A DNA stretch of 64,000 bases from a virus (taxonomy: Duplodnaviria; Caudoviricetes). Both the position numbers and the translations under genes were made by a program. Of this stretch, positions 1 to 64,000 are shown piece by piece; positions within the stretch are counted from its first letter, which is position 1; each line of letters begins with the position of its first letter. The notes below the pieces were generated by a model, which saw nothing but the letters and a program-made list of their open reading frames with translations, made no database searches and had not been told where the DNA came from. The DNA lies in the IMG/VR virus record IMGVR_UViG_3300037067_026376, positions 17,698-81,697 of that record; one strand, given 5' to 3'.

Positions 1-97
1 GGATACTTGATTACTGTTGAGCTCCTGTAACGTAAATTCAGATATCTGGTGATCACAGGCATATAACCGGATACCAAGCCTTTTCAAAAACCAATTC

Positions 98-571
98 CTA
101 ATTCTGCGTTTTAGCATAAATCCTCCTCCCGTAATCTGCCATAAGAATCGCCTCTGCCCGGCCATCAAGCATTCGCCCCCTCGGCGTAAAAAATTCAATA
201 CTGGGAAATAACTGTTGCGCCGCCTTTACCGATGCATCCTTTCCCTTGTTAATAAGTGAAAATTCCTTCTTCCACTTCGCGGGATGGATTTCCTGATATG
301 GAATTTCAAGAATATCAAGACATGCCTTTATCTTCCCGTAACCGATGCCATAAGTAAATGCGCCTTTAATTCCTTGCTTCGGAAGGACCTGAGCGCTCTC
401 TAAGATACAGAAACAATTATCTTTTGATAGATCTGAATTACTTTTGACTATATATAAGTGTTCATATAAATCAGAGGGATTTTCAGGCATGTCAATTACA
501 CGCCCCCCTGGATGATCGATTACTGCTAAGGCACCTGACTTTCCAGGATCACATCCTAAGAATACTGTCAT
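98..571 (-). CDS. ruvC: RuvC-like Holliday junction resolvase
   Basis: VFLGCDPGKSGALA N-terminal motif, CILES, and C-terminal DGRAEAILMA. Likely start is the ATG at 571 (ATGA overlap with the upstream stop), not the GTG at 655. Confidence 0.85.
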   Translation of the reverse strand: MTVFLGCDPGKSGALAVIDHPGGRVIDMPENPSDLYEHLYIVKSNSDLSKDNCFCILESAQVLPKQGIKGAFTYGIGYGKIKACLDILEIPYQEIHPAKWKKEFSLINKGKDASVKAAQQLFPSIEFFTPRGRMLDGRAEAILMADYGRRIYAKTQN

Positions 572-765
572 TTCTTTTTGTCCTTTTTCATAATAGAATA
601 TTCTATAAAAAGCCCGGATATGATAATTATCGCTGCAGCAACTGCGATCCACCACAGAAGCAGCGCCCAGGAATATTTTTCAGAAATAAACAGGCACCAA
701 TAGGTGTTGGCAAGAATTATCAAAGCAGATATGATTGGTAAAATTATATTTACGAATAATTTCAT
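568..765 (-). CDS. small membrane protein
   Basis: 65 aa with two hydrophobic segments; translationally coupled to both neighbours. Confidence 0.6.
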   Translation of the reverse strand: MKLFVNIILPIISALIILANTYWCLFISEKYSWALLLWWIAVAAAIIIISGLFIEYSIMKKDKKK

Positions 766-1223
766 TGTAAACCTCCAGGCAATAATTTCGGCACTCTCCC
801 TGTACTTGCAATCTGCAGTAATTGCGGGAGTAAATGATCACTTAATTGTTTTCCGTCCGGCATCATAACGAAAGCCAGGAATTCCTTTTCTATAGTTGAG
901 ATTCCTGATTCCACAGCTTCAAGTTTCGCCTTTACCGCCAAAACAAGAGCACGCCAACGCTGCCGTATCGCTTGTTCATACGCTTGTTCTGCCTGATTAT
1001 TTTTGCGGGAACGGCCAGTATCTGTTTTAATAAATTCTTCTTTTTTAGGCAGAGGTACAGTAATCTGTATCATGAGTCCATTATATTCAAACATAAGATA
1101 AGCAATATCTTTTCTTTCCATAACTCCGAATGCATCTGCTCCATATTTTCTTAAAATATTCTGAACTTCCTGTTGCGACTTCTCAACAGACACGCTTGTA
1201 TTTTGAGCATAATGATTTTTCAT
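762..1223 (-). CDS. conserved phage hypothetical protein
   Basis: 153 aa; YAQNTSVSVEKSQQEV...WRALVLAVKAKLEAVESGI pattern recalled from phage hypotheticals; coupled ORF. Confidence 0.65.
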   Translation of the reverse strand: MKNHYAQNTSVSVEKSQQEVQNILRKYGADAFGVMERKDIAYLMFEYNGLMIQITVPLPKKEEFIKTDTGRSRKNNQAEQAYEQAIRQRWRALVLAVKAKLEAVESGISTIEKEFLAFVMMPDGKQLSDHLLPQLLQIASTGRVPKLLPGGLQ

Positions 1224-2449
1224 TTACTTTTTTCTTTTAACTCCATCTTTTCCTTTATCGCTAAATCAAGTTTCTGTTTTAAATCATTCTTTTCTATTTT
1301 GTGTACCAGTTGCCGCAAACTATATTCTTTTCCCTCCCAGGGAATCCTAACTGTTTCAATACTATCAACGACTTCACCATCATCATGCCTTAAATCATAG
1401 AGAAATATAAGAGCCTCCTCAATTGAGGCGGAATCCTTGCTCTTATCGAGAGTTATGGTTATTTTTTCCTTTATGTCTTTTAATATAATGTCTTTTATCT
1501 CAGGAAATTCTATTAATTTCACCTTAGCATTTTCTCTGCCCTGCCCCAATCTCTCCCCGTTATAAGACAGCCATACCCCTGATTTCTCTATGATACCGTG
1601 TTTAATTCCAAGATCTATGATCTCCCCCTCGACAGATATGCCGTGCCCAAAAATTATATCGAATTCTGCTTGACGATGCGGACTCGCACACTTATTTTTG
1701 ATTACTTTTACCCGTACACGATTCCCTATTATTTCGTCGCCTTTTTTTAAGGACTCAATTTTTCTTATATCTAGACGAACAGAAGAATAAAATTTAAGGG
1801 CATTACCTCCAGGATTCACTTCTTTTGATCCAAACATTTTCATAGGATCGATTCTTATCTGATTAATAAAAAATAAACATGTCTTTGATTTTGATACAAC
1901 TCCAGTAAGTTTTCTTAATCCTTGCGACATCAATCTTGCTAGTAAAGCAATATTTGAATCGCCAAAATTTCCATCTATTTCGGCCTGAGGAACAAGAGCA
2001 GCAACAGAATCTATTACTATGAAATCAATTATTCCTGATCTCGTCATTGTCTCTGCAATTTCAAGACATTCTTCGGCGGAGGATGGCTGAGAAAATAACA
2101 TTTTTTTAGTATCTATACCTATTCTTTCCGAGTATAAAGGATCAATTGCATGTTCCATATCCAAATAGGCCGCTATTCCTCCCATTTTTTGAACCTGAAC
2201 CACTATTTGTTGAGCAAGAGTTGATTTGCCACTCATTTCTGGGCCTACACATTCTACTATCCTTCCTTTTGGGATTCCATTGATCCCTAATGCTATATCA
2301 AGTTCCAAGGATCCAGTAGGTATGGATTCAATTTTTATCCTGGATGATTCATCGCCGAGCATCATTACTGAACCTTTTCCGAATTGCTTCTCAATTTGCG
2401 CTATCGTTTGATCAAGAATTTGCTGCTTATCCACTTTTTCTTCTTTCAT
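1220..2449 (-). CDS. recA: RecA recombinase with C-terminal extension
   Basis: IEKQFGKGSVM, GIPKGRIVEC.GPEMSGKSTL (Walker A), IVIDSVAALVP, FINQIR, GGNALKFYSSVRLDIR. Confidence 0.97.
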   Translation of the reverse strand: MKEEKVDKQQILDQTIAQIEKQFGKGSVMMLGDESSRIKIESIPTGSLELDIALGINGIPKGRIVECVGPEMSGKSTLAQQIVVQVQKMGGIAAYLDMEHAIDPLYSERIGIDTKKMLFSQPSSAEECLEIAETMTRSGIIDFIVIDSVAALVPQAEIDGNFGDSNIALLARLMSQGLRKLTGVVSKSKTCLFFINQIRIDPMKMFGSKEVNPGGNALKFYSSVRLDIRKIESLKKGDEIIGNRVRVKVIKNKCASPHRQAEFDIIFGHGISVEGEIIDLGIKHGIIEKSGVWLSYNGERLGQGRENAKVKLIEFPEIKDIILKDIKEKITITLDKSKDSASIEEALIFLYDLRHDDGEVVDSIETVRIPWEGKEYSLRQLVHKIEKNDLKQKLDLAIKEKMELKEKSK

Positions 2450-2964
2450 TATATCTTTTCCTCTACTAAAGCTAGTAAATCTTTATCTACAAATTCTTCC
2501 ACGACTCCAATTGTATCATCATGATTTCCATTATGGCAAACTACGCATAGAGCTATTTTTTCAAACCCCCTGCTTTTTGACATCCCGGTCGAACTATATC
2601 CCAGAGATATTATTCGTGCCTTAGAATTCAAGACTCTATTTAAAATGTTTTTTATTTTAGTGTCTTTCCCGATATATCGACCTTCATATTTTTCTCTTCC
2701 CTTACGAAGACTATACGGCGGATCCCAGATAACAGTATCAAACTTCAAATCAGTAGTGTTTATAAATTCATAGGCGTCTCCATGATGATGAGCTGGCATT
2801 TCCGGATCTAAATCGACTCTATATTCATCACAATTCATCATTACTTTTCCTGCAAATAAATTAAGAGTTTTGCCATTACACCATGATTCTACCCATTTCT
2901 TTAACTGAGGTTGCATGAAGGTATATCTCGCGGGTGGCTGCATTAAATATGTAAAATTTTTCAT
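2449..2964 (-). CDS. small amino (N6A/N4C) DNA methyltransferase-like protein
   Basis: LNLFAG (motif I-like) and DPPY catalytic motif. Confidence 0.7.
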   Translation of the reverse strand: MKNFTYLMQPPARYTFMQPQLKKWVESWCNGKTLNLFAGKVMMNCDEYRVDLDPEMPAHHHGDAYEFINTTDLKFDTVIWDPPYSLRKGREKYEGRYIGKDTKIKNILNRVLNSKARIISLGYSSTGMSKSRGFEKIALCVVCHNGNHDDTIGVVEEFVDKDLLALVEEKI

Positions 2965-3049
2965 TTATTTCCTTTTTATTATTGGCCAAGGCCGCGAACA
3001 CTCTTATCGACAGCCTCACTTACGCCTGGAGTGGTAGTACCAATATATT

Positions 3050-3415
3050 TTAAGATTCCTTGTTTATTCGCATAAATGCCGATCTGTCATAAAACGCAGC
3101 CTTATAAAAAATACTGGCTTTATAGTTTCCATCTTGATCTATTAACTCACTCCACATGGAGTGATCTGTGGCCCGCTTACTCCATCCCTTCGGTAACTCA
3201 GCTATGCAAAAAATAGGATCTTTAGCTAAAGGACTACCGAATTTTACTCCCTGATCTTGAAGAATTTTTTTATCTTCATCATTTATATTTACTGGTAATT
3301 CGGAACTATTTATTAACTGATTTTGTCCTTTCTTTTCTTGTTGTTCAATTGCTTCTGGATTTACACCCATGATCCAACCCGGATGTTTTGCATTTTTTTC
3401 TGTATTCGTTATCAT
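3050..3415 (-). CDS. hypothetical protein
   Basis: 121 aa ORF in operon orientation; LPKGW...HSMWS...IFYKAAFYDR. Confidence 0.65.
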   Translation of the reverse strand: MITNTEKNAKHPGWIMGVNPEAIEQQEKKGQNQLINSSELPVNINDEDKKILQDQGVKFGSPLAKDPIFCIAELPKGWSKRATDHSMWSELIDQDGNYKASIFYKAAFYDRSAFMRINKES

Positions 3416-3419
3416 TTTT

Positions 3420-3641
3420 TTACCTTTTAAATAAATCTCTTTTTAAGCTACCTTTAAGCAGAAGATTAAGCTTATCCGGGAAGATCCGGTATCTCCCGCC
3501 TATTTTCTTCCCTATGTGATAAACTTCACACCATGTCCTTATCGTGACTGCGCTGGTCTTGACTATTGCTGCAGCTTCTTGAGGAGATATCGTCTCCTCA
3601 AGCTCATATAAAGTTTCTTCTATTTTGCTGATATCGGGCAA
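3420..3641 (-). CDS. helix-turn-helix (excisionase/MerR-like) DNA-binding protein
   Basis: ISPQEAAAIVKTSAVTIRTWC...KIGGRYRI pattern. Confidence 0.75.
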   Translation of the reverse strand: MPDISKIEETLYELEETISPQEAAAIVKTSAVTIRTWCEVYHIGKKIGGRYRIFPDKLNLLLKGSLKRDLFKR

Positions 3642-3642
3642 T

Positions 3643-4737
3643 TTATTCTCCTAAGAGTTTTACTCTCTCATCGTCACATTTCCTGAATATATCGTCACTG
3701 CACTGATTGCAATCCTGAGTCAAATCATTATCCTTCCCGAATACATGATTATAAGGACATGGATTAGTAGAAGCCGCGGCTTCAGGAGATCTTGAACGCC
3801 TGCGCGATGATCTGCCCTCACTTGGAGCGGATACAGAAGCTGGTTTATTAACAGGGTCTACCTCATCAAATGATGGCCGTCTCAGATCGGAATTTACATC
3901 CCGGGAAGGGATATCTTCTTTGCCTGAGGCCTTATCATCATCAGATTCTTCTGCTTCTCCAGTTCCTACCTGAAAGTATGCGTTCCTAACCTCTTCATAC
4001 GCCGGTTTTATCAGCATTTTATCCAGAGGATATGCCTGCTCCATTACTTTATCGCTGTATTTCTTCGGATCTTTTCTCTCGGCGAAGGATACGGCATAAT
4101 TAAGGTTTTTGCCTGCCGCTGTATTCTGAGCCGTTACGATAAATTCTACACTGCAACCGAATTCAGGATCCCAGAAATCAGTAAATTTACCGTTACCAAA
4201 GGCCGTGGCTTCAAGCAGTTTCTTTTCGAACCAGAAATGAATTTCCTCAAATATCTGAATAACTCTTTTATCCTTCGGCTGATTCAAGTCGATTACATTA
4301 TAGAGACATCTGCGTTTTACCCCTAAAGGATTCCCATTTAATGAGGAATCAGGTACAGCTTTATCGTTTTTCAACATTCTCCTGTCTTCACATACAGGGC
4401 AGGGTTCGTTAAACATATTCTCGAGACATAGATAAGTATCATTACCCCCAGGCCCCATTTTTCTATGGACTTTAACGTCCGCGTTATAGGTGATATCGCC
4501 GGAAGGAATATCGGCAAGGTTATTTGTAGTCACAATAAAGGGCAAAATATCAATCCTGTTTATAATTTCCTTCCCTCTTTCCGTTATCTCTGGGCGATAA
4601 AACATCTCCTTCTTATACCCGCCGACAATTTCAAGATTAAGAATTGACTTCCCCGGGGTGTACCCGCCCTGATCTTTTGTATCGTAATTCTTTTGCGTTC
4701 TCTCCCTGATTTTTCTACGTCTTTCTTCTGCGTTCAT
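3643..4737 (-). CDS. T4 gp32-like single-stranded DNA-binding protein
   Basis: RIDILPF, HR...YLCL...PCPVCE, RCLYNVID, DFWDPEFG; RBS TTAGGAG; acidic low-complexity linker. Confidence 0.7.
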   Translation of the reverse strand: MNAEERRRKIRERTQKNYDTKDQGGYTPGKSILNLEIVGGYKKEMFYRPEITERGKEIINRIDILPFIVTTNNLADIPSGDITYNADVKVHRKMGPGGNDTYLCLENMFNEPCPVCEDRRMLKNDKAVPDSSLNGNPLGVKRRCLYNVIDLNQPKDKRVIQIFEEIHFWFEKKLLEATAFGNGKFTDFWDPEFGCSVEFIVTAQNTAAGKNLNYAVSFAERKDPKKYSDKVMEQAYPLDKMLIKPAYEEVRNAYFQVGTGEAEESDDDKASGKEDIPSRDVNSDLRRPSFDEVDPVNKPASVSAPSEGRSSRRRSRSPEAAASTNPCPYNHVFGKDNDLTQDCNQCSDDIFRKCDDERVKLLGE

Positions 4738-5171
4738 AAATATTTTTACTCCTAAAATTTAATTTTATAATACCGTTGCCGGTCTTCCCCGGCTGTTGCT
4801 TTGGTTACCGCCATAGCGTCCTAGCCACGTCCAAAAAGATTTTATTAGCTATTCCTTCAGATAGATACTTTCCGGGGCTTATTCAGGTTTACCCATACCC
4901 TCTCTATCGACTCTATGCTATCTCTGATTTCAAAGCCTGTCCCCTATTCTCAGTCTTTACATAGGAAGCGTAACCCGATACACGACTGCGCTGTCCGCCT
5001 TTTTCAAAAATCTTCGAGGGCTGCGACAGCACTTTTAAAATAATACCGGCTACTTTTTACGGAAGTAGCAAACCGTTAAAAATCAGGTTTAATTTGAGCC
5101 TGTATAAACGCCCATACAGTGGGCCGCTCAACACCTTTTCCGCTTTGACCTGAATGCGGTAGGATTTTTCT

Positions 5172-5245
5172 TAGCGGAAGCGGGAATCGAACCCGCAAAG
5201 TGCAAGGGTTATGAACCCTCCGACTTACCATTGGTCTATTCCGCG
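5172..5245 (-). tRNA. tRNA-fMet (CAT), initiator type; CCA not encoded
   Basis: Cloverleaf CGCGGAA/TTCCGCT, D arm, anticodon arm GAGGG-TTCATAA-CCCTT with three G:C pairs, T arm GCGGG-TTCGATT-CCCGC; position 1:72 unpaired. Confidence 0.9.
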
Positions 5246-5364
5246 ATGTTATAATACCAAACAGGAGGTGAGACTTAAATAAACACTCCTATTGAGCGGC
5301 AGGCCGCCACGCCTTATCTCATGCACTAACGCTATTCACGCCACGCCGGGCAAATCCTGCTTCC

Positions 5365-5529
5365 CTATTTAAAAAGGGCACTTCTGAAGTCTTTTAATTC
5401 CTGATCCAGAACTTTCATGACTTCTTTTGGGTCTTCCCCGTCTTCAACAGTTGCGGAAACTCCGGGTTTAATATTTTCATAATTACCCAGATTGAATGTC
5501 CTCTCAACTGTCACTTCTTTGATCTTCAT
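5365..5529 (-). CDS. small hypothetical protein (54 aa, not in ORF track)
   Basis: Hand translation: MKIKEVTVERTFNLGNYENIKPGVSATVEDGEDPKEVMKVLDQELKDFRSALFK. Confidence 0.65.
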   Translation of the reverse strand: MKIKEVTVERTFNLGNYENIKPGVSATVEDGEDPKEVMKVLDQELKDFRSALFK

Positions 5530-5683
5530 CTACTTCTGCCTTATAAAATTTATCTAAAATAGCTTACGCTATTTTAATATTTATTTCCTGTTCAAAGGAA
5601 CAGGCTTTAACGGTGTAGCCCACCGTAATATATTTAATGTTATTTTATTTTGCTCCTACAATAAAATATTATTCATTTCCGCT

Positions 5684-5923
5684 TTATCTAAAAACCATCT
5701 CTCCGACTATACTTTTTAATTTCTCCTGTCTTTTTTCTGTGTATTCTGCTTGTAATTCCTCTTTACTTTTATTTAAATTCCAAATTAATTTATTCCCGCA
5801 ATTTGGACAATAATTATCTCCGTTTTTTAAATGTTTAGATTTACATGCAGGACATTTAAAAACTTCTCCATACCATTCTTCCTCTCCAATTAAATTCTCG
5901 CTTTTAATTATTATTTCTTTCAT
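5684..5923 (-). CDS. small zinc-ribbon protein
   Basis: CPAC...YCPNCG; RBS AGGAG. Confidence 0.6.
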   Translation of the reverse strand: MKEIIIKSENLIGEEEWYGEVFKCPACKSKHLKNGDNYCPNCGNKLIWNLNKSKEELQAEYTEKRQEKLKSIVGEMVFR

Positions 5924-6043
5924 ATATTTTTGCTCCTATTTAAAATAATAACGCGGGCAGGTGAGGTATCAGTTTATTGTGCTGATCAAGCTTTACATAA
6001 ACATCCCATTCTCCTTTTACTTTCCTTGCCCATTTATAATGCC

Positions 6044-6211
6044 TTGTAGGGGTGGGACTTTCACCCACTAGAAAAATTTCAGAAGAACATACCGTATACA
6101 AGAAGTCCTCCTAAGTGATTTTTATAAAAAACAGTGGAAGTTGTCCAAACTCATGCCTGAGCGTTTTTTATATTTTTCCTATCTTATCCGTCCTTTTATT
6201 ACGTCCCTACA
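6044..6211 (-). ncRNA. tRNA-like ncRNA with expanded anticodon-arm domain (unassigned)
   Basis: 7-bp acceptor stem TGTAGGG/CCCTACA stacked on GTGGG-TGAAAGT-CCCAC T arm, with a ~95-nt structured insert. Confidence 0.55.
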
Positions 6212-6223
6212 TTATAATACCAT

Positions 6224-6308
6224 TATCAGAATAGGATATCTTCAATGGGACTCACACCCACTATTCCGATAACTGATAGATATCTTCAAACCGACTCTCA
6301 CGGCTATC
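6224..6308 (-). ncRNA. tandem T-loop motif RNA (unassigned)
   Basis: Two copies of stem-[hairpin with TGWGAGT loop]-TTGAAGATATC-stem. Confidence 0.45.
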
Positions 6309-6313
6309 GTGCT

Positions 6314-6847
6314 TTATAAAGCCTTATCCTCCGTTACGGATCTTCTTCTCCTGCTGTTTATCCTTTCCGATACCTCAGACCTTTTCTCCTCTGTTTTCTG
6401 TTTCCATTGCTCCTGCATACTCAGTATCTTCTTTAAGTCCCGGGGTTCTTTCGGCCCGGCGAAATAAGCTCCGCCCCAAAGCCGGACGAGGTTTTCCAGT
6501 GAAGTCTTCTTATGATCAAGGGCGCGGACGGCGTTATTACAGATATTATATTGATATATCGAGTTATGAAATTTTTCCGTAGCTTCTTTATGAAGAGTGT
6601 GAGTTTCTATATAAGCCTTTACCACTGCTTCAGTGAACTTATTCCCAGAATTCTTTTCCCTGAATTCTTTATCGATTGTGGAATCTATGAAATCAAGACT
6701 CTCTTTTGCTTTTTTCATTTTATCCTCTGCGATAGAAGATAATTTGGCCCATTTCATATATACCCGAGGCTGATTTATCCATTCCACATCTAATGCCTCG
6801 GCGTCAATACTGACATCTTTTTCGTAATCTAAATTTTCTTCTGACAT
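6314..6847 (-). CDS. UvsY-like recombination mediator
   Basis: IDAEALDVEWINQP..Y.KW...TEAVVKAYI...ALDHKKTSLENLV coiled-coil pattern; context of RecA and gp32-like SSB. Confidence 0.6.
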   Translation of the reverse strand: MSEENLDYEKDVSIDAEALDVEWINQPRVYMKWAKLSSIAEDKMKKAKESLDFIDSTIDKEFREKNSGNKFTEAVVKAYIETHTLHKEATEKFHNSIYQYNICNNAVRALDHKKTSLENLVRLWGGAYFAGPKEPRDLKKILSMQEQWKQKTEEKRSEVSERINSRRRRSVTEDKAL

Positions 6848-6865
6848 TCAATTCTCCTTTTTATT

Positions 6866-7078
6866 TTAATAACTCCCAGACCGAGACCCAGACCGAGACC
6901 CAGACCCAGACCCAGACCAAGACCCAGACCCAGACCCAGACCCAACCCCAGACCCAGACCAAGACCCAGACCCAGACCCAGACCGAGACCCAGACCCAGA
7001 CCGAGACCCAGACCCAGACCGAGACCAAGACCCAGACCCATACCAAGACCCAGACCTTATATAATTAGCAACTATCAT
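6866..7078 (-). CDS. Ser-Gly/Arg/Trp repeat peptide
   Basis: Start overlaps the upstream stop (TAATG); body is a (S-G/R/W)n repeat. Confidence 0.6.
   Translation of the reverse strand: MIVANYIRSGSWYGSGSWSRSGSGSRSGSGSRSGSGSGSWSGSGVGSGSGSGSWSGSGSGSRSGSRSGSY
6875..7056. repeat. hexanucleotide tandem repeat (TCTNGG)n on the minus strand, about 30 units
   Basis: Directly visible cccaga/ccgaga/ccaaga units on the plus strand. Confidence 0.95.
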
Positions 7079-7416
7079 TATTTCTGACCTTTAGGAATAT
7101 TATGTTTCCAAAAACCAAAATCTGTAACTGTATCGAGATTTACAAACCAGTCCCCCATTTCTTCATATTCATTTAATTCCCCGCCCTTAATAGCTTGCAT
7201 AAATCTTCCTGAATCAGCTACCCATATAGCTTGAGATAAAAATACAATTTTACCTATTAGCTTTTCGACCTTACCAATAATATGATAAGTAACTGTCCGC
7301 AAAAATAGTGTTTTACCTACAAGATCATTCAAATCAGATACATCAATTTTTTCATTTTCCCCTAGCTGATCTTTAATTAATTCATAGGTCTCGTCGCTGA
7401 CATTTAACGTTTTCAT
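7078..7416 (-). CDS. putative Sm/LSm-like beta-barrel protein
   Basis: GKTLFLRTVTYHIIGKV...LSQAIWVADSGRF...GDWFVNLDTV fits Sm1/Sm2 strand spacing; fold is inferred. Confidence 0.5.
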   Translation of the reverse strand: MKTLNVSDETYELIKDQLGENEKIDVSDLNDLVGKTLFLRTVTYHIIGKVEKLIGKIVFLSQAIWVADSGRFMQAIKGGELNEYEEMGDWFVNLDTVTDFGFWKHNIPKGQK

Positions 7417-7430
7417 AAATTCTCTTTTTT

Positions 7431-7907
7431 TTATTTTAATATCTGTATTATATACGATACGTGAATCCCTTCATAAGCTCCTGCACTCTCTACCAGGTAA
7501 TGATAATCCCCGGATTCTGAAGGAGTATAGTGATAAATTATTTTATTCCCTGTTTCTATCTCGCTGTAACGGTCACTATTATCCTTCGACCAACAAGCTC
7601 TAACATCCTGACCCGTGGTATAAGTAAACGCGATATAAGTGATACCTGCTTCCAGTTTAATGGGATAGCTGGCGGTACGTTTGTAATAAACTCTGTCAAA
7701 AGATGTCCAGCAGATACCGTCAACTTCATGACCCTCGCGGATAAGCTTATTCTGATAATCTACGATAAATTCAGAAATATCAAAGAGAAGTTGTTCCGTT
7801 ATTATTTCTTCTTTTTTTTCTCTTTCAGCTACAGCTTTATCCCAATACATTTGATTAAGATTGAGAGAAGAAAAAATTATTAAAAAAGTAACAATTATTT
7901 TATTCAT
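7431..7907 (-). CDS. putative secreted protein
   Basis: N-terminal signal-peptide-like MNKIIVTFLIIFSS. Confidence 0.55.
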   Translation of the reverse strand: MNKIIVTFLIIFSSLNLNQMYWDKAVAEREKKEEIITEQLLFDISEFIVDYQNKLIREGHEVDGICWTSFDRVYYKRTASYPIKLEAGITYIAFTYTTGQDVRACWSKDNSDRYSEIETGNKIIYHYTPSESGDYHYLVESAGAYEGIHVSYIIQILK

Positions 7908-8169
7908 AACTTATTATTTCAAAATATGCGGTATAAAAAAGTTCATTATCCAATATATCGAACTTCTGATCAACTAAAAAGCATCGCCCTGTTGTTATTC
8001 CTAATTCCGGTACATAACAACATAAATCAGGCAAATTTTTAAAATCATGACTTAAAAAATCTATAAGTTCAAAATTTTCTTCAGTATTTAATTTTAAAAT
8101 AAACCCTTTATCCATTTCAGTAATTTTTGCCTTATTTACATTAAATTGATCTATTTGTATCGTTTTCAT
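7900..8169 (-). CDS. hypothetical protein
   Basis: 89 aa, overlaps the downstream start. Confidence 0.55.
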   Translation of the reverse strand: MKTIQIDQFNVNKAKITEMDKGFILKLNTEENFELIDFLSHDFKNLPDLCCYVPELGITTGRCFLVDQKFDILDNELFYTAYFEIISYE

Positions 8170-8175
8170 ATTTTT

Positions 8176-8445
8176 TTATTCCGAACTTGAACCTATTTTA
8201 GCGCCTATTTTTCTATTTTCAATCTGCCATAGAGGAACGTGAAGAACAAAGTCCCACATCATCTCTCGACTCATTATTAGATGATTTACTAATTCACACC
8301 ACTCTTCTTTCGTGGGATAACAATTATCGAAAATTTCTTTATAACAATCTTTACATGCTCTCTCAAATCCCTCCCAATCTTCTCGACGATAAAAATATAA
8401 ATCTTGCGCTATTACAGATAATTCTTTTGCTTTTTGAGTAATCAT
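8176..8445 (-). CDS. hypothetical protein
   Basis: 89 aa in operon orientation. Confidence 0.55.
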   Translation of the reverse strand: MITQKAKELSVIAQDLYFYRREDWEGFERACKDCYKEIFDNCYPTKEEWCELVNHLIMSREMMWDFVLHVPLWQIENRKIGAKIGSSSE

Positions 8446-8479
8446 CTAAAAATAATTTTCCCTGAAATATTTTTTAAAA

Positions 8480-8619
8480 ATCGAGACAAATAATGAGAAA
8501 GTGTTTTCTTTACCGGTGTGTTTGACCAACTTCACTACCCCGCGGATAATTCGCGGGGGGAGGATTTGAACCTCCGAATGCCGGTTCCTATCGAAGTATC
8601 TCTCTCGTCAGTACTCAAT
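8480..8619 (-). ncRNA. YrlA-type Y RNA (copy 4)
   Basis: Outer stem with ACTGA/WTACTTCG, then T arm GGAGG-TTCAAAT-CCTCC, loop-closed acceptor CCCCGCG/CGCGGGG, and D arm; starts 4 nt after the rsr stop. Confidence 0.8.
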
Positions 8620-8623
8620 TATA

Positions 8624-10036
8624 TTAAATTTCTATCTCCTCGATTCTTTTAATAAGGGTATTTTTATCCTGCTCCAATGCCGCTATTATTTCGAATATGT
8701 TCTCGGAAAATCCGGCAATAGTCATTATTTTATTACCTATTATCTGAGATGTCCCATATCCCTGCAAATCGAAGGAATAAATATAAGGATCACAATTATA
8801 AGACTTTTTATATTGATTAAATTCTGATTGTGGAGTATTGCCACCCATCCATCCCTGCATATCGCTCAATATTATGATTCTGTCATAAGCCTTACTTGCT
8901 TTCTGAAATATAGAATGAAAATTAGTTCCGCCGCTTGCGAATCTGACTGAATTTGCTAAAGTGATAAGAGTATCGTCAGTGTTTACAGTTCTATATCTTG
9001 CATCGTTATTAAAAGTCATGAAATCACAGTTGTTAGTCTTTACAAGCGCCATAGCAAATAATGATCCTATCTGTGCAGGTTTGCCAGTCATCGAACCGGA
9101 TTCATCAAGAACAACAAGAGTTTTTCCCTTAAATCTCGGGACATTGCTTAATGAAATCTCAACTGCTTTATTCAGATATTTCTTAATCTTAGCGTTGTTG
9201 ACTTCTTCGTAAGCCGTAGTAAATCGGAACGGGAGAACCATGGATTTATAAATTCTTTTTTCGTTTACAAGTTCCTCACATGCTTTATCGATAGCTTCAG
9301 GAGCATTTTCCTGAATATTACGCAGATTACGGATAAGGGCAAAATATTCCAGTTTGGGGTTATTTACGAATTCAATCCATGCCTCTTTCTTCAGCATAAA
9401 TTTTTCTTCCTCGTTCTTCGCCTTCTGACCCGCACCTGTGAGTTTGGATTCCCATGTTGTAGTTGATTTTAATTCATCTCTTACAAGTTTAGCCAACGCA
9501 TCCGAGTTCTTTTCCGATCCCTTCGGATGAAGAAGATTTACAGCATCTATAAGTTTGAACTCTTTTCCTTCTCCTCTGTATTTCGCGATCTGATAGGCAT
9601 CAAATTTATCAAATGCTTTCTTCAGACCCTTTCTTAATGAGTTTGGAATAGGCTTTTTATAGTTACTCAGATAGTATGAAAGTATCTCTGTAATATCATC
9701 GGTGCGATATACTACTTTATCGAAAAAATTCTTTGTCCAGTTCTCGCCCTTTACCTGTTTCGCGATCTCTCCAGCAACGATATGAGTGATAGATCTCATC
9801 CGAAACTCGTTGCGAGCAAATATTGCTGATTTCGCCACAAACTTTTTATCCTTCATCCCGGAAATCATTCTCTTGATTTCTTCAATGTTTGTTTCCTCTG
9901 ATCTGTAGAATTGATCATTTACAAATGAAGTAAGGAGAAACGTCACGAACTCCATTTTATCCGGGAGCTTGTATGCGCGTCCACCCGCCAGGTTTTCCGT
10001 TTTAGCGCTTTGTGTTTTTGTATTAAATTTAGACAT
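8624..10036 (-). CDS. rsr: Ro60/TROVE-domain RNA-binding protein (Rsr) with vWA domain
   Basis: TENLAGGRAY, FARNEFRMRS, DAYQIAKYR, LIDAVNLLHP, TWES, ALIRNLRN, PFRFTTAY; vWA DESGSM, GGTNF, LSDMQ. Confidence 0.93.
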   Translation of the reverse strand: MSKFNTKTQSAKTENLAGGRAYKLPDKMEFVTFLLTSFVNDQFYRSEETNIEEIKRMISGMKDKKFVAKSAIFARNEFRMRSITHIVAGEIAKQVKGENWTKNFFDKVVYRTDDITEILSYYLSNYKKPIPNSLRKGLKKAFDKFDAYQIAKYRGEGKEFKLIDAVNLLHPKGSEKNSDALAKLVRDELKSTTTWESKLTGAGQKAKNEEEKFMLKKEAWIEFVNNPKLEYFALIRNLRNIQENAPEAIDKACEELVNEKRIYKSMVLPFRFTTAYEEVNNAKIKKYLNKAVEISLSNVPRFKGKTLVVLDESGSMTGKPAQIGSLFAMALVKTNNCDFMTFNNDARYRTVNTDDTLITLANSVRFASGGTNFHSIFQKASKAYDRIIILSDMQGWMGGNTPQSEFNQYKKSYNCDPYIYSFDLQGYGTSQIIGNKIMTIAGFSENIFEIIAALEQDKNTLIKRIEEIEI

Positions 10037-10260
10037 CAGTTTCCTCCTAATGGAACATTATTTATTAAACATGCTCTTATAAAGCCTTCGCGATATGCCG
10101 CATTTAAAAGCAACACTTCGTCATCTATTTCCCTGATAGATGAAATCCCGGCATATCCTTTTCTGATTATGGTTTCATCATATATTATTTTAAAGAAACA
10201 AACAAATATACACCATTTCTTTTCCAACATATACGGTTTAGGGATTTCATTCAGTTTCAT
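10036..10260 (-). CDS. hypothetical protein
   Basis: 74 aa, coupled to rsr by a TGATG overlap. Confidence 0.5.
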   Translation of the reverse strand: MKLNEIPKPYMLEKKWCIFVCFFKIIYDETIIRKGYAGISSIREIDDEVLLLNAAYREGFIRACLINNVPLGGN

Positions 10261-10276
10261 ATTTTTATATTAAAAA

Positions 10277-10401
10277 GCAGGACAAAATTTAGTAGGGTGT
10301 GTCGCCTTTCGGCGTCGTCCGGATTTGAACCGGTTCAAAAAATTCAAGATTTTTTTGCTTAACCAATAAGCTTCGAAGTAACCCTATCTATCAGTACCTG
10401 C
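10277..10401 (-). ncRNA. Y-RNA-like element (copy 3) with non-permuted D/anticodon/T arms
   Basis: GCAGG/CCTGC and TAGGGT/ACCCTA stems, TTACTTCG, T arm CCGG-TTCAAAT-CCGG. Confidence 0.7.
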
Positions 10402-10414
10402 CGTTATTTTCATA

Positions 10415-10549
10415 ACAGGAATAAAATTTAAGAGAGAAATTTTTAGCGCTCTCCCAGCTGAGCTATAGGCCACCGCAGCGGCCTGGCAGGATTCGAACCT
10501 TGCCACCTCTAGATTAACAGTCGAAGTAACTCTCTTATCAATACCCTGT
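10415..10549 (-). ncRNA. YrlA-type Y RNA (copy 2)
   Basis: ACAGG/CCTGT and AAGAGAG/CTCTCTT stems, TTACTTCG, T arm GGCAGG-TTCGAAT-CCTGCC, loop-closed acceptor, D arm GCTC-AGCTGGGA-GAGC. Confidence 0.85.
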
Positions 10550-10570
10550 ATTTTAAAATTTAAAATAACT

Positions 10571-10634
10571 ATCGGAACAAAACTAAGAAGAGGATTATTT
10601 CCCAACGAAGTATCTCTTCTTTTCAGTTTCCGAT
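10571..10634 (-). ncRNA. minimal Y-RNA-like element (copy 1)
   Basis: ATCGGAA/TTCCGAT and AAGAAGAG/CTCTTCTT stems with ACTGA and ATACTTCG; no tRNA-like domain. Confidence 0.65.
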
Positions 10635-10737
10635 ATTTCCCGGAAATGATTGAAGTTATCGCAATCCCCGGTCTTCAAAAACTAACCTACGTTTTGTCCG
10701 TCACGATTCTGACGGCCCTGATACTATATATATCGTA

Positions 10738-13700
10738 CTAAAATGGAATTTGCCCTAAGTTTTTTATTTTTTCACAAAAATTTTTTATTCCTTCTTTGAA
10801 AAGTTCTTTATTCTCAGAAGCATAAATAGTGCTCACTGGGTGGAGGCAAAAACATACCCAACACCCGTATTTTTCATTCCATTCCGTAGTTCCGGATTTG
10901 TTAATAATACCGGTATCATTATCTGTGAAAAACTTAATATTCGCGTTTCCCAGAGCTAATACGACAAATGGATTTATACTCCTGAGTTCTTCATCAAGCC
11001 ATTTCCTGCATCTATCAACGTGTTTTCGCGTAGGATTCTTTATTGTCCTACCGGGGTAACATTTGCATACATTTGTAATTTGAAAATCTTCTCTTAAATG
11101 ACCATATAATCCAAGTTCATACCATAAAATATCTCCGGAATCATGGATGAATCCTCTTCCTTGTTTATCCTCGAATTTTCCTGGGGATTCTCCTATGATC
11201 ATTATGTTATAATTTCCTATGGTTGGCAATACAGGTGCTTTGCATTCTTTTCTTAACTCGCAATCCTGACATTCAAGAATGTCTTTATTCCGGAATCTTT
11301 TGACAGGTTTCATCAAATTAAGAGGTAGATTTGATATATTACCCGATATAAGATCATTTTCTCTGTTTGTTACTAAATCAATAAATTCCGTATCTGTTAC
11401 CACGTCAGATAACAGATTATAAAGTTTCGCGTATCTTCCCATGACCCCTTTCATTATAGAGATACTGAGGTATTCCGAGATATGTTCCGCCTCTTCATCA
11501 CGTACTGGGACATCATCATAAGCCTTTATTTCATCAAGTATCTTCATAAATTTATCCGGTATCTTTCTCTTACTCTTCCCGGATTCATAAAATCCCTGGC
11601 CCTCTTTTATATTTTGAAAGGCTATCGCAGTTTTTTCTCCGATCCCTTTTATCTCGGTGAATGGGGCATATAATATTCCATTCCGGATTATCCATAACGT
11701 GGGATCGCTTATTCCTATTTTCGGCGGTCTTATCTCTATCCCTAATCGGAAAGCCTCCGCTATATATTCATTCTTTTTATCTTCATCTTCGGTACCGCAG
11801 GTAAGCAAGGCGCAGATAAATTCTGCGGGATAATTTAATTTGCTCCACATGCAATAATATGTAATCATAGAGTAGGGCACAGCGTGCCCCTTCGTAAATG
11901 CGTAGCCTCCCATAGCTGCCAACTCATTCCATAACATAGACGCCTGTGTCTCCGAAAGTGTGCCTTTTCCTAAGCATCCCTGAACGAATTCACCCTGATA
12001 TTTAAGAAATGCTTCTTCACCTTTTGATTTAGCCACTACTTTTCTTATCTTATTCGCTGTGGCCCAACTCATGCCAGCAAGCTCAATTACCATTTGCATT
12101 AATTGCTCCTGATAAAGAATGATCCCATAGGTATCTCTTGTTATCCCTTCAACTAAGGGATGAATATAATGTACAGGTTCAGTCCCCCTCTTCCTGTTGA
12201 CGAAATCATTACTTAAACCGGATTTTAATGCACCCGGCCTATAAAGAGAGGTTGCGTGTACTAGCATTTCAAAATTATCTATTCCCAAATCCTGACAGAA
12301 TTCTCTTTGACCCTGAGTTCCGACCTGAAAGCAACCTACATTATTTCCTTTTGATAATTCTTCAAAACATTTTGGATTTCTCAAATCTAAATCTTCAAAT
12401 TTGATGTCGATACCATGATTTTCTTTTATAAGTTTTTTCGTAAAATTTAATACTGATAACGTACTTAGGCCAAGTATATCAAGTTTCATCAATCCCATAT
12501 ACTCAATATCTTCTTTATCCCAATTTATTATTGGTTCTTTATCCTTGCCCAATGCGAAGGAGCATCTGGTACCATTTCTGAGATCTTCATCACTAATAAC
12601 AACGGCTGCGGCGTGCTGGCCGCGATTTTTAGATACTCCTTCAGTTGCAATGGAAATATCACAGATTTCTGGAAACTTTTTATGAAATTCTCTTCCTTCA
12701 TCAAATTCATTAATTGCGGAGCTAATTGTAGCGCCATAGCCTTCTTCTCCTTTTAATTTATCTTCTATCACTTTACAAAATATATTCACTTCCTTGAGAG
12801 GAATATCGAAAACCCGGCTTACATCCCTAACCGCGCTTTTTCCTTTCATTTCTGAAAATGTACTCACCGCGGCCACGTTCCATTTCCCATATAATTCTTC
12901 GAGATGTTTACGGATTAAAGGCTTCTTTACATCTTCAAAATCTATATCGATATCCGGATAATCAAATCTTTCCAGAGAAAGAAAGCGCTCAAATAAAAGA
13001 TTATATTCTAAGGGGTCAGGAAGGGTTATCCCTAACAAATAACATACAAGAGAGCCAGAACTTGAGCCACGGCCCGGACCGGTCATGACATCGTTTTCTT
13101 TGCACCATTGAATGAGTTCCCATACGATAAGAAAATATTTCGCGAATCCTTTTTCTTTTATGAGGTCTAACTCATGCCACATCCTTTCCCTGTATAATTC
13201 TTCGTTCTTTCCGGTAATAATTATTTTATCTGAAAACCCTTCAAAGCATAACTTGTTGAGTATTTTTTCATCAGTTTCCCATATAAATTTAGGAACAGTA
13301 GGGAGAGATATTGTTTTCTTTTCTATCTTTTGAAAGCCGGAGCATTTCTCCGCAATTTCCATTGTATTTCTAAGCGCTTCCTGATATATACCGTCAGGTA
13401 TAACAGCCTGCTCTTTAAATCCTCTTATCATTTCACGATAACTCTTTAAGTAATAACTATCTCCGGTAAATTTCCATCTCTTTTTATCCGACCATTTGGA
13501 TTTAGTCTGTATCGCGAGCAACACCTCATGAGCTTTCGCGTCCTCGGGATAAACGTAATGCGCGTCGTTGCTGCATACAAGAGGAACACCCGTTTTGTGA
13601 CATAAATAATCACATAATTGATTTGTTTCTTTTTGTTTATCGAAATCATGAGGCATTATTTCCAGATATAATAAACCCGGGATTCGTTGTTTTAATTCTT

Positions 13701-14154
13701 CAAATAAGTTTAACCCCCAGGGATAATGCAGAAATGTTTCAGAGCATCCCGTCATCACTATTAACCCTTCAATATGTTTCAATAAGATGGAGGGATCTAT
13801 GCGGGGCCTGTAGTAAAAACCATCTATATTTGCGATTGTTGTCATTTTAAGGATATTCTGAAATCCCTCTTCATTCTTAGCCAAGACAGTAATGTGAGCA
13901 CGCTTATCGCCTTTTTCTTTTATCGCTGCATCTTCTGTGATATAAAATTCCTGTCCTATGATTGGAATGATATTTGCCTCTTTACAGGCGTTTTGAAATT
14001 TTATCGCGGAATCGCAATTGCCGTGATTTGTAATGGCCAGGAATTGAAATCCAAGTTCCGATGCGCGTTTTGCATAATCTTCCGGTTTACCGAAACCATC
14101 GAGAAGGCTATAGGTGTCATGAACATGAAGATGACAAAAGGGTTGAATTGACAT
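10738..14154 (-). CDS. dnaE: DNA polymerase III alpha (DnaE-type) with C-terminal family-4 UDG-like domain
   Basis: PHP domain (HLHVHDTYSLLDG, AITNHG, SNDAHY), GPGRGSSSGSL, PDIDIDF, KLDILGL, ILYQEQ, FTKGHA; last ~190 aa has CQDC, GESPG, TNVCKC, HP. Confidence 0.95.
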   Translation of the reverse strand: MSIQPFCHLHVHDTYSLLDGFGKPEDYAKRASELGFQFLAITNHGNCDSAIKFQNACKEANIIPIIGQEFYITEDAAIKEKGDKRAHITVLAKNEEGFQNILKMTTIANIDGFYYRPRIDPSILLKHIEGLIVMTGCSETFLHYPWGLNLFEELKQRIPGLLYLEIMPHDFDKQKETNQLCDYLCHKTGVPLVCSNDAHYVYPEDAKAHEVLLAIQTKSKWSDKKRWKFTGDSYYLKSYREMIRGFKEQAVIPDGIYQEALRNTMEIAEKCSGFQKIEKKTISLPTVPKFIWETDEKILNKLCFEGFSDKIIITGKNEELYRERMWHELDLIKEKGFAKYFLIVWELIQWCKENDVMTGPGRGSSSGSLVCYLLGITLPDPLEYNLLFERFLSLERFDYPDIDIDFEDVKKPLIRKHLEELYGKWNVAAVSTFSEMKGKSAVRDVSRVFDIPLKEVNIFCKVIEDKLKGEEGYGATISSAINEFDEGREFHKKFPEICDISIATEGVSKNRGQHAAAVVISDEDLRNGTRCSFALGKDKEPIINWDKEDIEYMGLMKLDILGLSTLSVLNFTKKLIKENHGIDIKFEDLDLRNPKCFEELSKGNNVGCFQVGTQGQREFCQDLGIDNFEMLVHATSLYRPGALKSGLSNDFVNRKRGTEPVHYIHPLVEGITRDTYGIILYQEQLMQMVIELAGMSWATANKIRKVVAKSKGEEAFLKYQGEFVQGCLGKGTLSETQASMLWNELAAMGGYAFTKGHAVPYSMITYYCMWSKLNYPAEFICALLTCGTEDEDKKNEYIAEAFRLGIEIRPPKIGISDPTLWIIRNGILYAPFTEIKGIGEKTAIAFQNIKEGQGFYESGKSKRKIPDKFMKILDEIKAYDDVPVRDEEAEHISEYLSISIMKGVMGRYAKLYNLLSDVVTDTEFIDLVTNRENDLISGNISNLPLNLMKPVKRFRNKDILECQDCELRKECKAPVLPTIGNYNIMIIGESPGKFEDKQGRGFIHDSGDILWYELGLYGHLREDFQITNVCKCYPGRTIKNPTRKHVDRCRKWLDEELRSINPFVVLALGNANIKFFTDNDTGIINKSGTTEWNEKYGCWVCFCLHPVSTIYASENKELFKEGIKNFCEKIKNLGQIPF

Positions 14155-14179
14155 TTATATAAATATTCCTTTAAAGATT

Positions 14180-14458
14180 TCAGTATTTATTTTGTTCCAA
14201 AGAGTTTTCGTAATCTTCTTTTGATAATGCTTTATTGCACCATGGGCAATAACATTTATAATCGTAGACTGTTATTGCATTATCTATGATTTTTGTCTCC
14301 GGAACTATATCCCAGCCCATTTTTTTTAGAAACTCAATGGCATCTTTCTTTGTCTCCCCGGGTTCAAGGGAAAGAATTAATTCTCCCCAGCAATATCCCT
14401 GGTTTTCTATGTTGTCGTCGTCACAATTAACCTGAACCGTGTTTACTAATTTAAGCAT
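14180..14458 (-). CDS. hypothetical protein
   Basis: 92 aa; CxxxC and YCPWC. Confidence 0.55.
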   Translation of the reverse strand: MLKLVNTVQVNCDDDNIENQGYCWGELILSLEPGETKKDAIEFLKKMGWDIVPETKIIDNAITVYDYKCYCPWCNKALSKEDYENSLEQNKY

Positions 14459-14708
14459 TATTCAACCTCCATTTTCGTCCTCTACCAACTAATATTTTTC
14501 CCTTCGCTATGACAGATCCGGAGGGATCAATATATACTTTGCCTTTTTCACATAACTCTCCATTAACTCTTATTGTGCGTGCGCCGCTGATATGCACGTT
14601 ATGGCTCGCCAAATAAGCATTGATTGCTATTGCTACTTCCGCCCCGGTCAAAAAGATATCAATTCCAGGGCCAAATTCTGTCTTGCCTTGGCCATATTTA
14701 ATTATCAT
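14451..14708 (-). CDS. hypothetical protein
   Basis: 85 aa, coupled ORF. Confidence 0.6.
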   Translation of the reverse strand: MIIKYGQGKTEFGPGIDIFLTGAEVAIAINAYLASHNVHISGARTIRVNGELCEKGKVYIDPSGSVIAKGKILVGRGRKWRLNNA

Positions 14709-15004
14709 TTTAACACTCTACCGTACCAATGAGATGTATATTTAATTTTATCGCCTTTATCGTATCTGTAGAAATGATTTTTGCTAACCTCTAATTCAAT
14801 GATATTATCATATTCCCAGAATACTAAAATATATTTATCCGGAGTATATTCGTTATCGTTATGGTAATTTTCATCTGTATCATAATCTGATACATGGTGA
14901 TAATGACTCGGAGCATAAAGTTTCTCGATTATTACAGATTCCATGTCTATGGGTTCTCTGCAGGACAAAAAAATTAACGCTAAAATTATAAATATTTTTT
15001 TCAT
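14705..15004 (-). CDS. putative lipoprotein
   Basis: MKKIFIILALIFLS-C lipobox-like N-terminus. Confidence 0.55.
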   Translation of the reverse strand: MKKIFIILALIFLSCREPIDMESVIIEKLYAPSHYHHVSDYDTDENYHNDNEYTPDKYILVFWEYDNIIELEVSKNHFYRYDKGDKIKYTSHWYGRVLK

Positions 15005-15176
15005 CTCTATAACCCCATTTCATTTTTCAATTTATCAAAGGAATCATTATACTCTTTTTCTTTTCTATCGCAAAACCTAGACCCGGATTCACAACGTTCT
15101 CTATGAGAGCGAACCTTGTTATGATGCTCTCTTTTCTTTTTATTCCGCGCTAATTTTTTCTGTCTTAATTTTTCAT

Positions 15177-15374
15177 TCATGGTTTCAACTCCTTTTCATA
15201 ATCCCATAATACCTTATTCCATCTGGGAACATCCATCCATCTCAAAACCAGCTCCATCACCATCAACAGGCATTCCCGGCATAGCCAAAATTCCTCTTCT
15301 CTTACGGGAAGAATAATTTTATCGATTGCTTCTGCTTTTTTGCATCTGCAACAGATATGTTTTTCATTTGTCAT
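15177..15374 (-). CDS. small Cys-rich protein
   Basis: CCRC...LCREC. Confidence 0.5.
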   Translation of the reverse strand: MTNEKHICCRCKKAEAIDKIILPVREEEFWLCRECLLMVMELVLRWMDVPRWNKVLWDYEKELKP

Positions 15375-15404
15375 TATATTTATCGGAATATTTTAAATTT
15401 TTAC

Positions 15405-15782
15405 TTATTTTTTATTATCTTTTTTCCATTGCTTCCATGCCGTAGCCAGATCAGGCAAAGCTTCCGCGAGAAATTCCGCCGCTTTCATCTTACAATCTGA
15501 AAACTTAGCATGTGTAAAGTTAAATAAATATTGATCATGACTATTGCTTAAATTATCAAAGGCAACATATCTACATTGAATTTTATCATAAAGAAATTCA
15601 TCAAGTTCATGTGTTAAACAATTTATAACTTCGCGCCATTCGCTGTAATCACCGCCTATTTTAATCCTGGGAATAGAACCCGATTCCGGAATAAGATAAA
15701 ATTCTCCGCCTGTGCCTTCTCTCAAAACTAATTGAATTTGATGAAATCCTGCATAATAAACGCCAATTATTTTTTGCTTCAT
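15405..15782 (-). CDS. hypothetical protein
   Basis: 125 aa, coupled to the helicase stop. Confidence 0.6.
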   Translation of the reverse strand: MKQKIIGVYYAGFHQIQLVLREGTGGEFYLIPESGSIPRIKIGGDYSEWREVINCLTHELDEFLYDKIQCRYVAFDNLSNSHDQYLFNFTHAKFSDCKMKAAEFLAEALPDLATAWKQWKKDNKK

Positions 15783-17197
15783 TTGTTCTCCTTCTTTATT
15801 ACCCTTGAATCTAAAATTACTTGTCCTATATCAAGACATTGCAGCACGACCGCTTCATAGGTACCTCTTCTTCTCGCTCTGGTGTCCTTTAATATGTTTA
15901 TTCTCATTATCCCTTGTTCCTGCTCCTCATCGGTTTGATTTAATCCAAAGGCAAGAGTGACATGATTCAATTTCCTGTAATCTTCACTTAAATCGGATTG
16001 TTTTATATCTTTATCCAGGGTATGAACTTTTGTATGAGTTCCGGTAATTACCGCGGCATCCCAATACTGTGCCATACTTCTGTGTCCTGACCATATCTCA
16101 TCAATTTGATGTCTTTTCTCGTCGTTTCTTTTAGCTTTCATTGCGTCAGCATAATCTGTTATTATTACATCGGGAACCCAATTATCAAAATGTCTTAAAT
16201 TTTCAATATGAGAATTTACATCTTCCACAGACATTGTATTCTCCGGAGCATATATTATTTTTAATTTTTTATTTTTTGATATTTTTTTTACAGCATCCAT
16301 TTTTCTCAAGGTTTCGCTAAGTTCTATTGATTTTCTCATTTCCTTACGTTGATGAATCATTCCATTTCTTTCATAATTATAATCAAAAAAGGGAATAGAT
16401 ATTTCTACAGGTCCGCTTTCTCCGGAAGTAGATTCTGTACATCCTGTAATTCTTTTTGCTTGTCTCTTTAAAAAATCTTCTTTAGGTAGTTCAAATAAAA
16501 ATAAAATAGTGTTATTCCCACTTAATAAAGATAAAAAACCTATCTCCTGAAGCCACATCGACTTCCCCCTAGCGGCTGGTCCTGATACAGCCATAAAATC
16601 TTTTCTTTTCGCCGGTCTTATGAATTTTCCTAATTCTCCGGGAAATGAGAATAAAGAATCATCACCATCTATAAATCTGAGAGCATTTGTCATTTCATTG
16701 ACATCTTCAAATACATCTATACCGGCATGTATATTCTTTTCCACCCTCTGATACGCGGATACGACGGCCTCAGCCTGAACGTAATCCGCTCTCAACCTGT
16801 ATCCGCGTATCTTTTCTTCAAGAGATAAAAGACTCGCATCTTTAAAGAATTCAAGAGCACGATCAGCGTAATATTCCACATTATATTTTTTGTTCTCCTC
16901 GACATATTTATCGTTTATTCTTTCGAGAAAAATAGAAATTGTTTCAGCTTTATTAGGATCCGGAATTTTTATCTTTTCCGATTCAAATATAGATTTTATA
17001 TCAGTAAGAGGAGCTTTATCATATTTCAGGTAATAATCCATGCACCACTTCGCAACAGTTCTGGTATAGAACTGACCAAAAAATTCCTGTCTATACACTT
17101 TCTGTATCTGTTTTATAAACTCGGAGGATATTATCATGCCCAGAACGATATTATTTTCTTCACTGTCTTCTGGAACTACTCTCTCAAATTTCGGCAT
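15779..17197 (-). CDS. DnaB-like replicative helicase
   Basis: Walker A GPAARGKS, FELP, IITDYAD, TGTH/Q-like motif, SEDYRKLNHV, RINILKDTR. Confidence 0.8.
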   Translation of the reverse strand: MPKFERVVPEDSEENNIVLGMIISSEFIKQIQKVYRQEFFGQFYTRTVAKWCMDYYLKYDKAPLTDIKSIFESEKIKIPDPNKAETISIFLERINDKYVEENKKYNVEYYADRALEFFKDASLLSLEEKIRGYRLRADYVQAEAVVSAYQRVEKNIHAGIDVFEDVNEMTNALRFIDGDDSLFSFPGELGKFIRPAKRKDFMAVSGPAARGKSMWLQEIGFLSLLSGNNTILFLFELPKEDFLKRQAKRITGCTESTSGESGPVEISIPFFDYNYERNGMIHQRKEMRKSIELSETLRKMDAVKKISKNKKLKIIYAPENTMSVEDVNSHIENLRHFDNWVPDVIITDYADAMKAKRNDEKRHQIDEIWSGHRSMAQYWDAAVITGTHTKVHTLDKDIKQSDLSEDYRKLNHVTLAFGLNQTDEEQEQGIMRINILKDTRARRRGTYEAVVLQCLDIGQVILDSRVIKKENK

Positions 17198-17530
17198 TCA
17201 GTGATCCCTTTTATTGTTTATTTTAAATATTATTTTTTTTCACATACCACTTCATGAAATCATTAAAAGAATCGAATTCATAAACTCACATATTATGCTT
17301 TTTTACTTTCCATTTTTAGTTCTGTATATTTAGCGCTGCATTTTTTATCGCTATGACTGTAAATTATTTCATATTTTGTTTCAACAACCTTATCATAAAT
17401 TATATGACAGAGGTTACACTTTTTTATTTTATTGTTCATGAAAATTTGTTTAGCCACCAGACTGCATTAAATCAACGTAGTGAAGTTTCGTTATTTTGGG
17501 GTATCATTGTTTATTTCTAATGTAGATCCC

Positions 17531-17905
17531 TCATTTCTTTGAGTTTTTCCATGTATCCTTGTCATTAAACGGGCAATCACTGATATTATTTGTTTTCTTG
17601 TTGATGATATCTATTAATTGTTCTGTAGTTATCATGCCGGTATGTCCTACCCCAACATAATAATTGCAATCACCGCCTAATTCCTTGTTATAATTAGGTT
17701 TATGATTACTAAACCTTATTTTAAATTTTTTATCGCCTTTTTTCAGATAAAGATATTTTGATACCGTACTCTTTGATTCCTGCATGTCAACACTGAACCC
17801 CATATCTAACATCGCTTCTGAAAATTGTATCCATTTCGGAACGGGATAACCCTTAATCAGATAGTTTGGTTTTATGCTATCCAGATATTTTTGACTTAGG
17901 TCCAT
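17531..17905 (-). CDS. conserved phage hypothetical protein
   Basis: SKSTVSKYLYL...KIRFSNH motif. Confidence 0.6.
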   Translation of the reverse strand: MDLSQKYLDSIKPNYLIKGYPVPKWIQFSEAMLDMGFSVDMQESKSTVSKYLYLKKGDKKFKIRFSNHKPNYNKELGGDCNYYVGVGHTGMITTEQLIDIINKKTNNISDCPFNDKDTWKNSKK

Positions 17906-19375
17906 TTACGCCTCTACCATAGCTGAATCATGAGATTTATTAAAAATACTCTGTACCCAGTTCCTTTCCTCTTCCGCTCTTTCTAATTCTTTATCAAAAG
18001 CGCTATCATTTTGTTTCCTCAACCGCACCTCATCTAGAAATTTATCGCTGGGGTTAAGATCGTAGTCGCCGCCATACTCCTTCTTTATCCACATGATATA
18101 ATTCTTCCATCTCCATTTGATATAATTGATCTGGAATAAACCGTTATCACTATACATATCGGATAAAAACTTAATATGCATGTCAAAAAATTTATTCTCT
18201 CTGATTTTTGATGGATTCAATATGTCTTTTACCCTTTCCCTGTATTCCTTTTCCCTGCGGATCACAAAATTGACGCACTGTATGAGTTCCTGCGCCTCCG
18301 TCGCATTCAAATCCTTCCCCCTGAAAAAAGAAGCGCGGTATTTTGATACTATTTCCGGATCGAGGGGTTGCTCTTTACGCTTACCTTGAAAATTCTTTTT
18401 AACCTTGGTAAGAAAAATAGATTTATGGGTATAATCATTAAATAAGAAATTATTACAATCCGGAGGTAATTTATCTTGAAAACTCCCGTATTCTCCGGCA
18501 AGGACATCGTCATAAATATCTATGGCGTCTATGATCTCTTCGGGAGTCCATTTCTGATAGAGATCTCTGCGAGATACTTTATTTTGTGATAGGTAATCTT
18601 TATCAAAATTGTATATTCTCCCAAAATTACCAGTAAGCAGCATACAAAATTTTTTAGCGGCATCGTTATAAACCTTGGTTCCAGAGCGATGACTTTTTAT
18701 AAAATTTTTATTTTCTGCAATATAATTCAAAAATCTCCACCCCTCCTCAAAAGCGGGGTCGGGCGGCGTCTCCTTCCTAGGATTCTTTTTAGCGGAAGGA
18801 ATTTCATTTGTTTTTATATCTTCGGGAATGATTTGATCATTGTTTAATGTTCCTTCCGCAGGAAGGACATTACTAGATACTTTAGTATCTATATTCTTTA
18901 TGTTATTATTATATATGTTGTTATTAATATAGTCGCTCTCAGCTTCTCCCAGAGTCGGTTCTGCCTTCTCCCAGAGTCGGTTATTTCGACCTTCGCAAAT
19001 TTTTATTTTTGTACATAAATCAGAAAGATCTAATGTATATTTATTATGTTGCTTCATTGGATCATTTGGATATAATTTTGATTTTTTTAAGATACCTAAA
19101 AATTCCGCGTCTTTGATAGCATTAATAACAATATCTCTTCCGATTTCTAAATCTTCAGCAATTGTATTTATTTTGGGAAAACAATCGTCAACCCCTTTCC
19201 CTGTATAAGATAGCATATATGCCAACACTAATTTTACCCATTTCCCGCGTTTATTATTTTTATCTGGGTTATCGATATCGACTAAAATATCATTTAATTT
19301 CAGTCTCATTAATTTTTTAGGTATTATTCCATAACCATCTTCAAGTATACCGGATAATTCTATTGTGTTTTCCAT
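17906..19375 (-). CDS. replication initiator (lambda O/DnaD-like, N-terminal winged HTH)
   Basis: GYGIIPKKLMR, KLVLAYMLSY...CFPKINTIAEDLEIGRDIVINAIK; Asn-rich linker with DNA repeats; upstream of the helicase. Confidence 0.7.
   Translation of the reverse strand: MENTIELSGILEDGYGIIPKKLMRLKLNDILVDIDNPDKNNKRGKWVKLVLAYMLSYTGKGVDDCFPKINTIAEDLEIGRDIVINAIKDAEFLGILKKSKLYPNDPMKQHNKYTLDLSDLCTKIKICEGRNNRLWEKAEPTLGEAESDYINNNIYNNNIKNIDTKVSSNVLPAEGTLNNDQIIPEDIKTNEIPSAKKNPRKETPPDPAFEEGWRFLNYIAENKNFIKSHRSGTKVYNDAAKKFCMLLTGNFGRIYNFDKDYLSQNKVSRRDLYQKWTPEEIIDAIDIYDDVLAGEYGSFQDKLPPDCNNFLFNDYTHKSIFLTKVKKNFQGKRKEQPLDPEIVSKYRASFFRGKDLNATEAQELIQCVNFVIRREKEYRERVKDILNPSKIRENKFFDMHIKFLSDMYSDNGLFQINYIKWRWKNYIMWIKKEYGGDYDLNPSDKFLDEVRLRKQNDSAFDKELERAEEERNWVQSIFNKSHDSAMVEA
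18943..18982. repeat. two 18-bp direct repeats (cttctcccagagtcggtt), 22-bp period; candidate origin iterons
   Basis: Exact copies at 18943-18960 and 18965-18982, beside an AT-rich tract, inside the initiator gene. Confidence 0.7.
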
Positions 19376-19390
19376 ATTTTTACTCTCCTT

Positions 19391-19819
19391 TTATCTTAAG
19401 CAATCATCAAAATCTACATCGTCATTTATTGTTTTTCCGTTTTTTAAATCCTCTATCGAATCTAAATAAAAAGGTCCTTGTGTTAAACATTTGTCGAGAT
19501 CCGGGAGATAATCTTTGACATCATCTATAATTGGCGGGAATTTATTATATTTCGGTTTATGTCTGGAAATATAAAAAAGTTCTTTGATGCAGCAATCTAT
19601 ATGAGAACTGGTTAATTCATAACAAAAAGAAAAAGCATTTTTTTCATAAAAAGATTGCATCATTCTGTTCCCTAAATTATTGCTCTTCCCTATATAAATT
19701 ATTTCATCACTGTATGGATTCTCTTCTTTAGATTCATCCATTAAAAAATATACTCCATTTTTACCTTTTAAAAGATGAATAAGTTTTTTTATTTCTGGAT
19801 TAAAATCATATCCTTCCAT
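19391..19819 (-). CDS. GIY-YIG nuclease-like protein
   Basis: GVYFLM...IIYIGKSNNLGNR...E...KPKYN. Confidence 0.75.
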   Translation of the reverse strand: MEGYDFNPEIKKLIHLLKGKNGVYFLMDESKEENPYSDEIIYIGKSNNLGNRMMQSFYEKNAFSFCYELTSSHIDCCIKELFYISRHKPKYNKFPPIIDDVKDYLPDLDKCLTQGPFYLDSIEDLKNGKTINDDVDFDDCLR

Positions 19820-19987
19820 TGCTTTCTCCTTTGCCTATAAAATAAAAAAGCCCTTCTACCTGTTGCCGTGGGCTCTGAATGCCGGACAAGCGATTACATT
19901 CAGACAGCAACATATAGAAAAGCTCTTAAATAAAATACCATTTACTTGTCCTTGATTAAAATTACTCCGGCCCCACAGAGTAATTTT

Positions 19988-20016
19988 AAGTTAAGGAAAT
20001 ATTATTCAGATGTCAA
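19988..20016 (-). promoter_or_regulatory. sigma70-like promoter
   Basis: TTGACA-17 nt-TAACTT on the minus strand. Confidence 0.5.
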
Positions 20017-20688
20017 CAAATATTTTGACCACTGCGAACTCATGGCCTCCGCGATTCCAGAGAAAGTGAGTGATCTTATCTTTGATCTGTTTTTTGATGT
20101 GGGCAAAAAATCTAAATGATTTTTAGACCTTTTTGAAAGAACAGGATTATAATGAGTAAGGCTGTATTTTTTATTTTTCGCTATTAAATATTCCGGAGTT
20201 ACAATTTTTGTGGATATCAACAGTGGTAATCCTTTGATCCATAAACATGTGGATTTTGTTTCAGGATGTCCGAACATCCATGGTTGGATGATTTGATCCG
20301 GTTTTCTTAAAACTGTACTCATGCATCCTGTTGGATTTTCAATACATTTATGTGGAATGTCGCAATAATACAATTTTTTAAAAAAATCAATAGCTTCGAG
20401 TCTGGCTTTCCTTCGCTCCTGTCCTACTAAAACGCCTGATTTACGCGCAGGTTGGTCTTTTAACCATTTATTAGCTGTATTAGTGAGATAAGTACAAGGC
20501 GGATGAAAAATACCTAAATCCCAGCCATCATCAAGATGTTTTAAAACATCATCCTGTATATGCCATTCCGGATGACCTCCCTCCGCCGGGATAATGTCGC
20601 AGGAATAAGCCTCGTGTCCTTTATCCCGAAAAGCCTTTGTTACTATTTGACTGAATTCACATCCTATTAAGACTTTAAGTTTTTTCAT
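20002..20688 (-). CDS. phage C5-cytosine DNA methyltransferase-like protein
   Basis: KVLIGCEFS...AYSCDI, FHPPCTYL, CIENP, QPWMFGH, K.TCLW, RSLTFSGIAEAMSSQW; likely start MKKL at 20688. Confidence 0.75.
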   Translation of the reverse strand: MKKLKVLIGCEFSQIVTKAFRDKGHEAYSCDIIPAEGGHPEWHIQDDVLKHLDDGWDLGIFHPPCTYLTNTANKWLKDQPARKSGVLVGQERRKARLEAIDFFKKLYYCDIPHKCIENPTGCMSTVLRKPDQIIQPWMFGHPETKSTCLWIKGLPLLISTKIVTPEYLIAKNKKYSLTHYNPVLSKRSKNHLDFLPTSKNRSKIRSLTFSGIAEAMSSQWSKYLLTSE

Positions 20689-20962
20689 TTTTTTAGTAAA
20701 GGTCCCCGCCCGGGTAATTATAAAGGGTTGTAAAGTGTAGTTATTTTGTGAGGTCCCGGGCGGGATCACCAATATGTATTGGTACTTTATATATCGGATA
20801 AAATCTATAAAAAGTCAATATTTTTTTTACTTAATATGAAGCCACCCGGCAGCTTCCTGTTCTGCCGGGTGGTTACTGCAATTCATTGTTTTTTTGAACT
20901 TAAATTATCTCTATATCCTTTTTAAAATTAAATTTAATAACGCCTCTACTGAGTGCGTGACT

Positions 20963-21496
20963 TTATAAGTCCTTAAAAATACTATCGAATTTATCAGCCA
21001 ACTTAGGATAAACTGTCTTAAGCGTATTTTTATATTCTGCACTTGTATCATTTAATTTTCCATTTATAACTAAATCAAAATCTGGAATCCATTTTTCAGG
21101 AACTTTGAATATCCAGTAAGCAAACGTGGAATCAAAGTCATCATCATAATCCTCTAAGTATTCAGGCATATTTTGCATTTCATTATTTTGTTCTAAATAG
21201 CTTTCTCTGTTTCCTCCTCCTGTCCTCGTATAAATTGTTATTACTTTTTCAGTAACATTATTCTTTTTTAATGGAATTCCGAATTGATCCATTTCTGTAT
21301 CTGAATTATTCGCACGTCCTGCAAAACAATCCCGGAATCTTGGATATTCATCAGGATGCTTTCCAAGCATTGGTAATATAAAAAATGTAGCAGGGTTCGC
21401 ACCATTTATTAAATTGTATAAACTCATTCTCTTTACTCCTTCGTTATAATTAAACATCAATCTGATGTTATAAAGCCTTCCTGTAAAGCCTGCCAC
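20963..21496 (-). CDS. conserved phage hypothetical protein
   Basis: YPRFRDC...IYTRTGGGNR...DDDFDSTFA; true start is probably the internal MSLYN. Confidence 0.6.
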   Translation of the reverse strand: MAGFTGRLYNIRLMFNYNEGVKRMSLYNLINGANPATFFILPMLGKHPDEYPRFRDCFAGRANNSDTEMDQFGIPLKKNNVTEKVITIYTRTGGGNRESYLEQNNEMQNMPEYLEDYDDDFDSTFAYWIFKVPEKWIPDFDLVINGKLNDTSAEYKNTLKTVYPKLADKFDSIFKDL

Positions 21497-21659
21497 ATCC
21501 TTCTTTTTTACATATCCAATATTTATTTTTATTCATATTTATAAGATTCACAGGTGAAAGATTTCCATTTTTATCAGTTTTAACGATCCTTATTTCATCT
21601 CCTTCATTTGCTATAAATTCATCCATTTCATTTCCACATTTATCACATAATAATGTCAT
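21468..21659 (-). CDS. small zinc-finger protein
   Basis: CDKC...CKKEGC. Confidence 0.5.
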   Translation of the reverse strand: MTLLCDKCGNEMDEFIANEGDEIRIVKTDKNGNLSPVNLINMNKNKYWICKKEGCGRLYRKAL

Positions 21660-21660
21660 C

Positions 21661-22176
21661 TTATCCCTCCTGTTCTCCTGATAATAAAATAACTGTTTTA
21701 TAATCTATATCATATGCTTTAGCGGTTTGTTCATCGTTCCACTCTTCAATAAATTTATAGAGTTTTTCCACATTCACTATATCGTCAAAGTCTTCATACA
21801 TCTGTTCTTCGGCGTTTTCTAAGGCAGAGTCAATATTAACTTTAAACTGATGCTCAGTGCATCCCCATGCCCATGTCGGAATATCGGTATCATCATTCAA
21901 TTCATAAAATTCAAGTAAGTCTTCATAGTCTCTAAAGTATTTATCATATCTATCATCATATAAATATTCTAATTTATAATCAGAGTATTTAATTTTATTT
22001 GCTTTTTCATATTTTATTTTAGCAGAACATTTTTCACATTGTAAATGGTACTGTTTTAATTCTACTCCGCATATATTGCATTTACAGGGTTCACAACATT
22101 TGTCTGCAAGTTCTTTGTCAAAAGATATTTTGCTGCAAATTGAACATTGGTATACTTCTATTTTTTTTGAGTTCAT
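21661..22176 (-). CDS. Cys-rich hypothetical protein
   Basis: YQCSIC...CCEPCKCNICG...CEKC. Confidence 0.6.
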   Translation of the reverse strand: MNSKKIEVYQCSICSKISFDKELADKCCEPCKCNICGVELKQYHLQCEKCSAKIKYEKANKIKYSDYKLEYLYDDRYDKYFRDYEDLLEFYELNDDTDIPTWAWGCTEHQFKVNIDSALENAEEQMYEDFDDIVNVEKLYKFIEEWNDEQTAKAYDIDYKTVILLSGEQEG

Positions 22177-22187
22177 ATCTGTTCTCC

Positions 22188-22910
22188 TTATACTTGATCA
22201 ATTACTAATGTTTCGCATAAAATGCCACAATCATCAACTATAGGCGGAGTATGTCGTCCTGATTCTGGATCGAGTTCATCAAGATAAATTCCCTTGATGC
22301 AAGTGCCATGAATAAGTCTTTCCATTTCTGCACGTTTTTTAAAAACTTCCGGGAAATCAATTCTTATATGATTCCAATATCCTTTTCCACCTTTAACGCA
22401 TCCAATACAATTGTTATTATTATATCCAAGGTCATACATTACTGGACGCTTTATATTATTTGCTTTTAAAATTTCATGTGCTTTTTGTTTTGTAATATTA
22501 TTTTCTATTAATGGAAAAATATGTTTCTGCCCCGGCATGGATTCAAGAATCCTATCGGCTCTATTTTTTTCGTTACAATCCAAACCCCAAATATAAATTA
22601 GCGATTCAATCTGTTCAATTTCCCATTCTTTCCTGACACGTCTTTTTAAAAATTTTGTACAAGCTGCCCCAGCTACACCATTTATATATCCTCTGCCGCC
22701 AGACATTCTACATGCATTTTCAACCGATTTATATGGCGATTGTAATATTTCTATTTCTTTTCCAAACCATTTTTCACAATCTTTTATAAATCTTAGAGTA
22801 TCAGGATGTTGATCGTCTATATGAGTGTAAATTATTTTATCTATTTCATTTATTTTTAGTTTTGTTGCAACCGCAGAAGATACTCCAGCGGAAAACCATG
22901 ATACAACCAT
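22188..22910 (-). CDS. PAPS-reductase-family (PP-loop) protein
   Basis: SWFSAGVSSAVA, HPDTLRF, ACTKFLK, GYNNNNCIGCVKGG.GYW. Confidence 0.8.
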   Translation of the reverse strand: MVVSWFSAGVSSAVATKLKINEIDKIIYTHIDDQHPDTLRFIKDCEKWFGKEIEILQSPYKSVENACRMSGGRGYINGVAGAACTKFLKRRVRKEWEIEQIESLIYIWGLDCNEKNRADRILESMPGQKHIFPLIENNITKQKAHEILKANNIKRPVMYDLGYNNNNCIGCVKGGKGYWNHIRIDFPEVFKKRAEMERLIHGTCIKGIYLDELDPESGRHTPPIVDDCGILCETLVIDQV

Positions 22911-23150
22911 ATCTATTCTCCTGATACTTGATTGACAACTTTAGTAAATTCATCACTATAAAATTGGTCTGGATCATCTACAATATTTCTTTAACACTTC
23001 CAGCATCAACTTATTTTGTTCTTCGAGATAGTTAATGTATTTCTTGCATGTATCCAATTTATCAGGATGAGCAGTGCAAAATATTCCATAACATTCTTCT
23101 TTGCATTCTACTTTTTCAAATACTTCTCTTGATGTATTCATATTGACCCC

Positions 23151-23672
23151 TTATATTTTATTTAAACATGCAAATTCACCAGAATATTTAATTGCAGCCT
23201 TGTTATATGCTTTTGCGGCTTGTAGTTTATTATTATATAGTCCTAAATAAATTTCTATATTATTTATTCTTATATGACTTTGCCATTTATTAGATGCTTT
23301 ATGCCAAGATACACCTTTGTAGCCAGATATATTATTTTTTGGCATTTTCATATTTTTTGAATTTTCAGCATGTGTACATATTCTTAAATTTTTCTTTTGA
23401 TTATCTAATGTATTATGATTAATATGATCTATTATAATTTTAGAATCTACAATATCTAAAATCAATCGATGTAACTTTAAATGTTTTTTATCTTTTTTAT
23501 TGGTTATGCAATAAAAATTTTTTATATGTGGGCTATAGTTTACATGCCATTTAAAATAATTAATTTTATTCCAATCCTCCGAATCAATTACAACTTCTTT
23601 ATTTCCATATTTCTTAGATATAATAAGAAATTTTAATACTTTATCGTCTTGATATATTATCTTATTTATCAT
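23151..23672 (-). CDS. HNH endonuclease with AP2 domain
   Basis: LHRLI...IDHINHNTLDN..NLRICT...N; SGYKGVSW...YLGLY...AAKAYN. Confidence 0.85.
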   Translation of the reverse strand: MINKIIYQDDKVLKFLIISKKYGNKEVVIDSEDWNKINYFKWHVNYSPHIKNFYCITNKKDKKHLKLHRLILDIVDSKIIIDHINHNTLDNQKKNLRICTHAENSKNMKMPKNNISGYKGVSWHKASNKWQSHIRINNIEIYLGLYNNKLQAAKAYNKAAIKYSGEFACLNKI

Positions 23673-23673
23673 T

Positions 23674-23964
23674 TTATTTCTCCATCTTTTGGATTAACTG
23701 TTTATTATTATTAAGATCTAAATCAGGTTCCCAATTATTATCAAAAAAGTTTTCCACTGGTTCTTCATTACCATTTAAATGCCATCCTATTATTTTTAAA
23801 TTTTGTCCATAAAGAGAAGATTGAATATTTTCCAATGTACTGTTTGTTATCTTTAACGCTTCCATCAATTCTGCCTTTTGTCGTTCCAGAATTGTTATCA
23901 CGCATTCTTCAGGATAATTCAATCTTTTCGGGCAGTCTTTACAATAGAATTGATTACATGTCAT
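23674..23964 (-). CDS. small paralogue family member (QKMEK C-terminus)
   Basis: QKAELMEALK...LIQKMEK. Confidence 0.55.
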   Translation of the reverse strand: MTCNQFYCKDCPKRLNYPEECVITILERQKAELMEALKITNSTLENIQSSLYGQNLKIIGWHLNGNEEPVENFFDNNWEPDLDLNNNKQLIQKMEK

Positions 23965-23965
23965 T

Positions 23966-24220
23966 TTATTTCTCCATCTTTTGGATTAAATTATCCACAA
24001 CCGAAAATTCACAGTTTATTTTGTTGTCATAAAATGGGCATATCCCATTACAATCATAACAATAATGTTTTTTTATTGTTTTATCGATTCGTTTTAAAGA
24101 TGCAAGCAACTCCGCCTTATCCGCTTCCAGCTTCTTTTGTATTAATTTTTCCATTTCTCGAAATTTACTTTCAGTAATAGGTATATCGTTTTCTGATATA
24201 AAATTTCTTAATTCGTTCAT
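23966..24220 (-). CDS. small paralogue family member (QKMEK C-terminus)
   Basis: LEADKAELLASLK...LIQKMEK. Confidence 0.55.
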   Translation of the reverse strand: MNELRNFISENDIPITESKFREMEKLIQKKLEADKAELLASLKRIDKTIKKHYCYDCNGICPFYDNKINCEFSVVDNLIQKMEK

Positions 24221-24221
24221 T

Positions 24222-24491
24222 TTATTTTTCCTCCATCTTTTGTACTATTTGATTTAATAATTTATGAAATGTGGAAGTTGGTCTGATTGAATTAAGTTTA
24301 TTTCTATTCAAATATTCTGCAATTTCCTTTGATAGATTTAATAGTTCTGCATTATCCGCTTCCAGCTTTGCTATCATGGATTGTTCTTGAGCTAAAATCG
24401 CATTAGTCATATCATCAGGCCAGTCTTGATTACCTTCTATGCAACCAAGAATTATGGTTTTTATTTCTGCTTTACGCTTTTCCCAGTTCAT
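24222..24491 (-). CDS. small paralogue family member (QKMEEK C-terminus)
   Basis: LEADNAELLNLSK...IVQKMEEK. Confidence 0.55.
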   Translation of the reverse strand: MNWEKRKAEIKTIILGCIEGNQDWPDDMTNAILAQEQSMIAKLEADNAELLNLSKEIAEYLNRNKLNSIRPTSTFHKLLNQIVQKMEEK

Positions 24492-24727
24492 ACTTATATC
24501 TGCTTGTTATTTAATGTCCCTGTCATATATAATACATTTTATATTTTATTGTTTTTTCCATATTTTGATTTATGCAATATCTAAAATTTTATCAAGAATT
24601 CGTAATAAAGTTTCAGTATCTATCTCATTTGGCAATCTGCTATTTGTAGATTTTCCAGCACATTCTTTTTTTTCGCAATGTCCGCAAATACCCATCTCTT
24701 ATTTAAATTTAGAATATGCTTTATATA

Positions 24728-25639
24728 TTATTCCTCAACAATATCTTTTACTATTTCTTTCGCATCTTTATCAGATAAAGATCCCGGATCCCCTTCAGAC
24801 AATACAATTATTTCTGATTTTACTCTTAAACCTTTAAGTTTTTTATATAATTCCTCTGCTTTTTTTTGAGCTTCTGCTTCCGGGTCAAACATAATTGATA
24901 CTTTTTCAAATCTTGATGCTATCAAATTCACCTGGGCATCTGTGTATCCAGTTCCGAAAGTCGCTGCAGCATAATCTCCCAATTTCCATTTATCCAGGAT
25001 CCCTTCCACGATAATTACGTGGTTGCCGGGAACATCATCTATGCCGTAAAGGATATCTTTGTGATGTACAATTTCCAGGTCCTCGGGGTAAGTCATATAT
25101 CGCACATCAGCTTTTCCAGTATAATTTCTTCCTTGAAAGGAAATTATATTTCTTTGATAATATATCGGAATGATAATTCTAAAAGCGAACAAATTTTTAT
25201 TTTTAATAAAACCTATGGGACCACAACACCTTAAATTATATTTTTTAATTAAATAATCAGGATCGAATCCGCGTCTATATAGATAATCTTTGGCTTGATT
25301 GTTGAGTTCTATAGTTCCTATAGGCCATTCTATTTTTTTTGCATGTTGTTTTTCTTTATTCATTTTGGAATAAATAATATCTGATTGATCGAATGAAAAT
25401 TTATATTGTCGAGAAATGGAGTTCCATGATATTCCAGTTAAGTTATATATAGCGTCAGGAAGAGGAATTTTTCCACATTTAAAACAATAAAAAATATTGT
25501 AATCTTTATGAATTGCCCCATGAAGTTTTCCGGGTGAAGAATTACAATACGGGCATGTACATTCCCACCACCCCCTAGAATTAGGACCTGAATAATTTAT
25601 ATTATAATTTAAAAAAAATTGTTCCCAATTATATATCAT
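24728..25639 (-). CDS. DNA primase (Zn finger + TOPRIM)
   Basis: CPYC...CFKCG, YLYRRG, RIIIPI, FQGR, IIVEGILD, IMFDPE, GDPG. Confidence 0.85.
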   Translation of the reverse strand: MIYNWEQFFLNYNINYSGPNSRGWWECTCPYCNSSPGKLHGAIHKDYNIFYCFKCGKIPLPDAIYNLTGISWNSISRQYKFSFDQSDIIYSKMNKEKQHAKKIEWPIGTIELNNQAKDYLYRRGFDPDYLIKKYNLRCCGPIGFIKNKNLFAFRIIIPIYYQRNIISFQGRNYTGKADVRYMTYPEDLEIVHHKDILYGIDDVPGNHVIIVEGILDKWKLGDYAAATFGTGYTDAQVNLIASRFEKVSIMFDPEAEAQKKAEELYKKLKGLRVKSEIIVLSEGDPGSLSDKDAKEIVKDIVEE

Positions 25640-26375
25640 TTAGATATGCGAACTCTCCATGATATATTAATGCCGCTTCATTATATGCTTTTGCTGCTCC
25701 TATTTTATCTTCAAAACAGCCTAAATGAATAATTTTATTATTATATTCAATTACGGCTTTCCATTTTTTAGCGCCTTTGTGCCAGCTAACACCTTTATAT
25801 CCAGAAGTATTATTTTTAGTTAATCCTCTATTTGACATATTTTGTTGATGCGTACATTGCCTTATGTTGGATTCTAAATTATTTAATCCATTCCTATCTT
25901 TATGATCTATCATTTTATTTTTAGTTTTAAACAATAATTCATGAATAGAAATAGTTAATTTTTTATTTTTTATTGGAAAGGTTGTTGTTGCATAAAAAGT
26001 TCCAGGTCTTTTTATAACACGCCATCTATATTCTTTAATTTTATTATAATTTTTAGTATCAATTAAAATTTCAAAATTTCCATATTTAGGGGATTCAATT
26101 AAAAATTTTGTAATATCTTCATCTTGATAAATAAGTTTATGTGATTTTCTTTTTTGTGTTTTTGACCAATGATGATTTATAAATTTTTTTGGTTTTCCTT
26201 CAAACATTTTGGTTAATAGTCCACAACCACATTTACAAAAATGTGTAGTATTAACAGTGGGATAATTTTTTCTGGTAGAGTGTCCTTTGATAAAATTATT
26301 ATATTTTTTTGTATATTTACTCTTCATAGTAAACTTTCCGCAGCCGCATTCACAGAGTTTTGGTATATTTTCCAT
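25629..26375 (-). CDS. HNH endonuclease with AP2 domain and N-terminal CxCGCG repeats
   Basis: LCECGCG, FCKCGCG, IDHKDRNGLNN..SNIRQCT, SGYKGVSW, AAKAYN. Confidence 0.85.
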   Translation of the reverse strand: MENIPKLCECGCGKFTMKSKYTKKYNNFIKGHSTRKNYPTVNTTHFCKCGCGLLTKMFEGKPKKFINHHWSKTQKRKSHKLIYQDEDITKFLIESPKYGNFEILIDTKNYNKIKEYRWRVIKRPGTFYATTTFPIKNKKLTISIHELLFKTKNKMIDHKDRNGLNNLESNIRQCTHQQNMSNRGLTKNNTSGYKGVSWHKGAKKWKAVIEYNNKIIHLGCFEDKIGAAKAYNEAALIYHGEFAYLNDI

Positions 26376-26376
26376 T

Positions 26377-26742
26377 TTAACCCTTGTCCTCCCAATATGA
26401 TGGAGGATTAGCGTTTGTGATATCTTCCGGGCTATAATTAAATATATCTAATATCTGCCACAATGCGTCCTGTTTGCTTTGTAAAGTGTTTTCTTGCACT
26501 GCTCTAACTGCTATCCTTTTAATCTCGTTTAGATCACTTTCTGTAATATATGCCATTATCTTCTCCTTATATATTTTATATTTATAATTTCTATGTTCTC
26601 TAATTGCTTTTGTTTGTCTCTCTTTTATGTAATATTGTTTTGATCCACCTCTTTTTTGCCTTAACTTTTTATTTAATTCTAATCTTTCAGGGAATAAAAT
26701 AAATTGTATTAATCTTTTATCAACTTTAAAGGAACGAGCCAT
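26377..26742 (-). CDS. hypothetical protein
   Basis: ORF in operon orientation; true start may be the internal MAYITE. Confidence 0.4.
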   Translation of the reverse strand: MARSFKVDKRLIQFILFPERLELNKKLRQKRGGSKQYYIKERQTKAIREHRNYKYKIYKEKIMAYITESDLNEIKRIAVRAVQENTLQSKQDALWQILDIFNYSPEDITNANPPSYWEDKG

Positions 26743-26877
26743 GCCCCCGGATAGAATTTCCTTCCTGATATAATTTTTTAATTTGTTCCCTATCTGTTTC
26801 AGATAATTTTATCCTCCGGTCTTTATCAATCTGCTTTAGAATGAATCTGTTCCTTTTATTTTCAAAAGCGTATGGCA

Positions 26878-27159
26878 TTATTTTATTTTTCTTTTATTAT
26901 AAGTTTCAGGATTGCAAACAGGGCAATATCTTTTTGCATTTTTTTGATTCTTTAATCTTCTCTCAAAATTTTGATCACCATCTTCCCAGATTCTGACCAC
27001 TTTATAATTAATGCCTGCAATATTCAGCGCCCGGAGAAGTTTAGCCCCATTACCTGCGCGATGTCTTTCCAGTCTTTTCTCCATATTTCCATCTTTACAG
27101 AACCCCAGGTAATGACAGCAGCCTTTGTAATCACGGTCAAAATGTATGAAATATACCAT
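26878..27159 (-). CDS. small GIY-YIG-like protein
   Basis: VYFIHF...HYLG...RLERHRAG.GAKL...E.RLK...CPVC. Confidence 0.7.
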   Translation of the reverse strand: MVYFIHFDRDYKGCCHYLGFCKDGNMEKRLERHRAGNGAKLLRALNIAGINYKVVRIWEDGDQNFERRLKNQKNAKRYCPVCNPETYNKRKIK

Positions 27160-27410
27160 TATTTTGTCCTTAATTCATTTATTGAAGGTGCATATAATTT
27201 TGATTCCCACATCAAATTAAAACCATACATAGATTCTATCTGGTAATGCCACCATCGTTTATGTTTTCCGAAATATTTATATATTATTTGCGGAATAGGC
27301 TCGTTAAGTAACAATAAAACTATATGATGTTTATAATGATCCTGATGATTATAAAAACAATCACCTGGTTCTAAATTAAATATATTTTGATCAAAATCTT
27401 TATTATCCAT
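27159..27410 (-). CDS. hypothetical protein
   Basis: 83 aa, coupled on both sides. Confidence 0.55.
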   Translation of the reverse strand: MDNKDFDQNIFNLEPGDCFYNHQDHYKHHIVLLLLNEPIPQIIYKYFGKHKRWWHYQIESMYGFNLMWESKLYAPSINELRTK

Positions 27411-29263
27411 TACTTTTTCCTGTATCTATTCATTAAAATTGTAAGCATATTCTCATCTTCAGGTGCTTCTCCGTCCATGATAGCTGTTATTACCTGCCTC
27501 TTCTTATCTATTATTTCCGCCATATCCTCATCGATAGTATTTTCTCCGAGGAGATAATATATATTCACAGAAGCTGCTTTCTGTCCTATTCTTAAACTTC
27601 TATCTTCTGCCTGATCATGAGACGCCGGGATCCAATCCAATTCAATGAAAGCTACATTACTTGCAGCAGTCAAAGTAATACCCATGCCGGCAGCTTTTAT
27701 GTTTCCTGCAAATAATTTTATATCAGGGTTGTTCTGAAACTCATCTACAGATTTCTGCTTCTGATTCATGTTATCCCTGCCGTCAAGTTTTACCGCAATA
27801 TCAGGATATTTCTTCATAATCATATCTATAGCGGAGTGATGAACACAAAATAGTATAAGTTTTTCTCCAGATTCCAGGAACGTATCTATCCAGGAAAATA
27901 TCTGCTCCCTTTTTCCAGCTACAGTTAATTGTTTTAATTTTTCAAATTTAACGAGAACTTCCGCCATTGTAGCGCGAATAGCTGATTCCTGCCCTTCCGT
28001 TTCATGCAGATAATTTATAATGTCCGCTTCAGCTTTTTCATATTCCTTTCTGTTATTTATTTCCATGGGGATAACACTTCTCTGCTTGAGGGGAAGATCC
28101 TTTAGGACGTCTTTTTTTAATCTGCGTATCATGAATGAATTTACAAGGATTTTATGCAGCTTATCAGTATTGCTATGCCCTTTGAAACCGTCTTCCATAC
28201 TTCCACAATATTCCATTCCGAAATGATACCAGTTAGGGAATAATTTTGGATCAAGCATATTTAAAGTGGTAAAAAATTCTATTGGCCGGTTCATAATTGG
28301 AGTTCCGGAGAGGCATATTATTTTTTCCATTTTTCTTGATATTTTTTTGACCGCTTTCGTTCTCATTGCCTTCGGGTTTTTGATAGCTGAGGATTCATCT
28401 ATGATCATTATCTTAAAATTCATTTCCATTAGTAATTCAAGGTAATCTTTTAATATGTCATAATTTATGATCGTTATCTTTTTATCATCATAGAACACGG
28501 ATTGCCGTCCCTGTATGATTTGAACGTTATCACCTTCTTCCGGCATCCATTTCTTAATTTCCCTATGCCAGTTAAGTTTAAGAGTTGCCGGTACTACTAT
28601 GAGCGCAGGTCTTAATTCGGGATGTAACTTCATATAGACAATTGATTGTGCACTTTTTCCAAGGCCCATATCGTCTGCGAGTAATGCCCTGCCATTGAAT
28701 TTTTCAAGTAGCTGCACTCCTTCCTCTTGGAAGGGATATAACTTCAATCCTGTTTGCAGCGAGACATTGATATCGGCAGGCTTCACTTCTTCTATTTTTC
28801 CACCTTTAATCTCAAACCCTAATTCGCTCAGCTTATCATAACTGTATTTATTCGCAGGCAGGCTCCACTGCTTTTCATCTTTATTCCATACCCTGCCCGG
28901 CAGCCTCCGTATTTCTTCCAGAATTTTTTTAAATTCTTCTGTCGATCCGCCGAAATTAAGATAAATCATATCATTTTTAACTGCTGCGGTTTTATATGAT
29001 GGTCTTACTATCTGCTGATCCGTAGGCGAAGGCACGGGTATTTTGTCGTAAAGTATTTCCATTCCTGAAAGCTGATTTTTGTATTTGCTCAACATTTTAT
29101 GCACAGCATTCGCCATGTTATAAGTCCATGACGGTTTCGCCGCCAGGTCTCGTGCGAATGGAGAATCAAACCTATTAAACCCCTGCTGATCCTGTGATGA
29201 TGCGCCGTCACATACATTATTTAGTGCTGTCAGTGCCTGTCTTAACTCGGTATAGTTTTCCAT
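27410..29263 (-). CDS. SNF2-family helicase (SMARCAL1/HARP-like)
   Basis: LYPFQ.EG, LADDMGLGKS, IIDES, LSGTPI.NRP, RRLKKDVL, DWIP...QAEDR.LRIGQ. Confidence 0.92.
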   Translation of the reverse strand: MENYTELRQALTALNNVCDGASSQDQQGFNRFDSPFARDLAAKPSWTYNMANAVHKMLSKYKNQLSGMEILYDKIPVPSPTDQQIVRPSYKTAAVKNDMIYLNFGGSTEEFKKILEEIRRLPGRVWNKDEKQWSLPANKYSYDKLSELGFEIKGGKIEEVKPADINVSLQTGLKLYPFQEEGVQLLEKFNGRALLADDMGLGKSAQSIVYMKLHPELRPALIVVPATLKLNWHREIKKWMPEEGDNVQIIQGRQSVFYDDKKITIINYDILKDYLELLMEMNFKIMIIDESSAIKNPKAMRTKAVKKISRKMEKIICLSGTPIMNRPIEFFTTLNMLDPKLFPNWYHFGMEYCGSMEDGFKGHSNTDKLHKILVNSFMIRRLKKDVLKDLPLKQRSVIPMEINNRKEYEKAEADIINYLHETEGQESAIRATMAEVLVKFEKLKQLTVAGKREQIFSWIDTFLESGEKLILFCVHHSAIDMIMKKYPDIAVKLDGRDNMNQKQKSVDEFQNNPDIKLFAGNIKAAGMGITLTAASNVAFIELDWIPASHDQAEDRSLRIGQKAASVNIYYLLGENTIDEDMAEIIDKKRQVITAIMDGEAPEDENMLTILMNRYRKK

Positions 29264-29319
29264 AGTTTTAGCCCTTTATATATTATATATCGGAATATTT
29301 ATTGTTTTTATCAAAAGAA

Positions 29320-29342
29320 AACCCCGCTCTCACGGGGTTATT
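29320..29342 (-). terminator. intrinsic terminator for leftward early transcripts
   Basis: AACCCCG-TGAGAG-CGGGGTT followed by TTCTTTT on the minus strand. Confidence 0.6.
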
Positions 29343-29344
29343 AT

Positions 29345-29536
29345 TCATTGTTTTTGCAGATATAAATCAAAGCGTAATTTATTACTGCCCCAGTTTAATG
29401 AAACAAGCCTTAAAGCATCTGACCATTTCGTAGCAAGGGCATTTTTACTGGAGTAAGGAACAATCCCAATTTCAACGATCCAATTCTCGTCTATTCTTAC
29501 ATCGTTAAGTGTTTCTTTCAATTCTTTTACTGTCAT
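29345..29536 (-). CDS. early hypothetical protein
   Basis: 63 aa; preceded by the cassette RBS module. Confidence 0.55.
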   Translation of the reverse strand: MTVKELKETLNDVRIDENWIVEIGIVPYSSKNALATKWSDALRLVSLNWGSNKLRFDLYLQKQ

Positions 29537-29616
29537 AATAATTATCCCTTTATAATTATAGATTTGTAAACCCTCAAGGGTTTATGTAAGTCCCCCGCAG
29601 GAGACAAACATAAAAC

Positions 29617-29808
29617 TTAGAAGTTCATCATAATTGATTTATCTATTTCTTCTTTTGAATATTCCACTTCCGATTCCCAATAATTTTTGATTTTACATTT
29701 GTTATTCTGGTCAAAAATTACTTTTCTAAGTTTAGGACCATCGTTTATCAAATAATTAGATTTTGCAATAGCATAATAAATATTATTTTCTTTAAAAAAA
29801 GTTATCAT
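29617..29808 (-). CDS. early hypothetical protein
   Basis: 63 aa; RBS GGAGG. Confidence 0.5.
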   Translation of the reverse strand: MITFFKENNIYYAIAKSNYLINDGPKLRKVIFDQNNKCKIKNYWESEVEYSKEEIDKSIMMNF

Positions 29809-29820
29809 ATAAATCCTCCG

Positions 29821-30465
29821 TTATGCTGCTTTTAGATTTTCTCGGATCTCCCGAAGTGCTGATGTGATTCTGTATTCGTCCCAGCCTTTGCCATGAAAGT
29901 AATCATAGATTGCGTGCTGTTTCGCTTTCGCCCGGCTCATATTTGAGCGTTCCCGGAAATTACGTTCCATGATGAAATTATAGTTATAAATAATTTCATC
30001 ATGCATCTGCCGTGCGTCCCTGCTCATGCTCTGAAGCGTGATGTCGATAAGAAGATCGCTTTCTTCCTCTTTCCATCCCTTTACCTCTCTCCCGCAGAAC
30101 ATAGCCCCCTGGGGCAGATTAAGGGAATCGCTTCCGTTATCTTCTGAGTTGATAGAATCAGTATATTGATGATACCGTTCCAATTCCTGATTTTCCTGCA
30201 TTCTACCGTAGAACTCCCCGTTCTTTTTCTTGCCGCCGTTTATACTTCCCCGGCGTGCGTAATTATACATTTTCCAGAACAGAGATTTTGAGTAGAAGGT
30301 ATGAAACTTAGCTGCAGAGGGATTGAATTTTTCTGCGCACAGCATAAATGTATCGTGTGCTACTTCTAAAAGCTCATCCCTGTCTATCCCAGTAGTTTGA
30401 TGAATATTTTTTACCGTGATATTAATAGCTTTTTCTACTTCTTTCGTATAGAGTTCTTCATACAT
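29821..30465 (-). CDS. phage RNA polymerase sigma factor-like protein
   Basis: Region-2-like DRDELLEVAHDTFMLCAEKFNPSAAKFHTF..KSLFWKMYNYARR; region 4 is degenerate. Confidence 0.6.
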   Translation of the reverse strand: MYEELYTKEVEKAINITVKNIHQTTGIDRDELLEVAHDTFMLCAEKFNPSAAKFHTFYSKSLFWKMYNYARRGSINGGKKKNGEFYGRMQENQELERYHQYTDSINSEDNGSDSLNLPQGAMFCGREVKGWKEEESDLLIDITLQSMSRDARQMHDEIIYNYNFIMERNFRERSNMSRAKAKQHAIYDYFHGKGWDEYRITSALREIRENLKAA

Positions 30466-30548
30466 AGTATTGACTCTCCCTTTTATAATTTTGTTAAGCG
30501 TTTAAAAAACCTTACTCAATCCCTGCGTACAGGGAAAGAGTAAAACTT

Positions 30549-30923
30549 TTAATTTTTTACGATTTCTCTTATTGCGTTTTCTACCGCATCCCAATTCATA
30601 CCGTATTCATTATCTGTATGTCTTGAGATATGATCCAGAACCTCGCCAGCCTGAATATTGTTTATTTCGACATCCATTTCTTCCGCTTTTTCGTAGACGT
30701 CCGCAGTCTCCCATGTATCTACAATCGCAATCGTAGTTCCATATTTATCGTTTGTTTCAATCAGTTCAGCTTTTACGACATGGAAATCAGCATTCACTAT
30801 TTCTTTTAATTCTTTAACTCTTGTCTCGGCGTCACCTTCATGAAGAAAGAATTCGCCGTGATCATCATGCGATAATTTGTTTCCGTTTCTGCTTTCGCCT
30901 GATTTGATAAGATATACCTGCAT
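30549..30923 (-). CDS. early hypothetical protein
   Basis: Cassette RBS; C-terminal A.EVL...H....G.NWD pattern. Confidence 0.6.
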   Translation of the reverse strand: MQVYLIKSGESRNGNKLSHDDHGEFFLHEGDAETRVKELKEIVNADFHVVKAELIETNDKYGTTIAIVDTWETADVYEKAEEMDVEINNIQAGEVLDHISRHTDNEYGMNWDAVENAIREIVKN

Positions 30924-31003
30924 AGTATTAACCCCTTTATAATTATATTTAAAGTTTTTAAAAACTTTACTCTATAGGTATATATACCTATAGAGTAAAA
31001 TGT

Positions 31004-31201
31004 TTAATTTCTTCCTGCGATTGCTATTCCCTGCGGATTATAAATTAATGCGACATCTTTTAAAGGTATTCCGCCTTTATCGAAAACATTACCTTTATCA
31101 TCCATGACGGATTTGCAGAAATCATTATAATAATATTTGAAATCCTTCGCCGTTCCTTTCCTTTCTAATCCGTCCTCTACGATCCAGTATTTTGCTTTCA
31201 T
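31004..31201 (-). CDS. early hypothetical protein
   Basis: Start MKAKYW placed by the cassette RBS. Confidence 0.55.
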   Translation of the reverse strand: MKAKYWIVEDGLERKGTAKDFKYYYNDFCKSVMDDKGNVFDKGGIPLKDVALIYNPQGIAIAGRN

Positions 31202-31281
31202 AATATTAACCCCTTTATAATTATATTTAAACCTTAAAGGTTTACTCAATGACCCGTTTATACAGGTCAAAGAGTAACGCT

Positions 31282-31719
31282 TTAATATTCCCCGGCTTCG
31301 TCTTCAATTTCTTCTGCGTATTCCCTGAATTTATTTTTGTCCTTGTAAACTATTTCATAGGATAATTCAGGACCGTCTTCAGTGTCTCTTGCATCATAAT
31401 CAGCAATGATACAATTAATTGATTTCTCGCTGTCTGTTGCGACATAAGAGACAAACCCGGATTGTATCCCTATGACAATATTAATTTCGGGTTCGCTGTC
31501 GCTGGCTGGTTTTTCTTCTATTTTTCCGGCAGGATATAGAAATATTTCCGCAGTGCCGACGCTGTTTCCGTTAAAATCATTGAATCTGTCAAATAACGAT
31601 TTTATATCGTCATTCACTGCAATTTTTTTGCTGTACTCTGACAAGATTCTAGAGACTTCCTGACCTGGTTCGTCGCTAAATGCGTCGTTATCCAGATTGA
31701 TTTTAATAACTAGTTCCAT
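31282..31719 (-). CDS. early hypothetical protein
   Basis: IKINLDNDAF...EVSRIL...DFNGNSVG, recalled from phage early proteins. Confidence 0.6.
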   Translation of the reverse strand: MELVIKINLDNDAFSDEPGQEVSRILSEYSKKIAVNDDIKSLFDRFNDFNGNSVGTAEIFLYPAGKIEEKPASDSEPEINIVIGIQSGFVSYVATDSEKSINCIIADYDARDTEDGPELSYEIVYKDKNKFREYAEEIEDEAGEY

Positions 31720-31800
31720 TACATTAACCCTTTATAATTTTATTTAAGTCTTAATAGACTTATACAAAGGGAAAATAATTTTTCCCTAAGCATAAATACA

Positions 31801-32034
31801 TTAAAAATACGATAGATTTTTGATTGCTTTCTTGTCTTGTTCCCTATTCCCGATATGAATATTTTTAATTGCAGCCTGTAAAATTATTCTAGGAAGAATA
31901 AAATCGTCGCTGTAATCCTCTTTATTGATCCCGCCACTGATTAATAAGCGTTCGCCCTCAGACTTCAAAAATGACTTGAAATCACAATTATTGATCAGCT
32001 CTTCATATTTTACTTTAAATTGTTCCTTTGTCAT
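31801..32034 (-). CDS. early hypothetical protein
   Basis: Start MTKEQ placed by the cassette RBS. Confidence 0.55.
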   Translation of the reverse strand: MTKEQFKVKYEELINNCDFKSFLKSEGERLLISGGINKEDYSDDFILPRIILQAAIKNIHIGNREQDKKAIKNLSYF

Positions 32035-32120
32035 ATAATTAAACCCCTTTATAATTATTGTTAAGATTTTAAAAAATCTTATGCAATGACCTGAATATAT
32101 CAGGTCAAAACACAAAACTT

Positions 32121-32432
32121 TTATTTTACATTCGCTATCATGTCACGCTTTAAACCGTCGCTGACATTCCATATAATGGGATAATTATTTTCCCTTTCAT
32201 ACATTCTGTAATTATCTTTATTATATTTTTTCGGTAATAGATTATTCTCAAACATAATCGCCAATGCTGTTTGCTTGTAATGTTCGCCGTATCCGTAAAC
32301 TACAGGATCAGAAACAAATATTTTTCCGTCTTTTATGCGTTCGATATTTACAGAATGATAAGTATTACCATTTACTTTGTCGAACCAGCGCACAGCGGAA
32401 ACATTAAATAATATTACTCTTTGCTTTTTCAT
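32121..32432 (-). CDS. early hypothetical protein
   Basis: RWFDKVNGNTYHS...YGYG..Y.QTA motif. Confidence 0.65.
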   Translation of the reverse strand: MKKQRVILFNVSAVRWFDKVNGNTYHSVNIERIKDGKIFVSDPVVYGYGEHYKQTALAIMFENNLLPKKYNKDNYRMYERENNYPIIWNVSDGLKRDMIANVK

Positions 32433-32521
32433 ATAATAAACCCCTTTATAATTTATTTAAGTCTTTTTAATAGACTTATAAAACAGGGATAATAAAATAT
32501 TATCCCTGAAATATAAATTGA

Positions 32522-33388
32522 TTAATTTTCGCTAATATATTTTTCGGCGAATACCCCAGTTGTTTTGAAATTGATTGCCGGGATAGAAATTGATTTTTCG
32601 TTATGGTCAATGACTACAGAATTTGACGCTATCAGGTTTAAAAATTCCTGATATTTATTTTTTGTTTCCTGTAATTCTGAAACATATTTTTTTATATCGT
32701 CAATTAAGGCGATATAAAATTTGTCGTAATCAAAAAATTTAGTTACGGAAAAATTACCGTCAAACACTGCGTAATATAAGTATTCGCTGTCAATATCCAG
32801 AATATCAGTTAAGATGAATTGAAGAATTGATCCCGATTGGTGATTTAACATTAACGCAGTGTCAATATTCCAATCTGAAGAATCCGGAAAATTATCAAAA
32901 CTTGACCAAAAACCGTCGTAACTTGTGTAATGATCCCTTAAATATTGCGTCCATTCTTCCATATTATCAGAAATCAATTTTTTAATATTATCAATATTTT
33001 CCTTTGTGAATACAATTTCAATATTTACGGAATCGTTGTAAAAATTGTATTCTCTAGGCGAAACAATTTTCTGATAATTCAATTTCTTTATCAGATTATT
33101 TTTCACTAATATTGATTCAATTTCTGAAGCGCATTTTTTGCAAACCGCTGTTTCATATTCCCGATTTTTAAAATGATCATAAGATTTATTGTTTATGAAT
33201 GATTCAATCTTTTTTGATAATTCTTCGCTGTTATTATTCACTAATAATAAATCAATTTCACTGTTTCCAGTTTTTTTATTTTCGATCGATTCTTTTAAAT
33301 CCTGTATGATATAATCATTATCAGGTTCAAAAAGAGTATTGTAAAAACCTGGGAATACCGGTAACCATGATTCAACTTTTTTATTCAT
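32522..33388 (-). CDS. early hypothetical protein
   Basis: LPVFPGFYNT...SPREYNF.NDS...YTSYDGFWS motif. Confidence 0.65.
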   Translation of the reverse strand: MNKKVESWLPVFPGFYNTLFEPDNDYIIQDLKESIENKKTGNSEIDLLLVNNNSEELSKKIESFINNKSYDHFKNREYETAVCKKCASEIESILVKNNLIKKLNYQKIVSPREYNFYNDSVNIEIVFTKENIDNIKKLISDNMEEWTQYLRDHYTSYDGFWSSFDNFPDSSDWNIDTALMLNHQSGSILQFILTDILDIDSEYLYYAVFDGNFSVTKFFDYDKFYIALIDDIKKYVSELQETKNKYQEFLNLIASNSVVIDHNEKSISIPAINFKTTGVFAEKYISEN

Positions 33389-33468
33389 AATATTAACCCT
33401 TTATAATTAAATTTAAGGTTTTAAAAACCTTATCACTAGAGATATATTAATCTCTAATGATAAAAATT

Positions 33469-33612
33469 TTAAAGTGGACGTAAACAGCTTGTCTTGAAAA
33501 ACCAGTTTACGCCGTACCAGTCTTTATTTTTGCCGGTTAATTTTACAATATAAATTGTCCTTAATTCTTTTATTACAATTCCTGTCCCAATTCCTTTAAC
33601 ATATACTTTCAT
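33469..33612 (-). CDS. early small protein (47 aa, not in ORF track)
   Basis: Hand translation MKVYVKGIGTGIVIKELRT...TSCLRPL, lying between two cassette modules. Confidence 0.55.
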   Translation of the reverse strand: MKVYVKGIGTGIVIKELRTIYIVKLTGKNKDWYGVNWFFKTSCLRPL

Positions 33613-33693
33613 ATATTAACCCCTTTATAATTTTATTTAAGTCTTAATAGACTTATGCAAAGGGAAAATTATTTTTCCCTAAGTATAAACATA

Positions 33694-33870
33694 TTAAAAA
33701 TTATGATTTATCATCGGTTTATTATAATGTATATAATTATATATTTGTTGTTGTTCCTGCGGTGTAAAATCAGAAATTTTTATATATTTCTTTTTATTTT
33801 CCGATTCATAAATAAAATTAGTTTTATCGTCATAAAACCAGCGATAATTATTAATTATAATTTTTTCCAT
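33694..33870 (-). CDS. early small protein (58 aa, not in ORF track)
   Basis: MEKIIINNYRWFYDDK...INHNF, lying between two cassette modules. Confidence 0.55.
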   Translation of the reverse strand: MEKIIINNYRWFYDDKTNFIYESENKKKYIKISDFTPQEQQQIYNYIHYNKPMINHNF

Positions 33871-33958
33871 AGTATTAACCCTTTATAATTTATTTAAGTC
33901 TTTTTAATAGACTTATAAAACAGGGATAATAAAATATTATCCCTGAAATATAAATTGA

Positions 33959-34378
33959 TTAATAACCGTAAAGAATATCGGAAACATTCTTATTATATTT
34001 ATCATCACTATTTTTTAAAGCATAGAATAAATTTACTGTTCCGCCGCGCGGATCATGTTGAAATTCAGGAATGATTGAAATAAATTCGCTGATATTTATT
34101 TTCCCTGCGTACTCTTTTATTTTTCCTTCAATCAATTCTATTTCCCGATCAAATACAGTAAAATCATCTTTAATATATGCGTTTTTATCAGTTATGGAAA
34201 AATGACCTTTGCGGGGAATATACCCCTTACCATTACATGAATTTTCGCATTGCCGCTGATGCTGTTTATAAAGTTTTCTCAATTTCATAAAAAGCATTAC
34301 TTGATCATAATTTAATACAAGTCCTGCACGCTCAGCGAATACCCCGACGATAAAATAATACAGTTTTGTATTTTTCAT
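33959..34378 (-). CDS. early hypothetical protein
   Basis: LRKLYKQHQRQCENSCNG...FQHDPRG motif. Confidence 0.6.
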   Translation of the reverse strand: MKNTKLYYFIVGVFAERAGLVLNYDQVMLFMKLRKLYKQHQRQCENSCNGKGYIPRKGHFSITDKNAYIKDDFTVFDREIELIEGKIKEYAGKINISEFISIIPEFQHDPRGGTVNLFYALKNSDDKYNKNVSDILYGY

Positions 34379-34465
34379 ATAATTTTAACCCTTTATAATT
34401 TATTTAAGATTTTTAAAAATCTTATAAAGACAGGGAATATATAATTCCCTGCTGATATAAAAATT

Positions 34466-34705
34466 TTAATAACTTTCGATCCATTCACTTAATGACATTT
34501 TAAAATTCATTCGATTAAATACTTTTTCAATGTCATTGATATTTTTTGTATTAATTAAATCGGATATTATATCAGATTTATAATTTTTAATTGTTTCTAA
34601 TATTGCATCGTATACATACCCATTTTTTACTAAAATTTCAATTGCTTTTTCCGTATTTGCGTCAAATTCTTTTATTAAAGATTCTTTTATCATTTTATAA
34701 TTCAT
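34466..34705 (-). CDS. early hypothetical protein
   Basis: 79 aa with cassette RBS. Confidence 0.55.
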   Translation of the reverse strand: MNYKMIKESLIKEFDANTEKAIEILVKNGYVYDAILETIKNYKSDIISDLINTKNINDIEKVFNRMNFKMSLSEWIESY

Positions 34706-34792
34706 ATAATTTTACCCCTTTATAATTAGTATTAAGAATTTAAAAAATTCTTATCCATGAGTAATAATATTATTACTCATGGGAAAAACTTT

Positions 34793-35617
34793 TTACTTTA
34801 ATTTGAAATTAAAGCAATCCGTTTGAAATCCGCCGTAAACAGAATCATAATTATAACTGCGCTGAGCGTCGGCTTTTATTCCTATGCGATCATATTTTGC
34901 GTTGCCGTAACAAACAGGAATTGTCATTTTTTTAAACGTCTTATTCTCAAATTGACTGCCTGATCCCAGGAATTCGCCGAAAAAACCGAATTGAGTATTT
35001 TTGGGAATTTCTATTGATTTACAAGTTTTGATTTTTTCCTTTAATTCAAGAAAATCATTTAAAGAAATAGTAAACGGTAATTCCAGTAAACAAGCTCCGT
35101 ATACATTCGCATGTTCAGAAAGATAATCATCTTTTTTTATTCCCTTCCTTACTACTTTGAAAATCTCCGACAAATAACCTTTTTCCGACATAGTATCCAT
35201 TGAATTAGTACAGTCATAATTTGAATAAAATATCAGACTTGCCAATATTTCAGTATTAAGTAATTGATCATAATTCAAATTTACAACCGGATAAATCTCC
35301 AGTTCATTGATAAATTCTTTTATCAGTTTATCGTCAATTTCAGATTCTGAATGATCTGAAAGTAATATTTCAGCAATTTTTGATTTAAAATGATCAAATA
35401 TTATTTCTTCCTTAAAAAAATCTTCCTGCTGAAAGATATAATCTAGATTATTTTCATAAAGTTCATTGCAAAAATTATCGCTTCCCTCTTCTAGAATAGA
35501 AATAATTTGATTTTTTGACAAATTGTCGCTGCGGTCAAAATCAATCTTGACCGGGTTTTTGTCGCAGTATTCCTGAATTTTAACTTGTAAATCAGCAATC
35601 ATTTTTTCTTTTAACAT
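34793..35617 (-). CDS. early hypothetical protein
   Basis: 274 aa with cassette RBS. Confidence 0.65.
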   Translation of the reverse strand: MLKEKMIADLQVKIQEYCDKNPVKIDFDRSDNLSKNQIISILEEGSDNFCNELYENNLDYIFQQEDFFKEEIIFDHFKSKIAEILLSDHSESEIDDKLIKEFINELEIYPVVNLNYDQLLNTEILASLIFYSNYDCTNSMDTMSEKGYLSEIFKVVRKGIKKDDYLSEHANVYGACLLELPFTISLNDFLELKEKIKTCKSIEIPKNTQFGFFGEFLGSGSQFENKTFKKMTIPVCYGNAKYDRIGIKADAQRSYNYDSVYGGFQTDCFNFKLK

Positions 35618-35735
35618 AGTATTAACCCTTTATAATTAATATTTACGATTATTAAAAACCGTATAAAATGGCAGGAAAATTAATCCCTGTCAAAGTATCT
35701 GATTTTTAAATTAAAAGTTGCCGGATTGCTCCGGC

Positions 35736-35912
35736 TTACCAGATTTTATTGAAATTCTTTTTTAAAATTTGTTTTGCATAAATAAATTTTGGCAAAATTG
35801 AATCATCATTATCCCAGACAACATTAGTAAGTCTTGATTCGTACCTATCTAAAAATTTTAAAAGTCTTTCTTCAGTCATATTTTTTATAGTTGTTTTATA
35901 ATTTGTTTTCAT
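35736..35912 (-). CDS. early small protein (58 aa, not in ORF track)
   Basis: MKTNYKTTIKNMTEERLLKFL...; lacks the cassette RBS and is flanked by gccggattgctccgg hairpins. Confidence 0.4.
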   Translation of the reverse strand: MKTNYKTTIKNMTEERLLKFLDRYESRLTNVVWDNDDSILPKFIYAKQILKKNFNKIW

Positions 35913-36014
35913 AATTTGTTTTCCCGGACAATCTAACCCGGCATTTTGAGCCGGGTATTTTTTTATTTGCCGGATTGCTCCGGTTTGGTGTGCTAATATA
36001 CCATGTGGTATTTT

Positions 36015-36176
36015 TTAAATTACTATTAAATATTTATAATCGTATAAAACGGCCATACATAGTTTGTAGCTGTTGTATTCCGGATATAATTCTTTCACTT
36101 TTTCTTTTGCTATTGCCATGCAATCATTCGTTAATATTTCTTTCACTTTGTTGTATTGAGATTTTGTTATTTTCAT
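36015..36176 (-). CDS. early small protein (53 aa, not in ORF track)
   Basis: MKITKSQYNKVKEIL... with cassette RBS. Confidence 0.5.
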   Translation of the reverse strand: MKITKSQYNKVKEILTNDCMAIAKEKVKELYPEYNSYKLCMAVLYDYKYLIVI

Positions 36177-36876
36177 AATATTAACCCCTTTATAATTAAA
36201 TTTAAGTTTATAAAAAACTTATTACAGGACACTTTTAAAATGTCCTGTTTATAAATCTTTTATTTACAGTAATTAAACCAGAATATTTTGTAGTCACTCC
36301 ATAAAAATATATTATCTCTATCTTTATATTTTATCTCTTCAGCGATGTGATATATTTTTATATTATATTCTGATTCTATTCCGTTTTTTTGTTTGCATAT
36401 TTCTTTTTTAAAATCAATCATATAATCACCCTTTATAATTATAGTATAAGATTTAAAAAATCTTATGTAATGACTGTATTTAATACAGTCAAAACATAAA
36501 ACTTTTAAGCGACTCTTTTTTGTCTCAATGCTAAGCGGCGAGAAAATATTTTTCCTGTTTTGTCTTTTTCAAAAATTGTTTTTACATACTGGACATTACC
36601 TTTCAGGTCATAACATTTAACAAATTTTGTTTCATTTACAATTTTCATATTATTTTACCTGTTTTTTTATTTTTGATTTTAAAGCATAGTAAGAAATTAC
36701 TGCCGCTAACAATAACACCGCTTGTGATAATATTTCTAAAGTCTTTTTATCTAACATAATATTAACCCTTTATTAATTAGATTTAAGATAAAAATTAATA
36801 TCTTACTAGATAAGACAATTTGCATTGTCTTAAATAGTAACATATTAAAAACTGCAAATATATTATTTATTCCAGA

Positions 36877-37061
36877 TTCGACGATTTATAAAAAGATATA
36901 AACCGGACAGGATAATATATTTGTCTTTGTGTTAAGTTTAGGGTTAATTATATAGGGTTATTAGATTTAATTATTTTGCTTTTGCCGTATTGATCGGGAT
37001 ATACCCGGATTATACAGTGTTGCAAAGCCTTAATCTTAAAATTAAGTTTTAAATCGTCGAA
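36877..37061 (-). ncRNA. stem-closed leader RNA at the head of the early operon
   Basis: 12-bp closing inverted repeat TTCGACGATTTA/TAAATCGTCGAA, internal hairpins, two AACCCTA motifs. Confidence 0.5.
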
Positions 37062-37092
37062 TTTCAAATAACCAGTTGTACTTTACATATAT

Positions 37093-37122
37093 AATATAGT
37101 AATAATATCGGTTAAAAGTCAA
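37093..37122 (-). promoter_or_regulatory. sigma70-like early promoter
   Basis: TTGACT-18 nt-TATATT, with an upstream T-rich UP-like tract. Confidence 0.6.
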
Positions 37123-37229
37123 GAAAAAAAAGAAAAAAAAGTGAAAAAAGTTTACGTATGTAAACAAAAACAGGCAAAAATTGAACTTTTTTTAATAAAA
37201 AATAGATAAATTCAGGGAAAAATAAAATA

Positions 37230-37700
37230 ATGTCCGATATAAAATAAATATATCTATAAGAGCAATAGACATATAGACATATAGATAATAATAAACAGGA
37301 TATAACAATCAAATAATATAGAGATATAGAGTATCTGTATATAATGTATTATTTATATATTCAAATAATACGATATAATAGAGCTAAACAGGATATTATA
37401 TATTACATTAAATTGATTGATTATACAATACAGGATATATACAATACAGGATATATAAACAACAATATCCGATATAAAAGAAATATAAACAATAAGAGAT
37501 AAACAATAAAGTAATGATAATAAACAGGATATAATATATTTCTTCGAATTGATCGATTATACAATACCCGATATATAGTAAGAGTAAAGGGTAAGAAAAT
37601 AAAGAAAAATATACAGGATACAGGGCAAAAGCAGGGAAAGAAATATATGGCGGCATACTATCTATTTATCTATATATTCAAATAATACGATATATATAAC
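37230..37700. repeat. AT-rich region with dispersed ACAGGATA and (C/A)CGATATA repeats
   Basis: About six ACAGGATA and five CGATATA copies; tandem acaatacaggatatat; duplicated tatattcaaataatacgatata. Confidence 0.75.
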
Positions 37701-38012
37701 CTGATTATATAAGCTTTTTATAAGACTGATAGTGCTATGAGACATAACATATATTAGAGGAAGTAATACTATATGGACATTTTCATATAAATGTCCATAA
37801 AACATAAAACCATGTCCTATAGCCTATTACACGTTGTTCAACCTCGTATAATTTTATGGAAATTTTTTCTGGCCTCCATTTCCTATAATATCCTCTCCCT
37901 TCTATTACGAGACATTACTCCCGTATAATTTTATAGGAATTTTTTCCTACCCCCTTATTTCTATTAAGTATTTCTTTATTATATTCCGATATATATGTTA
38001 TGGAGTAAATGA

Positions 38013-38588
38013 ATGCTTACAGGTACGATGCTTGTTAATGGTTTAAATAAAGATAAAGATAGGAGAGAATTAGATTATTACCCTACTCCTCCACAGGTTA
38101 CTGCTGCTTTATTAGAATATCTTAATAAATTATATGAATTATCTACTATGACTTGTATTGAACCCGCCTGTGGTACTGGTGAAATGGTAAAGATTTTAGA
38201 AAAATATTTCCTTCGAGTACAATCCTCGGACATTATCCTTGAATGTTATGGGGTGGGAGATACAGACTATTTAACAACTCCTTATCCAGGATCTGAAAAT
38301 ACTGCGTTGATAACAAATCCCCCTTTTAAACATTCAGAAGCATTTATCAGGAAAGCTATTGCTGAAAAACATTTTATCACAGCAATGTTATTAAAAAGTC
38401 AATATTGGCACTCTAGGAAAAGATATTCCTTGTTTATGGATACAAATCCTGCTTATATATTACCTCTTACTTGGAGACCTGATTTTTATTTCAGTAAAAA
38501 AGGGAGCTCTCCTACTATGGAAGTTATATGGACGGTATGGGTTAATGCGCCTCATGATAATTGTATATATCACCCTCTTATTAGATAA
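38013..38588 (+). CDS. N6-adenine DNA methyltransferase-like protein
   Basis: DYYPTPP, IEPACGTG, ITNPPF. Confidence 0.8.
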   Translation: MLTGTMLVNGLNKDKDRRELDYYPTPPQVTAALLEYLNKLYELSTMTCIEPACGTGEMVKILEKYFLRVQSSDIILECYGVGDTDYLTTPYPGSENTALITNPPFKHSEAFIRKAIAEKHFITAMLLKSQYWHSRKRYSLFMDTNPAYILPLTWRPDFYFSKKGSSPTMEVIWTVWVNAPHDNCIYHPLIR

Positions 38589-38675
38589 ATCTCTCTATTA
38601 GAAACCATCATTCCTTTAAAATTTTACAATATTTTTTTCTAGGGTCTTTTTCTATAAAATTCCGATATATAGATA

Positions 38676-38903
38676 ATGAGAAGAGTTAAAAAACCTAAAA
38701 TGGGAGAATATGTACTTGTGACGAAATATAGTGACAAGGACCCTATGGACCCATGGTATATAAGCTTTGTCGACGGTATTATATACAAAAATGATAAAAT
38801 ATATTATACCGTAGAGGATTCCTCCAGGTTATGGCCATGTTGCTTCAGAATAAGCAGGGGTGAAGCTTCCGCCTGGTTCGCAAGAAATGGAGTAATGACA
38901 TGA
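38676..38903 (+). CDS. hypothetical protein
   Basis: 75 aa; possibly leaderless. Confidence 0.55.
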   Translation: MRRVKKPKMGEYVLVTKYSDKDPMDPWYISFVDGIIYKNDKIYYTVEDSSRLWPCCFRISRGEASAWFARNGVMT

Positions 38904-39214
38904 ATATAGGATTATTGGATGTGGATGGGAAAAGATTCCCGAACCTGGCGTTGATGCGGATATCAGCATATCATAAAACTATAGGAGATTCCGTTGCGTT
39001 TGTAAGAGATGGCGGAGCCTATGATGTTGTATATAAGAGCAAAGTATTTACTTTCTCTAAAGAACCTGTTATCAATATTATTGCGGATTCTATCTATCAA
39101 GGAGGCACAGGGTACGATTTATCTTCTAAGTTGCCCTCTTACCAGATAAATAATATGTTTTCTCCCTATCACAGAACTTTTTCCTTCATAAAATTTTCCA
39201 ATAATTTTTCTTAG
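38900..39214 (+). pseudogene. truncated N-terminal fragment of a phage radical-SAM-type protein
   Basis: MNIGLLDVDG..FPNLALMRISAYHK..GD.V...YDVVY.SKVFTFS...GGTGY..SKLP, then low-complexity run-off with no CxxxCxxC. Confidence 0.55.
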
Positions 39215-39260
39215 GGTATTTTTCTGATTTATTCCGATATATAAGTAAAAGGTAGAAAAT

Positions 39261-39752
39261 ATGAAATTATTGAAGAAATGGCGTCAGGATTGGAGGATAA
39301 AGTTCAAGGCCCGGATTCGTAAGGAATATAGAAAGAAATTCGAGAAGAAGCTAAGAGAGGAGATGCTCGTAATAAGCGATTCCCGTGATGCCGCGATAGC
39401 TCTGAAGGATAAGGAGATTAGTGAACTGCATCTGCATTATAAGCGGGAAATTGAGATAGTAAGGACACAAGAGGCGAATAAATGGAAAACTCTCCTGGAG
39501 GAAAGGGATTCCGAAATACATAGATTAAGAAAAGAAAAGGAAGAACGCAGAGAAGCTATTTTAAAATTTGAACAGATGGTGCAGGACTTTGAAACAAGCT
39601 ATACCAGCACCAGGGTTAAGATCGGGGCCGCGGGCGAGTACGTTAAGAAGGCCGAGCAGAGCCTGTTAAGCAGTTCCGGGGAGTGGGATTCCTTCACGAA
39701 TATATACAGGAAACAATTCCCAAAGATACAGGAACAATTAAAGGAGAATTAA
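39261..39752 (+). CDS. coiled-coil hypothetical protein
   Basis: 163 aa, E/K/R-rich heptads. Confidence 0.6.
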   Translation: MKLLKKWRQDWRIKFKARIRKEYRKKFEKKLREEMLVISDSRDAAIALKDKEISELHLHYKREIEIVRTQEANKWKTLLEERDSEIHRLRKEKEERREAILKFEQMVQDFETSYTSTRVKIGAAGEYVKKAEQSLLSSSGEWDSFTNIYRKQFPKIQEQLKEN

Positions 39753-39766
39753 AGGAGGCGTCCATA

Positions 39767-39895
39767 ATGAAACAATCCGTAAAAGAATACGTCACAGGAT
39801 TAATCTTTCTCTTGATCATACTTTTTATGGCATTTATTTTTTATTACTGGGTGGTATGGAGATTGATAATTATCGGCATTTTAAATTTAATGTGA
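39767..39895 (+). CDS. small membrane peptide
   Basis: RBS AAGGAGG; MKQSVKEYVTGLIFLLIILF... hydrophobic. Confidence 0.5.
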   Translation: MKQSVKEYVTGLIFLLIILFMAFIFYYWVVWRLIIIGILNLM

Positions 39896-39901
39896 GGAAC
39901 G

Positions 39902-40129
39902 ATGGGAAATAATAGATTCTGGACAGAGGAAAGATTGATGATCGCGAGGGAGATATATCTCTTGCCTCGGGTAACGGAACATATCGTAGCTGTAACCGAG
40001 TTTAGAAAAAGAGGGATAAAAATTACCGCGGCAGCGGCTCAGGCTTTGTCGAACAGGAAAGAGTTTAATATTAAAAAGCCGTATATATTAAGGGGCAAAC
40101 CGTCGCGGGACAGGAGCATAAAGAAATAA
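39902..40129 (+). CDS. hypothetical protein (possible HTH)
   Basis: WTEERL...; RBS GAGG. Confidence 0.5.
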   Translation: MGNNRFWTEERLMIAREIYLLPRVTEHIVAVTEFRKRGIKITAAAAQALSNRKEFNIKKPYILRGKPSRDRSIKK

Positions 40130-40210
40130 TGTTGGTAGTTCACTAATATTTGTATTATCTTTAATCTTTTGTCTCTTAGCATTGCGGGCTATATTATTCA
40201 GGAAAATAGA

Positions 40211-40239
40211 TTGATTATTCATTCGTAGCATTGTATTAT
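40211..40239 (+). promoter_or_regulatory. sigma70-like promoter for tRNA-Ser
   Basis: TTGATT-17 nt-(TG)TATTAT. Confidence 0.55.
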
Positions 40240-40250
40240 AACCGCAGCAT

Positions 40251-40334
40251 GGAGGTAATCCGGTTGGTTTTAGGGGCTTGTCTTGAAAACAAGTGGTCAG
40301 AAATGGCTCGGGAGTTCGATTCTCTCTGCCTCCG
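40251..40334 (+). tRNA. tRNA-Ser (TGA); CCA not encoded
   Basis: GGAGGTA/TGCCTCC acceptor, G73, CTTGT-CTTGAAA-ACAAG anticodon arm, long variable arm, GGGAG-TTCGATT-CTCTC T arm. Confidence 0.88.
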
Positions 40335-40464
40335 TAGAACAGCCCCGTAGAAAATGGGGTTTCCGTGAAGTAAAAAAACTTGACTCGATAATGTTTTAAT
40401 GTTAAAGACTGCACACGCGCAGTCTTTTTTTTATTATCATAGATATAAACGGAGGAATATAAAG

Positions 40465-40635
40465 ATGGCAAATACAAAGAAGCGTCTCGGTTTTAAAGCT
40501 GTAGCCAAAAAGATAGCGGGGGAACAAGGAATATCCATGAAAGGGGCCAACGCGATATTGGCTTCGTCCTCACGCAACGCGAGTAAAGCGGCGAAGCGTA
40601 AAAACCCAAGACTTAAAAAAGTTCGCGGGCGTTAA
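40465..40635 (+). CDS. small basic conserved phage protein (56 aa)
   Basis: GFKAVAKKIAGEQGIS...AILASSSRNASKAAKRKNPRLKKV; RBS GGAGG. Confidence 0.7.
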   Translation: MANTKKRLGFKAVAKKIAGEQGISMKGANAILASSSRNASKAAKRKNPRLKKVRGR

Positions 40636-40666
40636 AAATATAAAATAAAAAAAAGAGAGAGTAAAA

Positions 40667-41173
40667 TTGGCAAGGAAAGGAAACACGCCGGTTGTATCCG
40701 GGCCCGGTGGAGGTCTCCCCGGATCAGGACGCACACCCAAGGCCCTCATGTTTAAAAATTATCCCCAGGCGATAGCTAAACTTGATGAGGGTATATTACC
40801 CGCGATACAAGTGCTTATCGATGGATTAAAAGCGACTACTAATGTTTATAGCAAAGACGGCACTCTGGTAGAAGCTAATGTTCCTGATAAATGGTATAGG
40901 ATGAATTGTGCGGTACAGTTGCTGAAGAAAGCCATTCCGGATAAGAAGATAAAGGAAATTACCGGCGCTGAGGGCGGACCCATAGAAGTAAATGTGAATA
41001 AAAGAGAGACTGTATTTAATATATTACAGGTGCTTGAGAGTAAATCATTAGAGGAGTTAAGGCAGGAAATAGAAGATGGAAATTTCCAATTATCTGAACC
41101 TGACGGAAGAGCAGCGATTACAACGGAGGCAACAGTGGAAGGAGAGACAGTCAAAGAAGAAGAAGGGAATTGA
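40667..41173 (+). CDS. terminase small subunit
   Basis: LLKKAIPDKK..EITGAEGGPI motif; directly upstream of TerL; TTG start. Confidence 0.65.
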   Translation: MARKGNTPVVSGPGGGLPGSGRTPKALMFKNYPQAIAKLDEGILPAIQVLIDGLKATTNVYSKDGTLVEANVPDKWYRMNCAVQLLKKAIPDKKIKEITGAEGGPIEVNVNKRETVFNILQVLESKSLEELRQEIEDGNFQLSEPDGRAAITTEATVEGETVKEEEGN

Positions 41174-42698
41174 TCCCGAGCAGGAACACGCCAGAGACAG
41201 AGCTTTAAAAGCCCTGTTTTTAATAAAACAGCATCTTAATAAAGAGATAACGCTTTCTCAGACTGAAATAACTACTCTCTGTGCTGTCGTAGTGGAGAGA
41301 AGTTCCGATTTATTTTTCTTTGCTAAACATGTCCTGGAATTTAATCTTCTTACGGAACAAACTCATAAGAGATGGGCGGATGATCTTATCACTGCGGTAA
41401 AGAAGGGAAAAAAAAGAGTAATGAGGCTGAAGCCCCGGGCGACGTACAAGTCTACCTTATATGGGATATCTTTTGTTCTGTGGATATGGGGGTATATCTC
41501 TCCTCAAGTTAGAATATTTTACACATCTTCTAATAAACTTCTTCTTGATGAAATTGCAGATTCTTTGAGTTCTTATGTAGGTACGGATAAAAACGAAACG
41601 TTATATTCTTTTATTTTTGGGGTTGTCAGAGACGACTCTGCTAAAAATACTTCAGACGTATTTAATCTTCGCGGGAGGAAAGGAAAAGGATTTTCTCTTA
41701 TTTTAAGAACTTCCGGAAGCTCTACTGTTGGTGTTCATCCGAATATAATAATTATTGATGACCCCTTGAACGAAGAAGACCGTAATCATGAATTGGAGAG
41801 AACAAATAAGGAGAGGTGGTTTGATACTCTTAACCCTCTTATCGTACCCTTTTATGATGAGAAGAATGACATAACTTTTGAATCTCTTTATTATATAGGA
41901 ACGCGCTGGCATCTTAGAGATCTAGTGTGGTACATAATGGAGAAACTGGTCAAGGAGAAAAAACAGGAATGGGATATAGAATCTGAATCTATTATAGGGT
42001 CTGATGGTCATTCCTTCTATCCGGAATTATTCACAGATAAGCAGATACTGGAATTAAAAGGAACGATGTCGGAAATATTTTGGAGTTGCCAATATTTGAA
42101 CTCTCCGTTGTCCGAAGGTTTACAAACTTTCGATTTAAAACGTCTTACCTTTGTTCGCCCTTCTCAGTTTAAAGAAGTATTCAGATACGGCCAGATCATC
42201 TGTGGATTTGACCCCAGCTTAGGTAAAAAACATAGTGACTTTCCCGCGGTATGGTGGGCGCATTATTATAATGACACCATAACTTTCTTTGATAACATAG
42301 ATGAAAAAGTGGAATTGACGCTTCTTATACATCAGATCGCGGCGAAGAATAAATTATATCGCTGTCGGAAAATGGTGTATGAAAATAATGGCGTTACCCT
42401 AGTGGAAAAGGCCATTAAAGATGCTCATGCCAGATTGAACTGGAGAATAGATATTGACCCCGTACACCACGGTAGCGATAGCAATAAAAACGAAAGAATT
42501 GTTTCCACGCAGCCTGATTTATATTCCGGGTATGTACGGTTCCTGTCTGATTACGAGCGCAGGTACCCCGAGGCGATGAACCAGATAGTATTTTATGGCG
42601 CTTATGGCAATGATGACTATCCGGACTGCATGGAGATGATAATATCTTATTTTAGGCGTCCTCATTTTGAATTTACAAGATATTCCGGAGCATTATAA
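41076..42698 (+). CDS. terminase large subunit
   Basis: PRATYKSTL Walker A, IIIIDDP Walker B, YIGTRWH, CQYLNSP, GFDPS, DDYPD. Confidence 0.9.
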   Translation: MEISNYLNLTEEQRLQRRQQWKERQSKKKKGIDPEQEHARDRALKALFLIKQHLNKEITLSQTEITTLCAVVVERSSDLFFFAKHVLEFNLLTEQTHKRWADDLITAVKKGKKRVMRLKPRATYKSTLYGISFVLWIWGYISPQVRIFYTSSNKLLLDEIADSLSSYVGTDKNETLYSFIFGVVRDDSAKNTSDVFNLRGRKGKGFSLILRTSGSSTVGVHPNIIIIDDPLNEEDRNHELERTNKERWFDTLNPLIVPFYDEKNDITFESLYYIGTRWHLRDLVWYIMEKLVKEKKQEWDIESESIIGSDGHSFYPELFTDKQILELKGTMSEIFWSCQYLNSPLSEGLQTFDLKRLTFVRPSQFKEVFRYGQIICGFDPSLGKKHSDFPAVWWAHYYNDTITFFDNIDEKVELTLLIHQIAAKNKLYRCRKMVYENNGVTLVEKAIKDAHARLNWRIDIDPVHHGSDSNKNERIVSTQPDLYSGYVRFLSDYERRYPEAMNQIVFYGAYGNDDYPDCMEMIISYFRRPHFEFTRYSGAL

Positions 42699-42706
42699 AT
42701 AATTGC

Positions 42707-42735
42707 TTGACTTTAAAATGGGTTAAATATATAGA
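42707..42735 (+). promoter_or_regulatory. sigma70-like promoter upstream of portal
   Basis: TTGACT-17 nt-TATAGA. Confidence 0.45.
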
Positions 42736-42882
42736 TTAAGTATAGCGCTTTTAGCGCTAATTTTTGACTCTCTTTCAAAAATTTACTCTCTTTGTTGTTT
42801 ATTTTTCGAAAGTCAACCGCGATAAGGTACAGTTCGCTTGCTCGGCGATAAGAGCGCTTTAAATAAAAAGAAGTGATAATAG

Positions 42883-44340
42883 ATGGCGACTGATACCAAT
42901 TTAATAATTTTTAATCAAAGACATCCTGAATTAAAAAATAAACAAGATAATTGGAAGCTTATTTACGATAGTTATATCGGCGGTTTACAATTCAAGAATG
43001 GTAATTATCTTATTCAATATCCCAAAGAAAGTAACGGATCGTTCGCTAAGAGAAAAGAAAGGGCGGTTTATCCCAATCAGATGTCTCCGGTAGTGGATAT
43101 GCTTAGCGGCCTTTTATTTCTAAATGAACCCATACGCACGATTCCGAAAGAACTTAATTATCTCCTCGATCAGGTTTCGGGAAAGAAAAAACTTAATGAG
43201 TTTATGAGGATTGTTGCCGCCCATTCCTTTATGTTTACCTGCGGCATCCTTGTAGATTCTCCCGATTTTAATCCCGATATAATTCGCACAAAAAAAGACA
43301 GGCTTGATAATGGAGTAAATCCTTACGCAATTTTGTATCTTCCTTTTAAGATAAGGGATTTCGATATAAATTCTCATGATGGAGAACTGAATTGGGTGAT
43401 CCTTGATAATTCATATCGAAGCCATCCCGATCCATTTGCCGTGGGCAAAGATATCGTTAAATATACGTTATGGACGAGAGAATATTGTCAGCATTTTATT
43501 TTAGTCGATAATAAAGCTGTTGTGCCGGAGGAACCGCGCCCGCATAAAATAGGTTATGTTCCTTTTAATTTCATAAGCTGGCGTGACGACAATAACGACT
43601 TCATAGGAGAAACCGTTTGTGAAGACATTGCTATGATTTGCAAACTTATATATAACAATATGAGTTATATGGACGAGATGCTGGCATCGGGTACATTTAA
43701 AATGTTGGTTTATCCCAGCAAAGACGGCAAGGCTCCGGTTAGTCTTATCAATGGCGGAGTCGGCCCGTTGTCTATTATTCCTGTCGACATAGATGCGAAA
43801 TTTTCTCCGGGTTTTATTGGGGCGAATCTTACAGAGATAGATCCCTTTATCAATGCCATAGAATTTTATATGTCCGAGGTAATGAAAAAAGTAGGGTTAT
43901 CCACAGATGAAACGAAAGAGTTTGTCAAGTCCGGAGTCGCCAAAGAAATAGATTTTCAGAAGATGAGGGCGTTGCTTCAATCCGGAGCGCTGATGATGGG
44001 AAGGGCAGAGGAATGGATATTCCGGACTGCTTCAAGGTGGGAAAACAGAACTATAAAAGGAAACGCGATCAAATCTGAATACACTTCTGCTTTTTCTTCA
44101 AAGGATTTGCAAACGGAAGTCACGATGCTTAACGAACTCTTAATGCACCCCGTTAAGAGATTACAACAGGAGACGTTAAAACTTCTCGTAAAAAAACAGT
44201 TGGCGAATGATTTAAAGCCTGATATATTACAATTGATCTATGATGAAATAGATAAGAGTAAAACGATAATTGAGAATAAAGTAGATGTAATGTCCGCTTC
44301 ATCAGTTATCAAAGAAGAGAATCAAAATAACAAGAAATAG
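42883..44340 (+). CDS. portal protein
   Basis: Follows TerL; W..I.DSYIGG...YL.QYPKE....F..R..RA.Y.N pattern; SGVAKEIDF. Confidence 0.8.
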   Translation: MATDTNLIIFNQRHPELKNKQDNWKLIYDSYIGGLQFKNGNYLIQYPKESNGSFAKRKERAVYPNQMSPVVDMLSGLLFLNEPIRTIPKELNYLLDQVSGKKKLNEFMRIVAAHSFMFTCGILVDSPDFNPDIIRTKKDRLDNGVNPYAILYLPFKIRDFDINSHDGELNWVILDNSYRSHPDPFAVGKDIVKYTLWTREYCQHFILVDNKAVVPEEPRPHKIGYVPFNFISWRDDNNDFIGETVCEDIAMICKLIYNNMSYMDEMLASGTFKMLVYPSKDGKAPVSLINGGVGPLSIIPVDIDAKFSPGFIGANLTEIDPFINAIEFYMSEVMKKVGLSTDETKEFVKSGVAKEIDFQKMRALLQSGALMMGRAEEWIFRTASRWENRTIKGNAIKSEYTSAFSSKDLQTEVTMLNELLMHPVKRLQQETLKLLVKKQLANDLKPDILQLIYDEIDKSKTIIENKVDVMSASSVIKEENQNNKK

Positions 44341-44348
44341 GAGAGTTT

Positions 44349-45191
44349 ATGAGAGTTAAGAATTTCAGATTTTTTCAGCAGTTATTAAATTTATTTTTCT
44401 TTGTAAGGTGTTGGGCTGAAGATCCAAATAATCCAGGAGGCGGCGGAGGAGGAGATGAACTTAAATTTAGCGGAAAATTTGCGGAGATTCCAGATCCAAA
44501 GTCAGGGAATAAAATAAAAGTTCCGGAGGAAATTGCTGCATCCATTAAAGAGATAATTGGTCATTCCATCGCCACGACAAGGGAAAAGGTAAAAGAGGAA
44601 TTTAATCCTTTATTGGAGAGCCTTAAAAGTGATAACGCGGATTTGAATAAGATCCGGGAGGAGTATGATAAATTAAAAGAAGCTAGCATGACAGCGGAGC
44701 AGAGGGCAGAAGCCAATGCGGCAAAAGCGATCAAAGAACACGAGAAGGCCGCGAATTCAGCAAGAGAAGACTTGAAGAAATGGAAAAGCTTATTTGAAAA
44801 ATCAACGATAAGAACTGATATTTTCAGCGCTTTCGGGGATGCGAAGTTATTTAACCCGGGGCAGGTATCCTTACTTTTTGAAAGCGAAGGGAAGGCTAAA
44901 ATATCCGAAAAAGTAGATGGCGAAGGAAAGCCTACGGGAGAATTTGAAACTATAGTTACCCTAACACTTGAGGATAAAGACGGTAAGCCTGAAGTGGTAG
45001 AAGGCACTCCGGGAGAGTTATTTAAGAGATGGATCGAACTTGAACGTAATTTTTATCTGCGTCAGGTAGATTTGTCCCCGGGCGGAGGATCACCTCCGGC
45101 GAACAAGGGGAATTATGGAAGGGTGGAGTGGGATAAATTGAAACCTTCCGATAGATTAACAAAAGCAAGAGAACAAGGTGTTAAGAGATAA
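44349..45191 (+). CDS. capsid scaffolding protein
   Basis: Coiled-coil protein between portal and capsid; C-terminal PGGGSPP. Confidence 0.7.
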   Translation: MRVKNFRFFQQLLNLFFFVRCWAEDPNNPGGGGGGDELKFSGKFAEIPDPKSGNKIKVPEEIAASIKEIIGHSIATTREKVKEEFNPLLESLKSDNADLNKIREEYDKLKEASMTAEQRAEANAAKAIKEHEKAANSAREDLKKWKSLFEKSTIRTDIFSAFGDAKLFNPGQVSLLFESEGKAKISEKVDGEGKPTGEFETIVTLTLEDKDGKPEVVEGTPGELFKRWIELERNFYLRQVDLSPGGGSPPANKGNYGRVEWDKLKPSDRLTKAREQGVKR

Positions 45192-45245
45192 ATAGATAAG
45201 AGAGAGTCGAAATAAATCTTTTGTTGCCATCAGGAGGAAATTGAT

Positions 45246-46178
45246 ATGGCATTAACATTAGTAGAAGCTGCGAAGATTTATTCAGGAGATCCGATTCGTT
45301 CCGCTATTATAGAAATGTTCGCTTCATCTTCAGATCTTCTTAGGGAACTCCCTATCGAGACTATTGAAGGTACGGCCATGAGATACAATAGGGAGGAAAC
45401 TCTTCCTGGTATCGGATTCAGGGGCGTAAATGAAGCCTTTACGGAAGGGACGGGTATTATTAATCCAATGACGGAACCGCTGGTTATTGCCGGTGGAGAC
45501 TTGGATGTTGACAGGTTTATCGTCCAGAGAATGGGCGCGGGTATGCGTTCAACTCATGAGATGATGAAGGTAAAGGCTCTTGCCCTTAAATGGACAGAGA
45601 CTTTTATAAAAGGAGATCAGACTTCAGAACCAAGAGAATTTGATGGTCTGCAGGTAAGATGTACAGGTAATCAACTTATTCCGAATGGCACTACCAACAA
45701 CGGAGATCCGCTATCATTGGCGAAATTGGACGAGTTGATTGACGCTGTTGATAATCCTACTCATTTGCTTATGAGCAAAGCAATGAGGAGAAGGTTGTCT
45801 GCTGCTGCTCGTCTGTACAATGTTGGTGGATACGTTACTTATGAACTTGATGCTTTCGGCAGAAGGGTTACATATTACAACGATCTTCCTATTCTTATTG
45901 TTGATAAAGATAACGAGAATAATGACATCTTACCCTTCACTGAAGTGTCGAACAATGCAAGCGCGGGAGCCAAAGCTACATCGATATACTGCGTAAGTTT
46001 TGGTGAAGGTATGTTTACCGGGATACAGGGCGGAGATATTGATGTAAGAGATCTCGGGGAAGTTGATGACTCACCGGTTTACAGAACAAGGGTGGAATGG
46101 GATTGCGGTATCGCAATATTCCATGGCAGAGCTGCGGCGAGGTTATGGTCAATCTCTGACGCTGCGGTAGTGGTATAA
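45246..46178 (+). CDS. major capsid protein
   Basis: MALTLVEAAK, YNREETLPGIGFRGVNE, GGDLDVDRFI, EFDGL, RVEWDCGIA; strong RBS AGGAGG. Confidence 0.88.
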   Translation: MALTLVEAAKIYSGDPIRSAIIEMFASSSDLLRELPIETIEGTAMRYNREETLPGIGFRGVNEAFTEGTGIINPMTEPLVIAGGDLDVDRFIVQRMGAGMRSTHEMMKVKALALKWTETFIKGDQTSEPREFDGLQVRCTGNQLIPNGTTNNGDPLSLAKLDELIDAVDNPTHLLMSKAMRRRLSAAARLYNVGGYVTYELDAFGRRVTYYNDLPILIVDKDNENNDILPFTEVSNNASAGAKATSIYCVSFGEGMFTGIQGGDIDVRDLGEVDDSPVYRTRVEWDCGIAIFHGRAAARLWSISDAAVVV

Positions 46179-46190
46179 GGGAGGAATGAC

Positions 46191-46634
46191 ATGAGTACAA
46201 ACAGAAAAACAATGACTTATGATCATGCACTCTTATTGCATGACGGAGCAGTCGTTACCGGTAATGTTGCCGGTAACATCGCTGCGGTAGCTAAAGTGCT
46301 CGACCTCGGCGAAGGATTAGTAGAGGGAGATATCGTAGTAGATGTTTCCGCAATTGACGTAGATCAGGGGGATGAAGCCGTTACTATTGGAGTGGAAATC
46401 AGCAGTGTTGCTGCCTTTACCTCTGATTATTATCGTGTAGCATCGCTACAGATTGGAGATGCTGCTGTCATTACCGGAGATGTAGATATGACGACAGGGA
46501 GATACATCATACCTTTCAGAAATGAAATTGCAAACGGAGTACAGAAGCGCTATCTAAGGTTGTATTTCAATGAAGTTGGAACCACAACCACTTTCGATTG
46601 CATAGCATATCTTGTAAAAAGAAGCAATGTATAA
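46191..46634 (+). CDS. capsid decoration/cement protein (paralogue A)
   Basis: beta-rich, directly after the MCP; LDLG...RYLRLY. Confidence 0.6.
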   Translation: MSTNRKTMTYDHALLLHDGAVVTGNVAGNIAAVAKVLDLGEGLVEGDIVVDVSAIDVDQGDEAVTIGVEISSVAAFTSDYYRVASLQIGDAAVITGDVDMTTGRYIIPFRNEIANGVQKRYLRLYFNEVGTTTTFDCIAYLVKRSNV

Positions 46635-46646
46635 GCGAGGGAAAAA

Positions 46647-47099
46647 ATGAGCGAAAGAGCAAGAAAAACTTATGATGTTGATCTTGAATTAAAAGATGCC
46701 GGAGCGATTGCTGCTTCGGCAGCCGCTTTGGTAGATGCTGCCGCCAAGATTCTCGATCTTGGGACAGGAACTGTGGAGGGAGACATCATAATAGATGTCT
46801 CTGCCATGGAAGTTGCATCGGATGATGAGAAATACATCATACATGCCGAAGTAAGTTCAAGCGCGACATTTGCGTCTGATATTTATGCGGTGGCAAGTTT
46901 AATCCTGGGATCTTCAGGAACTGCGGAATGGGATAATATTCCGGGCGATGCCGATATGTATATAGGCAGGTACGTTTTACCCTTCAGAAATGAAATCGTG
47001 AATGGAATTCCAAAGCGTTACATGAGGCTTTATACTGAAGTAAGCGGGTCCATAGTGACAGGTATAAATTATACCGCATATTTATCAAAGAGAAATTAA
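46647..47099 (+). CDS. capsid decoration/cement protein (paralogue B)
   Basis: Aligns end to end with 46191-46634. Confidence 0.6.
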   Translation: MSERARKTYDVDLELKDAGAIAASAAALVDAAAKILDLGTGTVEGDIIIDVSAMEVASDDEKYIIHAEVSSSATFASDIYAVASLILGSSGTAEWDNIPGDADMYIGRYVLPFRNEIVNGIPKRYMRLYTEVSGSIVTGINYTAYLSKRN

Positions 47100-47127
47100 C
47101 AAATCCTTGATTTGATGATTTAAAATA

Positions 47128-47154
47128 TTCCCCTATTCTTTAGGGGAAGTTTTT
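47128..47154 (+). terminator. intrinsic terminator after capsid genes
   Basis: TTCCCCTA-TTCTT-TAGGGGAA-GTTTTT. Confidence 0.55.
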
Positions 47155-47181
47155 AAGATATTAAATAACAAGGAGAAAGAA

Positions 47182-47616
47182 ATGAGATATCGTAGGAATG
47201 CAAATGGAAAAATCATTCTTAAAGATAGGAATGGGAAAGAAGTGGCTTTTCAGTTTTCCGTTGATGTGAATGAGGCTCTCAGAGCTAAAGGTGTGAACGG
47301 GGAATGTCCTTATACTATTCCGAAAAGTTCTGTCATAGGGATAGCCGAGGAAATGGCAGAGGATAAGGCCAAAAAAAATATCAATAACAGAAAAAAAATA
47401 AAAACTACTTCCGGGGAAAATATCCCTGACGAATTTTTCGAAGATGAAGACCCTCTTGATGAAAATTTCGTAGGAGTGGATCCATCAAAAGATAATTTTG
47501 AGGATGACGAAAAAGCTCTGGACAAGTTAGGGCTTGAAGATCTTAACGAAGAAGCAGCAGTTCCAGTAGCGGATGCGCCGAAGGCAAGAGGAAGAAAACC
47601 ATCTGTTAAGGAATAA
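47182..47616 (+). CDS. hypothetical protein
   Basis: 144 aa, acidic C-terminal half; RBS AAGGAG. Confidence 0.6.
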   Translation: MRYRRNANGKIILKDRNGKEVAFQFSVDVNEALRAKGVNGECPYTIPKSSVIGIAEEMAEDKAKKNINNRKKIKTTSGENIPDEFFEDEDPLDENFVGVDPSKDNFEDDEKALDKLGLEDLNEEAAVPVADAPKARGRKPSVKE

Positions 47617-47660
47617 TATGCCTCGATTTTTGTGATCCGTATTTGGACTGAGATAAGATA

Positions 47661-48182
47661 ATGTTAAGTGAAACCTATACAATCGAAGATATAAAATCAA
47701 GACTGAAGAAAACGTATGATTATTATGATTATGCTTCTGATGATGAATTTGAATCTGATTTGAATCTGGTAGTAGAAGATGTAATGTTATCTTATTTTTA
47801 CCCCAAAATAGGCAAAACCAGATATGACGAAATAGCAGTGAAGGATAAAACCGGCATTGATTTTGACAGTTATCCCTCTGAATTATATCTCTATTGGGCT
47901 GAGGTATGGACCGTATGTTATGAGTTCAATAAGTATAAAACCATGACGGAGAATCAGCAACGGAATAGTTCTGACGAGAGTTTGAAGGTTGAGGGATATT
48001 CCTATACAACGAAAGAAAGCAGTTCATCTTCTAAGGCGGACAAAGCCGTAACTGATTTTTGGGATAAGGCCATGACTTATTGGAAAAATGCGGGTTTTGA
48101 CATATACGGGCTACAAAGAACGTGCACTATCTTTGGCGCTGATGATAATTATCTGAATGATAAAAGGACAATAATAGAGTGA
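47661..48182 (+). CDS. head-tail adaptor (putative)
   Basis: Position; SLKVEGYSYT strand typical of adaptors. Confidence 0.55.
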   Translation: MLSETYTIEDIKSRLKKTYDYYDYASDDEFESDLNLVVEDVMLSYFYPKIGKTRYDEIAVKDKTGIDFDSYPSELYLYWAEVWTVCYEFNKYKTMTENQQRNSSDESLKVEGYSYTTKESSSSSKADKAVTDFWDKAMTYWKNAGFDIYGLQRTCTIFGADDNYLNDKRTIIE

Positions 48183-49198
48183 TACCTTATGTTGACATAT
48201 ATATTAAGAGTCCTGTAAATTTTTATGAAGAATATGAACTGACTGAAGATGAATTATCCTGGTTATTTCTGATGTTCGAAGAAGGTAACGGCCAGGATGC
48301 TACTGATATATTTATCCAACAATTTATACTTCCTCCCTCCACGAAGTATCAAGATGTTATCTTATCATATATGGGTGTAATCGATTCCGGGCTATTAGAG
48401 CAAAAAGAAGAGAATAAATTAGTCCGAAATATAACTCTTTTATCTCTTGGTTTAATAGCTCTTTTAAAAGATAATTATTCAAAATATATTAAATCCGTAT
48501 ATGCGCCTCAGATATTCAAGAATAATAATCTTGATAATGCCGGAGTGAAAGATAAAATAATCGATGAAGTATTATCTAAATTTGATGAATCTATACAAGC
48601 CACGTTTTCGCAATCGGATATTTTTATTGTAAATAGTATCAGGACGCTGCAGCGGGAAATGTTGGCGGAGAATTTTAGGTTAATGAAGACAAAAGTACCT
48701 GAAGAAGCTATGGACGTAATGATAAAAAGATTCAAGGCCTCTTTGAGGAATAAATATCCAGAAATATATAAGGCAATGGAAGAGGGCAATATCATTGTAA
48801 CGTCGAGGATGACCGATACCGGAATAAAATTCATGCATTTTAAAATAGACTATTATGTCGATATGAGCGTCAGAACCACATTATTAAACGCGGATAGAAC
48901 TACGGTAGAAATAATGGCGCTTGCAAACGATGAGAAAATTGTTGAATACTATTTAAGTGATAATCGCGCAGTAAATAAAGATAGGGATATATGTCAGAAA
49001 ATTTTGAGTAATAAAATATATGGGATGAGCTTATTAGCTACTGATGATATTACTGCAAAAAAATTAGGAATTTATTCAATTCAAGAAGCGAAGTCAACTC
49101 CGGATTATATTTTCTCTTATGGGTGCCGCCATAATATTAGAAGACTGCCTCGAGATTTTTTGAATAGAATCGATGAATTATTAAAAGAGGCAGCATAA
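48179..49198 (+). CDS. minor capsid/head morphogenesis protein (gpF/gp7-like)
   Basis: YYVDMSVRTT...CQ...FSYGCRHNI resembles the HPNCRH motif. Confidence 0.6.
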   Translation: MIPYVDIYIKSPVNFYEEYELTEDELSWLFLMFEEGNGQDATDIFIQQFILPPSTKYQDVILSYMGVIDSGLLEQKEENKLVRNITLLSLGLIALLKDNYSKYIKSVYAPQIFKNNNLDNAGVKDKIIDEVLSKFDESIQATFSQSDIFIVNSIRTLQREMLAENFRLMKTKVPEEAMDVMIKRFKASLRNKYPEIYKAMEEGNIIVTSRMTDTGIKFMHFKIDYYVDMSVRTTLLNADRTTVEIMALANDEKIVEYYLSDNRAVNKDRDICQKILSNKIYGMSLLATDDITAKKLGIYSIQEAKSTPDYIFSYGCRHNIRRLPRDFLNRIDELLKEAA

Positions 49199-49611
49199 TG
49201 GCAATTGATAACGCAATGACGGCTTCCGCTCTACTTCGCGCACAGACTCATGTAATGAATGTTTGCGCTCAGGGTTCAGATATCGAACTTATAAAACCTG
49301 CGACTTCTACGGCGAAGGATGAATTTGGAACCATCATAACTTCATCGCATCTCGACTTAAAAGCATTTCCGGTAAGATTCGCTCCGTTTAGTGCGGATGT
49401 AATGCAAAAAATAACATGGGTGGAGAATGTTGATATATTATGTTATGTGTCGAAACTTGCCGTTGATAATATGTCAGTTACGTTGAAACAATTGAAGAAA
49501 AAATATTCACAATTAAGATGTGATAATGTTCTTTATGAAAGAAGATACATAGAATATTACAGCGCTTTTGCCGGGGATTGGCTTTATATTGTGATCGGCG
49601 GTTCTAAATAA
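49198..49611 (+). CDS. head closure protein (putative)
   Basis: Position and size; KDEFG motif. Confidence 0.5.
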   Translation: MAIDNAMTASALLRAQTHVMNVCAQGSDIELIKPATSTAKDEFGTIITSSHLDLKAFPVRFAPFSADVMQKITWVENVDILCYVSKLAVDNMSVTLKQLKKKYSQLRCDNVLYERRYIEYYSAFAGDWLYIVIGGSK

Positions 49612-50243
49612 TGAATATTGGAGTTAAGATAAACGAAAAGGATATAAATGATCTTGCGAAGGAATTAAAAAAAATAGGGAAGATTATAGGATCCACAAAT
49701 CTTCAGCTTCATCGCGCTAAAAGATTCAAAGATTATACCGTGGAAATGCTTTCAGGCAAAGGGGTGGATATTAATCCGATAAGCGACGCTACAAGAGCCA
49801 TTCAGGGCGGCGATCATAATCCTTTATATAATACCGGAGATCTTGCGCGAAAAATGGGGGTTAGACCTGTTAAGGGTAATGCTGCCGAAGCCGGTTATTT
49901 TGAAAATAGTCCCTTGATCCCGGACAAAGATATTACTTATACCAGGGCTGCCATATTAGCTCATACAGGCTATAGAATTCCGGCCTCGGCAGAATTAGGG
50001 GGCAGGGAGGGAGAAAAAGGAGCCAAAGTCAGGGCATGGCTTCATGATAAGGGAATTCATTTAAAGAAAAGTACACATTGGCTTATCGTACCTGCCCGTC
50101 CGTTTATGCTTAGGAGTTATCTGCAATATATGATGTCGGGTGAGGATATGAAGGCGGTTGATGAATTTTTAGAAAAAATGATGACGGCGCCTATGTCGGA
50201 CGCGAATGCAGCGGATCCTTTAAAAATGGCAGGTGAAATATAA
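49611..50243 (+). CDS. neck/tail completion protein
   Basis: PLYNTGDL...AHTG...IVPARPFM motifs. Confidence 0.65.
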   Translation: MNIGVKINEKDINDLAKELKKIGKIIGSTNLQLHRAKRFKDYTVEMLSGKGVDINPISDATRAIQGGDHNPLYNTGDLARKMGVRPVKGNAAEAGYFENSPLIPDKDITYTRAAILAHTGYRIPASAELGGREGEKGAKVRAWLHDKGIHLKKSTHWLIVPARPFMLRSYLQYMMSGEDMKAVDEFLEKMMTAPMSDANAADPLKMAGEI

Positions 50244-51334
50244 TGGCATTTACAGAATTCGCAGCTCAGGTGTTTACACCTTCGAGTGGATTAGTGACCA
50301 TATCTAATAATCTAGATACGTCTATTGATGGTTCTTCTAAAAAGATGATATTTGAATCTGAAAACGAATCCGTTACTCTTTCCTTTACAGCTATTGATTT
50401 GTCAGACTGGGAAGAAATCTCCTTTCATGTTTTCCTGAAGGATCAAATGACAGATGGCGATATCTTTCGTTTTACAATAGATGGAACAAATTATGACTTC
50501 TCCCGGGACGATTTAAGGACTGGAAAATGGACTCATATTCTTCTCAATTGCGTGGAGATGGGAACTATATCTTCGATTGTGATTACCAGTCTTGTTGCAG
50601 ATCTGACGTTAATGATAGATTACATAGGATATAGAAGGGTTACATATACCTCTGCAGAAGATGTCATCAAAGCATTAAAAGATCACATCAATCTTGATTA
50701 TGATTATTCAACCACGCTTTCCGCCGATGTGGAAGCCGGTGATGAGGAAATCGCTCTTACCGATACTGATTCTGAATATATAACAGATACTTCTGTTTTA
50801 GAAATAGATGACGGCGGAAGCGTAACAGAGACAGTGGAATTGAATTCCAGATCCGGGGAATTATCGGCAGCCATTGTAAACCCATTCTCATCCGGAGATG
50901 AGGTACGCGTACTTTGCCCTGTAAGAGGGGAGGATTATGATAGTGCGGAACCGGATCCTATCTGCGGGATAAAAGTGTATGATATTACTCCCATGAAAGA
51001 AGACACGATAATGACGGCAAAAAATGGAGTTAAATTAAAACAATATCTTGCAAATTTAGGAATTTTGATTTATATTGATTGTAAAAGCAAGACAAAATTA
51101 AGTCAGCTTATAATGGAGTTTAATTTTAAATATGGAGAGGAATTTCAGTTCCTGCTCGATGGGGAGAGAGTAGATATATATCTGGAGACTTCTATATTCG
51201 CGGACAAGGAAAAGATCGGCAATAATCCCAGGATGGCGTATTATTACAGGTTGCAGCCTCAGCCTTATTTATTAGTTGACTTCGGCTATATAGATGATTT
51301 AACATTAACAGTAGAATCATTAGGTGTAGAATAA
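50243..51334 (+). CDS. virion structural protein (tail terminator-like, with extra domains)
   Basis: Position before the sheath; acidic, beta-rich. Confidence 0.4.
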   Translation: MAFTEFAAQVFTPSSGLVTISNNLDTSIDGSSKKMIFESENESVTLSFTAIDLSDWEEISFHVFLKDQMTDGDIFRFTIDGTNYDFSRDDLRTGKWTHILLNCVEMGTISSIVITSLVADLTLMIDYIGYRRVTYTSAEDVIKALKDHINLDYDYSTTLSADVEAGDEEIALTDTDSEYITDTSVLEIDDGGSVTETVELNSRSGELSAAIVNPFSSGDEVRVLCPVRGEDYDSAEPDPICGIKVYDITPMKEDTIMTAKNGVKLKQYLANLGILIYIDCKSKTKLSQLIMEFNFKYGEEFQFLLDGERVDIYLETSIFADKEKIGNNPRMAYYYRLQPQPYLLVDFGYIDDLTLTVESLGVE

Positions 51335-51335
51335 T

Positions 51336-51656
51336 ATGAAAATGAAATTCAAAAACAAAACATCAGAACCTCAGCAAATAAATTTAATCGACGGCTCTGC
51401 CATTAAAGTAGACTCTCTCGAGGAGACTACTATTGATTCATGGAATATATACAAGGAAGAGAAAGAGAGAACGAAAATATTCTTTGATGTATCTTTTGAG
51501 CATTCATCTCCGGTTATAGATAAAGATGAATACAAGGAATTGATACAGGACTTTGTAAAAGAGGACAAACCTAAAAGAACTTATAATCGCAGAAAGAGAG
51601 AAGAAAAGATTGAAGAAGAGTCTGAAGATATAAATAATTTTAGTACGGAGGAATAA
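51336..51656 (+). CDS. hypothetical protein
   Basis: 106 aa, before the sheath. Confidence 0.55.
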   Translation: MKMKFKNKTSEPQQINLIDGSAIKVDSLEETTIDSWNIYKEEKERTKIFFDVSFEHSSPVIDKDEYKELIQDFVKEDKPKRTYNRRKREEKIEEESEDINNFSTEE

Positions 51657-51659
51657 ATT

Positions 51660-53459
51660 ATGGGATACGGCGCAAGAGCACAGCGTGTTCCGGCGAGAGG
51701 CGGTTCCGCTTTATCTGATATTGATATTTTTAAGATAGCTTTGCTATGCAAGACAGAACGTGGAATTGTGGATGCCAGCGGATTACCAATTGTCCATGAT
51801 GAAATCTACAGCATGAATGATTTCTATAAGAAATGCGGAGGTTTTAATTCATCTTATTATGGAGGTTACGTTCTTCAATCCTTTTACGATGAACTTGAAG
51901 ATAGTATAAATTGCGAGTCGAAGGTTTTAAGTTTTGTCGATGCCGCGGCGGCGCAAGCATCATATACTATTCTGGATGGAGCTGGGGATTCCATATTCAC
52001 TATAAAATCAGGCAGAAAAGGTCTTGATGATAAATCTGCGTTTGGGAATAAGATAGCGATTAAGATAACCCATATCGAAGATATTACGATGAAGTTAACC
52101 GCTGAATTGGCAGATGCAGCGACATCTGCGGTTTTAGATAGTGTAGATAATCTTGAAGTAGGCAATTATCTAAAATTCGTAGAAGGCAGCGATGAGGAAG
52201 TCAGAGTAATTACCGGCATAACTCCTTCTACAAAAACAGTAACTTTTGCCGCACTTACGGAATCAGGAGGCTTTTCCGTTTCCGGGACTACAGTAACAAG
52301 ACTGGATTGGAAACTTGAAATTGCCGTAAAAGATGATCTCGGTAGTTATCAAAGGATAGAAAATCCATGGCAATATCCATTCGCTAAATCTGATACTGTT
52401 GGATTGGCAAAATATGTAAATGATACCGAATCCGGTTCGGATTTTGTTGTATTAGCCGTGACTTCAGCGAACGCGAGCGATCCCGATGACCAGTTGCCGG
52501 CAGAGCTTACGACATGGACGGCTCTTACCGGCGGATCAGATGGCGCTGCTCCAAATGACGCGAATTGGAATACATTAGCCGATACTTATCTGGCGGATAG
52601 TGAGTTCGCGATTCTTTTAGCCCCGGAGAGCGTAAGTATCACTCATAATCAGAATATGAGTGGATTCGTAACTGACGGATATAAGGGCATTTATTATGCT
52701 CAGGCCGCAAATGGAGCAACTGAAGATACTCTGAAAAATTTTGGGGCGTCTCTCAGAGGTGGAATAAAATTTGCCATGTTGCCTTGTGATAAATGGATTA
52801 AAGTAAATGATCCCACAAAAATATCTGCCACGAAAGACATTCCTATGACCGGCATCGCAGCGGCGCATTGGTTCAATACTTACTTGAAATTCGGGGAATC
52901 GAAAGTCGCCGCAGGCAATAAATCAGAAATGGTTTTAAAGGCTGCGGGGAAATTGATAGATACAAATGGGCTTGTCCACGATGACAGCCTAGGTGTAGGG
53001 GGAAGATTAATCCGAAATTATAGTGTAAATATTTGCAGGTTTACGAGAGGGAAAGGCATAACGATAAATTCTGCGCGTACATTCTCGACAGATGACGGCT
53101 ATAAATTCCAGAATCAATTGTTCCAGTGGATCCTGTATTCGAGATCAATTGTTGCCTATCTGAAAGGAGTGGAGCAGGACAAATATGCCATCGCAGGTAC
53201 AGGAAGCCATAGAAGAGTGGTCACTTCTTATATGAATAGAAAATATAAGGCTGGGCATTTGTTCCAGGGACAGAAGGAAGACGGGTCTTATACCGAGTTT
53301 AAGGATGTGTGTATCATTGTGAATGATTTCACGATAAATACTCTCGCGAACATAAATAACGGCATAGAAGAAATTTTCTTACAGTTTATTGCCCCGCCAC
53401 CGTTGGAAGAAGTAATACTTTCTCTAGCTTCAGCGGGTGTCACAACTTTATCGAGTTAA
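51660..53459 (+). CDS. contractile tail sheath protein
   Basis: 599 aa; LTGGSDG, INSART, FQG...CIIVNDFTINT...NG...PPPLEEV, sheath-like C-terminus. Confidence 0.85.
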   Translation: MGYGARAQRVPARGGSALSDIDIFKIALLCKTERGIVDASGLPIVHDEIYSMNDFYKKCGGFNSSYYGGYVLQSFYDELEDSINCESKVLSFVDAAAAQASYTILDGAGDSIFTIKSGRKGLDDKSAFGNKIAIKITHIEDITMKLTAELADAATSAVLDSVDNLEVGNYLKFVEGSDEEVRVITGITPSTKTVTFAALTESGGFSVSGTTVTRLDWKLEIAVKDDLGSYQRIENPWQYPFAKSDTVGLAKYVNDTESGSDFVVLAVTSANASDPDDQLPAELTTWTALTGGSDGAAPNDANWNTLADTYLADSEFAILLAPESVSITHNQNMSGFVTDGYKGIYYAQAANGATEDTLKNFGASLRGGIKFAMLPCDKWIKVNDPTKISATKDIPMTGIAAAHWFNTYLKFGESKVAAGNKSEMVLKAAGKLIDTNGLVHDDSLGVGGRLIRNYSVNICRFTRGKGITINSARTFSTDDGYKFQNQLFQWILYSRSIVAYLKGVEQDKYAIAGTGSHRRVVTSYMNRKYKAGHLFQGQKEDGSYTEFKDVCIIVNDFTINTLANINNGIEEIFLQFIAPPPLEEVILSLASAGVTTLSS

Positions 53460-53513
53460 AGATCATGAAAGAAAATTTTATAAATAATTAATGAAATACA
53501 GGAGGAATAAATC

Positions 53514-54002
53514 ATGAGTAGAGCTTTAAGTATGAATTTTGAGATTCAAATCGAGCCCGGCAATCCCGCGACTTATATATACCCTTCTTCGATTGGAGAA
53601 TTTAGCGAAGGTGAAGAAGGCAGGATTGATGTCGCAGATGGCGATAGAAAGTATAAAATCCGCGATCAGATATATGACATGGGGGAAGTTCCTTTTACTA
53701 TTCTGTTAAGAAAGGATAGAAGGGAATATAATCTTCTTCAGAACTGGGCTAAGGCGGTGGGAGATGAAGCTGTAAAAGCCAGTGTCTACATCGTTGGCAG
53801 AGGCGCCGGTAAAGATGACATGTCTCCCGCGGATGACGGTTTGAATACCGGTTCCAATAGAGAAGAAGTATTTGTCTTTGAACTAAGTAATTGTGAATGC
53901 GCTATAGGCAAAAAAAGTGCGTTCGACAGACAGTCAAAGACATTTGATAGTAAAAATTATGTCTTGATTCCTACCGAGATCGAAGACATATCTGAGCAAT
54001 AA
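53514..54002 (+). CDS. tail tube protein
   Basis: 162 aa, directly after the sheath. Confidence 0.65.
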   Translation: MSRALSMNFEIQIEPGNPATYIYPSSIGEFSEGEEGRIDVADGDRKYKIRDQIYDMGEVPFTILLRKDRREYNLLQNWAKAVGDEAVKASVYIVGRGAGKDDMSPADDGLNTGSNREEVFVFELSNCECAIGKKSAFDRQSKTFDSKNYVLIPTEIEDISEQ

Positions 54003-54039
54003 AAAATGAGAGAGTCAAAATAAAAAAAAGGGAGAGTAT

Positions 54040-54927
54040 ATGTCAAAATTTAAGCTTTATCTTGGAATACAAAAAGAGGGTAAATGGTATAATTACTCCG
54101 AGATACATCCGATTAAAGGCAGTTCCTTGAGCATCTATGATACTGGAGATAAAACAGGAGCTGCCAGATTTCTGAAGCTGATTAAAGGGTCTATGGATAC
54201 TGTTTATACCGAATCCGGAGAATCTTATGATCTCAGAGATGAAGATTATCTTAATATTTATTCTGAAGATGCGTGGAAAATAGGGTACGAGGCGATCAAG
54301 GTCCGAACCGGTAATCCCTACCCTATAATACCTGAGAATTTTTTCTGTAACGTATGCAGCAGAGCAAACGAAGAAAGGTACACACCTGTGAATGAGAGTT
54401 GGCAGAAATTGATTGATGACGGTTTAATTGATGAATATTATGCCGAGGGCCCGGAATGCGAATTTAAGGTTGAATTACCAAATTCTATAATTGTCGATCC
54501 GAGTCGTACTATTATTGGAGGAGAATTCAAGGAAATCATTATGAAGCCTATCACATTGAGGCAAATGATGGAGATTCATAAAAATCCTGTTGCGATAAAT
54601 ACTGAAGCTAATATGGTATTCGCGACATGGGATATGATGATTACTAAGGTTCCGGGGCTGTCAGAAAAGGATTTGAATATCTTGAAACGTACACCGGAAT
54701 CTTTTTTTACTAAAAAGTATGTTATTGATGATGATAATTTTAACGCGATTCTTAAAGCAATTGCTGAAAATAGTTATGGCGTAGACGCCAGCGACAGGAA
54801 AGTTTATTGCAGATACTGTGGTAACTCTGTGTTTCGGAATAACGAAGGCAAGGAAATCGGGAGTCTCGATCACACAAATTTTTTTTCACCCTTATTGCCC
54901 AAAACATATTCCCGAAAAGGTGCTTGA
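54040..54927 (+). CDS. tail assembly chaperone/baseplate hub assembly protein
   Basis: Between tube and tape measure; CNVC and CRYCG; ends after a T-run slippery site. Confidence 0.55.
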   Translation: MSKFKLYLGIQKEGKWYNYSEIHPIKGSSLSIYDTGDKTGAARFLKLIKGSMDTVYTESGESYDLRDEDYLNIYSEDAWKIGYEAIKVRTGNPYPIIPENFFCNVCSRANEERYTPVNESWQKLIDDGLIDEYYAEGPECEFKVELPNSIIVDPSRTIIGGEFKEIIMKPITLRQMMEIHKNPVAINTEANMVFATWDMMITKVPGLSEKDLNILKRTPESFFTKKYVIDDDNFNAILKAIAENSYGVDASDRKVYCRYCGNSVFRNNEGKEIGSLDHTNFFSPLLPKTYSRKGA

Positions 54928-55208
54928 CCGAATCAGAAATATTATGGTATCCTAGCATAGGTAATGAGGGTTATCCATATTCCCCATGGGATATGAAGAA
55001 ATGGGAGATGACATGGGACATTACTCTTGGATTGATAGAGGAGTATTATGAAAATGTTTGTTCTTATCTGAGGCAGGTTTATAAATGGCCGGTTTCCGAG
55101 ATGGATAACTTATCATTGTCTCGGTTATTAAAAATATATGAAGAGGCAGTGGAAGAAAATGAGAAAAACCGGCCTCGAAACGGTTTGTCAGATTTGATAG
55201 GAGGATAA
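54924..55208 (+). CDS. tail chaperone downstream frame (GT-like)
   Basis: -1 frame relative to the upstream ORF; YLRQVYKWPVSEMDNLSLSR pattern. Confidence 0.55.
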   Translation: MTESEILWYPSIGNEGYPYSPWDMKKWEMTWDITLGLIEEYYENVCSYLRQVYKWPVSEMDNLSLSRLLKIYEEAVEENEKNRPRNGLSDLIGG

Positions 55209-55329
55209 GACTACGAATATAATTTCAGGGCTTGGAACGGCAGCGAAACAACTTGTAGTTAAATTTGTATCTGATACTGCTCAAGGTACAAGAGCTGCTG
55301 ATGCTTATTTTGCGCGAATCAAAAGAGGA

Positions 55330-57195
55330 ATGGCTTCCATATCTGCTACTGGGGGCAGAACAAGAATGATCACTTCTCCTTTTTATGAATTAGGTATGCC
55401 TGCTGCTTATGGCAAGCCTTCTACTTCCGGAGCAGGAGGAGCATCAAAGACCACGAAAGTTTTAAAAGACGCCGATAACGCAACTCAGGGTTTAAATAAT
55501 ACTTTAAGACGAACTATATTCGGCGCTACCCGTGCCAAAACTGCATTTAGCGCGCTTGGAGGTATATTACAGGCCATTCCTACCTGGGCAAAGGCAGGTG
55601 TGGCCGGATTATTTCTGTTCCGGGAAGCATTTAAACATGGCATGATGGTGGAGAGTTCCAAAATAATAATGGAAACTCTTACCGGAAGTATGTCTTTGGC
55701 TTCTGACCTTATAACTCAGGCCAGAAAGTATTCAGTCAGAACTCTATTTAACCCGGAAGAAGTATTAGGTGCAACTACAACTGCAATTCAGAGGGGGATA
55801 AATCCTTATAAGCGAGGAGCTTACGGCCTAAGAAAAGATCAAAACGCAATGGATATCTTTGCCGGTTTAGGTTCAATGACAAATCCATTGACGGGCCAGG
55901 TGTTGGGAGTAAACAGAATGACGGAGGCCATTCTCAGGGGTGATTACCGGCTATTACGTCCTGTTCGCGGTATCATAGACCCAGCCTATAATAAGGCCAA
56001 GGCCAGTGGTTATCAGGTAGGTACTCCAGGGTTTAATGTGAAATTTATTGAAGAATTAGGTAAAATACCTGCCATTATGGAACTGGCCAAGAGACAGTCT
56101 GAATCTATTCAGGGGTTATGGTCTACTATTTCCGGGTTATGGCAGGAGTTCTGGATGGATTTTACCGGAGCTCAACATCAGGAAGGAGTAGTGACTTTTT
56201 GGTCGCAGATAAGAGATATCATGCTGGATATAAGGGCCAATTTACTTCCCGCTTACGAGAAGATGCAGCCCGTAATAATGGAATTTGGACATGCCGTAGG
56301 ATCTGTCATCAAGCTTATATATACTGTTGGAAAACAATTATTACCGGCTTTGGCTTTCGGGGGGTTATTAAAGTTAGCTCCTATTTTATTGAAAGTGGGA
56401 ATAGCTGTTTTTAAAATGATTCCTATATTTAGAATCCTAAAATTGGTAGTTTTATCTCAGTTTTTGAAACCATTTATGCCTTTACTGTTACAGGTTGCAG
56501 GCGTATTAAATCAGATAGGCATATTTATTAATAATACTTTGATCCGCGCATTTCAATTTTTGGCTAAAATAGCTGATTCTTTCCTGAAAATATTTTTCGG
56601 ATCGTCTATTGATAAATCAATGAAAAAACTTTCCGAGTTCATAACTGGATTGCAGATATATATACAATTCTGGGGAATATATATCGATGCCGTATTCGAT
56701 AAATTGGAGAAAAGAATTGATAAATTTTTTAAATCGATTAATTTAACGGGAAATCCGGCAATAAGAAAATTAATAAATTTGTTCCTGCCGGATAAGGAGA
56801 AAATTTCCGAACCTGTAACGGGCGTTGTGTCTCCGATGTTTAAACCTACCGCAGGCCAAGGCGGAGTAACAAACACGATTAATAGGGCTTTTGGACACGA
56901 GAAAGATCTCTGGAGTAGAGAACAAAAGATAGATTATTTGAGAAGGGCAGTAGCCGCTCGCGGGATGTCTCCGTGGGATGTCTCTGATGTTGAACTTAAT
57001 TCTATCGTTGATAAGATGGATGAAAAGATAAATGAACGAGGAGTTATGGCCCCGACAACAGAATTTGTGAATACTCTTAATAAGCTAATGTTGGAAGAGT
57101 TAAAGAAGATAAACTCAAAATTGAATGAGGTTAAACCTAAACCTAGTAGCTCGAAATCTAATTTACTGAATACTGCGGGGGAGGCAAGACAATAA
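55330..57195 (+). CDS. tape measure protein (probably extends upstream to ~55213)
   Basis: Large Ala/Gly-rich and amphipathic protein after the chaperones; TPF-like TLFNPEEV motif. Confidence 0.8.
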   Translation: MASISATGGRTRMITSPFYELGMPAAYGKPSTSGAGGASKTTKVLKDADNATQGLNNTLRRTIFGATRAKTAFSALGGILQAIPTWAKAGVAGLFLFREAFKHGMMVESSKIIMETLTGSMSLASDLITQARKYSVRTLFNPEEVLGATTTAIQRGINPYKRGAYGLRKDQNAMDIFAGLGSMTNPLTGQVLGVNRMTEAILRGDYRLLRPVRGIIDPAYNKAKASGYQVGTPGFNVKFIEELGKIPAIMELAKRQSESIQGLWSTISGLWQEFWMDFTGAQHQEGVVTFWSQIRDIMLDIRANLLPAYEKMQPVIMEFGHAVGSVIKLIYTVGKQLLPALAFGGLLKLAPILLKVGIAVFKMIPIFRILKLVVLSQFLKPFMPLLLQVAGVLNQIGIFINNTLIRAFQFLAKIADSFLKIFFGSSIDKSMKKLSEFITGLQIYIQFWGIYIDAVFDKLEKRIDKFFKSINLTGNPAIRKLINLFLPDKEKISEPVTGVVSPMFKPTAGQGGVTNTINRAFGHEKDLWSREQKIDYLRRAVAARGMSPWDVSDVELNSIVDKMDEKINERGVMAPTTEFVNTLNKLMLEELKKINSKLNEVKPKPSSSKSNLLNTAGEARQ

Positions 57196-57196
57196 T

Positions 57197-57847
57197 ATGG
57201 CATTCAGCAGGGGCCACGGAATTTTAATTAACTACAGCTCGTATTCTGCTTTTGTTTTTCAATTTAATCCGGAGAAGATAGAACATGAGAAGAAGATTAA
57301 TTACGCCATAGCGCCAAATATAGGCGGAGCTTATAAGCGTAGATATTTCTCTGGTTTTGATTCGAAGGAAGTGAATTTCAAGATAATGTGCGTAGATATG
57401 GATTCTCCTCTCGGAGTAACGGAGGAAGTGGCATTTTTTGAACAATTACGCGAACCTGACCCTGGGATAACCGGGGGTTGGGGATTAAGTTATGGTAATG
57501 TAAATTACCCTCCGCCGCAGGTAATATTTCAGTTCGGGGTATCATTACTACCTCTGGTGTGGGATGTTTTAGACGTTAAAATATCAGAGGACCATTTTCA
57601 TTCGGACTTAGTGAGAGGAGTTTTGGGGATTCCGAAAAAATGTGATATTGAAATTTCTTTATCTCTTGACGAAGATAACGCCTTAAACAAAGCGAATCAG
57701 GTAGCTAAAAAAGCTGCAACTTATGTGGCTTCTGCTAAGAGCGCGTTAAGAGAGTTTTATCACTGGCGGGATGGCGCGAGGAAGGAAAAAATGGGACCGT
57801 TATCTATCGGAGGGAAAAGCATTAGCGGACTAAGAGGAACAAGATAA
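57197..57847 (+). CDS. tail tube initiator/baseplate protein
   Basis: FQFNPEKI...PPPQVIFQFG motifs. Confidence 0.65.
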   Translation: MAFSRGHGILINYSSYSAFVFQFNPEKIEHEKKINYAIAPNIGGAYKRRYFSGFDSKEVNFKIMCVDMDSPLGVTEEVAFFEQLREPDPGITGGWGLSYGNVNYPPPQVIFQFGVSLLPLVWDVLDVKISEDHFHSDLVRGVLGIPKKCDIEISLSLDEDNALNKANQVAKKAATYVASAKSALREFYHWRDGARKEKMGPLSIGGKSISGLRGTR

Positions 57848-57848
57848 T

Positions 57849-58121
57849 ATGTTAAGATGGGATGACGTTGAGGAACAAGAATTATTTGACATGACGGTAA
57901 AGATGTACCGTGAGCCTTTTCATGCCGCAAAAAAAACAAAAGCAATTCATGTCGGGTTGGAGCTTGATCATTATGCATATTTATATCTTGGCAGCGAATT
58001 ATTTATGTATAGAATTATGGATGTGAATTGGGAAAGTTTCATGGAGGAGCGCGGAGATATGTCTAGGGTAAAAGAGATATATATTCCCCAGGAAGAAGAT
58101 ACTACGGTTTCGGTATTATAA
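57849..58121 (+). CDS. tail X/LysM-like baseplate protein
   Basis: LDHYAYLYLG...YRIMDVN...IYIP. Confidence 0.55.
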   Translation: MLRWDDVEEQELFDMTVKMYREPFHAAKKTKAIHVGLELDHYAYLYLGSELFMYRIMDVNWESFMEERGDMSRVKEIYIPQEEDTTVSVL

Positions 58122-59360
58122 ATGGCGATAATGAATCTGTCATCAAGAATAATTTTCTGGAAGATAAAACTTAACGATAAAGATTTAACGGTTATGTTTC
58201 GGGATTATATTGAATCCATTACAATTAAAAGGACCACTCTTCCTAAACCTAAAAATAGTGAATCCGGAAGTTACCCCTCCGAGGCTACAATTACAGTTGT
58301 ATCAAAAAGTTATCTCGAAAATCTTTTTCAGGAAGGGACTACGATAAAGATATATATGGGATATGACAGGATATTAACTGATAAATCTATGGTGTTTAGC
58401 GGTGTCATCGTTCATTTGCCCGATGGAGACGCAGAGGAGATGATTAAATATACGGTAAAAGCTTATGGAGGAGAAATTGAGTGGAGTTACGCGGAAAAGA
58501 GCGGAACTCTCACGGGGAAAACACAAAAGGAAATAATAGAATCGATAGTTGCTGATTATGATCTTGCGAAAGTGATAGACATTCCGAAAAATGTGATTCC
58601 TCGCGCAGAATATTCCGTAGTAAGAGAGAAAAAGACGGATTTGGAAATGTTAAATATGTTTGCTCATGATTGGGGGTGCAAGATGTGGCTTGATCTTCCT
58701 AATAAATTTTATTTCGTAGACACCGATAAAGTGGGAACATATAAATCTATATATAAACTTGGGTATAGAACGGATAGAGTTGAATGTAACGTAGAGAGCG
58801 TATCATGGAAACATGAGCCTGCAAGAGTAGCTTTGATTGATAATGAAGGCGGAATAGTAGGGTTTGGGCAGTTAGGAGAGATAAAAAACGTAGAAAATTA
58901 TAAATTATACGTTCAGGGCAAAACTTTTCAGGTTCGTCCTGAAGTTTTAGCGGATATAGCGAAGGCTCCTGATAAGGGTGTAAAATTAAGGGAAATCTTG
59001 GCTGATGTCGCGCAGAGTACATTAAATTGGAATGCTTATCACGCTCTTCATAAATATTATAAAGTTGTAAACAGTAATGATTCAACGATGAAGATGCCCG
59101 CAGATGATAACTCAGGTATGGAGATAACGGTGAAGCTTAATAATGGAAACCCGGATCTTACACCCCCGAGACAGGCAGTATTAACTCATGGCAGCTTGAA
59201 TCCTAGGGCGGATTCTTCTCATCTCCCTTCGTTTCTTAATAGATGGAGCGGAATAAAAGCAGGTTTCATTACTTTGAATATTAATGAAACAGTATTATCT
59301 TATAGTCAAGGGAAATTAGATTCTGAATTAATTTGTAGCATAGGGAATATAACAACGTAA
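58122..59360 (+). CDS. baseplate hub (gp27/gpD-like)
   Basis: IYMGY...FSGVI, TDLEML..FA.DWG. Confidence 0.65.
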   Translation: MAIMNLSSRIIFWKIKLNDKDLTVMFRDYIESITIKRTTLPKPKNSESGSYPSEATITVVSKSYLENLFQEGTTIKIYMGYDRILTDKSMVFSGVIVHLPDGDAEEMIKYTVKAYGGEIEWSYAEKSGTLTGKTQKEIIESIVADYDLAKVIDIPKNVIPRAEYSVVREKKTDLEMLNMFAHDWGCKMWLDLPNKFYFVDTDKVGTYKSIYKLGYRTDRVECNVESVSWKHEPARVALIDNEGGIVGFGQLGEIKNVENYKLYVQGKTFQVRPEVLADIAKAPDKGVKLREILADVAQSTLNWNAYHALHKYYKVVNSNDSTMKMPADDNSGMEITVKLNNGNPDLTPPRQAVLTHGSLNPRADSSHLPSFLNRWSGIKAGFITLNINETVLSYSQGKLDSELICSIGNITT

Positions 59361-59962
59361 TGGCAAAATATCCGAAACTTATAGGCAAGGTAAAAATAAG
59401 CAGCCCCGCTGAGGTACAGAGTAAATGTTCCGATTTGGGCATAAATTATTTTAATGGAATGATATTTTGTACTATTCCGGAGATGGGGTTTCCTGATAGT
59501 GATTTCCTGCCCTGTCGTTACGGTTTAGCTCTTCCATATCTCAGAGTCCAGGTAGGATGGGAGGTGCTTGTAGAACCTACGATTATTGAGGATTCCGGGT
59601 TAAGAAAGAGATGGTTTTATACCGGTATAGCGGATTGCGGAGGGAACGAAAGTCAGATAACTCCCGACGATAAGATGCAGATGATAATTCAGTTAGTTTC
59701 TCAGGTGATATACGCAGATGGAACGACATTACATTTATCCTCTCAGGCAGCAGATGAACCATTTGTTTTAGGGAATAAATTGATGAGTTGGATTACAGAG
59801 TTTGTAGAAACTACATTTGCTGATCATACACATGGATGGTCGGGTAGTGGAAGTGGAATAACTGCAAAACCCGGGATAGCGGGAGCAGGGGCAATGTTAT
59901 CCCCTGTTCCCCCAGTTACTGCTCCGGATGATATCTTATCGGAAAAAATATTCGGAGAATAG
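59360..59962 (+). CDS. baseplate central spike (gpV/gp5-like)
   Basis: OB-like N-terminus (G.EVLV), EPFVLGNKL, C-terminal HTHG. Confidence 0.6.
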   Translation: MAKYPKLIGKVKISSPAEVQSKCSDLGINYFNGMIFCTIPEMGFPDSDFLPCRYGLALPYLRVQVGWEVLVEPTIIEDSGLRKRWFYTGIADCGGNESQITPDDKMQMIIQLVSQVIYADGTTLHLSSQAADEPFVLGNKLMSWITEFVETTFADHTHGWSGSGSGITAKPGIAGAGAMLSPVPPVTAPDDILSEKIFGE

Positions 59963-59964
59963 TA

Positions 59965-60354
59965 ATGGCTACTGATATCGGAATGTATATCGCGAATTTA
60001 GGATTTCTTCTTGAATACGGCGATGGCACGACAAATGATGAAATTGAATCTGAAATATATAAAGTCGCTTTTCAGGATAAGGAAACTGTACATTACGACA
60101 GGCAAATAGGCGGGAACTTCAAAGATTTAGAACAGGAGAAAACTAATATTGTCGCGATATTGAAATTTATCGCAAATTTAGTGACTTCGGTATATTATGT
60201 GAATATGGAGAAGAATAATGAGCCTTATATTGTGGTTGGAGCTGATGATATTAAAACCGAAGAAGAAATAGTAGATGGCGGTGGGAAATACATTGTTCAG
60301 GTAGGATATAGATTGCTTCAGGATTTAAGTAAGGAAGGAACAATAAAATTATGA
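59965..60354 (+). CDS. baseplate wedge/sheath initiator (gp25-like)
   Basis: Size and position. Confidence 0.5.
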   Translation: MATDIGMYIANLGFLLEYGDGTTNDEIESEIYKVAFQDKETVHYDRQIGGNFKDLEQEKTNIVAILKFIANLVTSVYYVNMEKNNEPYIVVGADDIKTEEEIVDGGGKYIVQVGYRLLQDLSKEGTIKL

Positions 60355-61856
60355 TAAATAACATTTTCAAACATACCTCGCGTTCATATTATGACGCCTA
60401 TAACGCTTTTATAGCTGCGTATCCGAATAAACCGACATGGCTTTTTAAGGAAAATTCAGGATTGCTTGATTTTATATCGGAACTTATAAACAGGGTGGCT
60501 ACCGATATTCTTTATCCAAGCACAAGAGAAGCTGCTTATGGATTTGCGCATACCTGCGACTACGAACCTATAGAAGCAGATGGGGCTACGACTACATTGA
60601 CGATAACTCTTTCAACTGCTATGCCGAAAACATTAGCAATAGGGTATCAGGTAGGTGGGGTATCTACGGCTACAGGTCAAAACATAGTATATGAATTGAC
60701 TGCGGTAGGTAATAGCGGAGGAACGGCAACGATAACAGTTGCGGCGAAACAAAAGAGAACTTACACAAATATAGCAATTGGTACGATAGATTCTGATAAA
60801 GATTTTGCAGATTTTCCCATAGATGGATATTTAAAAATAATAAAGAGCAGTATCTATCTTACGATTGAAGGTCAAGACTGGGTAAGAGTGGATAATTTTG
60901 ATGATTCCGATGCTGACGACAGGCATTTTACTCTTATCTACCAGTCTTCAGGCAAATGCAGATATGGATTTGGTGATGGCGTGAATGGGTTAAAGCCGCC
61001 ACTTAATTCTACAGTATATGGTACGTTTGAGGTGACAAATGGTTTAACGGGGAAAGCAGCAGCAGGAGAGATAACTGAAAATTTAGGGCAGGATAATGAT
61101 ATTATTGCGATAACAAATACAGAAAGTGCAGGGGGTAATGACGCGGAGAGTATATCTTCCATTATAAGAAATTCCAGAGGAAATGTCAGGCTCAGAGATG
61201 CGGTATGGTCACAGGAAGATCTTGAAAGCGCGGCCAGAATGGCATCTGCGGATGTTGTGAAAGCGTTGGGCCAGCCTAATACTCCGGATGTAGGATCAGC
61301 TACTGTTATTATTGTGCCTGAAGGAGGAGGTGTACCTGGCGCGCCGTTAAAAGTTATTGTTGACGCCTATGTTACAGCTCTTACCATATTTGGGGTCATG
61401 CCCATTACAGTAAGTGATCCTACTTACGTGCCTCAGAATATAAATGCATCTTTCACCTGCAGAGAAGGTTTTGACGAAGATACAGTTCAAAACCTTCTTG
61501 AATTCGCAATGACTATGATTACATGTTCTTTTGATAATCAGATCCTGGAATATTATGATGATAATGGGATTGACATGACCCGGGTTAATTTAATCAATGT
61601 ATTGTGGTCATGGGCGTTTACCGAATCAGAAAATGACGCCTTAGAATTCATTCTGGATAAATGGAAGGAACTTTTAGGATCGAGAGAATACCGGGAATTT
61701 GGGATGTCGTTTGAGTTGGGTCAGGCATGGATAATGGGGGAATCCTTATATCAGTTCGGTGTTGATGTCTTTGATATTATCTCTCCGATAACTAATACTA
61801 CTATTGCCGCAGATGAAATAATATCAACAGGGACAATTATAATAACAAATAGCTAA
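60351..61856 (+). CDS. baseplate wedge protein (gp6/J-like)
   Basis: RYGFGDGVNGLKPP, GGNDAESI..I..N, WSQEDLE. Confidence 0.8.
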   Translation: MINNIFKHTSRSYYDAYNAFIAAYPNKPTWLFKENSGLLDFISELINRVATDILYPSTREAAYGFAHTCDYEPIEADGATTTLTITLSTAMPKTLAIGYQVGGVSTATGQNIVYELTAVGNSGGTATITVAAKQKRTYTNIAIGTIDSDKDFADFPIDGYLKIIKSSIYLTIEGQDWVRVDNFDDSDADDRHFTLIYQSSGKCRYGFGDGVNGLKPPLNSTVYGTFEVTNGLTGKAAAGEITENLGQDNDIIAITNTESAGGNDAESISSIIRNSRGNVRLRDAVWSQEDLESAARMASADVVKALGQPNTPDVGSATVIIVPEGGGVPGAPLKVIVDAYVTALTIFGVMPITVSDPTYVPQNINASFTCREGFDEDTVQNLLEFAMTMITCSFDNQILEYYDDNGIDMTRVNLINVLWSWAFTESENDALEFILDKWKELLGSREYREFGMSFELGQAWIMGESLYQFGVDVFDIISPITNTTIAADEIISTGTIIITNS

Positions 61857-61860
61857 TATT

Positions 61861-62424
61861 ATGAATAATTATTTCGACTATAAAATTCCCACATTTTTGT
61901 TAGAAAACGGGTCTGATTGGAAATATTTTAAAGATATAATGGAAGAATATGTAGATACTCTTTTTGCAAAAGTGATGGAAATGTACTGGTTCAGGCAGCC
62001 TGATAAGATACCTTTGATCGCGTTAGAGAAAAGTTTAAATCTAAGAAACATAAAATTTAATGCGTCTGATTCCGTAAATCTTAAAAGATTTAGATACCGA
62101 AATTTTAATACATCTTTCAAGGGAAAAGCTCTTGTAGATATGTATTTAGATTTAGCTGAGGCTATCACGGGGGTAAGAGGAATAATAGGATACTCCACAG
62201 AGGGCCTGGTATGGGGGACATGGGCATGGTCGCCCGGGGAAAAAAATGAATGGGGAGGGATCACGTCCGCGTCTGTTTATAATATATATTTTAATATAAA
62301 GACCACGGATCCCGCAGAGATAGAGCTTGTCTATAATGCTTTAATGGAAAAAACTTATAGACCCGCATTCTATCAATTGATTCTAATTGACGATGATCAA
62401 AATATACTAAGAGTCGTAGAATAG
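61861..62424 (+). CDS. baseplate wedge/tail protein I-like
   Basis: Follows the J-like gene; FKGK. Confidence 0.55.
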   Translation: MNNYFDYKIPTFLLENGSDWKYFKDIMEEYVDTLFAKVMEMYWFRQPDKIPLIALEKSLNLRNIKFNASDSVNLKRFRYRNFNTSFKGKALVDMYLDLAEAITGVRGIIGYSTEGLVWGTWAWSPGEKNEWGGITSASVYNIYFNIKTTDPAEIELVYNALMEKTYRPAFYQLILIDDDQNILRVVE

Positions 62425-62433
62425 GAGAATGAA

Positions 62434-63762
62434 ATGAGCAATATAAGTAAACATACTAATATTTTCCTCGATGGAGAGGTTCTGGGATATAATCCAGACG
62501 CGAACGGAGATTTTTATAAGATAACTGATTATGGAAGAGATTTCAATTATAGTCAGGAGAAAATGGCGTTTGCAGTACGCGCTCTCATGGGTCAAGCTGA
62601 TAAGAGTTTTGTTATTCTTTATGGCGGAGAAGTCACTGATTCCGGATCAGGCCAGGTAGATATAAGTGAGGGTTTAGCCATAGGCCAGGATAGCGACGGT
62701 AATTGCAGGTTTGTGCCGATACCGGCGCTCACGAATATCCCTATGCCCGCGGGATGGGATGATGGACGGCAGATATGGGTAGTCGGTGAGCATCTATTCA
62801 AGATAAGCACAGACACAAGAGATCATAAACAGACAACGACCTCTTATCATTATACAGTGGAAGATAGTTATCTCGGTGAGACATCAAGCGATGACTTATT
62901 TGTAGATTCAGACCCCGGCGCTACCACTGTGATATGGGATTCCTTTACCATGACAGGCACTACTTTTGCTTCATTGAGAGGTGCGGAAAGATCAGAAGGT
63001 AATTTAAGTTTAAACCAAAAATTAAACATAGGATACAACACATCTGGTCAGGCAATTTTGATGAACACTCAGAATACTGATCTTGTGATCGGGACGAATA
63101 ACACTGCGAGAATATATGTTAAGAATGATGGAAAAGTTGGAATAGGTGTTTCTGCTCCAGCTACTACGTTTGAAATAGGAGGCGGATCGAATACAGAGTT
63201 AATGCGTATTGGTACGGCAGGTTTTTCCGTAAAAGGACTTCAGATTTCCAATTATGCTGTTAGCGGTGTTAATCAAGTTGGATACGATTTCAATACACCA
63301 GGTGCAAGTGGACAGGGAGAAATTTCTTTTTCGGTTTTAGGCACGAAAAGCGTATATGTAAAAAGTACCGGATTCGTCATCACCAACACCACCGAATGCA
63401 CAGGCGCAGGCACAGGGGCTTTGCAGGTGTCAGGGGGAGCGGACTTTGCCAAGCATATAAGGGCGGGGTTGGGAAGAATTCCAGCTGGGTTCATAGAAGA
63501 TACTTCAGTCCAAGCAAATGCTATATTTGATGCATTATCTCCCTTTATTCCAAATCCAACTGATAGTATAATTTTAACCGGGGGGATGGCATTTAGCACA
63601 ACTGCTGTGTTGTATGTAGTAACAAGAGCAGTCAGGGTAAATAGTACTGTTATTCATATTCATGTAGTTGCAATTGATTATGCGGGAACTTCAATCTTCA
63701 CTTCTGCAATTAGTATAATTGATGGAAATGCTACTTTGTTTGATCTGGCTATTGCTTGGTAA
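62434..63762 (+). CDS. tail fibre protein
   Basis: Fibre repeats GTNNTARIYV..GKVGIG..AP; TGALQVSGG. Confidence 0.7.
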   Translation: MSNISKHTNIFLDGEVLGYNPDANGDFYKITDYGRDFNYSQEKMAFAVRALMGQADKSFVILYGGEVTDSGSGQVDISEGLAIGQDSDGNCRFVPIPALTNIPMPAGWDDGRQIWVVGEHLFKISTDTRDHKQTTTSYHYTVEDSYLGETSSDDLFVDSDPGATTVIWDSFTMTGTTFASLRGAERSEGNLSLNQKLNIGYNTSGQAILMNTQNTDLVIGTNNTARIYVKNDGKVGIGVSAPATTFEIGGGSNTELMRIGTAGFSVKGLQISNYAVSGVNQVGYDFNTPGASGQGEISFSVLGTKSVYVKSTGFVITNTTECTGAGTGALQVSGGADFAKHIRAGLGRIPAGFIEDTSVQANAIFDALSPFIPNPTDSIILTGGMAFSTTAVLYVVTRAVRVNSTVIHIHVVAIDYAGTSIFTSAISIIDGNATLFDLAIAW

Positions 63763-63978
63763 TTATCTATATTTTCTAACATTATCATGATAATTAACAG
63801 CCATCCATAATGCTTCCGAGTATGGGATTTTATAAGCAATTTTAATTTCTTCAGGTCTATAATTTACACAATATTGACCTGAAAGATATTTATTATCACA
63901 GTATAAAATTGCATGGGTTGATGATTGTTTTTCTATTATGACTAAACTAATATCTTTGTACTGCATTTCAAAATACAA
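63763..63978 (-). CDS. hypothetical protein (convergent)
   Basis: 71 aa; abuts the fibre stop. Confidence 0.45.
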   Translation of the reverse strand: MYFEMQYKDISLVIIEKQSSTHAILYCDNKYLSGQYCVNYRPEEIKIAYKIPYSEALWMAVNYHDNVRKYR

Positions 63979-64000
63979 TAAATATCCTAAAAATATAACG

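Follow-up and report, generated by a model that had tools for sequence, protein, structure and literature searches.

A repeated double-hairpin module as a probable RNA control element in the early operon of an uncultured phage

Most genes in an array of small early phage genes are preceded by the same structured leader, which raises the question of what this leader acts on and what it does. The array lies in a 64,000-nucleotide stretch of DNA (the window) from an uncultured phage, itself part of an 81.7-kb contig that is 59% complete. A preliminary description had reported about 16 copies of the leader module. A covariance model trained on 15 copies from the array and run over the whole contig found 16, all on the minus strand between 29537 and 36845, with scores of 43-86 bits; the best score outside the array or on the opposite strand was below 29 bits, so that the copies are confined to the array. 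The motif ATTATAAAGGG occurred 21 times in the window with at most one mismatch, compared to 4.2 ± 2.1 expected, and the minus-strand interval 29546-36439 accounted for 15 of these 21 matches. All 15 minus-strand matches to TTATAAA[AG]GG in the contig were located inside the array. In 567 kb of unrelated metagenome DNA, selected solely for the presence of the short motif, the model gave four matches; the two contigs that contain them are probably relatives too. Another 48 copies were present in six related metagenomic phage contigs, and all 64 copies run in the same direction as the genes. No Rfam family matched the module; the overlapping double hairpin is a new variant, designs of this sort being known from T7 and T4-like phages.

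The order of parts originally described (stop codon, hairpin B, overlapping hairpin A, ribosome-binding site, ATG) was found as stated. Each module has about 85 bases, comprising two overlapping hairpins and then a fixed ribosome-binding site. It starts 0-2 nt past the upstream stop codon in 14 of the 15 intercistronic copies, and in 14 copies the genes lie 80-89 nt apart. In hairpin B the lower stem (UUUAY/RUAAG) and a variable upper stem rich in G+C are separated by a 2x2 internal loop, each of whose four positions is U in 29-34 of 45 copies; on folding the hairpin had 11-22 bp (median 16 bp) and a dG of -8 to -27 kcal/mol. Hairpin A, of the form UAAG..CUUA, is situated about 25-30 nt upstream of each ATG; its stem of 7-9 bp closes a small loop, and the sequences on either side of it are conserved. 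Downstream of hairpin A the sequence is rich in A and U, then reads AAAGGG(G), and reaches the ATG after a further 8-11 nt. The TAA that was said to be common to both hairpins was paired in the lower stem of B in 42-43 of 43-44 copies and within hairpin A in 39-43 of 44-45 copies.

The array forms a single early operon, running from a host-type promoter at about 37.1 kb to an intrinsic terminator at 29.33 kb. The candidate promoter, TTGACT-N18-TATATT (37093-37122, minus strand; 10 of 12 matches in a promoter scan), is preceded by a T-rich tract and would direct transcription into the array. The array of a distant relative (L124) is headed alike, by a T-rich tract and TTGAAA-N17-TATATT. The closing terminator, identified by a terminator scan at 29320-29339 on the minus strand, is a GC hairpin followed by UUUUCUUUU, and in L117, L119, L120, L121 and G001 an equivalent hairpin with a T-run is located ahead of the helicase gene. 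According to the ORF list and the sequence, the array holds 19 early ORFs of 35-288 aa (29345-36757, minus strand), 16 of them module-headed; the other three are close-coupled to the preceding ORF or have different leaders.

Module 1 (36757-36845; 43.4 bits), a variant with the tail TTAATAAAGGG, is the leader of the first small gene (36757-36650). Modules 2 (36420-36504; 67.2 bits) and 3 (36177-36259; 60.8 bits) head two 53-aa genes (36421-36260 and 36176-36015, respectively). Module 4 (35617-35703; 59.8 bits), at the head of a 274-aa gene (35617-34793), has a weak lower B stem, and its hairpin A reads UACG..CGUA, the C-G at the shared position being a compensatory change inside hairpin A. Modules 5 (34707-34791; 63.4 bits) and 6 (34380-34465; 69.5 bits) head a 79-aa gene (34705-34466), whose cassette is missing in L117, and a 139-aa gene (34378-33959). 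Module 7 (33870-33958; 65.8 bits; 58-aa gene, 33870-33694) has the same sequence through TATAAAGGG as its duplicate, module 10 (32433-32521; 63.0 bits; 103-aa gene, 32432-32121), with which a two-cassette insertion relative to L117 starts. Modules 8 (33612-33693; 77.6 bits; 47-aa gene, 33612-33469) and 12 (31719-31800; 73.5 bits; 145-aa gene, 31719-31282) are near-identical to each other. Module 9 (33388-33468; 61.6 bits) heads a 288-aa gene (33388-32522), and module 11 (32036-32120; 86.1 bits), in which the extended hairpin B has 19 bp, heads a 77-aa gene (32034-31801). Modules 13 (31202-31282; 81.6 bits) and 14 (30924-31003; 78.3 bits) precede genes of 65 aa (31201-31004) and 124 aa (30923-30549). 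Module 15 (30470-30548; 65.2 bits), with the tail TTATAAAAGGGAG, heads a sigma-like gene, and module 16 (29537-29618; 62.2 bits) heads the last gene, of 63 aa (29536-29345).

The sigma-like gene, g17 (29821-30465, minus strand; 214 aa), is the penultimate module-headed gene and the sole cassette retained in all relatives. Judged by its profile matches, it encodes a diverged factor of the sigma-70 family: every PDB match of a profile of seven homologues was a sigma factor (best E 4.6e-4), four of these seven matched PF04542 Sigma70_r2 (best 2.3e-8), and phrog_351 was matched at E 2.8e-4. No informative Pfam, PHROG or Atlas matches were obtained for the other cargo ORFs.

Stem sequences had been described as variable yet complementary, and structure as being under selection. 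Both statements were borne out. Among 61 distinct copies from seven contigs, 92.7% of the predicted pairs form, compared to 57.7% after shuffling, and compensatory changes were seen at 16 of 18 pairs. The covariation score was 0.888 (0.208 shuffled) and fell to about 0.09-0.16 when pairing partners were shifted by 1-3 columns. The result also held when the 15 copies of the window were aligned with MAFFT without regard to structure: 83.5% of cells pair (61.0% shuffled) and both sides have changed at 15 of 18 pairs. These cell counts exaggerate the number of independent events, since the copies are paralogues and near-duplicates. Within the stems G.U outnumbered A.C by 33 to 10, compared to the ratio of about 1.5:1 predicted from base composition, which points to the coding-strand RNA as the acting form. 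Taken with the shared orientation of the copies, and with an element that abuts a stop codon at one end and finishes in a ribosome-binding site at the other, the evidence favours a module that acts as a sense-strand RNA element.

The module probably governs how a single long early mRNA is cut, how stable it is and how it is translated. Our best explanation, to which we give a probability of roughly 0.4, is that it is a cis-acting RNA element in which B serves as a processing or 3'-stabiliser site, and in which cleavage at B frees hairpin A to cap the 5' end of the following cistron, with a standard ribosome-binding site downstream. Hairpin B, starting at the upstream stop codon and split by the 2x2 U/U loop, would be cut by a host double-strand-specific endonuclease of the RNase III type, much as at the T7 early sites. 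The upper stem of B would stay on the upstream cistron as a protective 3' hairpin, while the freed 3' strand would refold with neighbouring sequence into hairpin A, the 5'-terminal hairpin of the next cistron. The AU-rich tract and the Shine-Dalgarno sequence AAAGGGG would then give every cargo gene an identical translation start. The short length of many B hairpins, merely 13-16 bp, counts against processing by RNase III.

The T7 early sites (R0.3, R0.5, R1, R1.1 and R1.3) are cut by RNase III, which leaves a 3' hairpin on the RNA. When the five early intercistronic regions of T7 were folded for comparison with the present modules, both sets showed common flanks and hairpins similar in size, in which an internal loop separates the lower stem from a variable upper stem. 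In both phages early transcription gives a long RNA that starts at host-type promoters and ends at an intrinsic terminator, the hairpin is repeated in the leader (first copy) and between cistrons, and the operon includes a transcription-switch gene, for an RNA polymerase in T7 and a sigma factor here. The sites differ in that there is no sequence relationship, the T7 loop is asymmetric whereas the present loop is a symmetric 2x2 U/U, and each present site is followed by a second hairpin (A), which overlaps it, and then by a fixed ribosome-binding site of 24 nt. T7 has five copies compared to 16 here, and cleavage is only predicted here. Early mRNA of Bacillus phage SP82 contains Bs-RNase III sites (Panganiban and Whiteley 1983, cited in PMC4838370); as far as it is described there, and by description only, it is alike in having repeated hairpin processing sites in early polycistronic RNA and a strong-Shine-Dalgarno host.

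Three roles had been listed in the preliminary description. RNase III-like processing and a translational switch are both live, and compatible, because the geometry of B is like that of the T7 RNase III sites and two mutually exclusive helices covary; attC-type recombination of single-stranded DNA was unsupported as a mechanism. The switch could also operate without cleavage, a reading that we consider rather unlikely. A ribosome stopping at the upstream stop codon would melt the lower stem of B and its extension, whose 3' strand would close hairpin A and free the ribosome-binding site; each cistron would then be translated solely on mRNAs whose upstream cistron is in translation. The distance of 0-2 nt between stop codon and B 5' strand in 14 of 15 copies is consistent with this. 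So is the competition between hairpin A and the B extension, which use the same bases; this competition equally favours the cleavage reading preferred above. The extension pairs in 71-76% of cells (60-63% shuffled), with a covariation score of 0.35-0.37 (0.18 shuffled) that was matched by none of 500 shuffles, and thus appears to covary weakly in its own right.

In silico, hairpin A is thermodynamically weak in the intact module (mean probability 0.34), where the Shine-Dalgarno sequence is mostly paired to its 3' arm. With the B 5' strand removed or shuffled, hairpin A formed with a probability of 0.66 instead of 0.34, and the unpaired fraction of the Shine-Dalgarno sequence rose from 0.43 to 0.71, in keeping with the switch and the cleavage reading alike. 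However, with the full coding context and a ribosome at the stop codon the unpaired fraction rose only from 0.51 to 0.61, which was not significant (p = 0.10), and an insulation test gave a null result (0.46 vs 0.42). The predicted OFF state is leaky, and module 1 lies in the leader, with no evident upstream gene.

It is less probable still that each gene is its own transcription unit, as in the promoter-early stem-loop cassettes (PeSLs) of T4-type phages, where a stem-loop is followed by a Shine-Dalgarno sequence and ATG (PMC2839356, PMC4122927). Hairpin B and its U-run would be a terminator or attenuator, and every module would contain an unrecognised promoter. A U-rich run (4-7 U in 8 nt) does follow B in about nine of 15 copies, so B may instead be a weak terminator or attenuator, and five module hairpins passed the terminator scan. 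Like the present modules, PeSLs occur mostly among the small ORFans of a hyperplastic early region, and they have the same part order and the same gene-turnover role (PMC2839356, PMC4122927); insertions, deletions and replacements between close relatives occur at them, and duplicated modules flank cassettes. In contrast to PeSLs, which have a defining sigma-70 promoter, the modules showed no consistent promoter in the promoter scan: no sigma-70 hexamer pair recurred, and sites were not enriched (73 vs 57.8 ± 8.6). The best hexamer register, UU-loop TTGnnn ... TTAAAT, had a spacer of 13-17, counted by hand, and a -10 without the conserved A2, and with TATAAA as the -10 transcription would start within the Shine-Dalgarno sequence. 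The base of B, A-U rich and interrupted by the loop, would make a poor terminator, and this explanation leaves unexplained the covariation of hairpin A and the conserved internal loop. PeSLs also have one G/C-tract stem-loop rather than two overlapping hairpins with an internal loop, and T4 is unrelated to the present phage, which differs in its replication module and has a polymerase of the PolIII-alpha type.

Comparison of cargo order across relatives revealed whole-gene gains and losses and one order swap at modules. L117 is 97.5% identical to the window over the adjoining 3.3 kb, and the two arrays differ by at least seven cassette gains, losses or replacements, with 10 of 13 block ends within 15 nt of a module; in G001 two cassettes are in swapped order. 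The proposed shuffling of genes therefore stands in the PeSL sense, near-identical relatives differing by whole cassettes at modules, but not as an integron or attC mechanism, there being no adjoining recombinase. Any indel that survives is expected to have its breakpoints between genes, and such breakpoints thus do not prove module-mediated recombination. As a secondary consequence of the RNA element that we prefer, some 40 conserved bases repeated 16 times would provide homologous-recombination joints at which cassettes are gained, lost and reordered between related phages.

That the module is mainly a recombination device, its hairpins forming in single-stranded DNA as attC-like recombinase substrates, or a repeat persisting by spread with its cassettes, is improbable. 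As in integrons, promoterless ORFs in a one-orientation array, turning over among relatives, each carry a structure-conserved, sequence-variable imperfect palindrome. However, the array has no integrase, R''/R' core sites or attI/Pc platform, and no GTTRRRY-type core sites were noticed when the module copies were read by eye. The earlier remark that no integrase is visible in the window extends to the whole 81.7-kb contig, in which, as in the 27.6-kb related contig G001, no tyrosine recombinase was found; the contig has no serine recombinase either, and neither type adjoins any array, although, with the contig 59% complete, a recombinase may lie elsewhere in the genome. The sole recombinase found in a relative (G002:C34) is 27 kb away from the array there, with an SbcC-like gene on one side and an SbcD-like gene on the other; the present phage lacks it at the syntenic site. 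Moreover, attC acts as a DNA bottom strand, whereas the G.U excess on the coding strand and the exact register with stop codon and ribosome-binding site indicate RNA.

An N4-like arrangement, with hairpin A as a DNA-hairpin promoter for a virion-carried RNA polymerase and B as the preceding terminator, would suit the stem, loop, flanks and position of hairpin A and the GGG downstream, but is highly improbable given that no single-subunit RNA polymerase was found (PF00940 best 11.8 bits, below cut-off), the largest window ORF is not above 1138 aa, relatives encode contractile-tail genes, and the host-type promoter at the array head is conserved.

The start-associated sequences (SAS) of Cluster K mycobacteriophages also bear a resemblance. 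They are conserved, asymmetric sequences that include the ribosome-binding site and lie just 5' of 11-19 non-structural gene starts in one orientation; about half are preceded by an inverted repeat that has a variable spacer (ESAS), and a translational role was proposed (PMC3203893). The present module has no sequence similarity to SAS and nearly always abuts the upstream stop codon. The ESAS arms are conserved, with a 17-bp consensus that suggests a site for a protein, whereas free variation combined with covariation in the arms of the present module suggests a structure of the nucleic acid itself.

The 81.7-kb IMG/VR phage contig that contains the window was estimated by CheckV to be 59% complete. 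Its two gene arms diverge at approximately 37-38 kb: the plus-strand arm carries the terminase, portal and virion genes, and the minus-strand arm begins with the array and continues with genes encoding an SNF2 helicase (27410-29263), a DnaB-like helicase and a PolIII-alpha-type polymerase. The array comprises 19 small ORFs on the minus strand, from 36845 to 29537, and 16 of the 19 are preceded by a module. A promoter scan identified a candidate early promoter, TTGACT-N18-TATATT with a T-rich tract upstream (37122-37093, minus strand); the same arrangement was present in the related contig L124. A terminator scan placed the end of the array at a GC hairpin followed by UUUUCUUUU (29339-29320, minus strand), and a GC-hairpin terminator ahead of the helicase gene was kept in all relatives. 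We infer that the array region forms a single transcript. The early promoter is separated from the first module by a long untranslated leader of approximately 240 nt (window 36850-37093, minus strand); that of L124 (7589-8184) is approximately 480 nt and G+C-rich, and both leaders could contain structured RNA. The only cargo common to every relative was g17 (29821..30465, minus strand; 214 aa), a diverged sigma-70-family factor. Searches of Pfam, PHROGs and the ESM Atlas gave no information on the function of the cargo proteins.

The sequence ATTATAAAGGG, with at most one mismatch, occurred 21 times against an expectation of 4.2 ± 2.1, with 15 of the 21 occurrences on the minus strand within the array; across the whole contig, the core motif was found on the minus strand in the array only. 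The copies were aligned, and a covariance model built from 15 of them with a hand-drawn structure recovered 16 copies from the contig, all on the minus strand and scoring 43-86 bits, the next best match lying below 29 bits. In 567 kb of unrelated metagenome loci carrying the short motif the model gave four matches, all from two contigs that resembled the relatives.

The preliminary description had proposed two overlapping hairpins, a further sequence motif and an ATG ahead of each gene, and this arrangement was borne out in every detail. The module starts 0-2 nt 3' of the upstream stop codon in 14 of the 15 intercistronic copies, and 14 copies are 80-89 nt long. In hairpin B the lower stem is near-fixed in sequence (UUUAY/RUAAG); above it come a 2x2 internal loop, predominantly U/U, and an upper stem of 6-12 bp that is rich in G+C and may have any sequence. 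In total the hairpin has 11-22 bp (median 16, dG -8 to -27 kcal/mol), with many copies at the short end. Its last three bases are the first three of hairpin A, which takes the form UAAG-NN-U-rich loop-NN-CUUA and is followed by AAAU, an AU-rich run, AAAGGG(G) and, after 8-11 nt, the ATG. In the relative L120 (54% identity) the conserved tail, AAATTAAGAGGTGATTTAT, is a canonical Shine-Dalgarno sequence; the AAAGGGG of the window is therefore a ribosome-binding site and not a promoter element. Modules 7 and 10 have the same sequence, and modules 8 and 12 almost the same.

In a structure-blind MAFFT alignment of the window copies, 83.5% of cells could pair, compared with 61.0% after shuffling; the covariation score was 0.612 versus 0.221 and both sides had changed in 15 of 18 pairs. 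The proposal that the stems vary while remaining complementary was upheld when 61 distinct copies from seven contigs were combined, of which 92.7% of cells paired (57.7% shuffled) with a score of 0.888 (0.208 shuffled; 0.09-0.16 in slid controls), although the copies are paralogues, some of them near-duplicates, and cell counts overstate the number of independent events. Compensatory changes were seen in all eight upper-stem pairs and all four hairpin A pairs, and the UAA that the two hairpins had been said to share fits pairing in both. G.U cells numbered 33 and A.C cells 10, where composition predicts approximately 1.5:1 (p ~0.01, binomial estimate). Because G.U exceeds A.C, folding of the coding strand, that is, of the mRNA, is favoured.

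The module is most readily interpreted as an intercistronic RNA element without a promoter of its own. Across the aligned modules, no pair of sigma-70 hexamers recurred at a spacing of 16-18; in the best register the spacer was 13-17 long and the -10 element poor, and the promoter scan revealed no enrichment (73 sites versus 57.8 ± 8.6). A sigma-70 promoter inside the modules was rejected on these results. The leading, though tentative, reading is of a T7-like site for processing and stabilisation, in which one hairpin can be exchanged for the other ahead of a standard ribosome-binding site; we assign it a probability of roughly 0.4.

The early sites of T7 are RNase III substrates, and cutting leaves a protective 3' hairpin. 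Five T7 early intercistronic regions were folded from the RefSeq record for comparison. Like the module, they consist of a lower stem, an internal loop and an upper stem of similar overall size, and have common flanks around variable upper stems. T7 signals are located in the leader and between cistrons, as are the modules, which occupy 16 junctions; the T7 hairpin extends over approximately two helical turns around an internal loop, and its counterpart here has 11-22 bp around a central 2x2 loop, many copies being short. The operon logic is also that of T7, with host-type promoters, leader and intercistronic copies, a transcription-switch gene and an intrinsic terminator. When the sequences were read side by side, no motif was common to the two, the T7 flanks being CUCAAGG..CCUUUAUGAUU and those of the module UUUAU..AUAAG. 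No integrase, RNase III or single-subunit RNA polymerase was found in the 81.7-kb contig (59% complete).

Hairpin A has a competitor. The five bases 3' of the stop codon can pair with its 5' arm, which extends hairpin B. This extension, which was left out of the covariance model, paired in 71-76% of cells (60-63% shuffled) and had a covariation score of 0.35-0.37 versus 0.18 (0/500 shuffles; 0.02-0.12 in slid controls). Since both the extension and hairpin A covary, there is signal in two mutually exclusive pairings. Thermodynamic modelling was in partial agreement, giving hairpin A a mean probability of 0.34 in intact modules and 0.66 once the 5' strand of B was removed or shuffled (Wilcoxon p = 2e-8); with the same changes in silico, the unpaired fraction of the Shine-Dalgarno sequence rose from 0.43 to 0.71.

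It is conceivable, if doubtful, that each of the 16 modules acts as a bistable RNA switch, in which a long hairpin B would hold the 5' arm of hairpin A, the CUUA arm of A would mask the Shine-Dalgarno sequence and a trigger would flip the structure to hairpin A. Candidate triggers are a ribosome that terminates translation, an early protein of the phage, or an endonuclease, of host or phage origin, with specificity for the invariant UU/UU loop and the AUAAG junction. If such a switch exists, it would provide one common post-transcriptional handle with which to time, couple or shut off all of the early cassettes, and, with the standard connector, any gene newly acquired could be expressed immediately. 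A real toggle would also offer a simple natural element with which the genes of an operon could be coupled or insulated, and would illustrate how expression and gene shuffling can both be served by a single RNA design.

A main rival to the T7-like processing site is translational coupling, which is unlikely: when a ribosome footprint was placed at the stop codon with the real coding flanks, the gain in the simulation was small and non-significant (0.51 to 0.61, p = 0.10). An insulation test, in which the openness of the ribosome-binding site was compared with that in shuffled hairpins, was also null (0.46 versus 0.42). Attenuation combined with unrecognised promoters, the other main rival, appears slightly less likely still; a U-run follows the whole of hairpin B in approximately nine of 15 copies, so some attenuation is possible, and only approximately five of the 16 module hairpins passed a simple terminator scan. 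A plain terminator was rejected for most copies on the basis of the upper stem alone; as a U-run does follow the whole hairpin, attenuation is retained as a rival. A palindromic protein operator at hairpin A was rejected, as its arms vary and covary and the arm and loop lengths differ, and so was a phage RNA polymerase promoter, no single-subunit enzyme having been found in the contig (59% complete).

Homologues of the adjacent helicase were identified at 99%, 68%, 54%, 53% and 48% identity, on contigs L117/L118, L119, L120, L121 and L122/L124; the motif scan added G001, from IMG/VR, and L163. The two-hairpin architecture recurred between the early genes of L117 (19 copies), L119, L120, L121 and G001 (13 copies). 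The 48% relatives had a different leader, composed of a hairpin and a fixed ribosome-binding site: a GC hairpin then AAGACTTTAAATTTAAGGAGG in L124, and a GC hairpin then AGTACCAAATAAAATCTTACAGGAGG in L122. A hairpin with a standard ribosome-binding site is therefore a habit of the wider group. The sequence CTT(T)AAAT has outlived hairpin A in the 48% relatives. On reading the sequences, the consensus tail was found to be specific to each genome, which suggests that module tails may be homogenised within genomes. Other searches were less productive: a blastn search with the array as query gave no match among 50,697 phage records, short-motif scans of IMG/VR and metagenome contigs gave mostly chance single matches, with G001/L131 and L163 the only real relatives, and the first helicase-based locus search of IMG/VR gave distant loci only.

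The preliminary description had also raised the shuffling of cargo genes, and comparison of gene order among the relatives agreed with this suggestion. Over the 3.3 kb that follow the array, the window and L117 share 97.5% identity, and the two helicases match at 99%. In the array itself, cassettes in collinear order, with 73-100% amino-acid identity, were broken by genome-specific genes, of 79, 103 and 77 aa, and others, in the window and of 84, 105, 72, 69, 119 and 61 aa in L117, giving at least seven cassette differences. The 103-aa gene of the window has homologues in G001 (74%) and L121 (53%) and none in L117; in G001 its homologue lies upstream of the 47-aa gene, whereas in the window the 47-aa gene precedes, an order swap. 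Of 13 similarity-block ends, ten by our count lay in a module or no more than 15 nt from one; as surviving indels fall between genes anyway, these breakpoints are consistent with, and no proof of, module-mediated recombination. The phage encodes SbcC- and SbcD-like proteins, which makes homologous exchange between repeats plausible.

Judged from these comparisons, the data are consistent with the module doubling as a recombination joint similar to the promoter-early stem-loop (PeSL) cassettes of T4-type phages, for which cassette turnover of the same behaviour has been described (PMC2839356, PMC4122927). As in a PeSL, the module has a stem-loop with a 3' Shine-Dalgarno sequence and ATG, and it borders ORFans in a hyperplastic region where close relatives differ by indels and replacements at the modules; unlike a PeSL, it does not contain a strong sigma-70 consensus promoter (-35, -10 and AT-rich upstream tract). 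The motif had not been recognised when first described, and a known terminator or promoter family was to be considered; an Rfam search with the module matched no curated model, giving only four sub-threshold chance matches, two of them to microRNA models. The promoter-less, double-overlapping-hairpin version corresponds to no Rfam family and to none of the descriptions that we found.

The suggested analogy with integron attC sites did not hold, given the lack of an array-associated recombinase, the lack of core sites and the G.U excess on the coding strand. The PF00589 tyrosine recombinase was absent from this contig (59% complete), extending the earlier observation that no integrase was visible in the window to the whole 81.7 kb, and from G001. 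The clade yielded a single tyrosine recombinase (G002:C34, L151 6083-6967; 294 aa; PF00589, PF02899), which lies 27 kb from the array of that phage, between SbcD-like and split SbcC-like genes, and the syntenic gap in this contig (G000:C1 ~12359-13406, outside the window) has no recombinase. G002:C34 is the 53% relative, and its recombinase may be a mobile insertion in a nuclease operon. The module contains no attC R''/R' core sites (RYYYAAC ... GTTRRRY), its conserved positions being UUUAU, AUAAG and CUUAAAU; membership of the integron class was rejected. The SAS/ESAS leaders of Cluster K mycobacteriophages, with a 13-bp GGGATAGGAGCCC and 17-bp consensus inverted repeats, differ from the module in sequence; the module arms have no consensus and covary, and the two elements resemble each other only in their layout (PMC3203893).

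Most of the unknown phage genes for host takeover and counter-defence lie in early regions, and detailed knowledge of how early genes are expressed and exchanged is limited to a few model phages. The compact promoter-less connector of this clade of uncultured phages joins a T7-style structured intercistronic site to a PeSL-style recombination joint, with unusually clean covariation and two competing helices that are both conserved. The covariance model provides a route to further arrays and their cargo in metagenomes.

Several other features of the region were observed. The 58-aa gene (35912-35736, minus strand) has no double-hairpin module and is flanked by direct repeats of the GC hairpin CCGGAGCAATCCGGCAA (window 35718-35734 and 35967-35983, minus strand); similar GC hairpins (CCGAGTCCGGCGGG..ACCGGAC) lie ahead of module-less small genes in L117, L119 and G001. 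These repeats appear to mark cassette boundaries of another type, unrelated to the module. The divergent control region (window 36895-37996, plus strand) contains at least ten copies of the short motifs ACAGGATATA or (T/C)CGATATA(T/A)A, and TTCCGATATATAATA also occurs in the gap that separates the helicase gene from the array terminator (29281-29295, minus strand), where it is conserved in L117, L119 and G001. These motifs are candidate promoters for the g17 sigma factor, or candidate operator or iteron sites. Elsewhere in the window, a 470-aa ORF (8624-10036) matched phrog_850, annotated as 'RNA-binding protein'.

Follow-up and report, generated by a model that had tools for sequence, protein, structure and literature searches.

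The window analysed here comprises 64,000 nt (positions 17,698-81,697) of the 81.7-kb IMG/VR viral record IMGVR_UViG_3300037067_026376, the completeness of which was estimated at 59%; all coordinates refer to the window. To the left of ~36.8 kb lie small leftward early genes and then replication genes, including an SNF2 helicase, a primase, DnaB, a DnaE-type polymerase and UvsX, and to the right of 38 kb are the terminase, portal and head genes. Genes resembling GIY-YIG and HNH homing endonucleases were found inside the replication block (19394-19819 and 25632-26375, minus strand). The two gene arms are separated by a 1.3-kb gap that holds the GC-skew minimum and iteron-like repeats. Positions 37200-37700 of this divergent gap are densely filled with direct repeats (ACAGGATATA as well as 16-nt and 136-nt units), and this repeat-rich part is probably the replication origin. 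One copy of the gap repeat falls within the leader of the early operon, at 36907-36927.

The terminase gene (41076-42698) had its best matches in the phage record collection among archaeal viruses (ANMV-1 and Methanobacteriales viruses), with identities of just 22-27%. Because of these weak matches an archaeal TATA-box reading was considered; it was rejected, as the spacing was unsuitable and sigma70-type promoters and Shine-Dalgarno-type sites were present. The promoters and ribosome sites of the phage look bacterial. Many of the terminase homologues (from relatives P0002, P0017, P0020, P0023 and others) were 780-930 aa long and carried LAGLIDADG or Hint/intein Pfam domains, and inteins appear to invade this terminase family; the terminase of the window phage is 540 aa long and intein-free. 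A scan of the 20 larger proteins revealed no phage RNA polymerase, a search with PF00940 gave only an 11.8-bit match, below threshold, and no phage-encoded sigma factor was detected among the proteins scanned.

Between 29.5 and 36.8 kb, 15 early genes are each preceded by two hairpins and by the invariant 12-nt core AATTATAAAGGG, which lies 8-12 nt from the ATG. These cassettes are located as follows:

36763-36777 (ribosome-binding core), 36757-36755 (start codon) and 36650-36757 (35-aa ORF), minus strand: the first cassette, recognized by its consensus match and by a homologue in the relative L122.
29541-36440, minus strand: the other 14 early cassettes, recognized by the invariant core ahead of the ATG; predicted targets of the antisense copies.

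The AAAGGG(G) part of the core, with its distance to the ATG, fits a Shine-Dalgarno site; the other genes of the phage have AAAGGGAG-type ribosome sites instead. A T7/T3-type promoter reading of the core (...TAAAGGG) was rejected because no phage RNA polymerase was found among the larger proteins scanned and the spacing between AAAGGG and ATG fits a Shine-Dalgarno sequence. About half of the bases in the cassette cores were predicted to be unpaired. The first early ORF, which is missing from the 40-aa ORF list, encodes a hydrophobic peptide; its homologue is 29 aa long in L122 and is absent from the relative L007. Several of the long junction hairpins of the array (29200-36800, minus strand) scored as intrinsic terminators, so that read-through or control by attenuation may be required in the array. 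In total 13 terminator-like sites were found in 29200-36800, where 2.6 were expected; several of them were junction hairpins on the minus strand, and some junctions did not qualify. Promoter-like matches of the sigma70 type in the same interval numbered 60 (45 ± 8 expected) and showed no systematic placement at the junctions.

A 15-nt cassette consensus had 17 matches with at most two mismatches, where 0.8 were expected. Fifteen of them lay on the minus strand ahead of start codons, and the other two, at 36946 and 20716, lay on the plus strand, with no further plus-strand copy in the remainder of the 81.7-kb record. The copy at 36946-36960 matched the consensus at 14 of 15 positions in the orientation opposite to that of all 15 cassette copies, and a second AGGGTTA was present at 36940-36946 on the plus strand. 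This bore out the first-pass annotation, which had described a stretch complementary to the consensus at 14 of 15 positions, followed by a second AACCCT. The six bases upstream of the Shine-Dalgarno part were invariant in all 15 cassettes, which goes beyond the needs of ribosome binding and could mean that a protein of the phage or its host recognizes the core, as a RegA-like translational repressor or by binding to DNA; the inverted copies would then be extra operators or irrelevant. T4 RegA, which acts on about 30 initiation regions, is a precedent for such a protein (PMC3014915). However, an RNA-binding protein would meet the complement, and not the motif, at both inverted sites, a DNA-binding role leaves unexplained the single-stranded display of the first copy and the clamped loop that holds the second, and no family match among the scanned proteins points to a candidate. 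We consider recognition by a protein improbable.

Relatives were reached by two routes: L122 and L123, which represent one phage, through the first early gene, and L007, part of the IMG/VR record G001 (71% identity), through the terminase homologues. Both L122 and L007/G001 have the same cassette design as the window phage and, like it, a long leader ahead of the first early gene. The features of this leader are:

37093-37122, minus strand: early-left promoter of the sigma70 type, TTGACT-18-TATATT, found by consensus scan, with a T-run upstream at 37123-37150.
36758-37086, minus strand: untranslated leader of the early operon, ~330 nt, delimited by the promoter and the start codon of the first cassette, with an inferred start site.
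36978-37028 and 37029-37046, minus strand: two sub-hairpins within the variable 5' leader domain, from the minus-strand fold.
36876-36888, no strand assigned: one arm of a 13-bp perfect inverted repeat found only in the window genome.
37050-37062, no strand assigned: the other arm of this repeat.
36795-36923, minus strand: conserved 3' domain of the leader, with a 25-bp hairpin (36795-36819/36824-36848), a 12-bp helix (36855-36866/36912-36923) and an inner hairpin that rivals the 13-bp stem.
36936-36960, minus strand: tandem anti-RBS segment, G-free and predicted to be single-stranded, antisense to the core at 36946-36960 and with the second AACCCT at 36940-36946.

The proposal that 36877-37061 belongs to a leader behind an early promoter was supported. 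The promoter block was 82-89% identical in L007 and L122, no ORF of at least 40 aa was present on either strand between 36650 and 37040, and no terminator-like site was found in 36400-38200. A permissive Rfam scan of 36000-38600 and 20500-21000 gave chance-level matches to unrelated families only.

The same annotation had the leader closed by a 12-bp stem around two sub-hairpins, with a wobble pair favouring the minus strand. When the minus strand of 36870-37070 was folded alone (z -3.35), the closing stem and the two sub-hairpins were obtained, and the antisense stretch was unpaired in both the minimum free energy (MFE) and the centroid structure. The stem is 13 bp long and not 12, and in the full leader it had an ensemble probability of ~1%, lying 3.3 kcal/mol above the MFE. 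Among 200 dinucleotide shuffles of the 551-nt non-coding stretch, 10 also contained a perfect inverted repeat of 13 bp or more, which is borderline with respect to chance. The 3' arm of the stem differs in both relatives, and the sub-hairpin interior (36978-37046) is replaced by different hairpins in L122 and L007. As one covarying local hairpin uses bases that the 13-bp stem needs, the comparison favours this hairpin over the stem, which was rejected as the organizer of the leader. At the stem itself the wobble was ambiguous, since the plus-strand fold extends the stem through one G-U pair and the minus-strand fold has another G-U further out. A MITE-like insertion bounded by the 13-bp repeat was rejected as well: the record contains only one copy of it, and in L122 the inner 3' part is shared but the 5' part is different, so that the breaks in homology do not coincide with the ends of the repeat.

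The 3' domain was better conserved. In the RNAalifold consensus of the three leaders 97.5% of the cells were paired, and 10 pairs had changed on both sides, compared with 3.6 ± 1.5 in shuffles and 0-1 with slid partners; these covariation figures are based on three sequences, from which the structure itself was derived. The wobbles of the domain fit the minus strand only, in which orientation there are five G-U pairs and not one A-C pair.

These wobbles also bear on rightward transcription of the region, in which the sense copies would serve as a decoy for ribosomes or a regulator, or the RNA would be antisense to the early leader. The first-pass annotation had raised the decoy, and the plus-strand promoter that it named, TTGCAT-17-TATTAA at 36820-36848, does exist, as does GTAACA-16-TATATT at 36837-36864; the plus-strand fold of the region is also stable (z -2.76). 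However, neither L122 nor L007 has kept the TTGCAT -35 element, the sense copy does not stand out in accessibility on the plus strand, there is no ORF or terminator downstream on that strand, and the pairs of the 3' domain take the minus orientation. We regard a plus-strand product as highly improbable. Plus-strand promoters with a TAGGGT-type -35 element were examined too and rejected, as no GATATA element lay at the right distance. A further suggestion, that the leader acts as a guide or attI-like site, was weakened: no tyrosine recombinase (PF00589) was found in the 81.7-kb, ~59% complete record, by a search that matched in 14 of 14 control genomes.

The antisense site lies ~125-150 nt downstream of the early promoter within a G-free run of ~53 nt. 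With the first ribosome-binding site removed, it was the most accessible 20-nt window in each of the three leaders, with unpaired probabilities of 0.78, 0.90 and 0.82 (top 1% of windows), compared with medians of 0.37-0.42. Part of this accessibility is compositional, since few partners exist for a tract without G in an RNA that is itself poor in G. The claim that the antisense copy is non-random was supported, and the copy is predicted to be unpaired on the minus-strand RNA.

Unstructured, C-rich, G-free tracts resemble rut sites, and the leader and the hairpin at 20.7 kb might serve mRNA stability, processing or Rho loading, with the likeness to the core being incidental. The G-free runs (~53 nt in the leader, 40 nt in the 20.7-kb loop) would suit such a role, and the several hairpins of the conserved 3' domain could belong to an element for processing or stability. 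Neither Rho loading nor stability calls for a double 14/15 match to the core or for its retention with a genome-specific A-run length, though, and we consider a generic structured leader very unlikely.

An element that pairs with ribosome-binding sites would have targets throughout the array. The earlier proposal that one RNA could pair with the ribosome-binding sites of ~16 genes agrees with the predicted duplex energies, calculated for 16 sites (the 15 early cassettes and the helicase gene at 29263). These ranged from -10 to -16 kcal/mol for the leader site and from -12 to -18 kcal/mol for the loop site at 20.7 kb; the averages for the two antisense sites were -14 and -16 kcal/mol, compared with about -7 kcal/mol for 39 other genes. 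In all three genomes the MFE structure of the full leader had the antisense segment paired to the first gene's ribosome site, with a probability of ~0.95 in the window. This was striking, yet the best duplex between leader and first ribosome-binding site was equalled or beaten by 89, 86 and 109 of 500 shuffled leaders in the three genomes (17-22%), and shuffling of the upstream leader left the first ribosome-binding site sequestered to no lesser degree (14/60, 21/60 and 58/60). Since shuffled leaders perform as well, sequestration in cis was not counted as evidence.

The second plus-strand copy of the consensus, which the first-pass annotation had missed, is the main new result. It lies 16 kb from the early leader in another leftward leader:

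20705-20764, minus strand: GC-clamped hairpin with a 10-bp all-GC stem (20755-20764/20705-20714) and a G-free 40-nt loop.
20788-20818, minus strand: promoter-like site before the hairpin, TTGACT-17-GATATA, embedded in the recurring motif TCCGATATATA.

The last 15 bases of the loop (20716-20730) are antisense to the cassette consensus with one mismatch (14/15). The hairpin folded with a z of -3.87, its MFE and centroid structures were the same, and the loop copy had an unpaired probability of 0.97. On the minus strand the order is a GC-rich hairpin, TTGACT-17-GATATA within TCCGATATATA, a small hairpin, the clamped hairpin and a 228-aa gene without a Shine-Dalgarno sequence. As no cassette-type ribosome-binding site is present near the loop copy, it can meet its complement only on another RNA, or far along its own. 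For this reason, and because the gene behind it is without a Shine-Dalgarno sequence, a purely local role is unlikely, and the loop copy is a stronger candidate for action in trans than the leader copy. No terminator-like site was found in 20500-21100. With no terminator at either element and both continuing into coding sequence, neither of them is free-standing.

The TCCGATATATA motif had 18 matches (3.6 expected). Each of its five perfect copies precedes, and points the same way as, a gene of the replication block or one of the first rightward genes. The motif is a likely second promoter class, although a strict sigma70 scan made no call at 20788-20818. Positions listed for the motif are 20788, 25159 and 29284 on the minus strand and 37985, 38661 and 39233 on the plus strand; the rightward copies have TAGGGT 18 nt upstream. 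The sole other sequence for the 20.7-kb region was L207, which is identical there and is the same phage from another sample. No close relative was found for the neighbouring 228-aa protein, a member of a very large family, and L208, tried as a relative for the hairpin, was rejected because it is unrelated upstream.

The early leader could be compared more widely. The long-leader relatives share two conserved blocks that flank it, namely the early promoter block and a block with the 25-bp hairpin. Between these the 5' half is rebuilt by large indels in each genome, and homology among the window phage, L122 and L007 covers the 3' half, which runs from the antisense segment as far as the start codon of the first gene. 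In L007 an insertion of ~67 nt with two hairpins, flanked by the short direct repeat CTTTAATTT, lies between two antisense copies (3090-3160 in plus-strand coordinates). An inverted copy of the core was present in all three long-leader genomes, with exactly one each in L122 and G001, at the same leader position. The cassettes of G001 read ATAAAAGGG, with four A's, and so does its inverted copy, whereas the window phage and L122 have three positions at that spot in cassettes and inverted copy alike. Accordingly, the L007 copy had one mismatch to its own consensus and two to the other, and the window copy one and four. The co-variation of leader and core looked for in related phages was therefore found in that each copy is closest to its own consensus; it amounts to a single indel-type event, which gene conversion among repeat copies could also give.

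Such conversion is central to another account of the two inverted copies, in which the 12-15-nt core provides homology for cassette shuffling, a modular exchange of the PeSL (promoter-early stem-loop) type, and two copies have ended up inverted in non-coding DNA, kept similar by gene conversion and without an RNA function. Cassettes are indeed exchanged between relatives while the junction stays unchanged, and the thermodynamic tests of pairing in cis were not significant. Moreover, some cassette-bearing relatives do without an inverted copy. It was absent from the four short-leader relatives L008, L204, L206 and L328, in which the promoter, a TTGAC(T/A)-type promoter kept at the same place, lies ~30-40 nt from the first gene. 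L206, with 10 cassettes and a core of its own, had no inverted copy within the 19.5-kb locus examined, ~6 kb of which is the early region; L328 had been obtained by a profile search with the first conserved 47-aa gene. The long leader is thus a clade-specific addition and not a universal companion of cassette arrays. An argument against such a by-product is that each inverted copy is limited to the stretch that does not vary among the 15/15 cassettes; the boundaries are the same in the two, and none of the flanking module accompanies them. Both also lie at the most exposed position of non-coding, transcribed-looking 5' leaders on the gene strand, downstream of promoter-like sites, and the leader copy has been kept in three genomes despite flanks rebuilt by indels. 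We consider this account unlikely, although the most probable of the alternatives. Searches of viral contigs with DNA patterns for the first conserved block and the promoter returned the L007 record only, the single metagenome match (L011) being rejected as an unrelated chance match. The cassette-core pattern occurred in multiple copies in the L007 record only, and the L206-type core pattern gave no multi-copy record.

The most economical account, in our view, is that the leader segment and the 20.7-kb loop are anti-RBS RNA elements that act on the early cassettes. We put it forward tentatively, at somewhat less than even chances, on the strength of sequence comparison and folding models. The stretch 36877-37061 would then be the 5' half of a ~330-nt leader of the leftward early operon, transcribed from the minus-strand promoter at 37122-37093, and the functional core of this leader would be the G-free segment 36936-36960 with its two antisense copies, not the 13-bp stem. 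The loop at 20705-20764 would sit in the leader of a replication-block transcript, behind a promoter-like motif of the TCCGATATATA class. Both elements would pair with the AAUUAUAAAGGGUU region of the cassette mRNAs and mask the Shine-Dalgarno sequence, the leader copy reaching the first cassette on its own RNA most easily and the loop copy acting on other RNAs only. Translation of the early genes would thereby be lowered or ended, and the duplexes might also be substrates for an RNase. The sequences, their orientation and conservation, and the match of each copy to the core of its own genome were observed, and accessibility and duplex energies were computed; from these we infer transcription, the timing of the promoters, pairing in vivo and any effect on translation. 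With only one or two antisense sites in each transcript for ~15 targets, the stoichiometry would be unfavourable unless fragments of the leader built up.

Should the pairing prove real, it would account for the six bases outside the Shine-Dalgarno sequence that do not vary in any cassette, and for the identical tag carried by an array of unrelated small early genes. It would also provide the phage with a cheap, protein-free timing of a gene class, and would yield a short, portable pair of address and antisense that can be tested with reporters in laboratory strains. A broader and more doubtful extension is an early shut-off by RNA only, an RNA equivalent of T4 RegA/RegB, in which a private 12-15-nt tag would serve as the address and the antisense copies, one in the early leader and one in a clamped loop on a later replication-class transcript, would silence the whole early set; such a system may recur in many uncultured phages.

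The cassette array resembles the PeSL cassettes of T4-type phages in its small early genes, its conserved regulatory junctions with stem-loops and its exchange among relatives (PMC2839356). The junctions in the window differ in that they are not enriched in sigma70 promoters (60 matches, 45 ± 8 expected). We know of no antisense partner reported for PeSLs.

In T4, RegA and the RegB endoribonuclease shut down early genes at their initiation regions, RegB acting on the Shine-Dalgarno sequence itself (PMC3014915). The one-to-many shut-down of early genes at translation initiation regions is what the proposed system shares with them (PMC3014915). Their effectors are proteins, whereas complementarity between RNAs is the effector proposed here, and among the phage proteins scanned none resembling RegA or RegB was identified.

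In RsaE/RoxS, RNAIII and the CcsR 'cuckoo' RNAs, C-rich unpaired motifs pair with the Shine-Dalgarno sequences of many mRNAs. The elements described here likewise have an exposed, CCC-containing loop or linker that is complementary to G-rich ribosome sites; this C-rich motif was predicted to be unpaired (0.78-0.97) and had sixteen predicted targets above background. They differ in being parts of mRNA leaders and not sRNA genes with a terminator, as no intrinsic terminator bounds a short RNA, and in having no Rfam match, a comparison limited to the Rfam scan. The complementarity also extends 6-8 nt beyond the Shine-Dalgarno sequence, into the private, phage-specific tag.

The arrangement of the early leader is most readily compared with the c4 antisense RNA of P1/P7, which shares the immI operon with its targets icd and ant (Citron and Schuster, 1990, cited in PMC8198154). 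There the antisense lies upstream of the target in the same operon, short complementary segments cover the ribosome-binding region, and the RNA is able to act on its own transcript and on others. By position, the putative early operon would fit this layout, with the promoter at 37122-37093, the antisense segment at 36936-36960 and the first ribosome-binding site at 36763-36777, and the 14/15 complementarity covers the cassette core including AAAGGG. The elements in the window have no match in sequence or structure to the Rfam C4 model or to another family. In its native setting c4 acts on one target, functions in lysogeny and is matured by processing into a discrete RNA, whereas the elements described here would address ~15 predicted targets through one tag in a lytic early array.
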